Source: Candidatus Woesebacteria bacterium (GTDB lineage: Bacteria > Patescibacteriota > Microgenomatia > UBA8517). From it: a DNA stretch of 64,000 bases. Positions within the stretch are counted from its first letter, which is position 1, and the number at the start of each line of letters is the position of its first letter. The notes beneath the pieces are model-generated. The model did no database searches. It was not told the origin of the DNA and saw only the letters and a program-made list of their open reading frames with translations. The position numbers were made by a program, and so were the translations under genes. The stretch spans positions 564,790 through 628,789 of the forward strand of contig OY970314.1 of NCBI GenBank assembly GCA_963716475.1. The letters are read 5' to 3'. Below, piece after piece: positions 1 through 64,000 of the stretch.

Positions 1-1542
1 TTTTCCGACGGGAGGAAATAGAAATTTTCCTTCTTTTGCTACGGTCCCGAATGGTTTAATTAGAGCCGTGTTTCTGGTACCGTCTTTTTGGAATAGGGAC
101 GGGGGATATTCAGACCAAGCCAAAAAGTACTTCAAAGAAGGCTCCCCTGCGCTGCTTATCATCACTTGATCATAATTTTTGGATTCGGAAATGGCCGAAC
201 TTACCATCTCCTGATACCCTGCCTGCCACCACCTCTCAGAATCCCAAGGATAATGGACAAAATAATAATGTAAATAATTAATAGTGCTCCAGAGAAGAAT
301 CCCCACAATTGCGAATGCCCAAACAAATTTAACATTTCCCTTCAGCAGCCTATAGACATAAACCAGTCCTATACTCGCTACGACTATTAAAGGAAAAACT
401 AACAAAAACTGCCTTGTTGCGTGATTTCCGCCGTCTTGAGTCAGAGCTCCGGGAATCGGGCTGGCGAAAAGAAGAAAAAGAAATGTATATTTTTCTTTAC
501 CTAAAATTGCTTTACGTCCGGTAAGAACAAAGCAAATGCCGGCAAGGATTAAGACAGATTCAACTGCGTATAATTCTCCCGAAGCGGAAGAGTTCTGACG
601 TGGGGAAGGATCTCCCTTTGTAAACAAAAAGTCCGTCGAAAAGGTTTCAAAATAGTTATCAATAAAAATGTTGCCAAAAACTATTAATTTGTTATGCAGA
701 ATTTTTCCAAGAAAAGGATTTTGGGATACATCGCCCATCTCCTGGTCTACTACACGGGGTGCCCCGATTTCCCCGCTTAAAGTCGGGTGATTAAATATAG
801 AAATAGAGTCGAAGCGGGCTACCCCTTGCCCAAAGACTGTATTTATAGCAAACGGAACGGTAATTAGTAAAAAAATTACAGAACTTATTACCAAATATAT
901 TTTCTTAATTTTAAAAATATCCTTGTGCCAAATCAAAAACATTGCGACAACAGTCAGGGGTAAAAATAATTTTGCGGTACTATAAATCCATGGCGTAAAA
1001 CCTAAAAGTATTGCCGTGGGTATAAGCCAAATATTTTTCCTTAGTCCATAAAGAAAAAACAGAATCCCTGCAAAGAAAAAGATGTAAAGCATGGTCGCTT
1101 CAAAACCCGCTCTGGAATAATGAATATGCCAGGGAAGTATTGATATTAGGATTGCAGAAATAAGTCCTATATATTTATTTTTAGTAAGCTCTTTGGTCAA
1201 AAAATAAGTTATCAGTATACCTAAAATACCAAATACTGCCGCAGGCAAACGAACGCCTAAGGAAGATATGCCAAAAAACGCTATTGTTGGAATGGATGCA
1301 TAAATGTATAAGGGGGTTCTCCATTCTGCCAAAGACTGAATATGCATGGGTAGAAAATTGCCTGAATAATCTCTGCCGGTTTTGAGAAGCGAAAGGGCCT
1401 GATAACCTACATCCAGCTCATCTCCAAAAAGGGAAACAGGATCTTTATCCAACCGATAAAGCCTTAAGAAAGATCCAAAAAAAATAGTAAAAACCAGGGA
1501 GATTAATATAAACCTTTTGTTCTTAATTATGTTACCCATCAT
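1..1542 (-). CDS. GT-C fold integral membrane glycosyltransferase, GT39/PMT_2-like (ArnT/Pmt family). The C-terminus runs off the window edge. Paralog of the next gene
   Basis: The ORF track omits it because there is no in-window stop. My translation from ATG at 1542 reads MMGNIIKNKRFILISLVFTIFFGSFLRLYRLDKDP...GDELDVGYQALSLLKTGRDYSGNFLP and stays open to position 1. The N-terminus is colinear with the 1539..3176 protein (RVYKITTLPMYGDELTTVYDTYSVLKTGHD). Its start overlaps the upstream stop as ATGA. Confidence 0.6.
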   Translation of the reverse strand, partial: MMGNIIKNKRFILISLVFTIFFGSFLRLYRLDKDPVSLFGDELDVGYQALSLLKTGRDYSGNFLPMHIQSLAEWRTPLYIYASIPTIAFFGISSLGVRLPAAVFGILGILITYFLTKELTKNKYIGLISAILISILPWHIHYSRAGFEATMLYIFFFAGILFFLYGLRKNIWLIPTAILLGFTPWIYSTAKLFLPLTVVAMFLIWHKDIFKIKKIYLVISSVIFLLITVPFAINTVFGQGVARFDSISIFNHPTLSGEIGAPRVVDQEMGDVSQNPFLGKILHNKLIVFGNIFIDNYFETFSTDFLFTKGDPSPRQNSSASGELYAVESVLILAGICFVLTGRKAILGKEKYTFLFLLFASPIPGALTQDGGNHATRQFLLVFPLIVVASIGLVYVYRLLKGNVKFVWAFAIVGILLWSTINYLHYYFVHYPWDSERWWQAGYQEMVSSAISESKNYDQVMISSAGEPSLKYFLAWSEYPPSLFQKDGTRNTALIKPFGTVAKEGKFLFPPVGK

Positions 1543-3176
1543 ACTTCTTTTTTAATAATAGACAACATTCGTTGACCTGTAGGGCTATAAACCCTGTTAA
1601 GTACCGTGCCTTCGACATTTTCAGTTACATCTATAACATATAAAACAGACCCGTTTATGCTGTTAATAAAATTAACAACTTCGTTATCGGGTATATTTGT
1701 GATATATACATTCCCAAATTTCTTAAACTTATATTTTCCGAAATCAAAAAGGGTTTTATTTGCAGCTATTACTATATTTGGATCAATTTTATTATAGACG
1801 GGGTACGCATATTGAATGTTGTCAATTTGATCGGATAAGAAAATGTAATCATATTGCCTCATATGATCATTAGCTATCCCTGCGGCCACCTCTGCAGGAT
1901 ATGACCAAAAGTTATAATACTTAACCGGCGAGAGAAAATAGAGTTTGTCTAAGAGGAATATAAACTGTAACAACCACGGAGCTCCTATCAGTAAAAAAAA
2001 CAAAAGTTTGTTTCTCCTATTTCTAATATCTGTAATCTCCGAAAGGCCAACTGCTGATAATAAAACAAGAGGTGGAAGCATAAATGAATCTCGTAAGGCG
2101 TGTGGTGTTATAAGGAGTGCGGCAGCCACGGGTGCAAGAAAGATCCAGGATACAAGAAAAATAAAGATTTTCCGGTTTTTATTCCAAAGAATCACTAGAC
2201 TTACAAGTATCAGCACTATCTCAACCAGATATAATTCTCCTATTCCCGTCATGTTATGGACAGGGTTCCCGTCCCCTGAAATAAACAAGAAGTTAAATGA
2301 TAAATTATCTAAGTAGGCATTTCTTAAAGAAACAAAATACTCAACCGGCCTATTATGAAAATATTGTGAGAGATTTTCCCCAATTGAATCAATAGATCTT
2401 TCAAAGTTAACTTTTTGAATTATTTGCTGTTTTATAGCCGGATCGGCAAATATATTAATATCGGTAAATCTTTGTTCAGATTTACCGAATAAAGTCTGTT
2501 GGACCGAAACAAGTACTGCAACCGCCCCTACTACTAAGGCAATTATCTTAAACCAACGATATCCTTTACTCAAAAAATTTCTAATGGCTCCTCTATCAAA
2601 CCAAATCAGAAGGGCGAGAATCAAAAACAAGGTAAGTTTATAAGTGGAATATGTATGTATGGAGAGTCCCCATGCGACTGCAAACCCCAAATAATATTTA
2701 GGGTTATCTTTGGCCATGAGAAAAAAAAGAAGCCCCAGGATAGCCAACATTAGGGCAAAATGGGCCTCAAATCCGCCTCTGGAAAGAGACAGGTCCCAAG
2801 GTGAAATTGCAATCAGAAAAGCTGCTATAAAACCGGTATTTTGGTTGAATAACCTCTTCCCCAAAAAATACATTATGACAATCATCCCGAGTCCCGAAAG
2901 AATCGAGAGGCTTCGGACTCCCAGTGCTGTTGGACCAAAAATAGCTACGAAAGGAATCGAGAAATAAATATATCCTGCCGGCCGTCCGGCACCCATTTGA
3001 AAAGTAATAGGGAGAAAATTCCCCAATTGATCATGACCGGTTTTAAGAACCGAGTAGGTATCATAAACCGTTGTCAGTTCGTCACCATACATCGGAAGTG
3101 TCGTAATTTTATAAACCCGAAGCAAAAACCCGAGCAGCAATATGCCAAAAAGAACCAAGATGGATTTACGGGACAT
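1539..3176 (-). CDS. GT39/PMT_2-like (ArnT/Pmt family) polytopic membrane glycosyltransferase
   Basis: 545 aa with about 12 predicted TM helices. It has a conserved first-loop acidic motif (YGDELTT) and an ArnT-like fold pattern with a C-terminal soluble domain. It is a paralog of the 1..1542 gene. Confidence 0.7.
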   Translation of the reverse strand: MSRKSILVLFGILLLGFLLRVYKITTLPMYGDELTTVYDTYSVLKTGHDQLGNFLPITFQMGAGRPAGYIYFSIPFVAIFGPTALGVRSLSILSGLGMIVIMYFLGKRLFNQNTGFIAAFLIAISPWDLSLSRGGFEAHFALMLAILGLLFFLMAKDNPKYYLGFAVAWGLSIHTYSTYKLTLFLILALLIWFDRGAIRNFLSKGYRWFKIIALVVGAVAVLVSVQQTLFGKSEQRFTDINIFADPAIKQQIIQKVNFERSIDSIGENLSQYFHNRPVEYFVSLRNAYLDNLSFNFLFISGDGNPVHNMTGIGELYLVEIVLILVSLVILWNKNRKIFIFLVSWIFLAPVAAALLITPHALRDSFMLPPLVLLSAVGLSEITDIRNRRNKLLFFLLIGAPWLLQFIFLLDKLYFLSPVKYYNFWSYPAEVAAGIANDHMRQYDYIFLSDQIDNIQYAYPVYNKIDPNIVIAANKTLFDFGKYKFKKFGNVYITNIPDNEVVNFINSINGSVLYVIDVTENVEGTVLNRVYSPTGQRMLSIIKKEV

Positions 3177-3184
3177 ATGTACAT

Positions 3185-3202
3185 TATAATTTAGCTGTGG
3201 AG
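3185..3202 (+). promoter_or_regulatory. candidate -10 box (TATAAT at 3185..3190) and GGAG ribosome-binding site (3199..3202) for the plus-strand membrane-protein gene. The divergent intergenic region is only about 35 nt
   Basis: TATAAT is read directly in the 3177..3211 gap. GGAG lies 9 nt upstream of the ATG at 3212, which is the likely real start. The tracked ORF starts at GTG 3197. Confidence 0.25.
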
Positions 3203-5059
3203 AAAATACTAATGGGGGGAATCGTCGGATTTGTCCTTTTTACACTAATTTCCTACGTGCTAATAGTGCTTAATATTCCATTTCTTATCATCCCAATTAC
3301 ACTTTTGGCAATTATTGTAGGTGCCAAACCTCTGGTGAAAACACTAAAACAAATCAAAATTAAATTTGACGGATTAACCATCCTAACCATAATTGTTTTC
3401 ATTGTCGGAATCGCCGGACAAATGCTGGTCATCTCCCCCAGCGGAATTTTTAAAAACGGGGACTTGCTTTTTTGGTCTTCTAACGGACACGACGGAGCCT
3501 GGCATATAGCACTGATGGAGGAGATAAAGAAAGGTTACCCGTTTCAAAACCCGGTTTTTGCAGGTGAAAAGCTTGTTAATTATCATTTCTTTTCGGATAT
3601 TGCGCCTGCAATAATTTCTAAATACCTCCCCTTATCCGACTTGAATTTATATTTCAGAATATTCCCTTTTATTTACTCCCTTTTCTTCGGTGTGTCTGCA
3701 TACTACCTTACTAAGAAAATTACGGATAGCCGCACCGCCGGGATCTGGGCAACTATTTTTACATATTTTGCGGGAAGCTTTGGATACATAATCGGTAAAG
3801 GTGAAAGTGTCTTCTGGGCAACTCAACCGCAAAGTGCCAGTGGAAATCCACCCCAAATAGTTTCTGATTTTATTCTAATGGCAGCACTTTACTTTCTGTT
3901 AGCGATGTTACAGAAAAATGAACACAAATATACATTCTGGATTTGTGTTCTTCTAACCGGCACCTTGGCTGAATTTAAAGTCTATGCTGCAATTGTAATT
4001 CTGGGGTCTCTATTTCTTGCCGGAATTTGGCAAATGCTAAGGGAGAGAAAAATTCAAATACTTCTTTTGACAATTCTTAGCGGAGCCCTTGCTGCAATTT
4101 TATATTTACCAAATTCGAGCGGATCGGTTTCTTTTCTGATTTTTCAACCCTGGTGGTATATCAGGACTATGATTGTCGAGCCTTCCCGCCTGAATTTATT
4201 GGACTGGGAACTTCGACGCCAAACATATATTTATGAACACAACTGGAAACGGGTGATATTTCTGGAAGGATTAGGATTTCTGATTTTCTTCTTCGGAAAC
4301 CTGGGAATGAGATTCGTTGGGCTTTGGGATGGCTTTAAATTTGTAAAAAGTTCCCTCAAGAATTATTTCAATTTAATTTTCATTTTAATTATCTTTTCTT
4401 CTTTAGTACTTCCGCTCTTGTTCCTGCAGAAAGGTGTTGCCAGTAATACCAGTCAATTCCTTCAATATTTCGTCCTTCTTATCGGAATACTTGCCGGTAT
4501 ATCGGTAGCAAGACTTATAAAATTTGTTAAATTTCCCGTCTTCCAGATACTTATAGCTCTGATATTTATAGCTACGATGATTCCTACTCAAATCGGTCTA
4601 CTTCGCGATTTCTACGGATCTCCCGGACATTTACGTCAGGCTTTTGCTAAAATTTCGGCATCCGAGATTCAAGCGCTTGGCTACATTAAAAACAACACTT
4701 CTCCGAAAACGGTCATTTTGACGCCCCCATATGATCAGTATCCGGAAGTCGGAGGTCTTACCCCAAACGTTTGGAACTGGTCTGATACCGGTTACGTTTC
4801 AGCATTTTCATCCAGAAGGACATATTTTGACGACCACGAACAGGTAGATATCATGGGTTATGAATGGAAAGGACGTCTAACGATAAAAGAGAAGATATTT
4901 AAGGAGAAGGACCCGAATATCTTCAGCCGGGAGGTTAATGAAACTAAGTCACAAATTCTGTATTTTCCTAAAGTTTTCCGCCCGCTGGTGGATCTGACAA
5001 AAACAGGGTTGACTAAGATTTATGAAAACTCTGAGGTAGAAGTCTGGAAAATAAGTTAG
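3197..5059 (+). CDS. polytopic membrane protein with C-terminal extracytoplasmic domain. Putative GT-C glycosyltransferase of an unnamed family B (paralog of 6791..8440)
   Basis: 620 aa with many TM helices. It shares the motif HDGAWHIALMEEIKKGYPFQNPVFAGEKLVNYHF with RDGVWHEALIGQLKLGIPPQNPGFAGVALTNYHY in the 6791..8440 protein. It is the only plus-strand gene in the GT-C block. The probable true start is ATG 3212 (MGGIVGF) after GGAG. Confidence 0.6.
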   Translation: MEKILMGGIVGFVLFTLISYVLIVLNIPFLIIPITLLAIIVGAKPLVKTLKQIKIKFDGLTILTIIVFIVGIAGQMLVISPSGIFKNGDLLFWSSNGHDGAWHIALMEEIKKGYPFQNPVFAGEKLVNYHFFSDIAPAIISKYLPLSDLNLYFRIFPFIYSLFFGVSAYYLTKKITDSRTAGIWATIFTYFAGSFGYIIGKGESVFWATQPQSASGNPPQIVSDFILMAALYFLLAMLQKNEHKYTFWICVLLTGTLAEFKVYAAIVILGSLFLAGIWQMLRERKIQILLLTILSGALAAILYLPNSSGSVSFLIFQPWWYIRTMIVEPSRLNLLDWELRRQTYIYEHNWKRVIFLEGLGFLIFFFGNLGMRFVGLWDGFKFVKSSLKNYFNLIFILIIFSSLVLPLLFLQKGVASNTSQFLQYFVLLIGILAGISVARLIKFVKFPVFQILIALIFIATMIPTQIGLLRDFYGSPGHLRQAFAKISASEIQALGYIKNNTSPKTVILTPPYDQYPEVGGLTPNVWNWSDTGYVSAFSSRRTYFDDHEQVDIMGYEWKGRLTIKEKIFKEKDPNIFSREVNETKSQILYFPKVFRPLVDLTKTGLTKIYENSEVEVWKIS

Positions 5060-5606
5060 AGTAAATACTTCTTATTATCATAATCTTACTTACAGGTTTA
5101 AAATATAGGACGATCGGAAGCCCCCCCGGATGTGTATCTTTATCGTAATTATAATGGTCTATCCAACTCGGCGGGTTTTGACTAAGAAAAACTTCAATCA
5201 GATCTTCGGGTCCTGCCCCGGGTGAGCTCAGGGTAAAAACATACACCTTATTTTCCGAATCAGGAATAGTATCAAATACAAATTTTACAAAACTACCATC
5301 CTGTACATTTTGGCCATTTATCACCGATGTTCTTATCGGGTTCATCTTATCATCGAAAAGATTCAATATAATGTCTTTCTTATTTTTTAAATTGGGGTTT
5401 TTTATTGACGTCCCTATCGCCGTCAGGTTTGCGTCCTGAGATGTAAACGTTTGGGTCACATTTCTAAAATCATAAATGCTCAACGTCTGGCTATAGCCTG
5501 GTTGATCGTCTCCGGGAATCAATTTTATCCCCAAGGCGAGTACGGCAGGAGCGACAAACACCAAAAATAATATTGTTATTGTAGTAAACCAGATTAGCTT
5601 TTTCAT
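5013..5606 (-). CDS. hypothetical signal-anchored secreted protein
   Basis: 197 aa with one N-terminal hydrophobic helix (MKKLIWFTTITILFLVFVAPAVLALG). No recognisable domain. Its 3' end overlaps the convergent gene by 47 nt. Confidence 0.4.
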   Translation of the reverse strand: MKKLIWFTTITILFLVFVAPAVLALGIKLIPGDDQPGYSQTLSIYDFRNVTQTFTSQDANLTAIGTSIKNPNLKNKKDIILNLFDDKMNPIRTSVINGQNVQDGSFVKFVFDTIPDSENKVYVFTLSSPGAGPEDLIEVFLSQNPPSWIDHYNYDKDTHPGGLPIVLYFKPVSKIMIIRSIYSNLFSRLLPQSFHKS

Positions 5607-5624
5607 AAAATTCTCTTTTTCGTA

Positions 5625-6791
5625 TTATGCCCCCTTAAAATTCTTGTACGTCATCACCAAACTTCCTGCTGCAAGTATCGAATGGAAAACAGCTATTATA
5701 TTATTGGGATCATAAACTTTCTGTATCACAGTAAACGGTGTAGGAAGCATATCGTACCATGTGCTAAATATCCTAAATAAAGAAATTGTCATAAACCTAT
5801 CTTGATAAAGAATGGGTATTGCAAAAGCTAGTATGCCAAAAAAGAATATCAGCCTGGAAAGGTTCGGTTTTTTTACTGATAAAATAACCAAAAAGGGAGC
5901 AATCCAAAGAAGCCACTGAATGTGAAATAGTGTGAAGGAAAAGATAATCAAAAATAATGTAACCCAATAATTAAAGACGTTCAATTTTTTATCGATAAGT
6001 ACTGCGTAAAAGAAAAGGATGGCGAGAGCCAAAGTTGTAAAATCAGACGTAAAAATGCCTGTGGTAAGCCCAGAAACCAGAGCTGATTGGAAAAAAGCCG
6101 TTGAGATAAACGGTAATACGATAACCCCAAAGATTATTATTGGAGTTGCGGCAAGAACGAATTTTTCCTTCACACTACGTCCCGACAAAAATAAAAATGG
6201 AACGAATAAAAGAGGATATAATTTAAATCCGGAAGCCAAACCGAGAATAAGCGAGGCGGAAAATAATTTTTGTTTTTTGATCATCAAAAATGCCAAGATC
6301 GTAAGTACTGCCGGAAAGATGTCTACGTTAGAAAATACATAAATCAGAACTATCGTGAAGGGGTTAAATAACCAAAATATATAAGCTTTTTTCTTATCTG
6401 CTTTGTTTTCAAAGAACTGCATTAGAAGAAACGCTACACCAATATCCAAAACCAAATACGGGAGCTTAAGCACAATAAGATACCTAAAGATATTCGGATT
6501 GTTAACAACAGAGTTGGCTCCGGCATCGGACAACCAAGATGTAAAGTTATTACCCAAAATCGGCGACACAATCCACTGATAGCCGCCTAAAGTAAAATAA
6601 GTCAAAGGAAAATAAACAAAATCATCTTTCAGCGGCAAAGATTTTTTATTATTAACCAGATAAGTGTAAATGTTAAAAACTCCCTTTTTCAGAAAAGATG
6701 CTTGATAATTGTAAGTTTTGATATCAGGGTGAAATAGAAACGCCGCCACCAAAACTCTTAAAAAAATTGCCAAAACCAGAAGTTTTTTCAT
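5625..6791 (-). CDS. polytopic membrane protein, DUF2029/GT87-like GT-C candidate (family C, paralog of 8437..9681)
   Basis: 388 aa. Shared block LKLPYLVLDIGVAFLL...FWLFNP...LILGLASGFKLYPLLF matches LKLPYLPFDIGTAFLL...FWIFNP...LLLGLGASFKIYPLLF in the paralog. Its start overlaps the upstream stop by 1 nt. Confidence 0.55.
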   Translation of the reverse strand: MKKLLVLAIFLRVLVAAFLFHPDIKTYNYQASFLKKGVFNIYTYLVNNKKSLPLKDDFVYFPLTYFTLGGYQWIVSPILGNNFTSWLSDAGANSVVNNPNIFRYLIVLKLPYLVLDIGVAFLLMQFFENKADKKKAYIFWLFNPFTIVLIYVFSNVDIFPAVLTILAFLMIKKQKLFSASLILGLASGFKLYPLLFVPFLFLSGRSVKEKFVLAATPIIIFGVIVLPFISTAFFQSALVSGLTTGIFTSDFTTLALAILFFYAVLIDKKLNVFNYWVTLFLIIFSFTLFHIQWLLWIAPFLVILSVKKPNLSRLIFFFGILAFAIPILYQDRFMTISLFRIFSTWYDMLPTPFTVIQKVYDPNNIIAVFHSILAAGSLVMTYKNFKGA

Positions 6792-8440
6792 TATTGTTCT
6801 ACCTCATATATGTTAACACTGTCATTTTCAAAAATCTTTTTCATGGAATACTCTCCCTCTGCCATTGGAAGCTGGTAAATCTTTGGTACATATACGTAAC
6901 GGATGTTATTACTCTTTAAAAACTGGTCGGACCAATTCAGATCTTTCTCGGTAAAAAAACGATCCGCCTCGTCAACCCTAACCGTATAATTTGTATTAAG
7001 AACAATCTGTTGTTCCGCATCCTCAATAAATACCGGCTTTCCTGAATATGCCGAAACATAGGCATTATCCGCATATACAAATAATGGGTATGGGTCGGTA
7101 TATTTATTTTTAAGGTTTGAGTCATAAGGGTGTTTTAAAATAACCCCGGGCGGTTCCAGTTTTAAAAAATTGAGCGCCTGATATTCCTTTAACGGTAAAT
7201 AAGCCGGCGGATTTGGGTAAAGTACGCTACGAAATGTGGCATATGAACTTATGGGAGTAATCAATAAAACTAAAACTAAAATAGGAATTGAAAACTTTGA
7301 CAACGCAAAAGCAGCATATAGACCCGTAAAATATAGAAAATAGTAAAAGAATTGAATAACATTCCAAGGGTTTCCTTTCTGGACAAAAAGAAGGGTGGGG
7401 AAGGTAGCAGCCCCCATCATCAGAAAGATAAAGAGATGAAGGTCAGACCTAAAAAACTTTTTACGAAGACCCCAGAGAGCGGTAATTCTTGTTCCCAAAT
7501 TTCCTACAAAAAATATTAATAAACTAATTAGCTCGATCGCACCGAAGCTTAACCACCTGTGTCCTCCAAAGTACGCAAAACGTCTTGCCGTAAAATTCGG
7601 AATGCCAACCCTATCCCCCGCATCTATCATTGTGTCAATTAACCAAAGCGGCTGAAATCCGATCAGACTTGCAGCGCCTTTCCCTATCGATAAATAAATA
7701 CCTATAAATATGACTGCCGAAAAAATGAAAACCGGCAACAAGGTATAATTTTTGTCAAAAAATATTTTCTTCAAAGTTAAGAAGAAGAGTGCGGCTATAA
7801 CTATCGCACCTGCATAAGCTTTAAACCCTACAAGTGCCCCCAATAAAACGGATAGCACCACTCCTTTAATCAGATTTGGTTTTTTAAGATAATTATCAAG
7901 AAGTATTACGCCAAATATTATTATCACCAGAGATATGGCATAAGGCGGATTGAGATTCATTGAAACCGGCTGGTTGGCCCAAAATGCCGATTCTCCGGCC
8001 AAAGGTTGGTGCTTAGCGAGACTTACTATCCAACCAAAACTACTTCCAAAATAGGCAAAAAATACCGCAAGTATACTTACCAGTTTACTGCCAAAAAGCC
8101 TTCGGGCGAGTAAATATGTCCCAATCCCTAAAAGAATCGAGAAAATTACCGGGAAAAACCGATATATGAGGAACGACGGGTTAATGGTAGATAATCTTGA
8201 AACAATTGCAACAAGTAAATCATAAAGATAGTGATAATTAGTAAGAGCCACTCCCGCAAACCCGGGGTTTTGTGGGGGAATACCTAATTTTAATTGACCG
8301 ATCAACGCTTCGTGCCAAACTCCATCCCGGGCCAATGGGCCAAAGTATCCGACACCATAATGATAAAGCTGGCCACTGCGAAACATGGCTACCCCCTGGA
8401 AAATTGTTCCCAAAATGGTTAAAACAATTAAAATAATCAT
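6791..8440 (-). CDS. family B polytopic membrane protein (paralog of 3197..5059), putative GT-C glycosyltransferase
   Basis: 549 aa. Shares the DGVWH...QNPGFAG motif and similar C-terminal soluble domain with 3197..5059. Confidence 0.6.
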   Translation of the reverse strand: MIILIVLTILGTIFQGVAMFRSGQLYHYGVGYFGPLARDGVWHEALIGQLKLGIPPQNPGFAGVALTNYHYLYDLLVAIVSRLSTINPSFLIYRFFPVIFSILLGIGTYLLARRLFGSKLVSILAVFFAYFGSSFGWIVSLAKHQPLAGESAFWANQPVSMNLNPPYAISLVIIIFGVILLDNYLKKPNLIKGVVLSVLLGALVGFKAYAGAIVIAALFFLTLKKIFFDKNYTLLPVFIFSAVIFIGIYLSIGKGAASLIGFQPLWLIDTMIDAGDRVGIPNFTARRFAYFGGHRWLSFGAIELISLLIFFVGNLGTRITALWGLRKKFFRSDLHLFIFLMMGAATFPTLLFVQKGNPWNVIQFFYYFLYFTGLYAAFALSKFSIPILVLVLLITPISSYATFRSVLYPNPPAYLPLKEYQALNFLKLEPPGVILKHPYDSNLKNKYTDPYPLFVYADNAYVSAYSGKPVFIEDAEQQIVLNTNYTVRVDEADRFFTEKDLNWSDQFLKSNNIRYVYVPKIYQLPMAEGEYSMKKIFENDSVNIYEVEQ

Positions 8441-9681
8441 ACCTGGTCAGTCCTTTTGGGGAAGTAATAATAAATATAAAAGGCAGCTACCGATACAAAA
8501 ACTGTCTGGAGAATGCTCCTCGCATAATTAATATCCACATTAATTCCTAAGCTTTGCCAAATACCAACCCGCCCGTAAAGTGAAGGAACTAAGGGTGAGA
8601 ACAGCCAGACGCTAAGACCCGGATCAAAAAAACTCACCTGACCAAGCCAAACAACCACTGCCAAAAGAGCCAGTGGCCAGTGTTTTAATTGTGATTTAAC
8701 TAAATCAATCACCAAAAACGGAGTCAACCAGGTAAACCATTGAGGATGAGTATGTGTAAAAATAAAGAATATGAGAATTACCACAAAAAATCTCTGCCAA
8801 AGATCACCAATCTTCGCTTTGTTGTAAAAGAAAACTATATATAAGAAAAGTATGAAAAGAGGGAAAAATATAATTGACTCCCCACCCGACACGGGAAGGG
8901 CCGCATAAAGACTTTTGGTTGTCTGTCCGGCGAGAAGAGCACTGCTCCTAAATCCGGAGGAGCCGATAAAGGGTAATATCCCGGCAACATAGGTTAACGC
9001 CCCGATTCCGACAATCTTTATGCGATCGGCCCACTTTTCCCTGAGAAGTGCAAGCGGAACCAAAAATAATAACGGATATATTTTAAAAGATGCTCCGAGA
9101 CCCAATAATAAAGAGGCAAAGAAATATTTTTCTTTCTTCACGGCAAGATAAAGTGCCGCAACCGTAATGAATGTAGGAATGATATCAAACTGTCCCATCA
9201 TGTAAGTTGCATATAAATTTACAGGATTAAATATCCAAAAAGTAAATGCCAGGAATTTATTTTTGGGGTTTTTAAAGAAATTAAAGAGTAAAAACGCGGT
9301 ACCTATATCAAACGGCAAATATGGAAGCTTGAGTGCCAGAAGAAGGAAGTTAAGCTGTAAATTCCCCAAGATCCCCGGCAAGTTAAAAATAAAATTATGA
9401 AGGATATCGCGGCTAAAAGGCAATGTTAACAAATGGGTTATCGGACCCAGGAAAAAATAAAATAAAGGCGGGTAGATAAAAAGATCCGTAGGATAAATCT
9501 TTAAGATCGGATCTGTTAGGGGAAGGTTTCTTAAATAATCATAGAAATTTAAGACATTGCCCTTGGCTATAACCTCGCCTGCATAATAGAATGCCTGGAT
9601 ATCCGAATGGAAGGTGGTAAAGGCCAAGAAGAAACGGACTAAAATTCCTATCACCAGAACTAAAATAATTTTTCTTTTCAT
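8437..9681 (-). CDS. family C DUF2029/GT87-like polytopic membrane protein (paralog of 5625..6791)
   Basis: 414 aa. See the shared motif block listed under 5625..6791. It has 4-nt ATGA overlaps on both sides. Confidence 0.55.
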   Translation of the reverse strand: MKRKIILVLVIGILVRFFLAFTTFHSDIQAFYYAGEVIAKGNVLNFYDYLRNLPLTDPILKIYPTDLFIYPPLFYFFLGPITHLLTLPFSRDILHNFIFNLPGILGNLQLNFLLLALKLPYLPFDIGTAFLLFNFFKNPKNKFLAFTFWIFNPVNLYATYMMGQFDIIPTFITVAALYLAVKKEKYFFASLLLGLGASFKIYPLLFLVPLALLREKWADRIKIVGIGALTYVAGILPFIGSSGFRSSALLAGQTTKSLYAALPVSGGESIIFFPLFILFLYIVFFYNKAKIGDLWQRFFVVILIFFIFTHTHPQWFTWLTPFLVIDLVKSQLKHWPLALLAVVVWLGQVSFFDPGLSVWLFSPLVPSLYGRVGIWQSLGINVDINYARSILQTVFVSVAAFYIYYYFPKRTDQV

Positions 9682-11246
9682 TTCTTTTTTCTAACAATAA
9701 TTGTAACGATAGCAAAAGCACTTAGCAAAGAAATTATATCGAATATTCCCCTAAACAATGTTTCTCTAAAGACAATCTTCACTTCGTGTTGACCTCCCGG
9801 TACGCTAAACTCTATCTGACCGTATGGTTTAGCAGCAGTAACCTGAACACTTTTGCCGTCAACCCAAGCCTGCCATCCCGGGAAATAGTATTTGTAATAA
9901 TCAAAAGTTGTGTCTTTTGTATAACTTACGTTGAAAATTGCATCCATCCCGGGATTTGGAGAAACTTTGTCGGGGCGTACCTCTGTGGCAACCGGAAGCC
10001 GGAGGTATTCTTCCTGCGTTTTTAAATATTCGGCGGATGCGGTGGGATAAGGAATATACCTATTTATATAATATTCATCGGTTCTACCCAAAAAATCCTG
10101 CGGTTTATAGTCAGTAAAATTAAGTGCAATTGCAGCGATTATTATAATAATACCGATGATTTTCCCAAATTTAATCTTGTCAAATACCAACACTAATATT
10201 GAAGTTGCAAACGTAGTTAAACTTAAAAATCTCCAAGGAAACTGAAAATAAGGCAAAAGAGGTACCAAATTCCAAATAAATGTTGATCTGTAATTCATCA
10301 TAAATACCGAGACACCAATCATCACAAGTGCCCAAGCCGTTACTTTATTTAATTTCTTGAAAAACACTATGGCAAGAATAATCAGGGCGATATTGACCGA
10401 TCCTAAAAAGAAACTCATGCCATCGTAAGGCCCGGGAACACTTGCTCCATAGCCAAAATACGGGGTAATCAGCTGTTTTAGTGTCGGAAAGTGATCAATA
10501 AAATTGAAAACAGTGTCATATTTCATCAATTTACTTTCGACAATTGCGGGCAGCCAAAAATACGAACTTAGCGTTAGACCCAAGGCAAATCCGTAAATCG
10601 ACCGCGCTATACCTTTCCACTGCCAAACGGCAAGGAGTACCAAAAACGGAACAAACATATAAGCCATAATGTTGTGTGACAATATGAGTCCGGCCGTTCC
10701 AATTGCCAGAAGTCCTATCCATTTAATTGATTTACCTTTACCAATTTTTGTAATTGCATAGGCAGCCATCGGTGGAAAAATAAATGCCAAGATTTCACCA
10801 ATAGAACCCCTGACATAAATATCGGTCGCCCGGTACGGTGTATAGATATACAAAACCGCGCCGGCAAGAGCTAGAATTCCCCCTGAGTGCTCTCTTAAAA
10901 ATTTGTACATCAGGTACATTGAAAAAGGCACACTCATAAAAAATACAGCCTTAATACAATCGACAAAGTTTAAACCCAACTTATGAAAAATTTCCCCGAT
11001 ATAGAAAGGCAGCGGAAAAACAAAATTAAAAAGCGGATAACCGAAACCAAAACTCAGATCCGGAACAAATCTCGGGGGAAACATACTCAAGCTTAATGTT
11101 CTATTCATTTCGTAAAGCCAGCCGATGTGTAAATCATCACTGGCACCATAAAAGCCATGAACAAAAAGTGCCCAAACCGCGGGAATGGTCAGCACAAGAG
11201 CTATCAAGAATGAATATTTATTTACGAATTTTTCAACTTTTTCCAT
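9678..11246 (-). CDS. YfhO-like polytopic membrane protein (GT-C candidate, family D, copy 1 of 3)
   Basis: 522 aa. N-terminal loop motif ASDDLHIGWLYEM...RFVPDLSFGFGYPLFNF. The C-terminal beta-rich domain ends with GGQHEVKIVF. Copies 2 and 3 have the same architecture. Confidence 0.5.
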   Translation of the reverse strand: MEKVEKFVNKYSFLIALVLTIPAVWALFVHGFYGASDDLHIGWLYEMNRTLSLSMFPPRFVPDLSFGFGYPLFNFVFPLPFYIGEIFHKLGLNFVDCIKAVFFMSVPFSMYLMYKFLREHSGGILALAGAVLYIYTPYRATDIYVRGSIGEILAFIFPPMAAYAITKIGKGKSIKWIGLLAIGTAGLILSHNIMAYMFVPFLVLLAVWQWKGIARSIYGFALGLTLSSYFWLPAIVESKLMKYDTVFNFIDHFPTLKQLITPYFGYGASVPGPYDGMSFFLGSVNIALIILAIVFFKKLNKVTAWALVMIGVSVFMMNYRSTFIWNLVPLLPYFQFPWRFLSLTTFATSILVLVFDKIKFGKIIGIIIIIAAIALNFTDYKPQDFLGRTDEYYINRYIPYPTASAEYLKTQEEYLRLPVATEVRPDKVSPNPGMDAIFNVSYTKDTTFDYYKYYFPGWQAWVDGKSVQVTAAKPYGQIEFSVPGGQHEVKIVFRETLFRGIFDIISLLSAFAIVTIIVRKKK

Positions 11247-12877
11247 AAATAGATTACTAGCAAGAATCCAAAAAGGCTTCCGGCAGACAAAATGTTTGCA
11301 AAAGTTCTTATGGTTGTGTTTTCAAACTCCCCTTTGACATGATACTCTCCTTTTCCCAGATTAATCTCAATCCTTCCCAAAACATTGTTATGAGAGTGAG
11401 AAAATACTTTATCGTTAACAATAACGGTCCAGTTCGGAAAATCGAAAACCGGGACAACTATACTTGAATCCTGTGTAACATTGACATCAAATTCCCATCG
11501 GTCTGACTTATTGACAAAGTTTGTTATAACTCCCGTACCCTGGGCAAAAAACGGAGATGCCGGAGCCGGTTCTCTCGGTTCCAACGCAGTTTTCGGCAAA
11601 TAATCCAAAAGAGCACCGGCCTGCTGATCGATAAAACTTTGCCCTGAAAGTAGCTCCTGATCTGTCAAATTATAATAAAAGTGCTCCGGTCTAAAGTACT
11701 GCCAATTTAAAAGAATCGCCAAAAAAATGATAATAGCTGCAATGATTGGTACCCATTTATCTTTCATTAATGAGACAAAATACGCACCAATCAGACTACC
11801 TGAGAAAATTACGATAGATAAAAACCGCCACGGAAATTGAACATAGGCCAGAATCTTTATAAATTCCCAAATCGGTGCAGATTTGTTATGCGTCATCAAT
11901 AGTGCCAATGCGAACATGGAAAGTAACAATACAAAAAGCGATATATTCTTCCTTTTTTTAGTAATTAATACCCAAATAATGGACACAACTACCAGCCACC
12001 AAAGCGGCCAACCTATTTGATAAGAAAGGGTAATCCGGGATTGAGGTTGAGATCCTGTGTAGTTCCAGGATCTGTCAATAAATAGCTGCGATACTTTGAC
12101 AAACTGAGCCCTGAAGTCTAATTCCGCCCGAGTTAGGGCTTCTGTTTGTACCAAACCCTTTTCGAAAAACGCCGGAAGTGTGAAAAATGCCGCAATTCCA
12201 AAAGCTAACCCAAAACATAACAGAGAAATTTTTAAACCCTTCCATTTTTCTATATACAGCCAATATAATACCCAAACAATAATTAACGGTGTAAAGATTA
12301 GTATCATAATATTGTGCGACACAAAGAATATGAAAGTCGAAATTGTAGCCAAGGCAAAATACTTTTTGTCTCTTATTTTTATCAAACGCAAGTAGAAGAA
12401 AAAGACAAAAGGAATAATAGCAAGCGCAAAACTCTCCCCCACTGCACCCCTAACGTATGAATCTAATGCTCTATACGGAGCAAAAAGAAAAAGAATAGCC
12501 CCCACAAGTCCTGGGGCTTTCCCAAAAAGATCTTTGGCCAAAAAATACATTCCGACTGCTCCAAAAACCAATGGCAAGAAAAACAGAAATTTAGCAGCAC
12601 CAATATAACCCAATACAAAACTGGCAACCGCTCCTACATAGTAGGCAACGGGGCCGTAGAAATTGAAAAGCGGATAACCGTTACCATAGCCCATGTCGGG
12701 AACCCACCTGCAGGGGATTTGTAAATCGGTAAAACATTTCCTCATTTCAAAAATGCGTATTACCTGAAGATTATCTTGATGAGAAAAATATCCCGGAATA
12801 AAAAGCGGCCATATAACCAAGCCGGATAGAGCAAAAATGAATATTAAAGGCCAATTATTTAGAAAGAACTTTTTCAT
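11222..12877 (-). CDS. YfhO-like polytopic membrane protein, family D copy 2
   Basis: 551 aa. Motif HQDNLQVIRIFEM...IPCRWVPDMGYGNGYPLFNFY. The C-terminus ends with GKGEYHVKGEF. Confidence 0.5.
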   Translation of the reverse strand: MKKFFLNNWPLIFIFALSGLVIWPLFIPGYFSHQDNLQVIRIFEMRKCFTDLQIPCRWVPDMGYGNGYPLFNFYGPVAYYVGAVASFVLGYIGAAKFLFFLPLVFGAVGMYFLAKDLFGKAPGLVGAILFLFAPYRALDSYVRGAVGESFALAIIPFVFFFYLRLIKIRDKKYFALATISTFIFFVSHNIMILIFTPLIIVWVLYWLYIEKWKGLKISLLCFGLAFGIAAFFTLPAFFEKGLVQTEALTRAELDFRAQFVKVSQLFIDRSWNYTGSQPQSRITLSYQIGWPLWWLVVVSIIWVLITKKRKNISLFVLLLSMFALALLMTHNKSAPIWEFIKILAYVQFPWRFLSIVIFSGSLIGAYFVSLMKDKWVPIIAAIIIFLAILLNWQYFRPEHFYYNLTDQELLSGQSFIDQQAGALLDYLPKTALEPREPAPASPFFAQGTGVITNFVNKSDRWEFDVNVTQDSSIVVPVFDFPNWTVIVNDKVFSHSHNNVLGRIEINLGKGEYHVKGEFENTTIRTFANILSAGSLFGFLLVIYLWKKLKNS

Positions 12878-14573
12878 TCTGTTTTAACTTTAACGCTAAA
12901 TAAATAATAACTCCAAAGCTTACCAATGTAATAATGTTTCCGATCCTCCTGTCCAATGTGTCGGTTAGTTTTGCTTCTACCATATGTTGACCTACCGATA
13001 AATTAAATGTGATTAGGCCTAAACAATATCTCTCACCGATACAGTCGTTATTTACATGAGGAACGACCTTGCCATCAACCTTGACCTCCATTCCCGGAAA
13101 ATCAAAAAGGGGAAGACGAACTAGAGAATCATTTGAAACCTCAACTACACCAGTTTGAAAATCACTCCCCTTTTTGTATTCCAAAAACTTAACGTTTCCT
13201 TTTAAAACTTCAGGTAAGTCAGGAGCTTTCGAATATGGAGGAAGTGTTGCGTAAATCGGTAAGTAGTCAAAAATGCTGATCGTAAGCTGCTTTTCCCACG
13301 AATCACCGGAAAATTTATCAGCATCAGTAATATTCAGCCACGTCTTGGGAACAAAATAATTAATGGTTAACGCAAAAGAGGCTGATACTAAAATTATTCC
13401 TAATAAATATTTATACTTTCCGGCTAAATAAACCAGAAGCCCGGTAAGTAAACAAAGTAAAAATATTGATACCGCCAAAAACCTCCAAGGAAATTGCATA
13501 TACCATAATATCGGAAGGTGTGCCCAGATAAAACTCGACTTCATATGAATCATAAAGATGCTGGCAAGAGTTACTCCGACTAAACCTAAAATCAAAAGTG
13601 AGATTTTTTTGTATTTTTTGAATCCAATAAGGGCTATAACCGGTGCAATAATTAGACCGGAAATCCACTGGACCATCCCGAGTGACAAATTAAGTTTTTC
13701 ATTTGGAAATCCGGATGAGCCATATCCCCATTCCCTTGAAATAAATAGTTTATACAAACTCACGAAATGCTGACGGTAATCAAAATATCCTGACAAAAGA
13801 CCTTCAGTATGGGTAAACTGCCTCTCCAAAAGAACCGGTAAAACAAAAAAGGCTGAAAGCCCGAATCCTAAAATTCCCCCCCAGACAATTTTCATCAGGT
13901 TCTTCCACTTATTTTGGTAAAGCCAGAATGCTGCCCAAAGGACTGCAACCGGTACAAAAATCATGGTCATTAGTACATGCGTCGTCATGAGGAGGAAAAT
14001 AGAAATGCACATCCATATTAGATACTTTGTTTTACCTGTTTTAATTAATTTATATATCGCCCAAAGGATTAGGGGAAAGAATATTTGTGCCCAAAACTCA
14101 CTCAAAGCACCCCGCACATAAACCTCTACTGCTTTATAGGGAATATAAGTATAGATAAGCGCAGCAACAAGACCTGCCCATTTATCATTCGAAATACTCC
14201 TGACAAGAATATATATAGTTACTGCGGAGAGGATATATCCCAAAATAAAGAGGATTTTTACAGTATCAATATATTGGAAACCAATCCTGTGCAAACCCGC
14301 TCCAAGATAATATGGCAGGGGCGGGTAGAAATTAAACTGCGGATAACCGTACTGATATCCCGCATCCGGCACCCACCTGCAGGGAATTTGAAGATCGGTG
14401 TAACATTTATCCATTTCATAAACCCTGAAGGCCTGCAAATCATCCTGCATCGGGAAAAAACCGGATTTAAAAAGCTTTGAATAAGTCGGGATTGTCAATA
14501 TGACCAAAGCAAAAATAGGTATTAGCCGCCTCCACCAATTGCCGGATTTAGATATTATTTTAAGCATATCCAT
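12855..14573 (-). CDS. YfhO-like polytopic membrane protein, family D copy 3
   Basis: 572 aa. Motif MQDDLQAFRVYEM...IPCRWVPDAGYQYGYPQFNFY. The C-terminus ends with VGQHMVEAKL. Confidence 0.5.
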   Translation of the reverse strand: MDMLKIISKSGNWWRRLIPIFALVILTIPTYSKLFKSGFFPMQDDLQAFRVYEMDKCYTDLQIPCRWVPDAGYQYGYPQFNFYPPLPYYLGAGLHRIGFQYIDTVKILFILGYILSAVTIYILVRSISNDKWAGLVAALIYTYIPYKAVEVYVRGALSEFWAQIFFPLILWAIYKLIKTGKTKYLIWMCISIFLLMTTHVLMTMIFVPVAVLWAAFWLYQNKWKNLMKIVWGGILGFGLSAFFVLPVLLERQFTHTEGLLSGYFDYRQHFVSLYKLFISREWGYGSSGFPNEKLNLSLGMVQWISGLIIAPVIALIGFKKYKKISLLILGLVGVTLASIFMIHMKSSFIWAHLPILWYMQFPWRFLAVSIFLLCLLTGLLVYLAGKYKYLLGIILVSASFALTINYFVPKTWLNITDADKFSGDSWEKQLTISIFDYLPIYATLPPYSKAPDLPEVLKGNVKFLEYKKGSDFQTGVVEVSNDSLVRLPLFDFPGMEVKVDGKVVPHVNNDCIGERYCLGLITFNLSVGQHMVEAKLTDTLDRRIGNIITLVSFGVIIYLALKLKQNEKVLSK

Positions 14574-14576
14574 TTT

Positions 14577-15473
14577 TTAAAATCTGGAAAATATTGCCTC
14601 ATCAGAAATCTTAGCTTCTTTCATCTCTTTACTTCTTTCCCTGATAATAACGTCAACCCTTCCTAGGGCCATTAAAACTACCCTTATATATCCGGGGTGT
14701 TTAGCTAATCTTTTAACCAGACCGACCACGTGCTTTCTGAAAAGATTCGTACTTGTAAGGTCTTTCCAGATAAAAAGAAGCTGATTCCGTTCCAATATTC
14801 TCTGAACATATTTCTTGGGAAAACCGCTTATAGTAGCTTCATGCATGTGCGCAACTTTTGCATCGGGGTCCCAAATAAGTTTATACCCTCTTTTAAGAGC
14901 GCGATAACATAAATCAACATCTTCCCAATAAAAAGGCGATAAAAGTTTTTCATCCATTCCGGTTAGTTCCATCCAAATACTTCTTCTAAAAACCCCACTA
15001 CCCCCACTGACCCAAAAAGTATCATGCGGGGTTGGTGTTTTTGGACCGGTAGAATGCCCAACGAATCCGTCAATAAAGAATCCTCGTGCCCATCCGAGAT
15101 CTCCAATTTCATTTAAGGAAACTGCAAAAACCTTTGGTTCTTGGAAATGTGAAAAAACAGATTCCAAAAAATTGTTTTCCGGCATCACATCAGAATTAAG
15201 AAGACATATCAAATCCCCTTTTGCAGCTCTGACTCCCGTATTTACAGTCGCTGAAAAACCTCTATTTATTTTATGTTTGACTAGCTTTATTTCGGGGAAC
15301 TTTGAAGTAATCATCTTCACACTGTTGTCCCGTGATCCGTCATCTACAACAATAATTTCTTCCATGCAGTTTCCCGGATTACCTTTTGCCAGAAAAAGTG
15401 ACGGCAAATTTTTTTCCAATAATTTTTCGCCATTGAAGTTTGGGATAATCACCGAAACTGTAAAATTATTCAT
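14577..15473 (-). CDS. family 2 glycosyltransferase (GT-A fold)
   Basis: Motifs VSVIIPNFNGEKLL, VVDDGSRDNS and LLNSDV (DxD-type) are present. Confidence 0.8.
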   Translation of the reverse strand: MNNFTVSVIIPNFNGEKLLEKNLPSLFLAKGNPGNCMEEIIVVDDGSRDNSVKMITSKFPEIKLVKHKINRGFSATVNTGVRAAKGDLICLLNSDVMPENNFLESVFSHFQEPKVFAVSLNEIGDLGWARGFFIDGFVGHSTGPKTPTPHDTFWVSGGSGVFRRSIWMELTGMDEKLLSPFYWEDVDLCYRALKRGYKLIWDPDAKVAHMHEATISGFPKKYVQRILERNQLLFIWKDLTSTNLFRKHVVGLVKRLAKHPGYIRVVLMALGRVDVIIRERSKEMKEAKISDEAIFSRF

Positions 15474-16123
15474 TTTCTGACTTTAATTAAATACAGCATT
15501 CCAAGAAGAAACTTCTTATTGATAACTATTTTAAAACCGGTTTTTTTTGAAATCTCAGCCAAATAGTTCCCTCTATAAGTTTGAATATGAGTATCTCTCC
15601 AAACCTTACCTCTCGGATAAAACCTGAGCCACAAAAACCAAACTATCCGGAAAAGCAAACTGTCAGAAGGAACCAAAAAAACAGCATATCCATTTCTATT
15701 CAGAACTCTTTTTACTTCATTCAACACTTTAATGGGATCAAAAACATGCTCCAAAACCTCTAAGGCAAATACTGCATCAAAGCTCTCCGAATTAAACGGA
15801 AGCTTGTGGGCATCCGCAACCATAAATTTCATTTTTCCCGTTTTTCCCCAATGGCTTTCTGCCCAATCCACGGTTTTTTTGACCACGTCTATGCCCACCA
15901 GCTGATCTGCGCCGGAAGCGTCAAGAACAACCTTTGAAAAGGTCCCGTCATTACAGCCTATGTCCAAAATCTTACCTTCTACAGGTTCTGCCACGGCAGA
16001 TACTTCTTCAAATCTTCTTTTGTGCCAAAACCTTTGCAATATATCCACCTTTATCGACTCAAAATACCAATCTTCCGGAACATTTCCGTGAAGCTTTTCT
16101 GCAGTGATCTTGCCATTTTTCAT
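15470..16123 (-). CDS. class I SAM-dependent methyltransferase
   Basis: ILDIGCNDGTFS is the glycine-rich motif I. An acidic motif II and the motif FALEVLEHVFDP follow. Confidence 0.8.
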   Translation of the reverse strand: MKNGKITAEKLHGNVPEDWYFESIKVDILQRFWHKRRFEEVSAVAEPVEGKILDIGCNDGTFSKVVLDASGADQLVGIDVVKKTVDWAESHWGKTGKMKFMVADAHKLPFNSESFDAVFALEVLEHVFDPIKVLNEVKRVLNRNGYAVFLVPSDSLLFRIVWFLWLRFYPRGKVWRDTHIQTYRGNYLAEISKKTGFKIVINKKFLLGMLYLIKVRK

Positions 16124-17154
16124 TTTCGGAGTATATAAAAAACAATATTATTTTCGAATGCTACTTCAGAGTACTTTTCAGCCGATTTTTTAGCGTTAAG
16201 TGCAATTTTATATAGCAATTTAGAATTAGTAACTAAACTCAGTGTCTTTTTAATCAAATTCATCGGTGTATTCCACATCAAACCGTTTTCTCCCTCGGCT
16301 ATTATTTCCTTATGCCCCCCTGCCCCATAAACAATAGGGACTGCTCCGCCCGCCATTGCTTCAACAACCGTTATTCCAAAATGCTCAACTTTTTCTGGAT
16401 TTTTCTCTTCATTTTCCCCAAAACCGGATGCGCTCCAGAAAATTTTGGCTGTTCCGTATAAATCTCTAAGCATTTTGTAACCCGGGCTTTCAATAATTTC
16501 TACAGGATAACCCCTCGCTAGGCTCTTTAACCTTTCGATAAAATTACCAACTCCGATTTCAACTCCCCCAGCCAAAATTAATTTCCAGTCCTTGAGTCCG
16601 CCATCATACATTTTTTTAAAAGTCTTAACTAAAATATCCTGACCCTTGTTTTGCAAAATTTGAGAAAATCTCCCGACAAACAGAATCAAATTTTCCTTTC
16701 TTTTGGATTTAATGCCTAATGTATCAACGGGAGGATAAATTACCAGACTTTCAACACCGTATTCTTTATCTATGATTTTTTTTGTAAAAACAGAGTTACA
16801 AACAATTTTATTTATCCTGAAGAGCTTCATTTTATTTAACAGACTTTTACCGCCAACTCCATGAAAAGGTACCTGGAAATGGAGAACATTCTTTCTCGCC
16901 CTGAGAAGAGGGATACTCCCGTCCGAAACCCAAAAACAAAGATCGTAGCCATCACCTCTTTTAACGTCTTTTACAATATTTACTCCGTCTAAACCAATAC
17001 CAAACCGGGTTCTCAGACTGTCTCTTATCCCGGTATCTTTCCACTGCATATCAACCGCATATCCATTCTTTACAAGAACTTCTGCAAAAACGGCGGTATA
17101 CCTTTCTCCTCCTCCCAAAGTATCTAAGTATGGATTATAAATTGCTGCGCGCAT
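16120..17154 (-). CDS. family 4 glycosyltransferase (GT-B fold)
   Basis: C-terminal EX7E-type motif EHFGITVVEAMAGGAVPIV. The preceding block VGRFSQ...KGQDILVKTF is typical of GT4. Confidence 0.8.
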   Translation of the reverse strand: MRAAIYNPYLDTLGGGERYTAVFAEVLVKNGYAVDMQWKDTGIRDSLRTRFGIGLDGVNIVKDVKRGDGYDLCFWVSDGSIPLLRARKNVLHFQVPFHGVGGKSLLNKMKLFRINKIVCNSVFTKKIIDKEYGVESLVIYPPVDTLGIKSKRKENLILFVGRFSQILQNKGQDILVKTFKKMYDGGLKDWKLILAGGVEIGVGNFIERLKSLARGYPVEIIESPGYKMLRDLYGTAKIFWSASGFGENEEKNPEKVEHFGITVVEAMAGGAVPIVYGAGGHKEIIAEGENGLMWNTPMNLIKKTLSLVTNSKLLYKIALNAKKSAEKYSEVAFENNIVFYILRK

Positions 17155-17158
17155 GTTC

Positions 17159-17917
17159 TTAGACGAGGTCGAAGCCTCGCTTTTTTTGTAGCTCCCAAAG
17201 CTTAGAATAAGTGATTAGCCTGCTAAAAGTTTGATAAATTATTTCTATTACTCCGACAGTTCCATCCAGAAAACCGAGTTTCATAACCCCTCTGTACCAC
17301 GCCTCCCTAAACCCAGCCGTAAAGAATCTGAAAATATTCATTTTCGGGTGTCCCGAAGCATACAATAATTTTGCTTCTATCTCAGACCAGTTGTTTGTCT
17401 TTTCCACCATATCGGACAAATTCCTATGACTTACATGAATTAAGGGTTCTTTCAAATGGCAGATTGTACCGGAAATTTCCGGTTGTTCGTGAAGCTCTCC
17501 TGTCCAACCTTTCAATTTATCCTTTTTAATCAGTCTAACGACAAAGTCCGGCCGCCATCCTCCCCAATGCATTTCATGACCCAGAAATATGTTTTTCCTC
17601 GGAATCGCGTACGCTGCAAATTCATTCGAGGGGATAACCTGAAGAATCATAGCCTTAAGTTTTGTGGTAACTTCTTCGTCACCGTCAATATATAAAAGCC
17701 ATTCGCCTTTTGCCATCTTTGCGCCAAGATTTCGCCAGTCAGCAAAACTTCCTTTTAAGTCTCTTGTCTCTACCTTTACGATTTCGCTAGCCCAGGAAAC
17801 AGAGTCTAAACACTTTTGTAACAGGGTTTTGTCATATTTCCCACCTATTAAAATTATTACTGAAACTCCAGGTAAGAGCGTCATATCAAATCTTAAGTTT
17901 CCTCCGGATCCTGTCAC
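17159..17917 (-). CDS. family 2 glycosyltransferase (WaaE/KdtX-like subgroup)
   Basis: Motifs VSVIILIGGKYD, YIDGDEEV and IPRKNIFLGHEMHWGGWRPD (paralogous to the next gene). It apparently starts at GTG. Confidence 0.7.
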   Translation of the reverse strand: MTGSGGNLRFDMTLLPGVSVIILIGGKYDKTLLQKCLDSVSWASEIVKVETRDLKGSFADWRNLGAKMAKGEWLLYIDGDEEVTTKLKAMILQVIPSNEFAAYAIPRKNIFLGHEMHWGGWRPDFVVRLIKKDKLKGWTGELHEQPEISGTICHLKEPLIHVSHRNLSDMVEKTNNWSEIEAKLLYASGHPKMNIFRFFTAGFREAWYRGVMKLGFLDGTVGVIEIIYQTFSRLITYSKLWELQKKRGFDLV

Positions 17918-18782
17918 CCAAGTTTCCGCTTTCCTTAAAAAGAGCGTCAGATTCCCAGTAGTGGATGTCCTTCTCTTCGTCTCTGATGATAGAAATAACT
18001 TCGCCCAATTTCGGATTCTGCGCGGTAAATTTTTCTTTCTGCCAAACTTTAAGATAAACCGTGAGTTCCGAAAAGGCCTGAAGAAGCGACAATGCTAAAC
18101 CATGCAGTCCGTCCTTATAACCCTCTCCAAAGAAATAGCGGCTTAAAAATTCGTTTGAAGGTCCTATTATCAAATCCTTCCAGGAAAATCTATATCCCTC
18201 TTTAACTTTCAATGCTGCGTGCTCGGTAGAATATCTGCCCATCCGTGTAAGATAGTCGTCAATCGAATCGTAGTTGTGATGAATTATGGCAAATTCCTCC
18301 TTAGCTTCAACTTCTCCACCGGTTCCTTGCGTCATCGGGACCGCATGGATCACTTCGTTCCAGGAGACTGAGCCCTTTTTGAACAGACGGATGTTGTAAT
18401 CCGGCCACCACCGCGAATGTCTCATCCAATATCCAAAAATTATATTTTTTCGCGGGATTCTAAAATAGTCAGCTTTTGGACTTTTTAGAATCCTTTTAAT
18501 CTCTGCTGCAAGCCTATCGGGAACTTCCTCGTCAGCATCCAAAACCATCACCCAGGGATTATTGGCTTTTGAAATAGCAAAATTTCTGGCCGGTTCTACA
18601 TATCCGGTTTTTTCATGAGTAAAAACTTTTGCACCCAAAGATTTTGCGATTTCAACCGTGCGGTCCCCGGACTCCATATCGCAAACAACAACTTCATCAG
18701 CAAAACCTTTGACAGAGGCAAGAGCGCGAGGCAGGCTCTTTTCCTCGTTTAAGGTATTAATAACTACGGTAAGCTTAGGCAC
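17886..18782 (-). CDS. family 2 glycosyltransferase (WaaE/KdtX-like subgroup)
   Basis: Motifs LTVVINTLNEEKSL, VLDADEEV and RIPRKNIIFGYWMRHSRWWPD. It apparently starts at GTG. Confidence 0.75.
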   Translation of the reverse strand: MPKLTVVINTLNEEKSLPRALASVKGFADEVVVCDMESGDRTVEIAKSLGAKVFTHEKTGYVEPARNFAISKANNPWVMVLDADEEVPDRLAAEIKRILKSPKADYFRIPRKNIIFGYWMRHSRWWPDYNIRLFKKGSVSWNEVIHAVPMTQGTGGEVEAKEEFAIIHHNYDSIDDYLTRMGRYSTEHAALKVKEGYRFSWKDLIIGPSNEFLSRYFFGEGYKDGLHGLALSLLQAFSELTVYLKVWQKEKFTAQNPKLGEVISIIRDEEKDIHYWESDALFKESGNLGDRIRRKLKI

Positions 18783-18797
18783 ACCCTATTGTACCAT

Positions 18798-20285
18798 TTA
18801 GGGAGTCCTATTTAGAAGTGTATTTAGGCTCCTTTTAATATCGGCCACCAGGGATAACCCCATCATGGACAGCATCGAAGCAGCATAAATAATTATTCCC
18901 GCGGCGGCAAGAATCATCATTGAGTTTAAACTAACGGGCAAGAACCTCTTCGCAATAATTAGAATTACACCCATAACAAGGGCCCCGATTGCCGGCTTTA
19001 CCATCGAGTCGGTAAGAGAAAAGTTAACATATTTTTTGGCAATAAATATTGCTACTACAGATGAAGCCCCGACTAATGAATAACCGATCGAGGCACCGAT
19101 TACACTAAACTTAAGTGCCAAAACCGGAATAAAAGCCCATGTCAGCACTGTCCACATAATCATCAGATAAAAAGTAATTCTAATTTTACCGATAGCATTC
19201 AACAAGTTTGTTAGTTGAGTAGTTGCAGCAGCAAAAGTAAAGTTTATCGAAACAAAAATAATTGGAATTAGAGCCGGGATCCATTGGTTGTATCTTGGTA
19301 TAATACGAACAAGGATGGGGGCCAAAACCGAAATACCAACCAAGCTTGGAAATACTAGAAGACAGATAAAAAATATTGATCTTGTCACGCTTCTTTCAAG
19401 ATGATCCGGGGCGTCCTGCATTCTGGAAAATGCCGGAAAAGTCACGCGTGTAACCGTATCCATGAAAAAGGTAAGCGGAAATCTGGCTATCTTTTGAGCA
19501 AAGGAAAGTACCCCTACCCCAATTGGCCCTAAAATACCTCCCAAGACGAGAGTCATCCCGTCATCCTTAAAAGTTGCCAGGAAAGTGTTTATTTGGTAGG
19601 GAATCCCGAATTTGAAAAGCCCTGACAGTGTTTTCCTGGAAAAAGCAAGGCCTGGCTTCCAGGGTTGAAGAATATAAATTGTGATAAGTCCTACTACTCC
19701 GCGGGTAAGTACCGCAAATGTAAAACTTTTTAGTCCGAATCCCTTCATAGCAAAAACAACCAGGACAACGTTATAAACCACCTGTTCCAGAATTTGAGGA
19801 AAAGCCAGCTTTACAAATTCGAGTTTCCGTTCCAAAAGCACCGAAGGTATACTTTTTAAAGAGGAGAAAAGCAGCGATGCCGCAAGAGCATACAAAAGTA
19901 TTTGACCATTATGATCAAGAGAATATTTTTGAGAAAAAAACGGAGTCAAGACAACAACAACGGCAATAATGGAAAGCACCAAGACCTGTTGAACGACAAA
20001 GGTTGTTTTTAAGTCCGTTTCTGTGGGTATTTCCTTCTTTTGAATCAGTGCTGCAGCCAAGCCAATATCCGAAAAATAAACAAGAAAATTTATAATTGCA
20101 CTGACAATTGCAAAAACCCCGAATTCATACTTACCCAAGTATGCAAATAAGAAAAGTTGGGCAACAAGTGCAATTACCTGCAGAAGAAAAGTGCGTCCGG
20201 TTAAAATGACAACCCCTCGTACCGAGCGTGCTTTTACGGTTTCCAAAGAAATTTCGCCGGTTGGGTCCATGTGTTCACCTTCCAT
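18798..20285 (-). CDS. Wzx-type oligosaccharide/polysaccharide flippase (MOP superfamily)
   Basis: 495 aa with about 12-14 TM helices. The N-terminal region has the pattern typical of Polysacc_synt proteins (GVVILTGRTFLLQVIALVAQLFLFAYLGKYEFGVFAIV). Confidence 0.75.
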   Translation of the reverse strand: MEGEHMDPTGEISLETVKARSVRGVVILTGRTFLLQVIALVAQLFLFAYLGKYEFGVFAIVSAIINFLVYFSDIGLAAALIQKKEIPTETDLKTTFVVQQVLVLSIIAVVVVLTPFFSQKYSLDHNGQILLYALAASLLFSSLKSIPSVLLERKLEFVKLAFPQILEQVVYNVVLVVFAMKGFGLKSFTFAVLTRGVVGLITIYILQPWKPGLAFSRKTLSGLFKFGIPYQINTFLATFKDDGMTLVLGGILGPIGVGVLSFAQKIARFPLTFFMDTVTRVTFPAFSRMQDAPDHLERSVTRSIFFICLLVFPSLVGISVLAPILVRIIPRYNQWIPALIPIIFVSINFTFAAATTQLTNLLNAIGKIRITFYLMIMWTVLTWAFIPVLALKFSVIGASIGYSLVGASSVVAIFIAKKYVNFSLTDSMVKPAIGALVMGVILIIAKRFLPVSLNSMMILAAAGIIIYAASMLSMMGLSLVADIKRSLNTLLNRTP

Positions 20286-21844
20286 TAGTTTACTTCAAAG
20301 AATAACAGTGCATCCTGCGGACCTTCCTGTTGATATTCTGTTGTTCCCGGAAGACGGGGTTCTTTGGGATATGACTCAATAAGTGTAAGGTTCAGTTTGG
20401 CCGGATCCGCTACTAAACGTGATTTATTGACAATAAAATAGGTCAAATTTCCGGAGAGTTTTGATTCAACCAATGGCTGTGGAACTTTGCTTATTGCCAG
20501 GCCTGTTCCGACTACTATGGTATTTGGCAAGTCCTGAACGTACATAGTAAAACCGTCAGGAAGAGTCCCAAAATATCCTTCGGTACCTACCACAATTTTC
20601 TTCCCGGGATTTTCAATGCGTACATTTCTAACATAATCAGCCGCTTCTTTTATCCCGATTCCCGATGTCCATTCCTGAAAATACCCCATTCGCTCGCGAC
20701 TGGGAAAATTAGCTTTCTCCGGATTTGTTACCAAAAACCAATCAAATATTCCGGCTTGGACTATAAATACTATAAAGGCCAAAACTGTTACATATTTCCA
20801 TTTTCCTGCCAAACCGGCAAAAGCTCCGGCAGCAAATACATAAAGAGGCGGAACCAAAAATAGAATATATCTTAATGTAAAACTTTTAGTATACTCGGCC
20901 TCGAACAGGAGTGGTGCCAAAAACCAAGCTCCGAGTATCAGAATGTATTTTCTATACTTTTTGAAATTTATTATTATTCCGATAGCTGCCAAAAGCATTA
21001 GACCAAAAGGCCCCATTGCCGTTAACCAACTGAGCGTGGTCGGAAGATTGTAACGGATGGGATCCGTCGGATTGGTCAAAATTCTTGAAAGCGGGAATAC
21101 ATAATCCCCGGTACGGGAAGAAAGAAGACTGAAATTCGGCCCCAGTCTCTGAATGTTATACATTCCAAATGCAATAAAATAAATTACCATTAAAAGCCCT
21201 GCGTATTTTAATATATTTTTCGGCTTTTTAAGTAGAATTACGGCCACGGGTATAAGAGCAGCGAAAAAAAGCGCCGGTGATTTGGTTAAAGACGCCAGGC
21301 CCAAGCTAAAACCCGTGATCATGGCCAGATCGAGACGTAAAGAATCGGCGGTAATGAGACTTAAGTAAAGTGTCCATATACCCAAGCAGGTCAGAAGTGA
21401 ATCGACAAGAGCCATCCTGTCAAAAAAGAGAGATAGAGGTGAGAGTGCCCAGAGGATTGAGGCGAAAAGCGCAGCCAATTTTGACTTAAAAATATAGTAA
21501 GTCAAAAGGAACAAGCCGATCATACTCCCAATTCCTGAGACGGCAGAAAGTAGTCTGCCTGCAAAAAGCGGGTCCGAAAGCCTTTTGACATAAAACATCA
21601 GGATCCACATAAAAAGAGGCTGTTTACCGTCAGATAGCGGCAAAAATCTTAACGTGGGTTCCGAAACCATAATTTGACTCCAACGTATGTATATGGCCTC
21701 ATCCGCAAACACCGGAATAATAGTCAGGTGAAAAAGCCTAAGTGCAAATCCGGCAAGAAGAATCCCCAATCCGGCCAGAACAACCCACCCCCACCCTTTC
21801 CAAAATTTCTGCATTCCTTCCGATATTATCTCACACCCTCCCAA
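20285..21844 (-). CDS. GT39/ArnT-like polytopic membrane glycosyltransferase
   Basis: First-loop motif IPVFADEAIYIRWSQ is the DE motif of ArnT/Pmt enzymes. 519 aa with a C-terminal soluble domain. An alternative start is MQKFWKG at about 21814. Confidence 0.75.
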   Translation of the reverse strand: MGGCEIISEGMQKFWKGWGWVVLAGLGILLAGFALRLFHLTIIPVFADEAIYIRWSQIMVSEPTLRFLPLSDGKQPLFMWILMFYVKRLSDPLFAGRLLSAVSGIGSMIGLFLLTYYIFKSKLAALFASILWALSPLSLFFDRMALVDSLLTCLGIWTLYLSLITADSLRLDLAMITGFSLGLASLTKSPALFFAALIPVAVILLKKPKNILKYAGLLMVIYFIAFGMYNIQRLGPNFSLLSSRTGDYVFPLSRILTNPTDPIRYNLPTTLSWLTAMGPFGLMLLAAIGIIINFKKYRKYILILGAWFLAPLLFEAEYTKSFTLRYILFLVPPLYVFAAGAFAGLAGKWKYVTVLAFIVFIVQAGIFDWFLVTNPEKANFPSRERMGYFQEWTSGIGIKEAADYVRNVRIENPGKKIVVGTEGYFGTLPDGFTMYVQDLPNTIVVGTGLAISKVPQPLVESKLSGNLTYFIVNKSRLVADPAKLNLTLIESYPKEPRLPGTTEYQQEGPQDALLFFEVN

Positions 21845-23229
21845 AGCAAGCCAACCCCATCAAAATCCCTTATAGCTTCAATTCCCTTGTATCCGGGAGG
21901 CACAACGATCGTAAAAATTTGCCTTTGATTTTTCAGAGGAGGCAAATCCGGCGTGGCACCGTAATAATTGAATAAAAACGGGTAACCAAATCCGTAACCA
22001 GGTTGAACACTCAGGGAGACTCCGTACCCCGATTTTCCGCCCATTTGAATAATCGTTTGAACGGCTTGCTCTTTTGCCCAAAGGTTCATCGGTTTTACGT
22101 GTATTTTCCAGGCTGCAATGTTAATAAATATCAGAAAAATAATAACTGCCAGAGTTACCACATCATATTTTTTGATTTTCTCAAAAACATAGCCGGATAA
22201 AATTATAAATGACGGAAGGGCTGACATTAAATAGTATTCCGAAAAATTAGATCTGTAAAAAAGGAAGAAAATGAAAGGGACAAAAAGAAAAAGCAGCGAG
22301 AGGGCCAACACCTTTCTATATTTAATTTCTTTCACTATTCCGACTACACAAGCTAAAATTGTTGCGACGAATATAACAATACGAAAAGCCACCGGGAAAA
22401 ACATGTAATAAAAACTGGCTGAGTTCGAGATTAAAGTCATAATAATCTTGCTTATGGGCGGGGCCAGCCCTGTTATAACAAGTCTAAATACTGAAAATAG
22501 TCTTCCAAAATTCACGAAACTGTGGGTCACATCAAAGACAATACTCGTTAGAAAACCTACAATCACTATCAATAGGGAGTAAAAAATCCATTTCCCGTCA
22601 AACTTAGGCTTAAACATTAACCAGTAGACAAGGGCTGCCGGAGGAAGAAGAAAAATCGCAAAATGTGCCTGAAATCCAATAACAAACCCCAAAAATGAAA
22701 CAAAAATCCCAAAAGGTTCTTTATCTGATATATAAACCCCATAAATAACCAAAAGTTCGGCAATATAAAAAAGCGATGGGGCCCAGGGACTTTGATCCCA
22801 AGTTATTAATGTTAAGGAAATGGTACTGAGGAGACTAAGTATCAGAGCGGTTTTTTCTGAATAGAACTTCCGGGTGAAGAAATATATCAAAAAAATAAAA
22901 CCTGCTCCCAAAAATACTGAGGTATAAGCACCGGCAATCGGATTACCGTTTGTGAAAATTGCGGATAGTCCCCAAAGATAGGTAAACCCCGGACCTATCG
23001 AATATCCTCCGAGACTTGTTTTTGGCCCTAAAAGTACCGGATGTCCTGATAAAAGATCTTTTGCCCTACCCGCAATTTCTTCCTGGTCCGCATCAAATGG
23101 AGTTCTTGTCTCTAATTTGTAAAGGCGCAAGAAAAGCGCAAGGAGGACTACCAAAATGATAGGTACAAATTTCACCAATTTATGAAGAAGTCGATTTAGA
23201 TTTGGGTTCCCCATGTCCGCCTCCGTCAA
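21826..23229 (-). CDS. ArnT-like GT-C polytopic membrane glycosyltransferase
   Basis: 467 aa. N-terminal pattern LRLYKLETRTPFDADQEEIAGRAKDLLSGHP. TM topology like the neighbouring GT39 paralogs. Confidence 0.65.
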   Translation of the reverse strand: MTEADMGNPNLNRLLHKLVKFVPIILVVLLALFLRLYKLETRTPFDADQEEIAGRAKDLLSGHPVLLGPKTSLGGYSIGPGFTYLWGLSAIFTNGNPIAGAYTSVFLGAGFIFLIYFFTRKFYSEKTALILSLLSTISLTLITWDQSPWAPSLFYIAELLVIYGVYISDKEPFGIFVSFLGFVIGFQAHFAIFLLPPAALVYWLMFKPKFDGKWIFYSLLIVIVGFLTSIVFDVTHSFVNFGRLFSVFRLVITGLAPPISKIIMTLISNSASFYYMFFPVAFRIVIFVATILACVVGIVKEIKYRKVLALSLLFLFVPFIFFLFYRSNFSEYYLMSALPSFIILSGYVFEKIKKYDVVTLAVIIFLIFINIAAWKIHVKPMNLWAKEQAVQTIIQMGGKSGYGVSLSVQPGYGFGYPFLFNYYGATPDLPPLKNQRQIFTIVVPPGYKGIEAIRDFDGVGLLWEGVR

Positions 23230-23242
23230 ATTCTAGCACATC

Positions 23243-24043
23243 TTAGACCCCGTATTTATTTTGAAGCGCATTCAGACGAACCATAATAAGACCACGAAAC
23301 CCTTCAATGGAATCCTTTATAGGATCTACTTTTGTCCCCTCTTTATGGTGCCAATCAACCGGAACTTCTGCAATTTTATATCCTAACTTTCGGGCAACAT
23401 AGAGAACTTCCAAATCAAATCCCGCTGTTACAGACGCACCTATATTTTTATTATTTGCGTCAAATATTTTAAGACGTTTGAATATTTCGTTTGCAGCCCC
23501 CCTCGTAAAAGCTTTGAAACCGCACTGTGTATCGTTAAAGGGAAGTCTGAGAATTAGAAGACGCAGGAAAGAAAACCCGGTAGCCATAATTTTTCGGATT
23601 ATCGGAGCCCCCTCCCTGCCATGACGTGAGCCGATTACGACGTCAAAGCCCTCTTTAAACTTGGGTAAAATCTTTGCCAGCTGGTCAATCGGTGTTGCCT
23701 GATCGGTATCTGTGAATAAAACTATTTCACCTTGGGCTTTCATAACCCCCGCGGTTACGGTTCCGCCTTTGCCACGGTGCGGCTCCCTTAAAATCTTAAA
23801 CTGTGGGTGTGTTTTAGCAAATTCTTCCGCAGTACTTGCAGTTTTGTCAGTTGAGCCATCATCAACAAACAAGATTTCCCAAGAATAATTCTGTTTCTCT
23901 AAATAATCGTAAACCGAGTCCAACACTCCTGTTCGGAGATTGTATTCTTCGTTAAATGCAGGTATAACAACGCTAAGAAATGTTTTCATTTTTTCTGCCA
24001 TACTTTCTGGCTGCAGTAAGAACTTTATCCACCGCCTGGTCAA
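23243..24043 (-). CDS. polyprenyl-phosphate hexosyltransferase, Dpm1/GtrB/ArnC-like GT2
   Basis: Motifs LSVVIPAFNEEYNL, ILFVDDGSTDKT, LFTDTDQATP and VIGSR. The true start is probably MAEKMK or MKTFLSVV, which reduces overlap with nrnA. Confidence 0.8.
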   Translation of the reverse strand: MTRRWIKFLLQPESMAEKMKTFLSVVIPAFNEEYNLRTGVLDSVYDYLEKQNYSWEILFVDDGSTDKTASTAEEFAKTHPQFKILREPHRGKGGTVTAGVMKAQGEIVLFTDTDQATPIDQLAKILPKFKEGFDVVIGSRHGREGAPIIRKIMATGFSFLRLLILRLPFNDTQCGFKAFTRGAANEIFKRLKIFDANNKNIGASVTAGFDLEVLYVARKLGYKIAEVPVDWHHKEGTKVDPIKDSIEGFRGLIMVRLNALQNKYGV

Positions 24044-24968
24044 ACGGCAAACCTTCTATTCTTGCGCCGGCGGCTGCTTTATGGCCGCCTCCGCCCACCT
24101 CCTGGGCTATCTGGGATACGTCAAAACCGGAACGGGATCTAAAACTCACGGAAAGAACTCCATTGTTTGTCTCCACCATAACTATTCCAAAATCGGTATC
24201 CTTAACAATCGGGAAAAACAGATTGGCGACATCCTCTTTAGCATATGGGTATTCTCCAAAATCTTTATAAGTAGCAAGCGAGATCGCAGACCAGACAAAG
24301 CCGTCCTCAATCTTCATACTTTCGATAAATTTGCCCCACATTTTTACTTCCTTATAATCGATATTTCTATAGATGTTAAAAATTATTTTATCTTTATCGG
24401 CTCCCGCATCCATAAGGGACGCTGCAATTCTAAGTGTTCCCTGGCCAACGTTCTGATATTGAAAAGATCCGGTGTCACCAATTATTCCGGTCAAAAGACA
24501 TTCTGCTGTCACCCGATCAATTTTTACATCCCAATCTTCAAAAATTTTGAATAAGAGCTCTCCCGTTGAGGTAGTTTTTGCGTCTATTAAATTAATTTTT
24601 CCAAACTTTTCACTTGAATAATGATGATCAATCATAATTGTATTAATGCTGGGTTTGTTATTATCCTTTAACCCCGTTACCATTGAATATGTTGAAGAGT
24701 CGATTGCGAGAAATAAGTCAAACTCCGAAAAATCGAAAGTTGAAAAATTAACCCTTTTAATTAAGTCCGCGCCGCTAAGAAATTTTAAATCCGCCGGAAC
24801 ATCACTTGGGCATACTATCTTAACTTCTTTACCCAAATTTCTAAGCACCCCGGAAAGTGCCAAGGCGCTTCCAACAGAATCCGAATCCGGACCCCGATGA
24901 CAATTAACCAGGATCTTATTGGCTTTCTTTATTTTCTCCAGTATTTTTGCAGATTCTTTGTAATTCAT
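23973..24968 (-). CDS. nrnA: DHH-DHHA1 phosphoesterase, NrnA-like bifunctional oligoribonuclease/pAp phosphatase
   Basis: DHH domain motifs NCHRGPDSDSVGSALAL and IMIDHH. The DHHA1 motif GGGGHKAAAGA is near the C-terminus. Confidence 0.8.
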   Translation of the reverse strand: MNYKESAKILEKIKKANKILVNCHRGPDSDSVGSALALSGVLRNLGKEVKIVCPSDVPADLKFLSGADLIKRVNFSTFDFSEFDLFLAIDSSTYSMVTGLKDNNKPSINTIMIDHHYSSEKFGKINLIDAKTTSTGELLFKIFEDWDVKIDRVTAECLLTGIIGDTGSFQYQNVGQGTLRIAASLMDAGADKDKIIFNIYRNIDYKEVKMWGKFIESMKIEDGFVWSAISLATYKDFGEYPYAKEDVANLFFPIVKDTDFGIVMVETNNGVLSVSFRSRSGFDVSQIAQEVGGGGHKAAAGARIEGLPFDQAVDKVLTAARKYGRKNENIS

Positions 24969-24974
24969 CGCAAC

Positions 24975-26489
24975 TTATTTTGTGTGTCCGAGCTTAAAAA
25001 GCGTACCGCCCCAAACCGGCCACTCGTCAACTATTTTAGTCCATCCGAAATTGGTAATCCAGGCAGAAGAGTTATGGGTTGGGTCACATTTTTCTATCGG
25101 CAATTCGCAGACAACAAAAAGCTGATCAGTTATTGTAAACGCAAGGGAGGAGGGATCAGTATCGACAACTTTGGCCCCCCAAAGAACAAGAAAATATTGA
25201 TAAACATCCCGATTATTAAGGTCTGAGATTGTAGCCAAATTAAATTTTTCTCCGTTCGCTTTTTCCTGTATTACCTTTGCTACCGAGATAGCCCTCTGCA
25301 TTTGATAAGTGGGGTCTGATAAAACCGGGGAGTTGATGATATTAACAACCACTAATAATAAAAGGTAGACTCCAAACATTAAAAATATGATCTTCGATTT
25401 TCTCAGGTTTTCTGCTACCGCGCCGATAAGCAAAAACGGAGCCGGGAAAAGAAAACCCAAGTAATGATCGAAGACCGGATTTTTATATACAGAAATTCCT
25501 GCCAGTCCAATAAGTAACCAGAGAACCACTAAACCTAATGGACTTTTAAACTTTTTGTTCATGATCACCCAAACCAAAACCGATAAAAATAACGCCAAAG
25601 TAACTACGCTTAGATATAAATTTTTAGCAGAAACTAAATTTGATGCAATCATAAATGCGGTTGAGCCGGATTTTGACAAAGAAGCACCTAGCGAAAACCC
25701 TATATCTTTTCTACTAGTCACAAGCGCTTCAATCGCGTGGACATTTGTCCCTCCGTGTCGGATATCGAAAATCAGTAGTGGTGACATTAAAATTAGGAAA
25801 AGCAAGATTCCAATCAAGGAATTTTTTATGAGGTTCTTCTTCATGTTGGTCTTCCTTATATTGATAAACGTCAAAAGCCAAAATACAAATAAAGTCGGCG
25901 CAAGCAATAAACCTAGGTAGTGGGATTGCAAAACAAACGCAAACGAAATCCCCAAAACGACTAGCCACTTAAATTTATTTTCCTTCCAAACTTTCCAGAT
26001 CGAATAAATTGAGAGAAGAGCAAAGAAAGGCATTATGTTCGGATTCCAAGAAGATTTGGAATAAACAATAATTATTGGAGAAATCGCATATAGTCCCGCA
26101 GCAACCAGACCTCCTAGCTTCCCAAACCACATCCTACCTGTCCACCAAACAAAGGCCACGGTGAGAATTCCCAAAACAGCTACCTGCACAGCCGGTCCTA
26201 CCGGAGAAAAGTTAGCAATAAGGAGTGCCGGAGCCATCATGTAGTAATAGAGGGGCCCCAAATACATATTACCGACAGATGTGCCGGGACCGATAAGCGG
26301 AGGGTGAAACTCGGTCAGAAACCTTCTGACAACAATAACGTCGCGGCCTTCATCTCCCAAAAATGTCATGTATTGATCGATCTTGTACAATCGGCAAAAG
26401 GCACCGATTACAATAATTGCCAACAATATCCAAAACTCCACAGGATTTTTCTTAATCCAATTTTTTAAATTTAGTGTAATTTTTTCCAC
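24975..26489 (-). CDS. GT39/ArnT-like polytopic membrane glycosyltransferase
   Basis: First-loop motif YMTFLGDEGRDVIVVRRF is the DE motif. 504 aa with ArnT-like topology. Confidence 0.75.
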   Translation of the reverse strand: MEKITLNLKNWIKKNPVEFWILLAIIVIGAFCRLYKIDQYMTFLGDEGRDVIVVRRFLTEFHPPLIGPGTSVGNMYLGPLYYYMMAPALLIANFSPVGPAVQVAVLGILTVAFVWWTGRMWFGKLGGLVAAGLYAISPIIIVYSKSSWNPNIMPFFALLSIYSIWKVWKENKFKWLVVLGISFAFVLQSHYLGLLLAPTLFVFWLLTFINIRKTNMKKNLIKNSLIGILLFLILMSPLLIFDIRHGGTNVHAIEALVTSRKDIGFSLGASLSKSGSTAFMIASNLVSAKNLYLSVVTLALFLSVLVWVIMNKKFKSPLGLVVLWLLIGLAGISVYKNPVFDHYLGFLFPAPFLLIGAVAENLRKSKIIFLMFGVYLLLLVVVNIINSPVLSDPTYQMQRAISVAKVIQEKANGEKFNLATISDLNNRDVYQYFLVLWGAKVVDTDPSSLAFTITDQLFVVCELPIEKCDPTHNSSAWITNFGWTKIVDEWPVWGGTLFKLGHTK

Positions 26490-27187
26490 AATCGTAAAAG
26501 ATCGACGAAGCTCTTAATTATGACATTCAGGTTTCTACCCGTTCCAGTACCTTTCAGCCTCGGATAATGTGTCACGGGTATTTCCACAATTTTAAAACCC
26601 GCCCGTTTTGCCTTTATAAGAAGTTCGCTGCTGACAAACGCTCCTCTTTGACTCTCCAGGTGCGGAATTGTGTCAACTACTTTTTTGGAAATTAGCTTAA
26701 ATCCACAATCAATATCACGTACTTTCAAGCCAAAAAGTGCAAAAACCGTCAGTTCCCAGAGCTTACTTGTCATCTTTTTAAAAACTGAAACTTGCCTTTT
26801 CTTGTAATACCCTATTACAAGGTCTGCGCCTGTTTCCTGACGCTTTGCAATAAAGTCCGTAATTTCGGCAAAATTGAACTGCCCATCCGAATCCATAAAG
26901 GCGATCCACGAATATTTACTTTCATATAAGCCGGAGGATATAGAAGCGCCGTACCCTTCATTTGCCCCGTGTGTTATAACGCGGATTCTTTTTTCCGACT
27001 CTGCCAGTTTATCAATCATTTCAGCTGATCCGTCGGTCGACCCGTCATTAACGATAATCAGCTCCCACTCAGCTGCCACATCCTGAAGCACTTTCTCTAT
27101 TGCCAAAACAACACTCTCAATATTTTCTTCTTCATTAAATATAGGTAGAAAAACCGAAAGTTCATCAATTATCTTAGCCACAAGCAC
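26471..27187 (-). CDS. polyprenyl-phosphate hexosyltransferase, Dpm1/GtrB/ArnC-like GT2
   Basis: Motifs LSVFLPIFNEEENI, IIVNDGSTDGS and FMDSDGQF. Confidence 0.8.
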   Translation of the reverse strand: MLVAKIIDELSVFLPIFNEEENIESVVLAIEKVLQDVAAEWELIIVNDGSTDGSAEMIDKLAESEKRIRVITHGANEGYGASISSGLYESKYSWIAFMDSDGQFNFAEITDFIAKRQETGADLVIGYYKKRQVSVFKKMTSKLWELTVFALFGLKVRDIDCGFKLISKKVVDTIPHLESQRGAFVSSELLIKAKRAGFKIVEIPVTHYPRLKGTGTGRNLNVIIKSFVDLLRLWKKLH

Positions 27188-27231
27188 AAGTCTAGCATAT
27201 TACGCCTACGTCGTGCTAATATCTAAGGTAC

Positions 27232-28392
27232 ATGAAAGGAGTGCTCAAAGGGTTTGCTGTTGCTGCCGTTTTATCGATTGTTCCGACACTTTTGATCTGG
27301 CTTCCTTTTTTCCTCCGAATAAGCAACTTTTGGAGTATTCCTCTTCCTCAAAACGGAATGGCTACGATAGTGGCTAATTATGACGGACCGCTTTATTTAG
27401 TTGCTGCAAAAACTCTTTACAGCAAAACGCAAATCGCTGCGAACTTTCAATTTCCCCTGCCTACTGAATATTACACAGCCCATTTCCCCCTATTCCCGCT
27501 TCTAATAAAATTTTTCGGTTTAGTAATTAATTACCCCTATGCAATGTTAATTGTAACGGCGCTATCTTCGATTTTGGCAATCTACTTCTTCATGAAATTA
27601 ATTTCACTTTACGTCGAAAGAAAGGATATTTTATTCCTAACCTTTCTTTTTTCAATTTTCCCGGCAAGGTGGCTTATCGTCAGGTCCGTCGGATCGGCCG
27701 ACCCGCTTTTTGTGGCTTCAATAATCGCTTCTCTCTACTATTTCAAAAATAAAAAATACTGGCTAGCCGGAATCTGGGGTGCCGTTGCCCAGATTACCAA
27801 GTCTCCGGGAATTCTGCTTTTTGTATCCTACCTAGTTTTTCTGTTAATTCCGATTATCAAAAATAAAGTATTTTTACCTGCCAGTAAATGGATCGAAAAT
27901 CTCAATCTTAGGAAGACCTTCCCGATCCTCCTAATTCCTCTTAGCCTTGTCGTTGTTTTCGGATTTTATAAAATCGTCCAGGGAGATTTTTGGGCATATT
28001 TCCATTCCGGTGATAATATCCATTTGGGCTTTCCACCGTTCCAAATATTTAATTTCTCAGCTCCCTGGGTGGGCACTTTCTGGTTGGAGGAAATAATTTT
28101 TGTTTATTTACTGGGGGCTATCGGAGTCTACAAGCTTTTTCAAAAGAAAGAGTTTGAGCTTGCTACGTTTGGTTCAATATTTTTTATACTTACGCTTTTT
28201 ATTGCACACCGTGATTTAATAAGATATTCACTTCCTTTGATTCCGTTTTTATTTGTGGCTTTTTCCGATACGTTGATAAAAAAGGAATTTAAAATCGGAC
28301 TTGCCGTAATTATTATTCCGATTTATTTATATTCTCTGGCATTCATTTCCCAGAATGTAATGCCCATATCCAATTGGGCACCCTTCCTGTAA
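27232..28392 (+). CDS. polytopic membrane protein, possible GT-C glycosyltransferase (unclassified)
   Basis: 386 aa with at least 10 hydrophobic helices. It is transcribed divergently from a Dpm1-like gene across a 44-nt gap. No diagnostic motif recognised. Confidence 0.45.
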   Translation: MKGVLKGFAVAAVLSIVPTLLIWLPFFLRISNFWSIPLPQNGMATIVANYDGPLYLVAAKTLYSKTQIAANFQFPLPTEYYTAHFPLFPLLIKFFGLVINYPYAMLIVTALSSILAIYFFMKLISLYVERKDILFLTFLFSIFPARWLIVRSVGSADPLFVASIIASLYYFKNKKYWLAGIWGAVAQITKSPGILLFVSYLVFLLIPIIKNKVFLPASKWIENLNLRKTFPILLIPLSLVVVFGFYKIVQGDFWAYFHSGDNIHLGFPPFQIFNFSAPWVGTFWLEEIIFVYLLGAIGVYKLFQKKEFELATFGSIFFILTLFIAHRDLIRYSLPLIPFLFVAFSDTLIKKEFKIGLAVIIIPIYLYSLAFISQNVMPISNWAPFL

Positions 28393-28432
28393 GCCAGCGT
28401 GGGTTTTTGTCATAACTTCAGACTAATCTATT

Positions 28433-28639
28433 ATGAGTACGGAAGCACCGCGTCACTGGAGGCTAAATCAACAAAGATATAATCTCGTCGGAGAAATGTG
28501 CCCGCACTGCGAAACTAAAATGTTCCCGCCGAGAGAAATTTGTAATAGTTGTGGAGAACCGATAAAAGGGGTTGGAGAAGAAGTGCAAACCGGTATCAGG
28601 ATTTCTTTGCCCACGGAAGTTTCCACGTCTTCCAAATAA
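28433..28639 (+). CDS. small zinc-ribbon protein (CPHC...CNSC), DUF35-like N-terminal ribbon without an OB domain
   Basis: 68 aa with motif CPHCETKMFPPREICNSCG. Its 3' end overlaps the convergent GT2-GtrA gene by about 44 nt. Confidence 0.4.
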   Translation: MSTEAPRHWRLNQQRYNLVGEMCPHCETKMFPPREICNSCGEPIKGVGEEVQTGIRISLPTEVSTSSK

Positions 28640-29738
28640 CCAGGTTGTACATCAGGTAGTTAAAGGGAAGCACCAAAACCACAATTATGAAAGGTAGTGT
28701 TATCTGTCTTGCCCCGACGCCTAACACTTTGTCACTTATTATTCCTGCAACAGTTTGAATAAGAAGGGCTCCCAAGGAGGTGCCATTGAAAGTTAGAAAC
28801 TTCTTGATGAGTGCGGCAAAGCCCGTAATTCTTTCACTCTTAAAAGTCCAGATGTTATTCAAGGTAAAGTTACTTATAATCGAAAGCTCGACAGGGACAG
28901 ACCAAGCAATTAAATTTGGAGAATTTAGCCCAGTCAGAATTTTTAGGGTAATTGCATTAATCAAATAGCCGACAAAACCCACCGTCCCGAATTTAATAAA
29001 CCTTTGTTTATCCAGAATTCCTAAAATAATTGCAAGTTTAAATGTCGAAACCATTTCCTTCCAGTTAAATTTGGATTTGTCTTTCGTACGGGCCTCAAAC
29101 TCAAGAGGAACTTCCACAGTCTTACCCGAGTTTTTAATTGATTGATAGAGAAGATCAACCTTATACGCAAACCTGTCAAGGTCTCTTAACTTCGTAAGTT
29201 CAATCTTATTTAACACTCCGTCAACTTTTGTTAATCTGAAACCTGTCGTTAAATCGTGAATTCTGAAATTAAGAAGAACGGTTCGGATAAACAAATTTCC
29301 AAAGAAACTTACCGCCTTCCGGCTCGCCGCCCACTCCTTAGGAACCGACCCTCCCTTAATATACCTGCTACCAATCACGTACTCAGCGCCATTCAGGTAT
29401 GCATCAACCATTGGTTTAACAAAGCGCGGCGGGTGTTGAAAATCGGCATCCATTTCCATAACTGCATCCGCGTGAAGTTCGTTAACGGCAAATTGCATCC
29501 CCCTTACATAAGCCCAACCCAACCCCGGTTTATCCTGCTCCAGAATATGAACATGCTTGTAAGCATTTGAGGCATCTTCTACGATTTCTGTTGTTCCGTC
29601 AGTTGAATGATTATCAACAATTAGAAGCTGCATATCGGCGTTGATTGTGGGGAATTCCCTTTTTACGAGCTCCTCAATCATCCTTTTAATATTCTCGACC
29701 TCGTTCCAAGCCGGCATCACTATCACAACTTTGTTCAT
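28596..29738 (-). CDS. fusion protein: Dpm1/GtrB-like polyprenyl-phosphate glycosyltransferase (GT2) plus C-terminal GtrA-like flippase domain
   Basis: N-terminal motifs VVIVMPAWNEVENI, LLIVDNHSTDGT and MEMDADFQHPP. The C-terminal 4-TM segment FIKFGTVGFVGYLINAITLKIL...NIWTF is GtrA-like. The start is re-called to ATG MNKVVIV at about 29738. The tracked ORF extends to 29903 and would overlap trmD. Confidence 0.75.
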   Translation of the reverse strand: MNKVVIVMPAWNEVENIKRMIEELVKREFPTINADMQLLIVDNHSTDGTTEIVEDASNAYKHVHILEQDKPGLGWAYVRGMQFAVNELHADAVMEMDADFQHPPRFVKPMVDAYLNGAEYVIGSRYIKGGSVPKEWAASRKAVSFFGNLFIRTVLLNFRIHDLTTGFRLTKVDGVLNKIELTKLRDLDRFAYKVDLLYQSIKNSGKTVEVPLEFEARTKDKSKFNWKEMVSTFKLAIILGILDKQRFIKFGTVGFVGYLINAITLKILTGLNSPNLIAWSVPVELSIISNFTLNNIWTFKSERITGFAALIKKFLTFNGTSLGALLIQTVAGIISDKVLGVGARQITLPFIIVVLVLPFNYLMYNLVIWKTWKLPWAKKS

Positions 29739-29760
29739 AGACAAATGATACAATATCATT

Positions 29761-30387
29761 GTGAAAATCGATATACTCACTCTTTTCCCCGACATGTTTG
29801 CCGGGCCTTTTGACGCCTCGATTGTTAAACGTGCCGAAAGCCAGGATTTAATTAAAATTGAAGTCCATGATTTGAGAAACTGGGGCGAAACCCATAGACG
29901 CAATGTTGATGATAGACCCTATGGGGGCGGGGTAGGAATGATACTCCGAGTCGATATTATCGATAACGCTTTGAAAGCATTAAGAACTGAAAAATCTCAC
30001 GTAGTTTTACTTGACGCCACAGGTGAAAAATTTGTTCAGAAAAAAGCTGTAAAACTTTCCAAACTCAATCATATCATTCTCATTGCAGGCCACTATGAAG
30101 GGGTTGACCATCGGGTTCACGAACATCTGGTTAATGAAGTAATTTCAATCGGAGATTATGTTTTGACAGGAGGAGAAATCCCGGCGATGGTTCTGGTTGA
30201 CAGTATTATCAGATTAATTCCCGGAGTTTTGGGAAAAGACGAGTCTTCCATCGATGAATCACACAAAGAACCGGGATATTTGGAATACCCCCAATACACA
30301 AGACCTGAAAATTACAAAGGCTGGAATGTTCCAAAAATTCTTCTTTCGGGAAACCACAAGGAGATTGAAAGGTGGAGAAAGTCTTAA
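29761..30387 (+). CDS. trmD: tRNA (guanine37-N1)-methyltransferase
   Basis: MKIDILTLFPDMF... and LIAGHYEGVDHRV...VLTGGEIPAMVLVDSIIRLIPGVLG match the SPOUT/TrmD family. It apparently starts at GTG. Confidence 0.9.
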   Translation: MKIDILTLFPDMFAGPFDASIVKRAESQDLIKIEVHDLRNWGETHRRNVDDRPYGGGVGMILRVDIIDNALKALRTEKSHVVLLDATGEKFVQKKAVKLSKLNHIILIAGHYEGVDHRVHEHLVNEVISIGDYVLTGGEIPAMVLVDSIIRLIPGVLGKDESSIDESHKEPGYLEYPQYTRPENYKGWNVPKILLSGNHKEIERWRKS

Positions 30388-32156
30388 ATTTCCTTCTTCC
30401 ATCCCGAAGACGGGGCAGTTACCCTACCAAATTTTTGACCGGCCCAGAGGACGGCGGTTACCAAAAAGTATTGAAAAACACCGTGATACCATTTCGCTGC
30501 TTTTACCAATCTTTCATTGGATACGGAAAGACCCGCCTTTTTAGATGCCTGGCCATGAAAGTGAATAAATTCTGCAGTAGGAACATAGTACACCGGAATA
30601 TTATTCGCTTTTGCCCTTCGGCAATAATCAATATCTTCAAAATACATAATGGTTGCTTCCTCAACAATTCCAATTTCGTTTATCACCCGATTCGGAATTA
30701 GAAAACAGGCCATTACTGCAACTTCTACCTTGGTAATACTCGTTGCCGATGGAGTAAACATAAAGTACCGGCCACGGCGCCCCAAAAAATACTCTTCAAA
30801 GGCATGCCAGGGTGTTGGAAGCATGAAACAGGAGTCTTGTGGTTTTCCGTTGCCGAAAAGCAGTTTTCCACAATAAATAGCCATATCACCAAGGCCTTCA
30901 ACCGCCTTGATAAGGTTCGATATGCTGTTCGGCTTTACCTTGATATCCGAATTAAGCATTAAGATATACCTCCCCAAGGAAAAATTAATCATTTGATTAT
31001 TTCCCCGTGCAAACCCGTTATTTGCTTTATTGGAAATAAATTTGATATTTGGGTAGGCGTTTAAAACTTCCGTTTTGCAGGATTCATCCGGAGAATTATC
31101 CAAAACTATTACTTCCGTCCCTCCCCTAACCTTATCAAAACCGGATCTTCCTTCAAAAACACTTTTTAAAAGCTGAAGAATCAGACCGGTTGTTTTGTAA
31201 TTAATAACAATAATAGAAAGTCCGAGAGGATATTCTATATTTTCCGGCTCCCTAGCCCCTTTCCAACCCCAAACTCCCCGATAATAGTCGATGATTCCTT
31301 CCTTTTGGGCTGGCCTTCCTTTTACTAGGAGCTTAAGAGCTTCCCTAAATAAGGCAAATCTTGTCCTAAAACCGGCATATTTATTGCCAATCCATAATCT
31401 ATTCCTTGTAATAAGATAGTCGCTCCAGGAAGAACCGATCCCGGTAGTCCGTGATACCTTGTGATAAATATATGCGCTCCCTGTATACCATTGTTCGTAC
31501 CCTGCGCGTTTTACCCGCTCAATCCAATCCGCATCTTCATAATAGGCAAATAATTTTTCCTCGAAGTAACCCACATTCTCGACCACTTCGCGCTTAACGA
31601 GAACGCAGCACCCGGTTATATAATTTGTTCTTTCGGTATTACCAAATTGTCCTTTATCAACTTTATCTATACCTCGATGAACGGATTTAACATTATTCCA
31701 ATCGAAACTGCCACCTGCGTACCAGACAACATTTCCCCGGTCATTTTTTGTATATTTATCTTTATAAAATTCATATCCGGGAGCGAAATATATTTTGGGG
31801 GAAACAAGTCCCGCCTTAGGATTAGTTTCAAAAACCCCAATCAACTTCTTTAATAAATTCCTATCCGGGAAAAGTGTATCGTTATTTATAATTAATATAA
31901 AATCTGCACCCCACTCCTTGGCGTATTTCATCCCGATATTAAATCCGCCGGCAAATCCCAAATTCTTACCGGTCTGCTTCCAAATTACATGAGGAAATTT
32001 TTCTATGACATCACGTACGGAAACATCAGAACCGTTATCAACTACGAGCCACAACATATTTAAACCTTCTGTATCCAGATTTTTTGCCGACTCGAGATAC
32101 TCCTTGGTATCCCGATGATTATTAAAGTCAACTGTGACAACCGCTACTTTAGTCAT
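30384..32156 (-). CDS. two-domain family 2 glycosyltransferase (tandem GT-A modules)
   Basis: Module 1 has VAVVTVDFNNHRDT, LVVDNGSDVS and IINNDTLF. Module 2 has LSIIVINYKTTGLI, IVLDNSPDES and MLNSDIKV. Confidence 0.8.
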   Translation of the reverse strand: MTKVAVVTVDFNNHRDTKEYLESAKNLDTEGLNMLWLVVDNGSDVSVRDVIEKFPHVIWKQTGKNLGFAGGFNIGMKYAKEWGADFILIINNDTLFPDRNLLKKLIGVFETNPKAGLVSPKIYFAPGYEFYKDKYTKNDRGNVVWYAGGSFDWNNVKSVHRGIDKVDKGQFGNTERTNYITGCCVLVKREVVENVGYFEEKLFAYYEDADWIERVKRAGYEQWYTGSAYIYHKVSRTTGIGSSWSDYLITRNRLWIGNKYAGFRTRFALFREALKLLVKGRPAQKEGIIDYYRGVWGWKGAREPENIEYPLGLSIIVINYKTTGLILQLLKSVFEGRSGFDKVRGGTEVIVLDNSPDESCKTEVLNAYPNIKFISNKANNGFARGNNQMINFSLGRYILMLNSDIKVKPNSISNLIKAVEGLGDMAIYCGKLLFGNGKPQDSCFMLPTPWHAFEEYFLGRRGRYFMFTPSATSITKVEVAVMACFLIPNRVINEIGIVEEATIMYFEDIDYCRRAKANNIPVYYVPTAEFIHFHGQASKKAGLSVSNERLVKAAKWYHGVFQYFLVTAVLWAGQKFGRVTAPSSGWKKEI

Positions 32157-33055
32157 AAAACTTTTAAAATATCATGGTAAATTCCGGCCCGGAGTTTATC
32201 CCCCGTCAGACCAAAAACTAACCACCTTTCTACTACACCAAACCAAATAACAACTTTCATCATAAAATCGTAATCCGGATAGTATTTCTTAAGGTAATAT
32301 CTTAGCCCCTGGATTTCACGGTTTAAAGGCTTCCCGATGTCATGGCCTGAGCTGGCCTTATCCAAATGGGTTATCTCAAATGAGGGCGTGTACCAAATTG
32401 CAAACCCCTGATCATTTATCCTACGGCTCCATTCAACCTCCTCCATGTACATAAAAAATTTTTCATCGAAGCCTTTGGTTTTTTCTACAACCTCACGCTT
32501 CATAAATAAAAACGCCCCCATAACCCAGCCCAGCTTACGATCCTTATCAAAAAATTGCTTTTGCTTAGGATGAACAGGCTTTAGTGAAAATTTATCCAAT
32601 CCAAACATCCATAGCATCGTATTAAAGGGGTCAGGCAAGTAACCTGCTGAGGGCTGCATTTTACCGTCTACAAATTTTAGCTTGCACCCTAAGACATCGC
32701 AGTTTTCGTTATAATTCATAAACCGGACAGCCTTCGATAAGGTTTCAGGAGCTACTAATGAATCCGTGTTAAGGAACAAATAATATTTTGTTTTTTTATT
32801 TGAAATTTTAATACCTAAATTATTTCCTTTGGCAAATCCTGTATTTTCTCCAGGATCCAAAAGTTTTACCCATGAATATTTGTTTTTAACAATCTCCCCT
32901 GTCCCATCCGTCCCGTTTTCGATAAGAATCGTCTCAACAGGTTTCTCTAAATAGTCAATACTTTTTTTCAATTTATCCAAACACTGAGAAGTCAGATCTT
33001 TGGTGTTATAAGAACAAATAATTACCGATATTTCAGGAGCAACACTGTTATGCAT
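32153..33055 (-). CDS. family 2 glycosyltransferase
   Basis: Motifs ISVIICSYNTKDL, LIENGTDGTG and FLNTDSLV. Confidence 0.8.
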   Translation of the reverse strand: MHNSVAPEISVIICSYNTKDLTSQCLDKLKKSIDYLEKPVETILIENGTDGTGEIVKNKYSWVKLLDPGENTGFAKGNNLGIKISNKKTKYYLFLNTDSLVAPETLSKAVRFMNYNENCDVLGCKLKFVDGKMQPSAGYLPDPFNTMLWMFGLDKFSLKPVHPKQKQFFDKDRKLGWVMGAFLFMKREVVEKTKGFDEKFFMYMEEVEWSRRINDQGFAIWYTPSFEITHLDKASSGHDIGKPLNREIQGLRYYLKKYYPDYDFMMKVVIWFGVVERWLVFGLTGDKLRAGIYHDILKVL

Positions 33056-33950
33056 AATTTATCCCTTTTTCGATTTTCCACAAACGGTATTTTTCTAACA
33101 TTGAGATTCCCAGTTTTACAATAATCATAACCGGCCATGGCCCAAGCTCTTTCCAATGCTTATTGATAAATATTCTCATTGCACTTGCGGCTGACTTTGC
33201 AGATTTTATTTTTGTTTCTTTGGTTACATCTTCTTTGGAAGTAGACCATAAACCGGATGATGATCCTTTGTAGTGCATTATTGTCTCCGACGGTTCATAC
33301 CAAATCTTATATCCAGCCTTTTTTATACGGTAGCAAAATTCAATGTCTTCACCATTCCACCAATAGTCAGTATCCCACCAATTAATTTTATCCAGAACTT
33401 TCCGCTTAACCATCAAAAATGTTCCGGAGATGCAGTCAATATAATGGCTTTTGTTTACATCCAAATAAGTAGCTTCATAACCTGCAAAAATTTGAGATTT
33501 GGGAAAAGACTTAGAAAGTTTGGTCCAAAAACAAAAGGTATTCCAAACCGTGGGAAGCCCACGATGGCAGGAATAATCTATTTTGCCGTTCGGTAACATC
33601 ACTTTGCAGGTTATAGCTCCCAGCTCGCTCCTTCCCGTCAGAATTTTCAGACATTTTTCTATCGCCCTACCTTTTACTTCCGTATCAGGGTTTAAAAACA
33701 AAACCGAGTCTCCCTTGGTAGCTTTCCGGGCTAAATTATTACCCGCAGCAAACCCCGAATTGGTAACATTTATAACCAGGTCAACTTCGGGGAAATTTTT
33801 CCTGATCATGTCAACGCTGCCATCAGACGAAGAATTATCGACTACTATAATTTGGAGGCTTTTGTCATTATATGTATCGTAAATTGCCTGAATAGCTTTC
33901 TTAAGCAATTTTTCTACATTATAAGATAGAATTATTACGGACAAGGCCAT
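33048..33950 (-). CDS. family 2 glycosyltransferase
   Basis: Motifs LSVIILSYNVEKLL, IVVDNSSSDGS and FLNPDTEV. Confidence 0.8.
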   Translation of the reverse strand: MALSVIILSYNVEKLLKKAIQAIYDTYNDKSLQIIVVDNSSSDGSVDMIRKNFPEVDLVINVTNSGFAAGNNLARKATKGDSVLFLNPDTEVKGRAIEKCLKILTGRSELGAITCKVMLPNGKIDYSCHRGLPTVWNTFCFWTKLSKSFPKSQIFAGYEATYLDVNKSHYIDCISGTFLMVKRKVLDKINWWDTDYWWNGEDIEFCYRIKKAGYKIWYEPSETIMHYKGSSSGLWSTSKEDVTKETKIKSAKSAASAMRIFINKHWKELGPWPVMIIVKLGISMLEKYRLWKIEKGINYA

Positions 33951-33959
33951 ACGAGGCTA

Positions 33960-34856
33960 TTATACAGCTCTCTTAACAAGCATATCTACTATCTGCCTCC
34001 AGGAGCTAAATTTAATTCCCAATTCTTTCTCGCTTGTTTCAACCTTTAACCCGCCAAATTTTGGGTATCTGACAGGGTTATCTGTGGTTTTTAGAAAATC
34101 ACCCAAGCTGATTCCTTCTACCGCATCTTTCTCCCCTCTGGCTTTCTCAATCAAATAAGACACCAATTTAAACGGAGTTGTTATATCACGGGAGCCGGCG
34201 TGGAATATCCCATGAAGATTATTGTCAATTATTTTCTCTAAAGCCATTGCAACCTCGTCTACAAATGCAATTGAAACTTGCTGATCCGTAAACATCGGGT
34301 AAAGTTCCCCGGCGTCAAACAGTGAAAGCGGTTTTCTTAAATAGTCGGGCTTTAAATCATATTTGGCACTCACCGGATAAATCAATCTTAAAATCGTCGC
34401 ATCCTTCCCAAACTTGCTAATCACTTCCTCTTCCCCAAGATTTTTTGTATAGCCATACCAAGTCAGTTCATCCTCTTTAAAAGTAGTCGGGTGATTTTCC
34501 TCATATGGTCCCGGGTCTTTTTCGGATCCCGGAAAAACCATATCCGTAGATATTTGAATAAAACGGCATTTTGGAGGCAACGCCTCAATCAGATTTTTAA
34601 CTCCGATAACATTTACCTTGTAGCAGTCCGCATTTTCGTCGCCTCTTTGTTTTTCGGCTTCTCCAACATTTGTGTAGGCTGCAAAGTTGACTATAACGTC
34701 GGGGTTTGTTTCTCTTACTGTATTAAATACGTTTTTTTTATCCGTCAGATCAAAATGAGGGTACCCCGGAGTTATAAAATCATACTTGGTTCTATATAGC
34801 CCAACAAATTTAGACCCGACTAAACCTGAAGCCCCCGTAACCAGTATCTTCTTCAT
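33960..34856 (-). CDS. rmlD: dTDP-4-dehydrorhamnose reductase
   Basis: SDR-type sequence ILVTGASGLVGS and FAAYTNVGEAE. A YGYTK catalytic YxxxK is present. It sits next to rmlC and rmlB. Confidence 0.8.
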   Translation of the reverse strand: MKKILVTGASGLVGSKFVGLYRTKYDFITPGYPHFDLTDKKNVFNTVRETNPDVIVNFAAYTNVGEAEKQRGDENADCYKVNVIGVKNLIEALPPKCRFIQISTDMVFPGSEKDPGPYEENHPTTFKEDELTWYGYTKNLGEEEVISKFGKDATILRLIYPVSAKYDLKPDYLRKPLSLFDAGELYPMFTDQQVSIAFVDEVAMALEKIIDNNLHGIFHAGSRDITTPFKLVSYLIEKARGEKDAVEGISLGDFLKTTDNPVRYPKFGGLKVETSEKELGIKFSSWRQIVDMLVKRAV

Positions 34857-35413
34857 CTTCCTTTAAACTTATCTGGAAACACGTTCCTTAACCTGGGGTT
34901 GGCTTTATCTCTATCCGAAATGATGGGTTTTTTGACCGGCCATATAATCGCCAAGTCGGGATCATCCCAGGCAATTCCTTTAGCCTTTGAGTCATCCCAA
35001 TACTCATCTACCAAGTATATATAGTGAAGATCTTGATCCCCTAGGGCACAGATAGAATTGCCTATTCCGCCACTCGGAAGAAAAAGGGCCTGATGGGGTG
35101 AATCTTCTTTCGTATTATCGATGGTTATATATTCGATTTTCTTAAATGTGGGGCTTTCCGGCCTAAGATCCACTATCGGTGCATATAAAATACCGGTTAC
35201 CGGATAAATTAATTTATTCCAATTTTCGGTATGTATCGCCCTTATTACCCCCGGCCTACTAAGCGAATGACTCAACTGAAGGGAATCAAATTTGATACCC
35301 GTTGCCACTTCCAATTCGTCTTTACGAAAAACCTCATGGAAAAAACCCCGCGAGTCTTTGTGTATCGGCCTCTCAATCAAAACCACTCCCGGAATTGATG
35401 TTTTTATAATCAT
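34853..35413 (-). CDS. rmlC: dTDP-4-dehydrorhamnose 3,5-epimerase
   Basis: IPGVVLIERPIHKDSRGFFHEVF and the cupin pattern match RmlC. Confidence 0.85.
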   Translation of the reverse strand: MIIKTSIPGVVLIERPIHKDSRGFFHEVFRKDELEVATGIKFDSLQLSHSLSRPGVIRAIHTENWNKLIYPVTGILYAPIVDLRPESPTFKKIEYITIDNTKEDSPHQALFLPSGGIGNSICALGDQDLHYIYLVDEYWDDSKAKGIAWDDPDLAIIWPVKKPIISDRDKANPRLRNVFPDKFKGR

Positions 35414-36417
35414 GTTTGTCCTGTTTTCTGATACAACTTATCTGCTTCCGCTTTCAAAGGTCTCCACCACCATTCGTTTCCCTTATACCATTCGACAGTC
35501 CTGGCTAACTGGTCTTCAAAATCAAAAGCAGGCTTCCAACCAAGGGTTTCGTTTATTTTAGTCCAATCAACTGCATATTTTCTATCGTGGCCGGGTCTAT
35601 CATTAACAAATTTAATTGCCGATTTATCTTTCTTAAATATCTTAATAAGCATACCGGCTACCTCAAGATTTGAAATATTCTCGGTCATTCCACCGATCAT
35701 GTAGGTCTCTCCAACTTTTCCATCTTTTAGTACCAATTCAATCGCCCTCACATGATCTTCCACATATAACCAATCGCGGACATTTAATCCATCGCCATAA
35801 ATTTTAACCTCGTTCCCATCTATGAGATCCGTAACCATTCTGGGAATAAATTTCTCCGGATCCTGAAATGGTCCAAAATTGTTGGAGCAGTTGGTAATAG
35901 TTACGGGAAGACTGTAGGTATGAAAATAGGATCTGACCAAATGATCGGACGAGGCCTTGGAGGCAGCATACGGACTCCTGGGAGCATACGGAGTCTCCTC
36001 ATCAAATTTCTCTTTAGAATCTATAGCCAAAGACCCGAAAACTTCATCGGTTGAAATATGATTAAATCTTTTTATATTATTCTCACGGGCTGAATCCAAA
36101 AGGATCTGTGTTCCTTCGATGTTTGTTTTCACGAAGATGTCAGGCCCCACTATGGATCTGTCTACGTGAGACTCTGCGGCGAAATGAACAACATAATCCG
36201 CACCATCCATCGCCTTCTTGGCTGTCTTTCGGTCACAAATATCTCCTTCAATAAATTTATATTTAGGGTTCTTTTCAAAATCCTTAGTTGAAGAAAGATG
36301 TCCTGCATAAGTCAGTTTATCCAAATTAACAATGTCGTCACCTTTGTGATTTCTTAACCAATATCTAATAAAGTTTGATCCGATGAATCCGGCACCGCCT
36401 GTGACAAGAAGTTTCAT
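35410..36417 (-). CDS. rmlB: dTDP-glucose 4,6-dehydratase
   Basis: LLVTGGAGFIGSNF, HFAAESHVDRS, STDEVFG and YAASKASSDHLV (YxxxK) are present. Confidence 0.9.
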   Translation of the reverse strand: MKLLVTGGAGFIGSNFIRYWLRNHKGDDIVNLDKLTYAGHLSSTKDFEKNPKYKFIEGDICDRKTAKKAMDGADYVVHFAAESHVDRSIVGPDIFVKTNIEGTQILLDSARENNIKRFNHISTDEVFGSLAIDSKEKFDEETPYAPRSPYAASKASSDHLVRSYFHTYSLPVTITNCSNNFGPFQDPEKFIPRMVTDLIDGNEVKIYGDGLNVRDWLYVEDHVRAIELVLKDGKVGETYMIGGMTENISNLEVAGMLIKIFKKDKSAIKFVNDRPGHDRKYAVDWTKINETLGWKPAFDFEDQLARTVEWYKGNEWWWRPLKAEADKLYQKTGQT

Positions 36418-36425
36418 TATTTATA

Positions 36426-37160
36426 TTAAGCCGCACCTTCCGAATATCCGCTTTTGGCAGCCCAGTAGCTACTTGCCTTAAAAAGGCTTGCGAAAGTTCC
36501 CGCGTCAGTCCAAAACCCATTTAGCTCCGCCCAACCCAGGGCATGCTTTTCTATATAAGCGTTATTAACATCGGTAATCTCAAGCTGGCCCCTTCCGGAC
36601 GGTTTAATCCTTTTAATTGTTTCAAAAACCGAATGATCAAAAATGTATAAACCCGTTACGGCATGGTTGGACTTAGGCTTATCCGGTTTTTCTTCAATCT
36701 TTACTATTCTTTTTTCATTATCAAACTCAGGAACACCATAACGCTCGGGGTCCGGCACGTTTTTCAAAAAAACAAACGCACCTTCTTTAAATGAAGACAC
36801 TTCTTTCTTGATATCCGCGTCGGTTGTGTTATCGCCAAGAATTACAATAATTGGCCCGTTATCAGAAAAGTCTTCCGCTAAGGCCAGAGCATCGGCAATT
36901 CCCCCATCGGGCTTCTCCTGAAATGCATATTCAAGATGATTCAAGCCTAACTCTTTTCCGTTTTTCAGGACTCTTAAAAAATGTCCAGCATGTGGCCCGC
37001 TTGATACTACCAAAACATCTTTCACTCCAGCCTTAACAAGCGTTTCTATGGGATAATAAATCATGGGCTTGTCGTAAACAGGAAGTAGATGTTTATTTGT
37101 CGCCCAAGTGAGAGGATAGAGCCTAGTTCCCAAGCCTCCTGCCAGAATAACCCCCTTCAT
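36426..37160 (-). CDS. rmlA: glucose-1-phosphate thymidylyltransferase, short form
   Basis: GVILAGGLGTRLYPLT...KHLLPVYDKPMIYYP and LEITDVN match RmlA. It is colinear with RmlA except for a truncated C-terminus. Confidence 0.75.
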   Translation of the reverse strand: MKGVILAGGLGTRLYPLTWATNKHLLPVYDKPMIYYPIETLVKAGVKDVLVVSSGPHAGHFLRVLKNGKELGLNHLEYAFQEKPDGGIADALALAEDFSDNGPIIVILGDNTTDADIKKEVSSFKEGAFVFLKNVPDPERYGVPEFDNEKRIVKIEEKPDKPKSNHAVTGLYIFDHSVFETIKRIKPSGRGQLEITDVNNAYIEKHALGWAELNGFWTDAGTFASLFKASSYWAAKSGYSEGAA

Positions 37161-37179
37161 AGATAATGTATATTATATC

Positions 37180-37680
37180 TCAGGTGTGCTTATCTGCAAC
37201 AGTAGAAGCTCCCCAGCTATCAGGCTTGGTTTTAGCCTTATAGCCGTTTCCCTGAACCATACCTACCACCTCTTTTATCATTTCGCGGGTGGGTCCCATA
37301 GGGCCAACATCTATGTGAATCTCCAGGTCGTACTTGGCAGGCGGAACTGCTTGTCTTAAAAGAGGTACTATTTCTGCGGCAGTGGCCAAAGACATGGTCG
37401 TTTCTGTATATATTTTATCCCTTAAAACAGGCACTTTTTGCATTTTTACCTTTTTCCAAAAATATCTTGCGCCGCTTCCGGTTCTATGCACAATCAGAGC
37501 CGTGACATAGTCTATTTCGCCCACTCCCTTTATATGCTTAGCCTGCGAATCCGAGCCTATTACGACACGATAAAATCTCTCAGGCTCCTCATTGATAAAT
37601 TCCGATATATCCGAGACTGCCTGAGACGGAGTCATTTCACCTTTGGTTGGACTAATAAACAGACCGTCTTTCATATCCAT
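37180..37680 (-). CDS. YkuK/DUF458-like RNase H-fold protein (tentative)
   Basis: 166 aa with motifs VIGSDSQ and DYVTALIVH. It lies between rmlA and galU. The family call is from memory of the DUF458 signature only. Confidence 0.4.
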   Translation of the reverse strand: MDMKDGLFISPTKGEMTPSQAVSDISEFINEEPERFYRVVIGSDSQAKHIKGVGEIDYVTALIVHRTGSGARYFWKKVKMQKVPVLRDKIYTETTMSLATAAEIVPLLRQAVPPAKYDLEIHIDVGPMGPTREMIKEVVGMVQGNGYKAKTKPDSWGASTVADKHT

Positions 37681-37716
37681 AGTAGGCTCAAATTATACGC
37701 TTTTTGTACCTTGAAG

Positions 37717-38616
37717 TTAAATATCGAGTGATTTAAGGAATTCCCGAAACTTATCACTTAGCTCCCTGTGTTTTAGAGCAAATTCGACTACTGTTTTAAG
37801 ATATTCAAGTTTATTACCAGTATCATAATATTTACCGTCTTTAATCTCTTTCGCATAAATTGCTTTCCCGTCGTTAAGCATCAGTTTAAGGGCATCGTTA
37901 TAGTAAAACTCATCACCCTCGTTAAGATTGTCCTCGGCCTCCTTAAGATAGGTAAAGATATCCTGCGTAAATAAAAAGCCTGAAACATTGGCTAAATCTG
38001 ACGGTGCATTTTCCTTACCGGGTTTTTCTACAACTTCTCTTATCTTCATAACACCGTCTTCGATCATCTCCCCGCCGGCAAAACCGTACCTGTCATAATC
38101 TTCGTCTTTTGTAGCCTTAATGCTGCCAAGAACACTTCCACCGTATTTTTCATATGTTTCTATGAGCTGTCTGAATCTTGACGGATTTGCCACGATAAAA
38201 TCATCACTCCAGGTATAAATAAAGGGTTCGTCACCAACGATATGCTGAACGTTAAGGAGTGGAGTGCCGTTTCCGTATGGACCCTTTTGCCTTACATAAA
38301 TAAAATTTGCCATTTCAGAGATTTTTTCGACTTCATCAAGAAGTGGCTTTTTCTTATCCCCGCCCATTCGCAGGTTTTCAATAAGATCTAAGTTCGGCAT
38401 GTCAAAATGGTCTTCAATTGTACGCTTGTGGTACCCGGTAACTATAATTATATCTTTTATACCGGCTTCCACGAGCTCTTCAACAACATACTGAATCACG
38501 GGTTTATCAACTATCGGAAGCATCTCTTTGGGCATTGCCTTTGTTTGGGGAAGAAAACGCGTGCCGAAGCCCGCTGCCGGGATCACCGCTTTCCTAACTT
38601 TCTGAATATTAGGCAT
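37717..38616 (-). CDS. galU: UTP--glucose-1-phosphate uridylyltransferase
   Basis: KAVIPAAGFGTRFLP...KEMLPIVDKPVIQYVVEE, YVRQKGPYGNG and LGDEPF... match GalU. Confidence 0.85.
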   Translation of the reverse strand: MPNIQKVRKAVIPAAGFGTRFLPQTKAMPKEMLPIVDKPVIQYVVEELVEAGIKDIIIVTGYHKRTIEDHFDMPNLDLIENLRMGGDKKKPLLDEVEKISEMANFIYVRQKGPYGNGTPLLNVQHIVGDEPFIYTWSDDFIVANPSRFRQLIETYEKYGGSVLGSIKATKDEDYDRYGFAGGEMIEDGVMKIREVVEKPGKENAPSDLANVSGFLFTQDIFTYLKEAEDNLNEGDEFYYNDALKLMLNDGKAIYAKEIKDGKYYDTGNKLEYLKTVVEFALKHRELSDKFREFLKSLDI

Positions 38617-38628
38617 GATTGAAGTATA

Positions 38629-38889
38629 TCATGTACGAACGATCATTGAAAAAATCAACACAAATCCCAATGTTGCCACAACAAGATATTCTATAACGGT
38701 TTCTATGTGCAGGTCTCTATGAAGGTAGTGGTGGGTAACTCCCCAGGCAACATAGGATAGTAAGAGAGCCAGGGCTATCGCTACTTGAAAATTTTTGTCG
38801 TAAGAAAAAAGAATCAATCCGGCAAAAGCCGCCAGGAGTATTCCAAAAAGAACCATGTAATGAGACAGGTGTTTGGTAAAAGATTTCAT
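38629..38889 (-). CDS. small two-helix membrane protein, hypothetical
   Basis: 86 aa with two hydrophobic helices. Its start overlaps the upstream CAP gene stop by 4 nt (ATGA), which suggests coupling. Confidence 0.45.
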   Translation of the reverse strand: MKSFTKHLSHYMVLFGILLAAFAGLILFSYDKNFQVAIALALLLSYVAWGVTHHYLHRDLHIETVIEYLVVATLGFVLIFSMIVRT

Positions 38890-39824
38890 ATAATTTGGCC
38901 CGCCCTTAATATTAATATTACAGCTAAAATCATACCGAAATATGCCAGATGTGCCAGGGTTCTTCCGCCAATTCTTGCAATTCTGCGTCTTCGGACAACG
39001 ATAAGGTCAATCGATAAAACCAGAATCAATATTCCCGTCACCAAAAGCGAGATGTTTTTGGTCGACCTGAATGGCGACACAAAGGTAACCGAGGATGCAG
39101 GTGTACTTTGTTTGTAGGCAACTGCTTCAGCGGGTGTAGGAGTCGGTGTTGGTGATGGTGTCGGAATAGGAGCCGAGGTCGGTTTTATAATTGCAGGTTT
39201 AACAGTTGAGGGCGGAACTTCTTTTGCCTGAGCTACAGGAATAGAAGGCTCACCGGCAAGGGGTGCCCCAAAAAACTGAACTATCACGGTCGTATCGGCC
39301 CCTGCAAGGTTTCCCTCAACTACTCCAATTCCAATCTCACGGTAATTAGGATTTAAAATATTTTCTTTATGTGACGGGGAATTCATCCAAGCATTCATGG
39401 CAGAGGAAGCATCCGGAAAATCTCTGGCCAAATTCTCCCCCGCATATTTATATTTATATCCAAAGCTAAGAAAAAAACTCCATGGAGAAGTTCCGTCGGG
39501 TGCAAAATGAGCCCAATAACCTTTTGCAAGCATATCGTTCCCCTTGGCAAGTGCGGCTGCATCCAGTGATGAATTTTCTGTCAGTGCGCTAAGTCCGTTT
39601 GCCGCTCTCTGAACATTGGTTAATCTTATTACTTCGGTAGGTGAGATATTCGCCGCATATCCTAAAACCTTAGGAAAAGCTTTGTGCACAACCCCCAACG
39701 CTAACTGAAAAGTGACAAGACCAATGATAATAAGGAGTAGACTGCTTGAATGCAAAAGCTTCGCCTTTTGGTTGTTACTTTCGTGTGGAATAAATAAATG
39801 TCTTAAGGTTTCAAAAAACTGCAT
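38886..39824 (-). CDS. CAP/SCP/PR-1 domain protein (YkwD-like). N-terminal TM, Pro/Thr-rich linker and C-terminal TM anchor
   Basis: CAP motifs GYWAHFAPDG, AGENLARDF and MNSPSHKENILNPNYREIGIGV. Linker PIPTPSPTPTPTP. C-terminal hydrophobic helix. Confidence 0.7.
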   Translation of the reverse strand: MQFFETLRHLFIPHESNNQKAKLLHSSSLLLIIIGLVTFQLALGVVHKAFPKVLGYAANISPTEVIRLTNVQRAANGLSALTENSSLDAAALAKGNDMLAKGYWAHFAPDGTSPWSFFLSFGYKYKYAGENLARDFPDASSAMNAWMNSPSHKENILNPNYREIGIGVVEGNLAGADTTVIVQFFGAPLAGEPSIPVAQAKEVPPSTVKPAIIKPTSAPIPTPSPTPTPTPAEAVAYKQSTPASSVTFVSPFRSTKNISLLVTGILILVLSIDLIVVRRRRIARIGGRTLAHLAYFGMILAVILILRAGQII

Positions 39825-40816
39825 TAATTCATATTAGCATATCCGTTGGGGTGATTTTTGTGCCAGAGATAGGCAGTGTCAACAATTTCTTTTAACCCGT
39901 ATTTCGGCTGCCATCCAAAGTCTTTTTTAATGCTTTCAATTGAAGCATAAAGTGCGTCTGCATCCCCCGCACGCCGCCCACTATATTTAATTTTGAGGTT
40001 CATCCCCGTAACCTGCCTTACCATTTCTATTACTTCCTTATTCGAAAACCCTTTACCCATTCCGACGTTATAGAAATTACTCTCTGCCTTACCAAGCAGT
40101 TTCTGCATCGCAATCGAATGCGTTTCCACCAAATCCAAAACATGAATATAGTCCCTGATATTGGTTCCGTCCGGCGTTTTATAATCATTGCCGAAAATTT
40201 CAATTTCTTCACCCTTGAGAGCTTTCTTAACAATATTGGGAATTAAATGGCTTTCTTCAGGATGATCTTCACCAATAGTTCCATCAAGTGCCGCACCCGC
40301 CGCATTAAAATATCTGATCCCCATAAACTTTATTCCGTAAGCCGCGTCGTAATCCTCGAGCATTCTTTCCATTATGTATTTAGTTTCACCGTAAGGGTTA
40401 AGAGGATTTTTCGGATCACTCTCTACAATCGGAAGTTTAACCGGATTTCCATACACCCCGGCTGTACTGGAAATAATAATATTATTTGTACCAGATTTTT
40501 TCATTGAATCCAGTAAGTTCATAAATCCGAAAACATTATTCCGGTAATATTTGGCCGGGTTGGTATATGATTCACCCATTTGAATAAAACTGGCCATATG
40601 TATGACCCCGTCAAACCTCTCCGAGGCAAGGAATGCGTCCAACTTTTCTTTTTCTGTAACCAAATCCATCACTTCAAGTCTAAAACCGGTAACGGCCATG
40701 TCGTGCCCTTGAGAAAGATTATCTAAAATTACCGGGTCAAATCCTTTAGACCGGAGTTCACGGACCATGAAGCTGCCTATATAACCTGCTCCTCCCGTAA
40801 CCAAAATCTTTTTCAT
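39824..40816 (-). CDS. galE: UDP-glucose 4-epimerase
   Basis: ILVTGGAGYIGS, catalytic YGETKYIME (YxxxK) and NVFGF... match GalE. Confidence 0.85.
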   Translation of the reverse strand: MKKILVTGGAGYIGSFMVRELRSKGFDPVILDNLSQGHDMAVTGFRLEVMDLVTEKEKLDAFLASERFDGVIHMASFIQMGESYTNPAKYYRNNVFGFMNLLDSMKKSGTNNIIISSTAGVYGNPVKLPIVESDPKNPLNPYGETKYIMERMLEDYDAAYGIKFMGIRYFNAAGAALDGTIGEDHPEESHLIPNIVKKALKGEEIEIFGNDYKTPDGTNIRDYIHVLDLVETHSIAMQKLLGKAESNFYNVGMGKGFSNKEVIEMVRQVTGMNLKIKYSGRRAGDADALYASIESIKKDFGWQPKYGLKEIVDTAYLWHKNHPNGYANMN

Positions 40817-40846
40817 TTATCTAATTTTTAATTTGATAAGCTTCGC

Positions 40847-41296
40847 TTAAGTTATTCCGAATTGTAGCAAAAAAGTCTGAAACTTTTTGGGAAGCCTGGG
40901 TAAAAATCTGTAAATTAAGTAAATAACCACTCCCGCTCCAATTCCGTCTATAAAAACGTCCCTTACCCTGGCTTCCCTGCCTTGGGTAAACATTTGATGA
41001 AATTCGTCGGTTGCTCCATAGAAGAATGCCGAAATTACCGCCCATATTCCAGCTTTTTGGCGGCTGAGTCCCTGTCCGACTAATGCACGGTAAATCAGAA
41101 CCGCAAGTGCCCCAAAAAGAAGAAAGTGTCCTATTTTTTTAACTGCAAAGTCCTGCCAATAAATTTGTGAGGCAATCGGAATTGTCCCTGAGGAAAATTT
41201 ATATATAAGACCGGCCCACAAAAGCACCGGAAGCCACAGGTTAAGAGATTTGATTATTTTTACCTTCACTCTCAGTATTATAGCTTTTTTTGGCAC
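40847..41296 (-). CDS. VanZ-like membrane protein
   Basis: Motif GATDEFHQMFTQGREARVRDVFIDGIGAGV is the VanZ signature. The tracked start overlaps the upstream LTD gene by 56 nt, so the true start may be an internal TTG. Confidence 0.6.
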   Translation of the reverse strand: MPKKAIILRVKVKIIKSLNLWLPVLLWAGLIYKFSSGTIPIASQIYWQDFAVKKIGHFLLFGALAVLIYRALVGQGLSRQKAGIWAVISAFFYGATDEFHQMFTQGREARVRDVFIDGIGAGVVIYLIYRFLPRLPKKFQTFLLQFGIT

Positions 41297-42353
41297 TCTT
41301 AATAATACTGAAAACCGAAAAACCTATCAGTCCCGTGCCTAAAATGACCAACCCGACGGCTGCCAACGGAAATTTTACCTTTGGATTTTCGGTCAGATTT
41401 TGGGCAGGCTCTGGTGCCTGCGGACTTGAAACAGTCACACCCTCACCTAAAACGGTGGACTCCGTTATATTAATTGGGGTTGAGCTTGGGGTTTGGGTAG
41501 CAACAGGGGTCGTCGACCGGGTTGGGGTTGGAGCGGGAGTTTTGGGTGGAATCGGACTAGGAGAGGGAGTCGGGGAAATAGTAACCTGTTTATTTAAAAC
41601 CGGGTTCACTTCCATATTCATCCCGTTCAGAAGATCCCTCGTATCTTCCCAACTTGTATAATTATCTTTTCTTAGACTGATAATGTGTATGCCGAAGTCA
41701 CAACTTATCCCCAAATAGCATTCATTCCCCGGATAAAATTCCAAGATTTCATCATCCTCGTGGTGAATATAATGCCCGTCGACATAAATTTGAACACTGG
41801 TTAACTCCGAACCTGCACCATCTTCGGGTTTATTAATTTTGTATATTGCCTTGGACGGTGTTTGCGTCGGATTGGGAGAAGGAGTCGGGGTAGGTTTAAA
41901 ATTACCGGAGCCTATTGTCCATGTTAAATTCATCTGCCAAACGTCTGAGGCGCCAGGAATTCTTCCCGTACTTTTATCCGCATCCGGTGTGCCGACAGCG
42001 TCACCGCTATGACCATAGATCACTGAATTTATAAGATCATCCGAAGCATCTTTTAAATTAATGGCATCTCCGCCGGAATTATTTAGCCACCCCTGAAGTC
42101 TTTCAAATACAAAGAATCCGTTTCCCGGAATTACTCCCGATAAGTTTTCTATATGATTTGCTTCATCTACAAGTTTCCATCCCGTTAAATTAATGTCAGT
42201 TGGTCCGACATTATAAAGTTCCACCCACTCGGGATTACTATTGGAGCTAAATTCATTTATTACAACCTGGGCACGGACGGTTCGGGTAGTAAACAAGAAC
42301 ATTATCAATCCAAATATTACTGCCGTAATATTTTCCCCAACGATTCGATTCAT
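41241..42353 (-). CDS. secreted lamin-tail-domain (LTD) protein with Pro/Thr-rich linkers and C-terminal membrane anchor
   Basis: LTD signature VVINEFSSNSNPEWVELYNVGPTDINLTGWKL. A signal-like N-terminus is present. PTPTPSPNPTQTP and PSPSPIPPKTPAPTP linkers. A C-terminal hydrophobic helix followed by a lysine-containing tail. Confidence 0.7.
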   Translation of the reverse strand: MNRIVGENITAVIFGLIMFLFTTRTVRAQVVINEFSSNSNPEWVELYNVGPTDINLTGWKLVDEANHIENLSGVIPGNGFFVFERLQGWLNNSGGDAINLKDASDDLINSVIYGHSGDAVGTPDADKSTGRIPGASDVWQMNLTWTIGSGNFKPTPTPSPNPTQTPSKAIYKINKPEDGAGSELTSVQIYVDGHYIHHEDDEILEFYPGNECYLGISCDFGIHIISLRKDNYTSWEDTRDLLNGMNMEVNPVLNKQVTISPTPSPSPIPPKTPAPTPTRSTTPVATQTPSSTPINITESTVLGEGVTVSSPQAPEPAQNLTENPKVKFPLAAVGLVILGTGLIGFSVFSIIKSAKKSYNTESEGKNNQIS

Positions 42354-42453
42354 CGAAGTAATACAGATTTAACATATACATCATATCATAAATATAAAGA
42401 TTAGAAATATAGAAACTATAAAATTATTCCGTTAATATCTTTCCCTTTTCTTA

Positions 42454-43647
42454 TTAATTGAAGCTTGCGGTAAAAACCATTTTGATATTATTAACGGAAT
42501 ACTTGTCCCCAAAATTTTTGTCTCCCCCATTCTCCAAGAAGGGGTCATTCATCACATAATTACCACCGCTGCCGCTTTTCAGGACTATATAGTGATCAGG
42601 GCCCGAGTAAAGACCGACTATCACGGGACCTATTGATAACTTCTGGTCAAGCTCCGAGGTAGATACGGAATTTAAGTTTACATTTATGCCATTCACACTA
42701 AATTGCCAATATAAAAGAGCTGTATCGGAATTCGGACTAAAAAAAGCGCTTGGAGTATTGGCAATATCGACGGGCTTAAGATTTTTCCCCGCGTGGGTTG
42801 CCATCATTGCCACGGAAGTGACCAAACAACCATAGTCCGCCATGGTCAGATGACTTGAACCCAGGTAACCATTTCCCCACTCCCCGTCTCTTTGGTTATA
42901 GTAATATCCCCAGGAACCCTGTTGAACCGTTTGATTTTGCAAAATCGAAGCGCCGCCCTGAGAGTTAACGAAAGAGAGAAATGAGTTTCTCTGGGCAATA
43001 GCCTGAGCCAATAACGACTGGTATTTAACCTCATCGTTTTTTGTGGCGATAAGAAGATTATTTTTAGCCACTTTTTGAGTATTTAAATTTGTCTGCTGTG
43101 TTTGCAGCTGTTTTTGCAAAGTTTCCTGATCTGCTTTTTGACCCTGATAGCTCGTTTGCGCGGTTTGTAATTTATCTAGCAGGCTCCTGTCTTCCTCTTG
43201 GATTTTTTGAAGATAATGAAGCCTGGAAACCGCGTCCGTCAGATCAGTTGCGGAAAGAATAAAAGTAAAATTATTCTCAAATCTTGAAAGTTTGTAGGTT
43301 TCGACAGCTCTTGATGAAAAAGCGGCGGTCAAGGAAGTTAGTGAATCTCCAAGTTGGACGATTCTTCCACCCAAAAGTGCAATTTGATCTTGAGTCTGGG
43401 AAATCTTGAGAGTGGTTAATTTTATTTGGGCATTAAACTGGGCAATTTGATTTGAAAGAGTCCCTGCTTGCTTTTGAAGAACGGTTATTTGTTTACTGCA
43501 TTCATCCGCAACCTGCTGACAGCTTGCGCTATCATTACAGCTATCCGTACAAGATACGGCAAGAATTCTCCCGTGTGTTATCAGCAGAAAATAAATTCCG
43601 GTTAAGAGGATTATGAAAAGTAAACATTTCTTTCCATTTATTTTCAT
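42454..43647 (-). CDS. coiled-coil protein with C-terminal C39-like (Peptidase_C39_2) cysteine peptidase domain. PcsB-like putative FtsEX-coupled cell-wall hydrolase
   Basis: Signal or TM N-terminus. About 200 aa of Q/L-rich heptad sequence. C-terminal motif YGCLVTSVAMMA with a downstream H (GPDHYIVL). It lies immediately downstream of ftsE-ftsX with a 4-nt overlap. Confidence 0.6.
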   Translation of the reverse strand: MKINGKKCLLFIILLTGIYFLLITHGRILAVSCTDSCNDSASCQQVADECSKQITVLQKQAGTLSNQIAQFNAQIKLTTLKISQTQDQIALLGGRIVQLGDSLTSLTAAFSSRAVETYKLSRFENNFTFILSATDLTDAVSRLHYLQKIQEEDRSLLDKLQTAQTSYQGQKADQETLQKQLQTQQTNLNTQKVAKNNLLIATKNDEVKYQSLLAQAIAQRNSFLSFVNSQGGASILQNQTVQQGSWGYYYNQRDGEWGNGYLGSSHLTMADYGCLVTSVAMMATHAGKNLKPVDIANTPSAFFSPNSDTALLYWQFSVNGINVNLNSVSTSELDQKLSIGPVIVGLYSGPDHYIVLKSGSGGNYVMNDPFLENGGDKNFGDKYSVNNIKMVFTASFN

Positions 43648-44558
43648 CTCGCTTTTTTAACTCTCGAGATTGCGATCAAACTCCCTGAAAGGGCAAGTAT
43701 CGCACCGGTAGCAATTTCAATAGTGAATATTATTCCAAACAGCTCAAAAATTCCCAGCGCGTCCCGGGGCAGGATCGGAATTTCTCCAAAATAGGCAACA
43801 ACCGTAGGAGCCAGGTATAAAACCGCAATAAACGAAATTGCCCATCCTAATATCACACCAAAAAGCGTATACATAAAAGCTTCGATGATTATCGGGCTTC
43901 TGATAAATCCTTTGGTTGCTCCGATTAAATTAAGAATTTCCACTTCCTCTCTCCTACCGACTACCCGCATGCTGGTTATTACAAGAAGAACAACCAGGGA
44001 TGTTGCGACCAGGAGACCCACAAACACAATTCCACCTATTCTTACGTAAGTAGTAATAGTTTTTAACCTCGCAACAACATCGTTTAAGCTGGTCTCGCCA
44101 CCGAGAGCCGCCGTAAAACCGACCGAATCAACAATAGTTTCACCTTTGACTTTATCGATAATACTTTGGGCAAAAGACAGATCAGTTACCGAAAACTCAA
44201 GCGATGCCGGAAAAATTGACGGGCTCACGAGTTGCCCCAGAAGGGGGTTATCGCTTGTCGCTTTTTTATAAATCGACAGGGCTTCCTCTTTACTCACGTA
44301 TTTAATGTCTTTTATATGCGTATCCGCGGAAAGATTGTGCTGTAAATTGGCAATATCGGTATCCGTCGCGTCGGACTTTAAAAATGCAATTACCTGAGGT
44401 CTGGTCTCAAAATAAGTAATCAGTTGTGACGAAGAATAGACCAAAACCGACACTATGGTTATAACAAAAAATGTAAGCGTAAGAACAAAAGAGGCGGCAA
44501 TCGCCTGAAACGGAGAACGCCTGATGTAATCCCAGGCAGTTTTAAAATGAATGTTCAT
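43644..44558 (-). CDS. ftsX: cell division permease-like protein FtsX
   Basis: 304 aa. N-terminal TM, periplasmic domain and three C-terminal TMs (FtsX topology). Coupled to ftsE. Confidence 0.85.
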   Translation of the reverse strand: MNIHFKTAWDYIRRSPFQAIAASFVLTLTFFVITIVSVLVYSSSQLITYFETRPQVIAFLKSDATDTDIANLQHNLSADTHIKDIKYVSKEEALSIYKKATSDNPLLGQLVSPSIFPASLEFSVTDLSFAQSIIDKVKGETIVDSVGFTAALGGETSLNDVVARLKTITTYVRIGGIVFVGLLVATSLVVLLVITSMRVVGRREEVEILNLIGATKGFIRSPIIIEAFMYTLFGVILGWAISFIAVLYLAPTVVAYFGEIPILPRDALGIFELFGIIFTIEIATGAILALSGSLIAISRVKKAR

Positions 44559-45229
44559 TTACTTTTAATTGTACCACCGACAATATTTATAACTCTTTTT
44601 TTATATTTCTTGACGATTTCCAGATTATGAGTTGCCATAATAATGGTTTTGCCCTCCTTATTTATTTTTTCAAATAGGTCCATGAGATTGTCTGAAGTTT
44701 CCCAATCAAGATTTCCGGTAGGCTCATCCGCCAAAAGAATTTTAGGATTAACTGCCAAAGCCCTGGCCAGAGAAACTCTTTGGAGTTCGCCTCCGGACAA
44801 TTGCGACGGGAAAAGATTTGTCTGCCTGGAAAGTCCTGCAAGCTTTAATACATGTTCCACTCTTACGTCCCACTCAGCTTCCGGAAGCCCTATTACGGCG
44901 AGAGCAACCGCTACATTTTCGGCAACTGTGCGTTCAGGGAGAACTTTGAAGTCCTGAAAAACTGTTCCGATTTTTTGGCGGTATCGGGGCAGATCCTTGC
45001 TATCCACCTTTGAAATGTTAAATCCGTCAACCGTTACTTCTCCTGTATCGGCAGTAACCTCCCCCAGTATCAATTTCAAAATCGTGGTTTTTCCGGCACC
45101 GGAAGGACCGGTAATAAATATAAATTCGCCATTTTTTACATCAAAAGTAACATCGCTCAAAGCAATCAGAGAACCAAATCTTTTGGTGACACCTTCAAAA
45201 TGAACTATTCCGGTTTCTTCCTTTGGCAT
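44555..45229 (-). CDS. ftsE: cell division ATP-binding protein FtsE
   Basis: Walker A GPSGAGKTT, ABC signature LSGGELQRVSLARAL and Walker B LLADEPTGNLD. Confidence 0.9.
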   Translation of the reverse strand: MPKEETGIVHFEGVTKRFGSLIALSDVTFDVKNGEFIFITGPSGAGKTTILKLILGEVTADTGEVTVDGFNISKVDSKDLPRYRQKIGTVFQDFKVLPERTVAENVAVALAVIGLPEAEWDVRVEHVLKLAGLSRQTNLFPSQLSGGELQRVSLARALAVNPKILLADEPTGNLDWETSDNLMDLFEKINKEGKTIIMATHNLEIVKKYKKRVINIVGGTIKSK

Positions 45230-45287
45230 GTGTTTTGAGACAGTAACAGAGTAGCAAGTGAAAACAAAGAAAGCCAGTGTTAAACCG

Positions 45288-45719
45288 TTATGGTGTCACT
45301 TGAACTTTGGCTACGTCCATCAGCCAGCCAACCTTTTTTGAAGCTAGGGTTTGACCCCAGATTTGTACCTTTCTGTCAATAAAATTAGTCAGATCTACCA
45401 CGCTCGAGGTCAAATAAACATACTTGGAGGCTCCCCCGTCACGAACCAGATGAAAAGTCCCCTCTCCGTTAAGCCCGCCCGTTTGTATAACCCCCGTCGC
45501 GGTGTCATATGTAACTTTAGGGTCCAGTGCACCTGCTTCATTTGAGGTCGCTTTAGTTCCCGGCGCAGCCGTTGAAGTTCCTTTCGTCATACGTCCGGAG
45601 ATTATCCAGGCGGTTCCAACACCCACTAAGATCACCAAAAAGGCTCCAACCAGATATGGCCAAACTTTTTTAATTCCGCCTTTTGGAAAAGCACTAACGA
45701 CCGTATTCTGAGGTTCCAT
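45288..45719 (-). CDS. hypothetical membrane-anchored protein
   Basis: Single TM (VWPYLVGAFLVILVGVGTAWII) followed by a soluble domain. The start is re-called to MEPQNTVV. Confidence 0.5.
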   Translation of the reverse strand: MEPQNTVVSAFPKGGIKKVWPYLVGAFLVILVGVGTAWIISGRMTKGTSTAAPGTKATSNEAGALDPKVTYDTATGVIQTGGLNGEGTFHLVRDGGASKYVYLTSSVVDLTNFIDRKVQIWGQTLASKKVGWLMDVAKVQVTP

Positions 45720-45769
45720 ATTCCTACCACAATATAACACTAAAAAAAGCAAAAACGCAAATCAGGTAA

Positions 45770-46819
45770 CTAAAGCTTGAGTTCCGCGTCAACAAACTCG
45801 TCAATTTCCCCGTCAAGCACAGCTTCTGTATTTCCGGTTTCAATATCGGTGCGAAGATCTTTAACCATTTTGTAAGGGTGAAGAACATAGCTCCTGATCT
45901 GGGTTCCCCATGAGGCCGGACGGTAGTCCCCCTTAAGCTCTTTTTTTACCCCCTTTGCGACTTCCTGCTGCATCAGCCAAAGTTTACCGCGAAGTAGCTC
46001 CAGAGCGATTTTCCTGTTTTGTTCCTGAAAACGCTCCGTAGAAGCGGTAATAACTATACCCGTTGGGACATGAGTAAGCCGTACTGCCGTAGCAACCTTG
46101 TTTACATTTTGACCACCGTGCCCTCCGGCGTGGATAAACTGCCAATCAAGGTCTTCATCTTTAATTTTAACGTCTTTAAGATCAACGTCCGCAAGTTCCG
46201 GTATAACTTCAACCAAAGCAAAAGAGGTTTGTCTGAGCTTATCCGCATTAAACGGAGATTGCCTGACAAGTCTGTGTGTACCGGCCTCACCCTTGAGGTA
46301 GCCGTAGGCATAATGCCCCGTAACCTTGAAGGTAATGCTCTTCACCCCGGCCTCTTCCCCCGCTGTATAATCCAGTGTCTCCGTAGGCCACCCCTTACGC
46401 TCACAGAAGCGTAGGTACATACGATACAGCATGTTAGACCAATCCATAGCTTCCGTGCCTCCCTGACCCGCGTGTACCGAAACTAGGGCATTTTTAGCAT
46501 CGTATTCACCGGAAAGATAGGATATTAGCTCCAAGCGTGAGAGTGTCTTTTCGGCTTTCCTTACCTCAGCCTCATCCTGCACCTCTTTTAGAATTTCCAT
46601 CGTCTCCGAAAGCTCGGTTATTTCCCCTACTTCCTTCTTAAGATCCGAAAGCTCCTGGTTAACGGCTCTGGCATTAGTTGGGTCACTCCAAAGATTCGGT
46701 TCGGCAGCTTTAGCCTCAAGGTCTTCTATTTTTTTCTTTTTATCACCAAGTTTAATCACCCCGATAAGTTTATCGAGCCGCGCCGATTGTTCATCAATTT
46801 TTTGTTTGAGATCCTGCAT
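45770..46819 (-). CDS. prfB: peptide chain release factor 2
   Basis: SPF tripeptide (RQSPFNA) and GGQ motif (HAGGHGGQNVNK). The single ORF is contiguous and colinear with the RF2 N-terminus. Confidence 0.9.
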   Translation of the reverse strand: MQDLKQKIDEQSARLDKLIGVIKLGDKKKKIEDLEAKAAEPNLWSDPTNARAVNQELSDLKKEVGEITELSETMEILKEVQDEAEVRKAEKTLSRLELISYLSGEYDAKNALVSVHAGQGGTEAMDWSNMLYRMYLRFCERKGWPTETLDYTAGEEAGVKSITFKVTGHYAYGYLKGEAGTHRLVRQSPFNADKLRQTSFALVEVIPELADVDLKDVKIKDEDLDWQFIHAGGHGGQNVNKVATAVRLTHVPTGIVITASTERFQEQNRKIALELLRGKLWLMQQEVAKGVKKELKGDYRPASWGTQIRSYVLHPYKMVKDLRTDIETGNTEAVLDGEIDEFVDAELKL

Positions 46820-46857
46820 ACCTAGAAGTATAACCCAAGTTTGGTGAACTTGAAAAA

Positions 46858-47319
46858 CTACGGCTGGCAGAAGATTGTTTTAACTTTTTTGATATCGGTA
46901 GGGTTTAGGCTTTGAAGGAGTTCGACCGCTCCGGCCACGGTGGCATTTTCCCTGGCAAGTGACGGGGGAACCTGGTCCTTTATTCCCAAAACCTGAATTA
47001 GCTTATTTCTTCCCGCATCAAGGGCTAGTGAAATCGGGGCCGGGGCATTTTTCCAACCAAGAACACTTGTCAACGCAGTTCTGCCCCCGATTATCAAAAA
47101 TCCTTCGAGAATAAGTGCCAGTAAAAATCCGAAGAAGATTCCGAAAACGGCACCTTTAACCGACCAGTCTACAAAATGCCGACGGAATTGGGCCATAAGT
47201 AAAATGAGGATAAAAACTAAAAAAACTATCAACGCCGCCTGCGCGTAAGCTACCGAAAACGAAAGATTCCCTATATTAATATCAAACTTTCCGAAAAGCA
47301 TCCGAAAGATGTTGCCCAT
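46858..47319 (-). CDS. hypothetical membrane protein
   Basis: 153 aa with two or three hydrophobic helices. No recognised domain. Confidence 0.5.
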   Translation of the reverse strand: MGNIFRMLFGKFDINIGNLSFSVAYAQAALIVFLVFILILLMAQFRRHFVDWSVKGAVFGIFFGFLLALILEGFLIIGGRTALTSVLGWKNAPAPISLALDAGRNKLIQVLGIKDQVPPSLARENATVAGAVELLQSLNPTDIKKVKTIFCQP

Positions 47320-47346
47320 GATAATTTATCATAGCACAGGGAAGAA

Positions 47347-48003
47347 TTATTGCGGAGTTCCTGTTGGGGCAGGAGTTAGAGTTGGGGTGGGTGTCGCGGA
47401 AGGCTTAGCGGTTGCACCTTTTCTTAATCCTGTTGTGATTACAATATCATACGTGGTAGATGCAGAAGTGGTTGTTGTAACACTTTGATAAAGAGAGTTA
47501 AGTTTAGCTGTAATTTCCGTCACAACAGAACCTGAAAGGGTACCGGCAAAACTGACTTGAGTGGCGGTTAAATTCTGTTGCGTAGAATTGCCTACAGCAA
47601 TATTTGTGTAACCCAAATCTTTTAGCTGAGTCTGAAGGTAGGCTGCTTCACCGTTTATACCTGTTCCGTTTTGCACCTGAATTTTTACCTTTGTTTTATC
47701 AACCGTCACGGGAGCGGTACTTGGTGCCGGTGTAGAAACAGTTGAGTTCTGAGTGGGGGCGTTCAGATTCTCAAAAGGAGTCGGTTCATTCAATGTCTCC
47801 TGATTTTTATTGCTGGCACTTTTATAAATAACAAAACCCAGAATTCCGACTAAAATTAAAACTCCGACGATCAGAAGTGTTTTTGCCCCGCCCGATTTCT
47901 TGGGTCCGCCAACTGTGGGAAAGGAAACCCCGCTCTGGGTAGCGGGAGTGGATTCCTGAGGTGCTTCTTGTTTTTGACTTTCCGTATTTTGACTTTCTTC
48001 CAT
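47347..48003 (-). CDS. membrane-anchored LytR_C (LytR/CpsA/Psr C-terminal) domain protein
   Basis: N-terminal TM. Central block VKIQVQNGTGINGEAAYLQTQLKDLGY fits the LytR_C pattern. Thr/Pro-rich tail. Confidence 0.6.
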   Translation of the reverse strand: MEESQNTESQKQEAPQESTPATQSGVSFPTVGGPKKSGGAKTLLIVGVLILVGILGFVIYKSASNKNQETLNEPTPFENLNAPTQNSTVSTPAPSTAPVTVDKTKVKIQVQNGTGINGEAAYLQTQLKDLGYTNIAVGNSTQQNLTATQVSFAGTLSGSVVTEITAKLNSLYQSVTTTTSASTTYDIVITTGLRKGATAKPSATPTPTLTPAPTGTPQ

Positions 48004-48030
48004 ATAGGTGCCGCAGTATAAACGGATCAG

Positions 48031-49155
48031 TTACTTGCTGTCAAGAGCATCCCGAAGTTTCTCCATATCTGATCGAATCTTATTCATAAGAATTGAGTAA
48101 AAACGTAAATTGTGAATAGTCGCCAGGCGTCCCGCAGTAAAATCTCCGATACGAAATAGGTGTGCGAGGTATGCTTTTGAGTACTTTTTACAAAGGAGGC
48201 AGTCGCAGGCTGAGCTTACGGGAGAATCGTCCGACAAATGTTTTACTCCTTCGGGGTTGTAAAATGAATAAAAATTCGATTCATCTATATCAATGTTATC
48301 GATAGAGATGGCGTTATAGACATAAAGCCTGCCGTGCCGCGCGTCGCGGGTAGGAAGGACACAATCAAAAATGTTGTATCCAAGTCGTGCACAAGCAACA
48401 ATATCATCAGGCTTCCCTATTCCAAGCCCATAAAGAAAATAATTTTTAGGTGCACAGGCGGCAATAGTTTTTGCCGAATCAAAGTCAAATTTCCCCTCAC
48501 CGGTCATAGGCCAGCCGCCGTAACCGAATCCGTCAAAACCGATCTTGGCAAGCTCTGCCGCGCAATATTTTCTTAGATCCTGGAAACGACCGCCCTGAAC
48601 CACACCCAAAATATAGGGGCTGTCTCTCTTTGCAAGTTTTTTCTTTTTACATATTCTTAAAAATTCCTCTTTGCTCCGCCTTGCCCATGTGATCGTCCGC
48701 TCAACGGACTGTCTTGCCTCCGTCTTCCCGGCTTTTGGGTCGGTAAAATCGTCAAGCACAACAACCATATCCGGCTTAAGACTCATTTGAAATTCAACAG
48801 ATTTTTCCGGAGTCAGAATAACCTTATGATTCTTAGAGGGATAAAGGATAATACCCTGGTCGGTTATTTTTCCTTTCATTGCACCGGACTTAATCACGGA
48901 CATTACCTGAAAACCCCCAGAATCGGAAATTATTCCGCCGTGCCAATCCATAAAATTTCCTATTCCTCCAAATCTCTCCATGAGTTCATCTCCAATTTCC
49001 TGCCAAAGATGAAACGTATTCACCAAAACTCCGGTGGTTCTAGTTGCCTCAATGTCCGAAGTATCGAGAGAACGTACAACCGCCCGTGTGGCATCAGGGA
49101 AAAAAACAGGAAGCGGGATGCTTTGTCCGTGTGACTTAAAAAATTTTTGCGTCAT
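48031..49155 (-). CDS. tgt: queuine tRNA-ribosyltransferase (tRNA-guanine transglycosylase)
   Basis: VNTFHLW, DSGGFQVMS, DCVLPTRDARHG and the zinc site CDCLLCKKYSKAYLAHL match Tgt. Confidence 0.9.
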   Translation of the reverse strand: MTQKFFKSHGQSIPLPVFFPDATRAVVRSLDTSDIEATRTTGVLVNTFHLWQEIGDELMERFGGIGNFMDWHGGIISDSGGFQVMSVIKSGAMKGKITDQGIILYPSKNHKVILTPEKSVEFQMSLKPDMVVVLDDFTDPKAGKTEARQSVERTITWARRSKEEFLRICKKKKLAKRDSPYILGVVQGGRFQDLRKYCAAELAKIGFDGFGYGGWPMTGEGKFDFDSAKTIAACAPKNYFLYGLGIGKPDDIVACARLGYNIFDCVLPTRDARHGRLYVYNAISIDNIDIDESNFYSFYNPEGVKHLSDDSPVSSACDCLLCKKYSKAYLAHLFRIGDFTAGRLATIHNLRFYSILMNKIRSDMEKLRDALDSK

Positions 49156-49697
49156 ATATGGAAAATTTTTAGGATACCAAATCCGACATAGGCCAGAATT
49201 ACAAATTTAATAAGTTTTCCGCTAAACACTGCAATTAAGTACTTGCGGATGGAAATTCCCGAGGCACCCGAAACGATTCCCGCCAGATCAAAAAAAGGAT
49301 TAGGAATAACGGCTAAAATAAAAACTACCCAAAGCCCATATTTGTCCATCCATTTCCTAACTTTGTCGATATTTTTATTATTCTCGACCAACTCTCCGCC
49401 CCCGACCCCCGTGTAATATCCGGTAAGTTCGCCAATTGTGGATCCCGCAGCCGAGACTGTCCCGGCCAAAAGCGGATTAAGAAAAGCCCCCGCAGCAATT
49501 GTTGTAACAAGCGCGGGGACGGGTAAAATAATTGTCGCAGAACCAATCAGGTTAATAATAAAAAGACCAAAATAACCAAGATTTTGGAGATTTGTAGCCC
49601 GGTTTCCTATAAAGTATGCCAAAACTCCAAAACCCAGGGAAAGAATTAATATCAGAAGCCCAAAGTGCTTTTTAGATAATTTAATCTTGAACATCAC
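49152..49697 (-). CDS. DedA/SNARE-associated (VTT domain) membrane protein
   Basis: 181 aa. VTT-like motif FIINLIGSATIILPVPALVTTIAAGAF and a four-helix topology. Confidence 0.75.
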   Translation of the reverse strand: MMFKIKLSKKHFGLLILILSLGFGVLAYFIGNRATNLQNLGYFGLFIINLIGSATIILPVPALVTTIAAGAFLNPLLAGTVSAAGSTIGELTGYYTGVGGGELVENNKNIDKVRKWMDKYGLWVVFILAVIPNPFFDLAGIVSGASGISIRKYLIAVFSGKLIKFVILAYVGFGILKIFHI

Positions 49698-50203
49698 TCA
49701 ACCGCCAGAAGTTCTACTTCAAAAATTAATGTTGCACCCCCTGGAATTACCCCCGGAATTCCCTGATCCCCGTATCCCAAAGACGAAGGAATTGTAAGTT
49801 TCCTTTTTCCCCCAACTTTCATACCGGCTACTCCCTGATCCCAACCCTGAATGACTTCTCCGGCTCCGAGATTGAAACTAAACGGCGTCCCGTGGTCATA
49901 GGAACTATCAAATTTTGTTCTGTCAGCCAAAGTCCCAATATAATTAACAGTTACTTTCTTACCGGCGGCGGCAGTTGCACCCGTGCCGACTGTTTCGTCT
50001 AGAATAATCAATTTATTTTCTTGTACCATGGGTTTTGCGGAAGCTGTTGCAGTTGGCTCCGTAGTACTTTCGATTGTAGCGGTTGGAGGCTGTGTTGCCA
50101 ATGGCTGATTATTCGATGATCCTTTTGAAGAGAAGAGAGCAATTCCTCCGATGATAAGAAGCACTACAAGGAAAATTGTTGCGAATAAATATTTTTTATT
50201 CAT
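49694..50203 (-). CDS. FKBP-type peptidyl-prolyl cis-trans isomerase with N-terminal membrane anchor
   Basis: KVTVNYIGTLADRTKFDSSYDHGTPFSFNLGAGEVIQGWDQGVAGMKVGGKRKLTIP is the FKBP core. Confidence 0.85.
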   Translation of the reverse strand: MNKKYLFATIFLVVLLIIGGIALFSSKGSSNNQPLATQPPTATIESTTEPTATASAKPMVQENKLIILDETVGTGATAAAGKKVTVNYIGTLADRTKFDSSYDHGTPFSFNLGAGEVIQGWDQGVAGMKVGGKRKLTIPSSLGYGDQGIPGVIPGGATLIFEVELLAVE

Positions 50204-50249
50204 TGGGAAATTATATCAGATTTATTTCAAAAGCATATAAGGGTAACTC

Positions 50250-50870
50250 TTATATTTTCTCTAACCGACAGGTATCTCCGTCGATATACAAGTATTGTTT
50301 ATTATTTAAAAGAATAACTTCAACGTCCTCAACATAGATTGTATCAAAACTCTTTCCGTATTCTACTTTAAAATCCGAACTTCCCCAATGAGGCAAAATG
50401 GCAAAATCGACAATTTCTAATCCGTCGGATTTTAAATCGGGTGCTTTGGATCTATCGTCAATTTTAGAAACTAAATCAATTCTTTTACCAACAATCATTG
50501 AACCCGCACTTGAACCAATATATAAACAGCCATCTGCAATTTTTTTCTTAAGAATTTTATCAAAACCTGTTTTTACTGTTTGATCCAAAAGATAAAAGGT
50601 GTTTCCTCCGCAAACAAAAATACCGTTTTTGCCTTTCATTTTTTCTTCCAATTGGGAAGTATCCATCCCGGTAATTGAGAATTCATCGACATCAAAACCC
50701 AATTTAATAAGTTTCTCTTTATCGGCTGTTACCCACCAGTGTTCCCCGTCTTCAACCTCGGAAGCCGTGGTAATAAAAGCCAATTTATAAAAGTTTGGCT
50801 TTTGATGTAAATGTTTTACAACATCCTCCAAAACCATATCTGCACTCGAAGTTAAAAAAAGTTGTTTCAT
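50250..50870 (-). CDS. peptidase S51 family (PepE/cyanophycinase-like) protein
   Basis: FVCGGNTFYLL and IGSSAGSM motifs are present. The start is re-called to MKQLFLTSS, leaving a 6-nt gap to the secA stop. Confidence 0.7.
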   Translation of the reverse strand: MKQLFLTSSADMVLEDVVKHLHQKPNFYKLAFITTASEVEDGEHWWVTADKEKLIKLGFDVDEFSITGMDTSQLEEKMKGKNGIFVCGGNTFYLLDQTVKTGFDKILKKKIADGCLYIGSSAGSMIVGKRIDLVSKIDDRSKAPDLKSDGLEIVDFAILPHWGSSDFKVEYGKSFDTIYVEDVEVILLNNKQYLYIDGDTCRLEKI

Positions 50871-50875
50871 TTTAT

Positions 50876-53596
50876 TTATCCAAGCTGTGGATAGTGGCAC
50901 TTCTTCCACTTTTTGCCGCTTCCGCACCAGCATGGATCGTTGCGGCCCAGCTTACGGCCCGGCGTTTGGGACCCGTCGCCCGACGGAAAAGCTTTTTGGC
51001 CTGATTTGGCCGTCTCTTCGGCATTCCCGGAAAGACCTGTTGTATCAGACCTGTCAATATTTTCGCGGGCAAGGTTAAGTGGAATTTCGGGCTGTGGCAT
51101 GGCTACCCCGATTCTAAAAATCCTATGGGAAAGTTCTTCGTCGACTCGGTCAACTAAACGCTCAAATAAATTGTATGCTTCATTTTTAAACTCGACCAAA
51201 GGATCACGCTGCCCATAAGCTCTCAGGGTTACACCTTCACGAAGGTCATCGATGTGGTCAATGTGATCCATCCAAAGATGATCGATAGATCCCAGATAGG
51301 CATATTTTTCAACCTCACGCATAACAGATGGTCCCAGATCTTTTTCTCTTTTTTCATAAACGTCCTTTAGGACCGATTCCAGGAAATTCTGAATTTCGTC
51401 CTGAGATTTAAAGGCCGAGGTTTGTGAAGCGATTCTCTTGAGCGAAGCATCATCGAAAGGAATTATTTCGGCAAGTCCGATACCCAACCTTTCATAATCA
51501 AATTTTTCATCAACCACGGATTTGCCCATAAGAATGTTTTTTTCAATTTGGTGAATGAGTTTTTCCTGAACCTCTTTTTTAACATCGGTAGAGTCCAAAA
51601 TTCTCCGGCGGAGTTTATAAATAATATCCCTTTGCTGATTGGCAACGTCATCAAACTCTACAAGACGTTTACGGATATCAAAATGGAAGCCTTCAACTTT
51701 TACCTGTGCTTGCTCAATAGCTCGGCCTATCAACGCATTTTCAATCGGCTGGTTTTCGGGAAGATTTAGACGACCCATGATTCCTGAGATTTGTTCTCCT
51801 CCGAAAATTCTCATGAGGTCGTCTTCCATCGACAGATAAAATCTGGAAGAACCCGGATCTCCCTGACGCCCTGAGCGGCCTCTGAGTTGATTATCAACAC
51901 GTCTGGCCTCATGCCGTTCGGTTCCTATTACATGAAGACCTCCGGCCTTGACAACTTTTTGATGAGCTTCTTCCCATTTTTTATATTCTTTGGATTTTGT
52001 AAATTCGTCATTGGATATTCCCGCTTTCCTGTCCGGTTGGGCTCCGCCGAGAACTATATCAACACCGCGGCCTGCCATATTTGTGGCAACTGTAACTCCG
52101 CCGATTTTTCCGGCCTCAGCAATAATTTCTGCTTCCCTTTCGTGATTTTTAGCATTTAAAACATTATGGGGAACTTTTTTGTGCTTAAGATATTCGGATA
52201 TTATTTCGTTTTTCTCAATCGATGTAGTTCCGACCAGAACAGGCTGGCCTTTTTTATAACACTCCGAAATTTCTTCGACTATGGCTCCGTATTTGCCGCG
52301 AAGAGTTTTATAAATCACATCTTGCTGGTCTTTTCTGATCATTGGCTGATTGGTCGGCACCACAACTACCTCCAATTTGTAAATCTTTCGAAATTCTTCC
52401 GCCTCGGTTGCGGCTGTACCCGTCATTCCGCTTAAGTGTTCATACATTCTGAAGTAATTCTGGAAGGAAATTGTCGCCAGTGTTTTACTTTCCTGCTGGA
52501 TAGTTACCCCTTCTTTTGCCTCAACTGCCTGATGAAGTCCGTCGCTCCAACGCCTTCCGACCATCAGACGTCCTGTAAACTCATCAACTATTGTTACCTG
52601 ATTATCTTTAACAACATAATCTTTATCCCGGAGGTAGAGAGTTTTTGCTCTGAGAGCATTTTCAATGTGGTGAATTGATTCAAAATCTTTCTCATAAAGG
52701 TTATCTACTCCGAGTATCTTTTCTACTCGAGTAATTCCTGTCTCCGTAAGGGATGCACTTTTGGATTTTTCATCAATTGTGTAGTCGGTATCGGGGTTTA
52801 GTTTATCCACCATTGAGGCAAACGTATAATATTTCTGTGTGGGTTCGGTATCCGGTGCTGAAATAATTAAGGGGGTACGGGCCTCGTCGATTAAAATAGA
52901 ATCAACCTCGTCAACAATCGCAAAATAGTGTCCGCGCTGCACCATTTCGGGGAGAGAACTGACCATGTTGTCCCTAAGGTAATCAAAACCGAATTCATTA
53001 TTTGTTCCGTATAAAATATCGCTTTGATAGGCAAGTTTTCTTTCGGCTGGTTTAAGATGAGCCAGTCTTTCATCACCGTGACTCGAATCGGTAAAGTCGG
53101 GGTCATATGTAAAAGACTTCGTTTCCTGAATAATTGAGCCGACTGTCATTCCCAATAGATGAAATACGGGGGCGTTCCAACCGGCGTCTCTCCTGGCCAG
53201 ATAATCGTTAACAGTAACAAGATGTGCCCCCCGCCCGGTTAAGGCATGAAGATAAAGTGCGGGAACGGCAGAAAGTGTTTTTCCTTCACCCGTTTTTTGT
53301 TCCGCAACCTTGCCTTCAAAAAGAGCAATTGCAGCCATAAGCTGGACATCATAGTGGCGCATTCCCAAGAGGCGATATGAAACCTCCCTTACAACCGCAT
53401 AAGCCTCGGGAAGAAGCTGGTCCAAAGTTTCACCCTTTGCTAAACGGCTTTTAAACTCCTCGGTCTTTTTGACAAAATCCTTATCCTTAAGTTTTTTAAC
53501 TTCGGGTTCAAAAGAGTTTACTTTGGCAACAATTTTTTTAAGTCTGTCGATTTCCCTGGCATTAAGATCCAGGAATCTGGAAAATATATTAAGCAT
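50876..53596 (-). CDS. secA: preprotein translocase ATPase SecA
   Basis: 906 aa. Motifs GKVAEQKTGEGKTL and VTVNDYLARRD. C-terminal zinc motif CWCGSGKKWKKCH. Confidence 0.95.
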   Translation of the reverse strand: MLNIFSRFLDLNAREIDRLKKIVAKVNSFEPEVKKLKDKDFVKKTEEFKSRLAKGETLDQLLPEAYAVVREVSYRLLGMRHYDVQLMAAIALFEGKVAEQKTGEGKTLSAVPALYLHALTGRGAHLVTVNDYLARRDAGWNAPVFHLLGMTVGSIIQETKSFTYDPDFTDSSHGDERLAHLKPAERKLAYQSDILYGTNNEFGFDYLRDNMVSSLPEMVQRGHYFAIVDEVDSILIDEARTPLIISAPDTEPTQKYYTFASMVDKLNPDTDYTIDEKSKSASLTETGITRVEKILGVDNLYEKDFESIHHIENALRAKTLYLRDKDYVVKDNQVTIVDEFTGRLMVGRRWSDGLHQAVEAKEGVTIQQESKTLATISFQNYFRMYEHLSGMTGTAATEAEEFRKIYKLEVVVVPTNQPMIRKDQQDVIYKTLRGKYGAIVEEISECYKKGQPVLVGTTSIEKNEIISEYLKHKKVPHNVLNAKNHEREAEIIAEAGKIGGVTVATNMAGRGVDIVLGGAQPDRKAGISNDEFTKSKEYKKWEEAHQKVVKAGGLHVIGTERHEARRVDNQLRGRSGRQGDPGSSRFYLSMEDDLMRIFGGEQISGIMGRLNLPENQPIENALIGRAIEQAQVKVEGFHFDIRKRLVEFDDVANQQRDIIYKLRRRILDSTDVKKEVQEKLIHQIEKNILMGKSVVDEKFDYERLGIGLAEIIPFDDASLKRIASQTSAFKSQDEIQNFLESVLKDVYEKREKDLGPSVMREVEKYAYLGSIDHLWMDHIDHIDDLREGVTLRAYGQRDPLVEFKNEAYNLFERLVDRVDEELSHRIFRIGVAMPQPEIPLNLARENIDRSDTTGLSGNAEETAKSGQKAFPSGDGSQTPGRKLGRNDPCWCGSGKKWKKCHYPQLG

Positions 53597-53610
53597 CGTT
53601 ATCTATTGTA

Positions 53611-53647
53611 TCAGAATAAAACTACGCTGCTAAACACAGCGTAGTTT
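53611..53647 (-). terminator. Rho-independent terminator candidate for the spermidine-synthase-like gene
   Basis: Perfect 11-bp inverted repeat AAACTACGCTG / CAGCGTAGTTT with a 7-nt loop. On the minus strand it is followed by TTTATTCT. Confidence 0.5.
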
Positions 53648-53710
53648 GGCGCCTAGTGTGGATTTGTATTTTGCACTTGAAGCCAAACTCCCCCGATATT
53701 AATTGAAAAA

Positions 53711-54322
53711 TTATGATCGGCATAAGAACAATAAATTGGCTTCAGGATAAAACCATTCTACTTTGGAAAATATCTTCTGCAATTTATTCCCGAACTTGAC
53801 CGCTTCCGGACGTTTATCACCATAATAAGTTCGATTGAATACCGCAACTCCCTGCTGCCTAAGAGATGTCTTCACCTTATTCAGAAATTCTTCATTCCCA
53901 AACTTTTTGGGAAACTTGTCACCATTGTAGAGATCAATAATTATTAAATCGGCCTTTTCATCAAAATCATAGGCATCTTGAACTTCTATGCCGACGTTTA
54001 TTTTATCCAGTCCTAAATACTTTTTCCCGAGTTCAATCATGACAGGATCGATATCGACCCCCATAATTTCTGCTTCCGGCCAAAGCAGTCTTACATATTT
54101 CGCAGCAGTTCCTCCACCCAAGCCCAGTATTAAACAACTTTTGACTGTCAACTTTTCACTTTTAACTTTTTTAAGAGTCGGTTTCCAGATTACGTTGACA
54201 ATCCCGCCCGACTGTGTAAGTCCTTCGGCTTGAATATAAGTTCCAAATCCCAAACTTCGTAACACCTTCAGGTGCCCATTACACTTCGATTCCCTTTCTT
54301 CCAAAACTTTTGTCCCAAGCAT
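53711..54322 (-). CDS. spermidine-synthase-family methyltransferase-fold protein (short)
   Basis: LILGLGGGTAAKYV and GVDIDPVMIELGKKY match the spermine/spermidine synthase fold. Confidence 0.6.
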   Translation of the reverse strand: MLGTKVLEERESKCNGHLKVLRSLGFGTYIQAEGLTQSGGIVNVIWKPTLKKVKSEKLTVKSCLILGLGGGTAAKYVRLLWPEAEIMGVDIDPVMIELGKKYLGLDKINVGIEVQDAYDFDEKADLIIIDLYNGDKFPKKFGNEEFLNKVKTSLRQQGVAVFNRTYYGDKRPEAVKFGNKLQKIFSKVEWFYPEANLLFLCRS

Positions 54323-54433
54323 AATTAATTATAGCGTAAGCTGGGGCGCACACTTGTTTCGTCCGCCTGCATCGCTATGCGAAACATTGCGGGCAGGGGT
54401 TTTATTTGGGTTTTATTAGGTTATAATACAGCT

Positions 54434-55594
54434 ATGACAAATATACCACTCCCGGAACTTCTTAGACCGAAAACGCTTAAGGACTTTGTCGGCCAGGAAG
54501 ATTTGGTCGGAACAGGCGGAATTATAAGAAAACTTCTTAAAACAAAAGATTTTTTTCCGTCTTTAATTTTTTGGGGGCCACCGGGATCCGGAAAAACTAC
54601 TCTGGCAAGAATAATAGCCAATACACTAAAACGGGAGTTTTTTGAATTCTCCGCAGTTAATACCAAAGTAAAGGACATCGAGGCTTTGATACAAGATAAG
54701 AAACAATTGAAACTGCTTAATTCCCCGATTGTTTTTCTTGACGAAATTCACAGATTTAACAAGGCCCAGCAGGACAAGCTTCTTCCGCACGTAGAACATG
54801 GCGACATAATTTTGATCGGCGCCACTACCGAAAATCCTTCTTTCGAAGTAATCAGTCCGCTTCTCTCGCGTACACGGGTTCTCGTTCTTAATCAATTGAG
54901 TGAAAAGGATCTGTTTAAAATTTTGGATAAAGCATTAAAACACGTAAAGAAAAAATTGAATAAAGAATCGGAAAAATTCTTGCTGGAAGCCGCAGACGGA
55001 GACGCGCGGGTAATGCTCAATGTTTTGGAAATCGCGGCAAGTCTTGTTAATACTCCGACAATAAAAATTCCGGACCTGGAAACTGCACTCCAAAGAAGAC
55101 AATACACTTTTGATAAACGCGGGGAAGATTTCTATAACGTAATTTCGGCATTTATTAAATCTATGCGGGCAAGTGATGTGGATGCAGCGCTTTACTACCT
55201 GGCCCGGATGGTCGCGGCAGGACAGGACCCGCTTTATATTGCCAGACGGATGGTTGTTTTTGCTTCGGAGGATGTGGCCTCCCCAACGGCTCTCGTTGTT
55301 GCCAATGCGGTATTCCAAGCGTGTGACGAAATCGGTTTTCCGGAGTGTCAGGAAAACTTGGCAGCGGGAGTGGTATATCTAGCTACCGCCAAAAAAGACC
55401 GCTCGGCTTATACCGCTTATATGGAAGCTCTTGCCGACGTAAATCAATACGGCAATCTTCCTGTTCCTCTTAAGATTAGAAATCCGGTTACAAAATTAAT
55501 GAAAGAGGTCGGCTATGGAGAGGGTTACGAAAAATACGACACCCAAAGCTACTTGCCGGAAAAATTAAGCGGTAAAAAGTATTTCAGAAAATAA
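54434..55594 (+). CDS. rarA: replication-associated recombination protein A (AAA+ ATPase)
   Basis: Walker [12 protein letters not shown] and [15 protein letters not shown] match the MgsA/RarA family. The start is re-called to [10 protein letters not shown]. Confidence 0.9.
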
Positions 55595-55834
55595 TACTCA
55601 AATTACCTGTTGAAATCTTCTTTTTTCTCGCTATCCTTTAATTGATACAGCATGGAGCGAGAACCCAACCCTTTAACCCTTTTCCAACAACTAATTAATA
55701 AGCTTCCCTTAAATCCGCTTCCAGAAATCCCCAGAACAAACGGATCAAAACCGGCAGAACTTCTAAGAATTGCCGAACAGTGCAAAAAACATTTCAAAAG
55801 AGATGGGAGAAAATAACTTCAAAAATGTGGGTCT

Positions 55835-56449
55835 CTAAGAATTAGACTCCCTCAAAAACTTTGCCAATCTCTCTGCCACAGGTCTTTTGTGGCTGTGCGA
55901 TTTTAATTCTTCTTCTGTCAGCTCGGCATATGTTTTTCCCAGCTCGGGAAGGAAGTGTATTGTCCTAAACGGGTATCCCGGAATTAATACCGGCCCCGGG
56001 ACTTCGGCAATTACACCCGGCGAGTGCGCAATGTCTTCAAAAATTATTTTTCCTCCGGGGTCGGAAAGAGCCGCTGCTGAAGTCAATTTAACTGTCCTTT
56101 TTTCCAATGGAACTCCTTTCATTTTTTCTAAAACTATCTCAATTAAATCCTGATCTGTTCCTTCTTTCCCGCCTGGCAAAATTCTTCTGCTTTTTGTCCC
56201 CGGCCAGCCGCCAAGATAATCTATCTCGTAACCCCCGTCATCAGCAAAAACAAACTGATTTGTGTACTTTGCATACCACGAAGCTTTAATTCTCGCATTA
56301 TCTACAAAGGTTTCTCCGGTCTCTTCGGGTTCGGGAATATGGCTGAATCTAAAAAGGTCATCCGTCCCAATTCCAAATTCTTGGAAAAAGGATCTCCATT
56401 CGTTAACTTTACCGATATTTTTCGAGCCGATTACTATTCTTTCCGTCAT
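55835..56449 (-). CDS. rdgB: non-canonical purine NTP pyrophosphatase (Ham1/RdgB family)
   Basis: IVIGSKNIGKVNEW, ETGETFVDNARIKA, FADDGGYEIDYLGGWPG and SHSHKR match RdgB/Ham1. The start is re-called to MTERIV. Confidence 0.8.
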   Translation of the reverse strand: MTERIVIGSKNIGKVNEWRSFFQEFGIGTDDLFRFSHIPEPEETGETFVDNARIKASWYAKYTNQFVFADDGGYEIDYLGGWPGTKSRRILPGGKEGTDQDLIEIVLEKMKGVPLEKRTVKLTSAAALSDPGGKIIFEDIAHSPGVIAEVPGPVLIPGYPFRTIHFLPELGKTYAELTEEELKSHSHKRPVAERLAKFLRESNS

Positions 56450-56519
56450 GACATTTATTAAATGACATATCAATATTCAAGTCAATTCTAAATTGAATAC
56501 AGAAAATTCTTGAAAATTG

Positions 56520-57110
56520 TTATAATCCTAAATCTTTGGAGATATTCTGCATTGCTTTCAGGGCAATTGCAATGAAGTTGTTAAGTTTAATCCCCAATTT
56601 TTCCTCACACATTTCAATCTGTTCTCTTTTTACTCCCGCCGCAAAACTTTTTGAATCCCATTTACTTAAAATATTTTCAACCGTAACTGATGCCAATTTC
56701 TTTTCGGGACGGACTAAAGTTACCGCAACGATTAGCCCCGTCAGCTCATCGCAACAAAAGAGAGACCATTCCAAATTATTTTTGGGCGGATTTTGTCCTG
56801 TATGGGAAAAGTTGTGGGATAAGATTGCATCTAAAATTTCTTTATCGGTCTCTCCTTTTTCTTTAAGCCACTCCGCCATTAATATCGTATGTTTTTCGGG
56901 AGTAGCTTTTGTTTCCTCGTAATCTCCGTCATGAAGAAGTCCGACGACTTCCCACTTGTCCGCCACAGCTTTAGCGTCGGCGGATTTATCCTTACTCGCA
57001 AAATATACGGCAAGTGATCGCATCACAGCCGCAACAGCGTAACAATGCTTACGCAAATTCTGCGACTGCATTTTTGAGTGCAGAAGTTTAAGTGCTTGCT
57101 CCCTGGTCAT
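56520..57110 (-). CDS. HD-domain phosphohydrolase
   Basis: H...LHDGD...D pattern (LRKHCYAVAAVM, GLLHDGD and CCDELTG). Confidence 0.6.
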   Translation of the reverse strand: MTREQALKLLHSKMQSQNLRKHCYAVAAVMRSLAVYFASKDKSADAKAVADKWEVVGLLHDGDYEETKATPEKHTILMAEWLKEKGETDKEILDAILSHNFSHTGQNPPKNNLEWSLFCCDELTGLIVAVTLVRPEKKLASVTVENILSKWDSKSFAAGVKREQIEMCEEKLGIKLNNFIAIALKAMQNISKDLGL

Positions 57111-57113
57111 CAG

Positions 57114-57401
57114 TTATTTCTTAGAAGCCTTTTTTGCTTTCCATTCACCTCTCATCATTCTCTTCATTCGGAACTTCATAACCATATAAACAATATATTT
57201 AATAATCGAGAAGGCAAATACTATTCCTGCGACTATAATAATCCACTTAATTACAACGTAAGGATTAATTGCCGGAAAAACAAAACCAAGTCCGAAAATC
57301 AAAAGCATTCCAAAAACGGAAAAAGATACGGACATTAAAATATCCATATTTACCTGCTTTCGCATCCACTTCATTCTCTCCCACATCATGTCATCTTTCA
57401 C
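57114..57401 (-). CDS. small basic two-helix membrane protein, hypothetical
   Basis: 95 aa. It fills the gap between lysK and the HD gene and overlaps the lysK stop by 4 nt. It could be spurious. Confidence 0.35.
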   Translation of the reverse strand: MKDDMMWERMKWMRKQVNMDILMSVSFSVFGMLLIFGLGFVFPAINPYVVIKWIIIVAGIVFAFSIIKYIVYMVMKFRMKRMMRGEWKAKKASKK

Positions 57402-58963
57402 CTTTTATCACCTTCTTTCATGATACTGGTAATTCTACCAAGAACTTTCTCTTTTCCAAAATTTGCCAGAAGGACCCCGGCTCTCGGGCCGTGAGTTTTG
57501 CCGATAAAAGCAAGGTAAATTGCAGCAAAGGCATCGCTCGGTTTTATATTTAATTGTTTGGAAAGATTATATAGAGCAAGCTGCAGTGAGTCCGCGTCAA
57601 GAGTTTTTTCAAAAAGTTTCGCAACACCCCGAAGATATTCCTTCTGTCCGAAACTCAATTCTTTGGATTCTTCCGGAATTTTTTCCGTCATTTCAAATTT
57701 ATATTCATCGGGCGCATAATTTTCCAGCCAAACTTTAGCGTACTTTATTCTTTCCTTAAACGTTCCGTCTTTCCCCTGAGACATTTTTTCCGCTATTTCT
57801 TTTTCGCTTAGCCCCTGCGATAAATAATTTGCCACATCTCGGAATCTTGGAGCAATAAATCCTTTTTCTTTTTCCGGAATATCCTTAACCTGGGATAAAA
57901 CAAAAGTTCTGGCCAAATTTTCATTTCCGTTTTCGTCATACGCCTCCCGTGCTTTATCGTACTCATCGAACAAATCGGGAATTGCCATGGTTCCAATAGG
58001 GTCAAAATTACTCTGCGAACCGATATCGGCACTTACGAAAAGAAACCTTGCAACATCGGCAGGTAAAATCTTCACCAAGTCGTGAGCCTTAAGCCCAACC
58101 CCTTTCGAAGATGACATTTTTTTGCCGCCAATGAGAATAAATTCATACGGAAACTTGAATGGCTCAGGGAAATTGAATACTTCCCTGCAAATAGTCATCG
58201 CAATATCAAAAGAACCTCCTGCTGAAGCATGGTCCTTGCCGGCTCCTTCGATTGTTACCCCCATGACTTTCCAGTGTGCAGCCCAGTCAACTTTCCATGG
58301 CAGCTTTCCTGTCCCGCCAAAAGGAGAAACACTCCCTTCATGACCGCATCCTTTGGCCCAAGGTACAAGATCCTGCTCACACCGATAGGAAACCTTTTCT
58401 CCGTCCCAGGCGAACACTTTGGTTGTCCCTAATTTTCCGCATTTCTCACAAATTACCTGAAAAGGAAGCCAGCCGGCCTCTTTCTTGGCACTCCCCGAAA
58501 CCTTTTGGTAAATATCCTGAATTTTTTCGGAATTGTCCAGGGCAAGCCTGATTACCTCATCGAATTTACCCTGATGATAAAGATCCCATGAAGAAATATA
58601 TTTCGCCTCAAACCCTAAATACTCTACCGATTTTTTAAGATCATCGGCCAGAAAGTCCGCCAAGTTTTCAAAAGTAGAATCCGGCGGTGGGATCATTTTT
58701 AGAGGTTCGCCCTGGTGACCCTCCAGTGACTTTTTGAGAATATCCGGAAATTCATCTGCGGGATCAAAATCATTAAAAACGTAGGTTAAGATTGCTTCTC
58801 CTCCTGCGTCTTTAAGGGCTCGATAGACGGCACTATGGATTACCGGGCCAAGCATGGAACCGATATGGGCAAATCCCGAAGGTGTTTTCATATCGTCAAC
58901 CCAATAGGGCTTATACTTACCTGAAGCAATAATTTCCCGCGCTATTTTGTCTGCCCAATGCAT
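57398..58963 (-). CDS. lysK: lysine--tRNA ligase, class I (archaeal type)
   Basis: HIGS variant of HIGH (FAHIGSMLGP). KMSSSKG variant of KMSKS. A Zn-binding cysteine cluster CEKCGK...CEQD is present. Confidence 0.85.
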   Translation of the reverse strand: MHWADKIAREIIASGKYKPYWVDDMKTPSGFAHIGSMLGPVIHSAVYRALKDAGGEAILTYVFNDFDPADEFPDILKKSLEGHQGEPLKMIPPPDSTFENLADFLADDLKKSVEYLGFEAKYISSWDLYHQGKFDEVIRLALDNSEKIQDIYQKVSGSAKKEAGWLPFQVICEKCGKLGTTKVFAWDGEKVSYRCEQDLVPWAKGCGHEGSVSPFGGTGKLPWKVDWAAHWKVMGVTIEGAGKDHASAGGSFDIAMTICREVFNFPEPFKFPYEFILIGGKKMSSSKGVGLKAHDLVKILPADVARFLFVSADIGSQSNFDPIGTMAIPDLFDEYDKAREAYDENGNENLARTFVLSQVKDIPEKEKGFIAPRFRDVANYLSQGLSEKEIAEKMSQGKDGTFKERIKYAKVWLENYAPDEYKFEMTEKIPEESKELSFGQKEYLRGVAKLFEKTLDADSLQLALYNLSKQLNIKPSDAFAAIYLAFIGKTHGPRAGVLLANFGKEKVLGRITSIMKEGDKR

Positions 58964-58970
58964 ATACGTT

Positions 58971-58998
58971 CCAAACTTTCTTTAAAAAGAAAGTTTGG
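58971..58998 (-). terminator. AT-rich hairpin downstream of greA (possible weak bidirectional terminator)
   Basis: Perfect palindrome CCAAACTTTCTTT-aa-AAAGAAAGTTTGG. It lacks a clean U-tract and has low GC, so it is marginal. Confidence 0.3.
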
Positions 58999-59048
58999 CA
59001 AAGAAAGCAAACACATATACAAGGCTAATTTTAACCTGAAGACCGCAG

Positions 59049-59516
59049 TTATTCAATCGCAAGAATTTCGTACTGGACGCTTCCGGCGGGGGCTTCAACT
59101 TCTACCTTCTCTCCGACCTTCTTACCAGCCAGCGCAAGTCCCAAAGGCGAGTCGTGTGAAATTTTCTTATTAATAGGGTCCGCTTCCCATTCCCCTACAA
59201 TATCAAAAACGGTTTTAACACCGTTTACTTTGACTGTTACTTTTGTTCCCACACCAATTCCACCGTTTTCGGCTTTTCCGGAACCGGAAACAACAGATGC
59301 GGTTTTTACAACCTCCTCAAGTTCGTCGATTCTTCCGTCCAAAAATTCAAGCTCCTCTTTGGCACTTTGGTAATCACTATTCTCGCTAAGATCACCCTGG
59401 GAACGGGCGTTTGCCAGCCTTTCGACTATTTTTGGCCTTTTGACATCACGAAGCCCCTCAAGTTCGGTTCTTAGGGTATCCAATCCTTTTTTGGTCAATT
59501 TAACGGTACTTTTCAT
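59049..59516 (-). CDS. greA: transcription elongation factor GreA
   Basis: LTKKGLDTLRTELEGLRD...ARSQGDLSENSDYQSAKEEL and the C-terminal FKBP-like domain match GreA. Confidence 0.9.
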   Translation of the reverse strand: MKSTVKLTKKGLDTLRTELEGLRDVKRPKIVERLANARSQGDLSENSDYQSAKEELEFLDGRIDELEEVVKTASVVSGSGKAENGGIGVGTKVTVKVNGVKTVFDIVGEWEADPINKKISHDSPLGLALAGKKVGEKVEVEAPAGSVQYEILAIE

Positions 59517-59752
59517 ACAGTATTCTTAAGTCTGCAACAAAAAATCCCTCTATTTATTTCTTTAGAGAGATTGTAAATTTATAACTTTCTCTCCAAGTCT
59601 AGGTAAACCCAATAGGGTCCCTAAAGCTATCGGTGGAGAGACAAAAAGTCATATATTCAACCCAACGAGGGAGATTTTATCCTCTTGCGAAGCTAAAGTC
59701 AATATATCGATCCCAATCAATTTAGATACTATGCACCTTAGTTATCCTATTG

Positions 59753-59825
59753 TGACCCCATTGGGACTCGAACCCAAGTTACCAGGATGAGAACCTGGTG
59801 TCCTAGACCGCTAGACGATGGGGCC
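59753..59825 (-). tRNA. tRNA-Glu (anticodon CUC)
   Basis: Minus-strand sequence GGCCCCATCGTCTAGCGGTCTAGGACACCAGGTTCTCATCCTGGTAACTTGGGTTCGAGTCCCAATGGGGTCA. 7-bp acceptor stem, TCGTCTAG..GG D-arm typical of tRNA-Glu and a CUC anticodon loop. GGTTCGAGTCC T-loop. The 3' CCA is not encoded. Confidence 0.8.
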
Positions 59826-59896
59826 GTTCCGGCTCTGGCACCACGACGGGCGCTACCGGGCCTTGTCGCAATTGTATCAAATTTGAAGCTGAGAGA

Positions 59897-62317
59897 CTAA
59901 TTTGCCGCCAGGAGAGTCGGAATTGAAGTAAATTTCCCCTGTATTTTGATAACAGGTGTCCATTTTTTGAGAGCAACTTTAAGAACGTCCTCTACCTCTT
60001 CCGCAAAAACAAAATTTATATCTTTCTTGACCTGAACCGGAATATCATCAAGATCTTTCCTGTTGTCCTTGGGTACGATAATTGTCTTTAAGCCCGCCCT
60101 ATGTCCGGCAATGGACTTCTCTTTCAGTCCCCCGATTTCAAGCACTCTACCCCTCAGGGTTACCTCTCCGGTCATACCCACATCCCTCTTAACGGGAATT
60201 CCCGTGAGAGCCGAAACAAGGGCCGTAGTAATTGCCACTCCTGCCGAAGGCCCGTCTTTGGGAACCGCCCCTTCCGGAACGTGAATATGAACATCAATGT
60301 TTTCGGCAAAATTAGCTTTAAGGCCAAGCTCGTTATAATGTGATCTTGTCCAGGTAAACGCAGCTTTTGCCGACTCCCTCATCACATCCCCAAGTTGTCC
60401 CGTAAGGGTAAGTTTGCCTTTGCCCGGCATCAGAGAAACTTCTATAAACAGAATTTCTCCGCCGAAGGGGGTGACAGAAAGACCCGTACTCATTCCTACT
60501 TCATCTTTTTTTTCGGCAATCTGGGAGGTAAATCTCTGCGATCCCAAAAACTTCCGCACGTCCGCAACTTCAATTTTCCTGGGGAATTTTTTCTTCTCCG
60601 CAACTAAGCGTGCCACTTTTCTGCATACATTTGCCAAATTTCTTTCCAGATTCCTGACTCCCGCCTCACGGGTATAGCTTCCGATAACTTCTTTAAGTCC
60701 GGCATCGGTTATCTCAATCTTCTTTGATTCAAGACCCTGGGCCTCAAGCTGCTTTGGCCAGAGGAATTTCCTGGCAATATGGAATTTTTCGGTTTCGGTG
60801 TAACCCGGGAAGGTAATAACTTCCATTCTGTCTCTTAAAGGATCCGGAATCGTATCCAGCATATTACCGGTACAAATAAACATTACCTCAGAGAGATCAA
60901 ACGGAACTTCAAGATAATGATCTGAAAATTCTCTATTTTGTTCGGGATCAAGGGCCTCAAGAAGGGCGCTTGATGGATCCCCTCTAAAATCCACTCCAAT
61001 TTTGTCTATTTCATCCAGCATAAAGACAGGGTTTTTCGTACCTGCATTTTTCATTCCCTGAATAATTCTTCCCGGCATCGCTCCAACATATGTGCGCCTG
61101 TGGCCCCTGATTTCGGCTTCATCCCTGATTCCGCCCAGAGAAACTCTGACAAACTTACGGTTTAGGGCTTTGGCAATTGATTTTCCGATTGAAGTTTTTC
61201 CGACTCCCGGAGGACCTATGAAACAAAGGATTGTCGGATGAGCCCCTGCAACATCCTTTTTGGAATGTCTTTCTTCCTTTTTCAACTTCATTACGGCCAA
61301 AAATTCCATAATTCTCTCCTTGGCTTTTTCGATTCCATAGTGGTCATCCTCCAGAATCTTGGCCGCTTTCTTCATCGCCACATTATTTGGGGTAGCTTTA
61401 CTCCAAGGCATATCACAAAGCCAATCCAAATAATTTCTGATGTATGCCCCTTCGGGATTATTCGGAGACATTTCACTTAGTCTCTTTAATTCTTTTTCTG
61501 CACGAGTTTTTACGTCGGGCGGCATTCCTGCCTCCTTAATTTTGGTCTTATATTCCTTAAATTCTTCACCCGTGATTTCACCCTCTTCGTCCATCTCGCC
61601 AAGCTCCTCTTCGATGGTTCTTTTCTTTTCTCTAAGCATCGCTTTCTTCATTTGATCCTCAAATCTTTTTTGGGTTTTTGAAGAGATGGTGTGTTCAATT
61701 TCAAGAGCGTTTACTTCTTTGGCCAGATATTCCAAAACAATCCCAAGTCTTTTTCTGACATTTATCTCTTCCAGGATTTTTTGCTTTTCCGAAGGTTTAA
61801 TTTCAAGAAGGGATGCTACCTGGTCGCTCATTTCGATGGGTTCAACGTTTCCTGAAACCAGCTTCATAACAGTCATTATTTCCGCCTGTTTACCGAGGTT
61901 GATCGATTTTTTGAAAAGTTCCTGAAGTTTTCTGGCCAAAACCCCTATCTCGGGAGATTCGTCAATTTCTTCCGGTATTTCTTCAACTTTTCCGATCAGA
62001 TACGGCTCTTGGGCAATAATTTCCTTGAGAGTAACTCTTGCCTGTCCGCGAATCAGGGCATGGATTTCCCCTTCAGTTGACATCATTTGGGTGATCGTGG
62101 CAATGGTTCCGATTACGTTAAGATCCTCCTGCCCGGGATCTGCGGTTCTGGGATCTTTTTGAGAAAAAATGGCAATTACTTTATCTTCCTGAAAAGCAGA
62201 ACTGACCGCGGTCACACTTTTTGTGCGCCCAAAGGATAGAAGTGTATCTGTATGCGGAAAAACAACCGAACCCCGCACCGGAACTATCGGAACCCGTCTT
62301 GTAGTGTCTTTTGCCAT
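59897..62317 (-). CDS. lon: ATP-dependent Lon protease
   Basis: 806 aa. Lon N-terminal domain, Walker A GPPGVGKTS and the serine site PKDGPSAGVAITTAL. Confidence 0.95.
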   Translation of the reverse strand: MAKDTTRRVPIVPVRGSVVFPHTDTLLSFGRTKSVTAVSSAFQEDKVIAIFSQKDPRTADPGQEDLNVIGTIATITQMMSTEGEIHALIRGQARVTLKEIIAQEPYLIGKVEEIPEEIDESPEIGVLARKLQELFKKSINLGKQAEIMTVMKLVSGNVEPIEMSDQVASLLEIKPSEKQKILEEINVRKRLGIVLEYLAKEVNALEIEHTISSKTQKRFEDQMKKAMLREKKRTIEEELGEMDEEGEITGEEFKEYKTKIKEAGMPPDVKTRAEKELKRLSEMSPNNPEGAYIRNYLDWLCDMPWSKATPNNVAMKKAAKILEDDHYGIEKAKERIMEFLAVMKLKKEERHSKKDVAGAHPTILCFIGPPGVGKTSIGKSIAKALNRKFVRVSLGGIRDEAEIRGHRRTYVGAMPGRIIQGMKNAGTKNPVFMLDEIDKIGVDFRGDPSSALLEALDPEQNREFSDHYLEVPFDLSEVMFICTGNMLDTIPDPLRDRMEVITFPGYTETEKFHIARKFLWPKQLEAQGLESKKIEITDAGLKEVIGSYTREAGVRNLERNLANVCRKVARLVAEKKKFPRKIEVADVRKFLGSQRFTSQIAEKKDEVGMSTGLSVTPFGGEILFIEVSLMPGKGKLTLTGQLGDVMRESAKAAFTWTRSHYNELGLKANFAENIDVHIHVPEGAVPKDGPSAGVAITTALVSALTGIPVKRDVGMTGEVTLRGRVLEIGGLKEKSIAGHRAGLKTIIVPKDNRKDLDDIPVQVKKDINFVFAEEVEDVLKVALKKWTPVIKIQGKFTSIPTLLAAN

Positions 62318-62365
62318 ATTCGTTTTAGCAGTCTATCAATCCGTCTGCTAAATGTCAAGCTGGAA

Positions 62366-62866
62366 TTACCTCTTTTTTCTGACTTTATGAAGAAGCTCGA
62401 AAAAATGGACTTTTTCGGCAACTACAGCCACAAGAGTCCCAATAAGAGCTCCTCCCAATATATCAACCGGGTAATGAACGTTTGCCAAGACTCTGGCCAC
62501 TCCGATAATAAGTGCACCCGCCAGATAAAACCACCCCACCCTTCTGTCATGCATAAAGACAGTTACAGCCAGGCTAAACGCCAGAGCCGTGTGGGCCGAC
62601 GGGAACGCCGCATCGGTCGGCCTAAATAAAACGTCAACCCCTCCTCCGTTTCTAACAAAAGGCCGTATTGTCGGAAAGAAATGCTTTATAAGCAAGGTTA
62701 TTATCCAGGCAGCCAGGCTTGCCAAAAGCGCGTGGATTACCTGCTCTTTCTTAATACGGCCGTCTATAAACCACAAAACGATAAGCCCGGCATAAAGAAA
62801 CCAGATGAAAAATGTTGCAAAAAATTCAATGATCAGATCGTGCATATCGTGATGTCTTCCATACAT
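62366..62866 (-). CDS. PAP2-family phosphatase, candidate polyprenyl-diphosphate phosphatase
   Basis: PAP2 motifs PSAHTA and ARVLANVHYPVDIL. Small, about 5 TM. Confidence 0.7.
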   Translation of the reverse strand: MYGRHHDMHDLIIEFFATFFIWFLYAGLIVLWFIDGRIKKEQVIHALLASLAAWIITLLIKHFFPTIRPFVRNGGGVDVLFRPTDAAFPSAHTALAFSLAVTVFMHDRRVGWFYLAGALIIGVARVLANVHYPVDILGGALIGTLVAVVAEKVHFFELLHKVRKKR

Positions 62867-62914
62867 TCAATGCTAGCATAATGAATTAATATTATCTTCC
62901 TGCTAATATAAGTT

Positions 62915-63148
62915 GTGAAGAAGTGGTCGTTTATTTCAATTCTCAGAGCAACTGTAACTGCCGTACTCTCAATTTTTTTCGTTTTTTATGCTTTTAATTT
63001 CGTTACCCGGGATTTAAACATACTTGCAACCAGGAGTTTCGAGAGGCAGGTTCTGGACTACGTAATTAATTTCATTCTATTTTTTGCAGCAATCTATCTT
63101 CTCGCCTCACTGGCAACTTTCATTTACCAAAAATTGCTTAAGCATTAA
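62915..63148 (+). CDS. small two-helix membrane protein, hypothetical
   Basis: 77 aa with two hydrophobic segments. No other support. Confidence 0.3.
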   Translation: MKKWSFISILRATVTAVLSIFFVFYAFNFVTRDLNILATRSFERQVLDYVINFILFFAAIYLLASLATFIYQKLLKH

Positions 63149-63171
63149 CCGCCGAAATGGTATCATAAGTC

Positions 63172-63537
63172 ATGGAAAGCACACACTCCCTTTATAAAAG
63201 TTTCAAATTTGCATTTAACGGCCTTGCTACCGCCGTCACCAAGGGCAGAAACTTCAGAATCCAGATCCTTATCGGAGCTGCCTCGGTTATCTTGGCATTC
63301 ATTTATAGAATTTCGAGTCTTGAGTGGCTTAGCCTGATTCTGATCATCGCTTCCGTGCTTATCTTGGAACTCGTCAATACCGCAATCGAGGAAATAGTTA
63401 ATATTGTAAGCCCCGAAATTCAGGAAAGGGCAAAGATCGCAAAAGACGTTTCGGCGGCAAGCGTACTTATCGCCGCGATAGCCGCAATTTTCATCGGGAT
63501 TGTCATTTTCGTTCCAAGATTTTTCCCCCAGTTTTAA
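63172..63537 (+). CDS. dgkA: prokaryotic diacylglycerol-kinase-family protein (DgkA / undecaprenol-kinase-like)
   Basis: ELVNTAIEEIVNIVSPE and AKDVSAASVLIAAIAAIFIG match the DgkA signature region. Three TM. Confidence 0.8.
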   Translation: MESTHSLYKSFKFAFNGLATAVTKGRNFRIQILIGAASVILAFIYRISSLEWLSLILIIASVLILELVNTAIEEIVNIVSPEIQERAKIAKDVSAASVLIAAIAAIFIGIVIFVPRFFPQF

Positions 63538-63623
63538 GCCTCATTTGACTATAGGCTTTAATGGTGATATTATAGGCCGCCCTTTGAAAAAGTGCGTTCA
63601 AATTCTGATCCTTGAGGAGACAT

Positions 63624-64000
63624 ATGCTAACGATAACGCTCGTTTTGGTGAAGCTGGGTTCTATAAACCCACTCACGGAACCGATAGTCCAATGGTTCCA
63701 GAAACTCGGTTTTTGGAATGACGATATTGAGCGTCGAATTCTTGCAGCAAGGCTGTTTTTACCGCTCGATGTCGAGACCGAGTTCCGAAATGAACTCAGG
63801 CTTCCCCTGGGGAATTCAACAAAAAACCTATTCAACACGATCGTTGAGGAGCAAAGTACGATATACATATCACAACCCAAGATCTGGACGGAGAAAAGAT
63901 ACTGCGTCAGCGAGCTGATAAAGCTTCAGCTTGCCCGGATACAGGGAGAGGAGGGTTTAGTTATACCCAACCCAATCGCGTACGACCCAAGAACACAGTT
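63624..64000 (+). CDS. hypothetical protein, 3' end truncated by window edge (unassigned)
   Basis: My translation from ATG 63624 is open to the window end (MLTITLVLVKLGSINPLTEPIVQWFQKLGFWNDDIERRILAARLF...). It overlaps a minus-strand ORF (63503..63880) that may be the real gene instead. Confidence 0.3.
   Translation, partial: MLTITLVLVKLGSINPLTEPIVQWFQKLGFWNDDIERRILAARLFLPLDVETEFRNELRLPLGNSTKNLFNTIVEEQSTIYISQPKIWTEKRYCVSELIKLQLARIQGEEGLVIPNPIAYDPRTQ

Follow-up and report, generated by a model that had tools for sequence, protein, structure and literature searches.

A secreted coiled-coil C39-like peptidase encoded with FtsEX in Patescibacteria is a probable FtsEX-controlled cell-wall hydrolase

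Introduction

FtsEX is the conserved switch by which a dividing cell permits its wall to be cut. According to a 2024 review, the partners it acts on carry only degenerate LytM, CHAP or NlpC/P60 domains, and in RipC and CwlO a papain-like cysteine peptidase is controlled directly by FtsEX (PMC11627006). Can another enzyme family be placed under the same control? The question is raised by a genome of Candidatus Woesebacteria, in which ftsE and ftsX are followed by a gene for a 397-aa protein that joins a coiled coil to a domain of the Peptidase_C39_2 family. A catalogue of endolysins includes this family among their enzymatically active domains (PMC8223927), and the N5 domain of mycobacteriophage LysA matches a C39-like peptidase of Bacillus anthracis (PMC3314691).

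The arrangement matches known FtsEX-controlled wall cutters, and the enzyme family has not been reported in that role. A literature search turned up neither a published account of an FtsEX partner of the C39 type nor a biochemical demonstration of peptidoglycan cleavage by any Peptidase_C39_2 domain. Here, we analyse the locus within the window, that is, the whole stretch of 64,000 nucleotides examined, and compare it with related loci in other Patescibacteria. The 397-aa protein is probably an extracytoplasmic FtsEX partner, an FtsEX-activated and autoinhibited septal cell-wall hydrolase of the PcsB/CwlO/RipC kind built on a different papain-like family.

Results

The coiled-coil gene belongs to an ftsEX operon

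In the window, ftsE, ftsX and the 397-aa gene are three consecutive minus-strand ORFs (Table 1). Direct reading of the sequence gives a 4-nt ATGA overlap at both the ftsE/ftsX and the ftsX/397-aa-gene junctions. The first-pass annotation had placed all three ORFs, and the overlap downstream of ftsEX, correctly. This organization is widely kept. The order prfB, small transmembrane (TM) protein, ftsE, ftsX, coiled-coil gene recurs in 71 of 75 loci (about 70 patescibacterial genomes), and among the 65 related loci with a measurable junction the ftsX stop and the coiled-coil gene start are at most 30 nt apart in 64, with the identical 4-nt overlap in 28. With spacing and order this regular, the association of ftsEX with the coiled-coil gene is not a matter of chance; FtsX identities across the coupled loci span about 30% to 86%. 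The prfB-ftsE-ftsX synteny occurs in Firmicutes too. Operon linkage to ftsEX is not universal for the coiled-coil/C39 family, and in a distant Pacebacteria-type branch the coiled-coil gene sits after gltX, away from ftsEX.

Table 1. Positions in the window of the ftsEX locus and of predicted features of its products
Feature	Position	Strand	Basis or remark
Small protein with N-terminal TM helix	45288..45752	-	between prfB and ftsE; syntenic in ~68/75 loci
ftsE, ABC ATPase, 224 aa	44555..45229	-	TIGR02673 and ABC_tran matches
ftsX, membrane mechanotransmitter, 304 aa	43644..44558	-	FtsX_ECD and FtsX permease matches
FtsX extracellular domain, residues 55-146	44121..44396	-	Pfam FtsX_ECD
Coiled-coil/C39-like peptidase gene, 397 aa + stop	42454..43647	-	4-nt overlap with ftsX
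Signal peptide or N-terminal membrane helix, residues 1-30	43558..43647	-	predicted from sequence
Cys-rich stretch (C33, C37, C43, C50)	43498..43551	-	caps alpha1 at its N-terminal end
Coiled-coil helix alpha1, residues 40-125	43273..43530	-	AF2 pLDDT 80-95
Hairpin tip/loop, residues 126-135	43243..43272	-	low AF2 confidence
Coiled-coil helix alpha2, residues 136-229	42961..43242	-	AF2 model and relatives
Peptidase_C39_2 catalytic domain, residues 230-397	42457..42960	-	PF13529, model, profile matches
Q252 (caa), predicted oxyanion-hole Gln, YYNQRD motif	42892..42894	-	invariant; codon verified
C274 (tgt), predicted catalytic nucleophile, YGCLVTS	42826..42828	-	invariant; aligns with 3erv GC.VTS
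H352 (cac), predicted catalytic His, GPDHYIV	42592..42594	-	aligns with 3erv and 6mpz His
D368 (gac), predicted third triad residue, MNDP	42544..42546	-	invariant

The small protein encoded upstream of ftsE is listed as an ORF of 154 aa from a TTG start, but the likely start is an ATG at 45719, which gives 143 aa. It has no match in Pfam, NCBIfam or PDB sequences, and its membership in the FtsEX system is uncertain. A secreted LTD-domain protein is encoded directly downstream in the window, and likewise in many loci. The 64-kb window contains neither another ftsX, nor an M23 cargo, nor a paralogue of the coiled-coil partner. A promoter and terminator scan gave no enrichment over shuffles, and operon boundaries were not obtained from it. 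A reading of the locus as a defence system was dropped, the PADLOC scan having returned generic ABC-ATPase and coiled-coil matches only.

Both a genuine FtsE and an FtsX with an extracellular domain are present. FtsE scores 263.1 bits against the FtsE model TIGR02673 (cutoff 264.85), matches ABC_tran at E 1.3e-36, and retains intact ATPase motifs in its translation (Walker A GPSGAGKTT, signature LSGGELQR, Walker B LLADEPTGNLD). FtsX matches FtsX_ECD (PF18075) over residues 55-146 at E 1.3e-13 and the FtsX permease domain (PF02687) at E 2e-10, scores 131.8 bits against TIGR00439, under the cutoff of 255, and matches the FtsX chains of all solved FtsEX complexes (8hd0, 8i6o, 8tzj and 8idb). Its extracellular domain is presumably the docking site for the coiled coil, a role assigned by analogy with the solved FtsEX-EnvC and FtsEX-RipC complexes (summarised in PMC11627006).

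The 397-aa protein is predicted to be exported and carries a long coiled-coil hairpin

Three parts make up the 397-aa protein: the signal peptide comes first, two helices then form a coiled-coil hairpin (residues ~40-229), and the Peptidase_C39_2 domain lies at the C-terminus. Its export is predicted from the N-terminus, where a K-rich n-region and a hydrophobic core are followed by ILA and then VSC, with an AF2 helix over residues 5-24 and an A30 that is nearly invariant among homologues. A lipoprotein anchor at C33 was considered and discarded, since the preceding residues form no lipobox. The Cys-rich stretch pointed out earlier near the N-terminus (CTDSCNDSASCQQVADEC, residues 33-50) is indeed there, but only C33 is nearly invariant, and relatives carry two to four Cys at variable positions; a disulfide or an autoinhibitory role for it could be imagined.

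In the AF2 full-length model, a helix over residues 40-125, a tip and a helix over residues 136-229 precede the globular domain; pLDDT falls below 50 over the tip residues 124-133, and at an overall pTM of 0.47 the inter-domain packing is uncertain. A long antiparallel hairpin N-terminal to a globular domain in an exported protein is what FtsEX-controlled wall cutters have, and wall activity is predicted for this one. The Pfam family CC_PcsB scores 26.2 bits over residues 107-164, across the hairpin tip, just under its cutoff of 27 and with the proviso that coiled-coil HMM matches can be compositional; 31 of 36 homologues match it. The NCBIfam PcsB model gives a collinear but weak match over residues 6-217. 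The best matches of a full-length fold search include EnvC (of V. cholerae FtsEX-EnvC), PcsB and the N-terminal domain of RipA, all weak, and we take this search as weak support because generic coiled coils (SMC, toxins) dominate it. A PDB-sequence profile search with the full-length alignment returned only tropomyosin and GCN4-type coiled-coil noise, and a domain-only profile was therefore used instead.

The C-terminal domain is a predicted C39-type papain-like peptidase with conserved catalytic residues

Peptidase_C39_2 (PF13529) matches the 397-aa protein with 28.7 bits, above its gathering cutoff of 24, and 35 of 36 homologues match it at E <=1e-3. Neither CHAP nor NlpC/P60 gives a Pfam match at E up to 1 in the 397-aa protein, and NlpC/P60 gives none across the homologue family; with no Pfam match, both identities were rejected. 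Of the Peptidase_C39_2/CHAP-type domain proposed in the first-pass annotation, the first half thus holds and the CHAP half falls away, and its suggestion that the coiled coil carries a peptidase family other than those of the known partners is borne out. The bacteriocin-processing family Peptidase_C39 (PF03412) reaches 18.4 bits, under its cutoff of 22, and the N-terminal ABC-exporter fusion of that family is not what is seen here: the domain ends a secreted protein of its own, and the ABC system next to it is FtsEX, not a PCAT. A bacteriocin system of the PCAT type was likewise rejected, as the FtsX here is genuine and the transporter carries no C39 domain.

The domain alone (residues 230-397) is modelled as an alpha/beta fold with pLDDT 92.8 and pTM 0.90, and its model and profile neighbours are C39-type papain-like peptidases, including ComA, PCAT1 and LahT; the structure prediction that had been proposed for this region came out as confident. 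The domain-only profile retrieves 3erv (E 9.3e-6) and 6mpz (E 0.007) from the PDB, with the Cys and His-Asp motifs in register. The motif YGCLVTSVAMM and the His noted earlier correspond to C274 and to H352 in GPDHYIV. The peptidase reading had been staked beforehand on conservation of this Cys-His pair, and the pair is kept throughout together with Q252 and D368, in 36 close homologues, in 150 representatives (clustered at 50% identity and reaching down to ~32% identity) and in a further alignment (A3), the single exception being one H to Y at H352 among 143 aligned representatives. The domain is accordingly predicted, from sequence, to be catalytically competent. A tblastn search of 50,697 phage genomes with the catalytic domain found no relative, so it has no direct endolysin relative there; one relative is a LysM-LysM-C39_2 protein.

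C39_2 and M23 domains replace one another on the same coiled coil

In 25 related genomes, the homologous coiled coil encoded at this locus bears an M23 metallopeptidase domain, unrelated to C39_2, which is circularly permuted but intact, with HxH and HxxxD ligands; the metal ligands are kept in 25 of 26 M23-cargo cases. The two cargo types are interspersed across the phylogeny and are interchangeable on one coiled-coil scaffold. For example, loci L005 and L043 share 92-95% DNA identity on both sides of a swapped catalytic cassette of ~520 bp, to which their difference is confined. Helix alpha1 is conserved in C39-cargo and M23-cargo relatives alike, whereas distal alpha2 (from ~195) co-varies with cargo type. 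The coiled coil stays conserved where the cargo is replaced, suggesting a constrained partner of its own.

Discussion

How might such a protein work? After export through its N-terminal signal peptide, the long antiparallel two-helix coiled coil would dock onto the FtsX extracellular domains, while the C-terminal domain with Gln252, Cys274, His352 and Asp368 would be kept inactive at rest. ATP binding and hydrolysis by FtsE would cause a conformational change, transmitted via FtsX and the coiled coil, that releases the peptidase, and the daughter cells would separate once the released enzyme had cut a bond, peptide or amide, of the septal peptidoglycan. As in monoderm bacteria, the enzyme itself would be under direct control, with only the catalytic family carried as cargo being different. 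We infer FtsX binding, autoinhibition, peptidoglycan as the substrate and the kind of bond cut: that the coiled coil binds the extracellular domain of FtsX is suggested by the conserved operon coupling, and peptidoglycan hydrolysis by the M23 interchange, the LysM-fused relative and the endolysin catalogues. The first-pass reading of a secreted coiled-coil C39-like peptidase encoded with ftsEX, analogous to PcsB, CwlO, RipC and EnvC, is supported by the operon, the CC_PcsB and C39_2 matches and the conserved residues.

Comparison with each of these systems shows what is shared and what differs. Like PcsB of Streptococcus pneumoniae, the protein is predicted to be secreted, and its N-terminal coiled coil, of similar length and matching CC_PcsB, is joined by a short linker to a predicted papain-like Cys/His domain at the C-terminus; PcsB is among its top, though weak, full-length structural matches. 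Unlike PcsB, it carries Peptidase_C39_2 rather than CHAP, its modelled coiled coil is a simple two-helix hairpin rather than five helices, and against the NCBIfam equivalog NF046104 it reaches 21.8 bits where the cutoff is 450, over the coiled-coil region only, which leaves it outside that family. RipC (Mycobacterium/Corynebacterium) and CwlO (Bacillus subtilis) share the two-helix hairpin, the segment that connects its helices at the tip (called 'Lip' in RipC) and a papain-like cysteine peptidase at the C-terminus, but without an NlpC/P60 match the protein does not belong to their family. Their systems use the cofactors SweC/SweD and SteAB, none of which was identified here, where the small uncharacterised TM protein is conserved upstream of ftsE. 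With EnvC (E. coli, Vibrio, Pseudomonas) it shares the order of a coiled-coil hairpin and then a globular domain at the C-terminus; EnvC of the FtsEX-EnvC cryo-EM structure 8tzl is among its top structural matches (TM 0.40-0.45), and sister genomes bear cargo of the M23/LytM family on the same scaffold, though circularly permuted. EnvC is non-catalytic and activates amidases, whereas both cargo types here keep their catalytic residues. Finally, C39-like peptidases such as 3erv (B. anthracis), ComA, PCAT1 and LahT have the same Gln/Cys/His/Asp arrangement and, as predicted, the same fold family, but they either consist of one domain or form the N-terminal, leader-peptide-cutting domain of an ABC exporter, unlike a predicted extracytoplasmic protein with a PcsB-type coiled-coil fusion, paired with a non-transporting FtsEX.

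That last likeness raises the alternative that the C39-like head processes proteins or peptides, with FtsEX and the coiled coil doing no more than position or gate it at the envelope; possible substrates would be double-glycine-type leaders, pilins or a surface protein, for example the LTD protein encoded nearby. The characterised clan relatives (Peptidase_C39: ComA, PCAT1, LahT) do cut double-glycine leader peptides, a gene for a potential substrate lies directly downstream in the window and at many loci, and C39_2 itself is without an established substrate, its substrates being treated as unknown in a 2023 classification of papain-like enzymes (PMC10318531). We nevertheless consider this alternative unlikely. 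Recurrent exchange with intact M23, a peptidoglycan endopeptidase family, on the same scaffold in near-identical genomes is hard to reconcile with it, as are the LysM-fused relatives, the Peptidase_C39 score below cutoff (18.4 vs 22) and the fact that every known FtsEX coiled-coil partner acts on peptidoglycan (PMC11627006).

It is quite unlikely that the coiled-coil protein is a secreted autolysin independent of FtsEX, with adjacency reflecting co-expression, as for FtsEX-independent coiled-coil NlpC/P60 proteins. The branch unlinked to ftsEX would fit such independence, but pcsB and envC are likewise unlinked to ftsEX in their hosts; the 397-aa gene, unlike pcsB, lies inside the ftsEX operon. 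Control of RipA without FtsEX is documented in Corynebacteriales (PMC9897464). Against an independent autolysin stand the coupling kept in 64 of 65 loci over such divergent FtsX proteins, the match to the PcsB coiled-coil family over the tip region, and a coiled coil conserved through cargo replacement.

Very improbable is the view that the papain-like domain does not hydrolyse wall peptides but acts on them as a transferase or ligase, with transglutaminase- or acyltransferase-like chemistry. The papain-like clan does contain acyltransferases (BtrH_N), and phytochelatin synthase is close to C39 and C70 (PMC10318531), but the domain has no match to BtrH_N-type or phytochelatin synthase families, and interchange with hydrolytic M23 cargo favours hydrolysis. 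Least probable of all is a catalytically dead adaptor activating another hydrolase, as the degenerate LytM of EnvC does on amidases, since, despite EnvC being a precedent for FtsEX acting via a non-enzymatic coiled-coil adaptor (PMC11627006), the Gln-Cys-His-Asp set is conserved across the 150 diverse representatives bar the one H to Y, and the alternative M23 cargo, unlike EnvC, retains its metal ligands.

If the protein is an FtsEX-activated hydrolase, the list of FtsEX partners would grow by one more catalytic family, C39_2, the large and functionally obscure Peptidase_C39_2 family would gain a concrete physiological context, and the likely cell-separation enzyme of a major uncultivated branch of Patescibacteria would be identified. 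The precise and recurrent exchange of C39_2 and permuted M23 cassettes on one scaffold also amounts to a natural experiment, from which the coiled coil would seem to be a mechanotransmission module that works whatever its cargo. This would be useful for dissecting how FtsEX relieves autoinhibition and for engineering chimeric regulated lysins.

Why are the cargos exchanged at all? A doubtful idea is that the coiled coil is a fixed FtsEX-docking adaptor, and that recombination swaps C39_2 and permuted-M23 warheads on it, together with the distal alpha2 and linker segment belonging to each, even where the genomes are near-conspecific. If so, the fast turnover of warheads would suggest diversifying pressure on the division hydrolase, perhaps from inhibitors, phage or host factors, or from a role of the enzyme beyond self-division, for example on a host cell wall, these Patescibacteria being largely epibiotic. 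Simple neutral equivalence of the cargos is the less interesting alternative. As for existing annotation, pipelines already label the protein "CwlO-like" (JGI) or "C39 family peptidase".

The coiled-coil gene is coupled to ftsEX in a clade-specific operon

As the first-pass annotation had read the locus, ftsE and ftsX are directly followed by a gene for a secreted coiled-coil protein of 397 aa. Both junctions (ftsE/ftsX and ftsX/397-aa ORF) are 4-nt ATGA overlaps in the raw sequence, and the three ORFs are translationally coupled. In FtsE, the Walker A, signature and Walker B motifs are all intact, and its TIGR02673 score is 263.1 bits (cutoff 264.85). FtsX contains FtsX_ECD and FtsX permease domains (Pfam), and it matches its counterpart chain in every solved FtsEX complex (E. 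coli, P. aeruginosa, V. cholerae and M. tuberculosis).

Scanning one genome per species yielded 75 loci, every one of which belongs to Microgenomates-type Patescibacteria (Woesebacteria, Collierbacteria, Pacebacteria and Shapirobacteria). The order prfB, small transmembrane (TM) protein gene, ftsE, ftsX and coiled-coil gene is found in 71 of them, the upstream DNA or the prfB match being missing in the other four. The ftsX stop lies at most 30 nt from the coiled-coil start in 64 of 65 measurable loci, with the same 4-nt overlap in 28. In a distant branch labelled Pacebacteria or Parcubacteria (family P0254), the gene for the coiled-coil C39_2 protein lies away from ftsEX and consistently follows gltX (glutamyl-tRNA synthetase); the linkage is therefore clade-specific. 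Linkage to ftsEX is also lacking for pcsB and envC in their own hosts. FemAB-family and POTRA (FtsQ-like) genes lie near the distant-branch locus L076.

Coordinates of the window operon, of the modelled segments of the 397-aa protein and of ORFs at related loci
Feature	Sequence	Position	Strand	Remark
prfB	window	45770-46819		upstream of ftsE
Small membrane protein gene	window	45288-45752	-	between prfB and ftsE
ftsE	window	44555-45229	-	224-aa ORF
ftsX	window	43644-44558	-	304-aa ORF
Coiled-coil/C39-like gene	window	42454-43647	-	397-aa ORF
Secreted Lamin-tail-domain (LTD) protein gene	window	41241-42353	-	downstream of 397-aa ORF
N-terminal hydrophobic helix	397-aa protein	residues 5-24		AlphaFold2 model
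Coiled-coil helix alpha1	397-aa protein	residues 40-125		AlphaFold2 model
Hairpin tip	397-aa protein	residues 124-135		AlphaFold2 model, low confidence
Coiled-coil helix alpha2	397-aa protein	residues 136-229		AlphaFold2 model
Alpha/beta domain	397-aa protein	after residue 229		AlphaFold2 model
M23 coiled-coil ORF	L043	4941-6143
M23 coiled-coil ORF	L046	4995-6128
Coiled-coil C39_2 ORF after gltX	L076	5001-6341
Coiled-coil C39_2 ORF after gltX	L077	5001-6338
Coiled-coil C39_2 ORF after gltX	L079	5001-6311

The coiled coil carries a C39_2 head

By its Pfam assignment, the 397-aa protein is a member of Peptidase_C39_2 (residues 249-358, 28.7 bits vs cutoff 24). Of the proposed resemblance to C39_2 or CHAP-type peptidases, the C39_2 part is thus borne out, and neither CHAP nor NlpC/P60 appears among the Pfam matches at E up to 1. 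A bacteriocin-processing C39 identity is rejected, with Peptidase_C39 reaching 18.4 bits, below its cutoff of 22. CC_PcsB scores just under its cutoff (residues 107-164, 26.2 bits vs 27), and the NCBIfam PcsB equivalog is collinear over residues 6-217 but reaches 21.8 bits against a cutoff of 450.

An AlphaFold2 full-length model built from 36 homologues (mean pLDDT 82) has the same hairpin-plus-head layout as EnvC, PcsB and RipC. Its top Foldseek matches include EnvC of the V. cholerae FtsEX-EnvC complex (8tzl_E), PcsB (4cgk) and the RipA N-terminal domain, all weak and sitting among generic coiled coils. Modelled alone, the C-terminal domain is predicted with very high confidence (pLDDT 92.8, pTM 0.90). 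Its PDB neighbours are papain-like and C39-type, namely the C39-like domain 3b79, PCAT1, peptidase domains of ComA, 3erv from B. anthracis and PeiR, a pseudomurein endoisopeptidase, with weak Foldseek support (none reaches E 1e-3). The domain-only sequence profile gives a clearer picture: it retrieves 3erv (E 9.3e-6) and 6mpz, the double-glycine protease LahT (E 0.007), and in both the Cys motif GC.vTS.AM and the His-Asp motif H..V...DP line up.

The motif YGCLVTSVAMM and a His, noted earlier in the C-terminal domain, were found, the His within GPDHYIV. All 36 homologues (identity >=56%) carry Q252, C274, H352 and D368 unchanged. A HMMER search of the whole library with the domain gave 405 clusters (50% identity) at E 1e-3 or better; among the best 150 of them, with identity down to ~32%, Q, C, H and D are kept in every aligned sequence except for one H to Y. 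The Cys-His dyad, whose loss in homologues had been expected if the original idea were wrong, is conserved. Judged by these residues, the C39_2 head is a catalytically competent papain-like peptidase, and a dead-adaptor reading is disfavoured. In 109 of the same 150 best clusters the domain sits at the C-terminus, preceded by >200 aa, and the subfamily is therefore largely dedicated to the coiled-coil architecture.

The N-terminal Cys-rich stretch CTDSCNDSASCQQVADEC is also present; C33 is its only nearly invariant Cys, and relatives carry 2-4 Cys in this region. Directly before YYNQRD, a CxxWGC Cys pair is found in most family members (columns of the close-homologue alignment at residues ~241-247 of the window protein). 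In the window protein, as in its closest relatives, this segment reads QQGSWGY and contains no Cys.

The catalytic domain is exchanged for a permuted M23 domain

Approximately one third of the 75 loci match the window protein only over residues 1 to ~231, and their ORFs, of the same size, end in a Peptidase_M23 domain (about 25 genomes: L041, L043, L046, L048, L050-L056, L058-L061, L063-L065, L067, L069-L071 and L073-L075). From its motif order, this domain looks circularly permuted: the HxH (HLHFE) segment, profile positions 61-96 in Pfam, comes first, and the HxxxD (HxGxD) segment, positions 2-52, follows 70-78 residues later. The YLHV strand typically lies only a few residues from the end of the protein. 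Of 26 M23 cargos, 25 have both ligand motifs intact. No description of a permuted M23 domain was found in the searchable literature. Proteins with either cargo share a conserved coiled coil, in which R113, Y118, Y145, L146 and D153, among others, are near-invariant.

Loci L005 (C39_2) and L043 (M23) share 92.0% DNA identity over 5.6 kb upstream, through coiled-coil residue 225, and 95.4% over 4.5 kb downstream, whereas the ~520 bp encoding the catalytic domain (L005:5614-6133 vs L043:5614-6127) are not alignable. In other close pairs the 5' breakpoint maps to residues 194 and 214. The 5' breakpoints fall in distal alpha2 (residues ~194-225) and the 3' breakpoint is the stop codon, so the cassette consists of distal alpha2, linker and catalytic domain. 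In a neighbour-joining tree built from concatenated PrfB, FtsE and FtsX sequences (43 C39-type and 25 M23-type loci), the two types are interspersed, with at least seven sister pairs of different cargo. What is more surprising about this system is the exchange of cassettes and the permutation of the M23 domain. A precise replacement of this kind is also seen in L010 versus L046 and L048.

Substrate and proposed mechanism

The strongest indirect evidence for action of the C39_2 head on the cell wall is that it is repeatedly swapped for an intact M23 domain, from a classic family of peptidoglycan endopeptidases, while the FtsEX-linked scaffold stays unchanged. Catalogues list Peptidase_C39_2 among the enzymatically active domains of endolysins from phages of Gram-positive hosts (PMC8223927, PMC13284279), and the mycobacteriophage LysA N5 domain matches a B. 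anthracis C39-like peptidase (PMC3314691). Together with a LysM-LysM-C39_2 relative (P0230, 450 aa), these records are indirect support for a wall substrate; a 2023 classification of papain-like peptidases regarded C39_2 substrates as unknown (PMC10318531). P0230 and P0261, a 1090-aa protein with TM segments and the same subfamily at its C-terminus, are other wall-associated architectures.

The sequences compared here show operon coupling, domain architecture, sequence-level catalytic competence and cargo interchangeability. By analogy to the solved FtsEX-EnvC and FtsEX-RipC complexes (PMC11627006), the coiled coil would dock on the FtsX extracellular domains with the head autoinhibited, and the FtsE ATP cycle would free the head to cut septal peptidoglycan. 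Inhibition might come from the alpha1 N-terminal end with the Cys-rich cap, from the conserved linker GGASIL.NQT or from the part of distal alpha2 that is specific to the cargo.

The system would work like PcsB, CwlO and RipC but belongs to none of these families, having neither the CHAP domain of PcsB nor the NlpC/P60 domain of CwlO and RipC. The suggestion that the partner's head comes from another peptidase family than those of known FtsEX hydrolases holds. A 2024 review lists only LytM, CHAP and NlpC/P60 among FtsEX partners (PMC11627006), and no account of such a partner came up in literature searches that paired FtsEX with C39 or Patescibacteria. Annotation pipelines have labelled proteins of this family "peptidoglycan hydrolase CwlO-like protein" (JGI) or "C39 family peptidase" (NCBI), so the similarity is implicitly on record already. 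The identical protein sequence is already deposited in NCBI and ENA.

Record titles and neighbouring genes

Among MAG records with this Patescibacteria-type locus, many bear the title 'uncultured Gammaproteobacteria bacterium' or 'uncultured Pseudomonadales bacterium' (L005, L008, L013, L014, L016, L017, L022, L023, L025, L030, L031, L033 and others). L005 is among them, though 92-95% identical to a Woesebacteria MAG, and the taxonomy in these titles is apparently mislabelled or a placeholder.

The small TM protein, an N-terminal TM helix with an extracytoplasmic domain of ~100 aa, is kept between prfB and ftsE in ~68 of 75 loci and has no match in Pfam, NCBIfam or PDB sequences; by loose analogy to SweD or SteB, it might be an FtsEX cofactor. 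The LTD protein is secreted; it has a stalk rich in Pro, Thr and Ser and a TM anchor at its C-terminus. It lies just 3' of the coiled-coil gene in the window, and LTD matches lie there in ~25 loci. At one locus (L057) the coiled-coil ORF of 625 aa extends into an LTD domain, through either a possible frameshift or a possible fusion.
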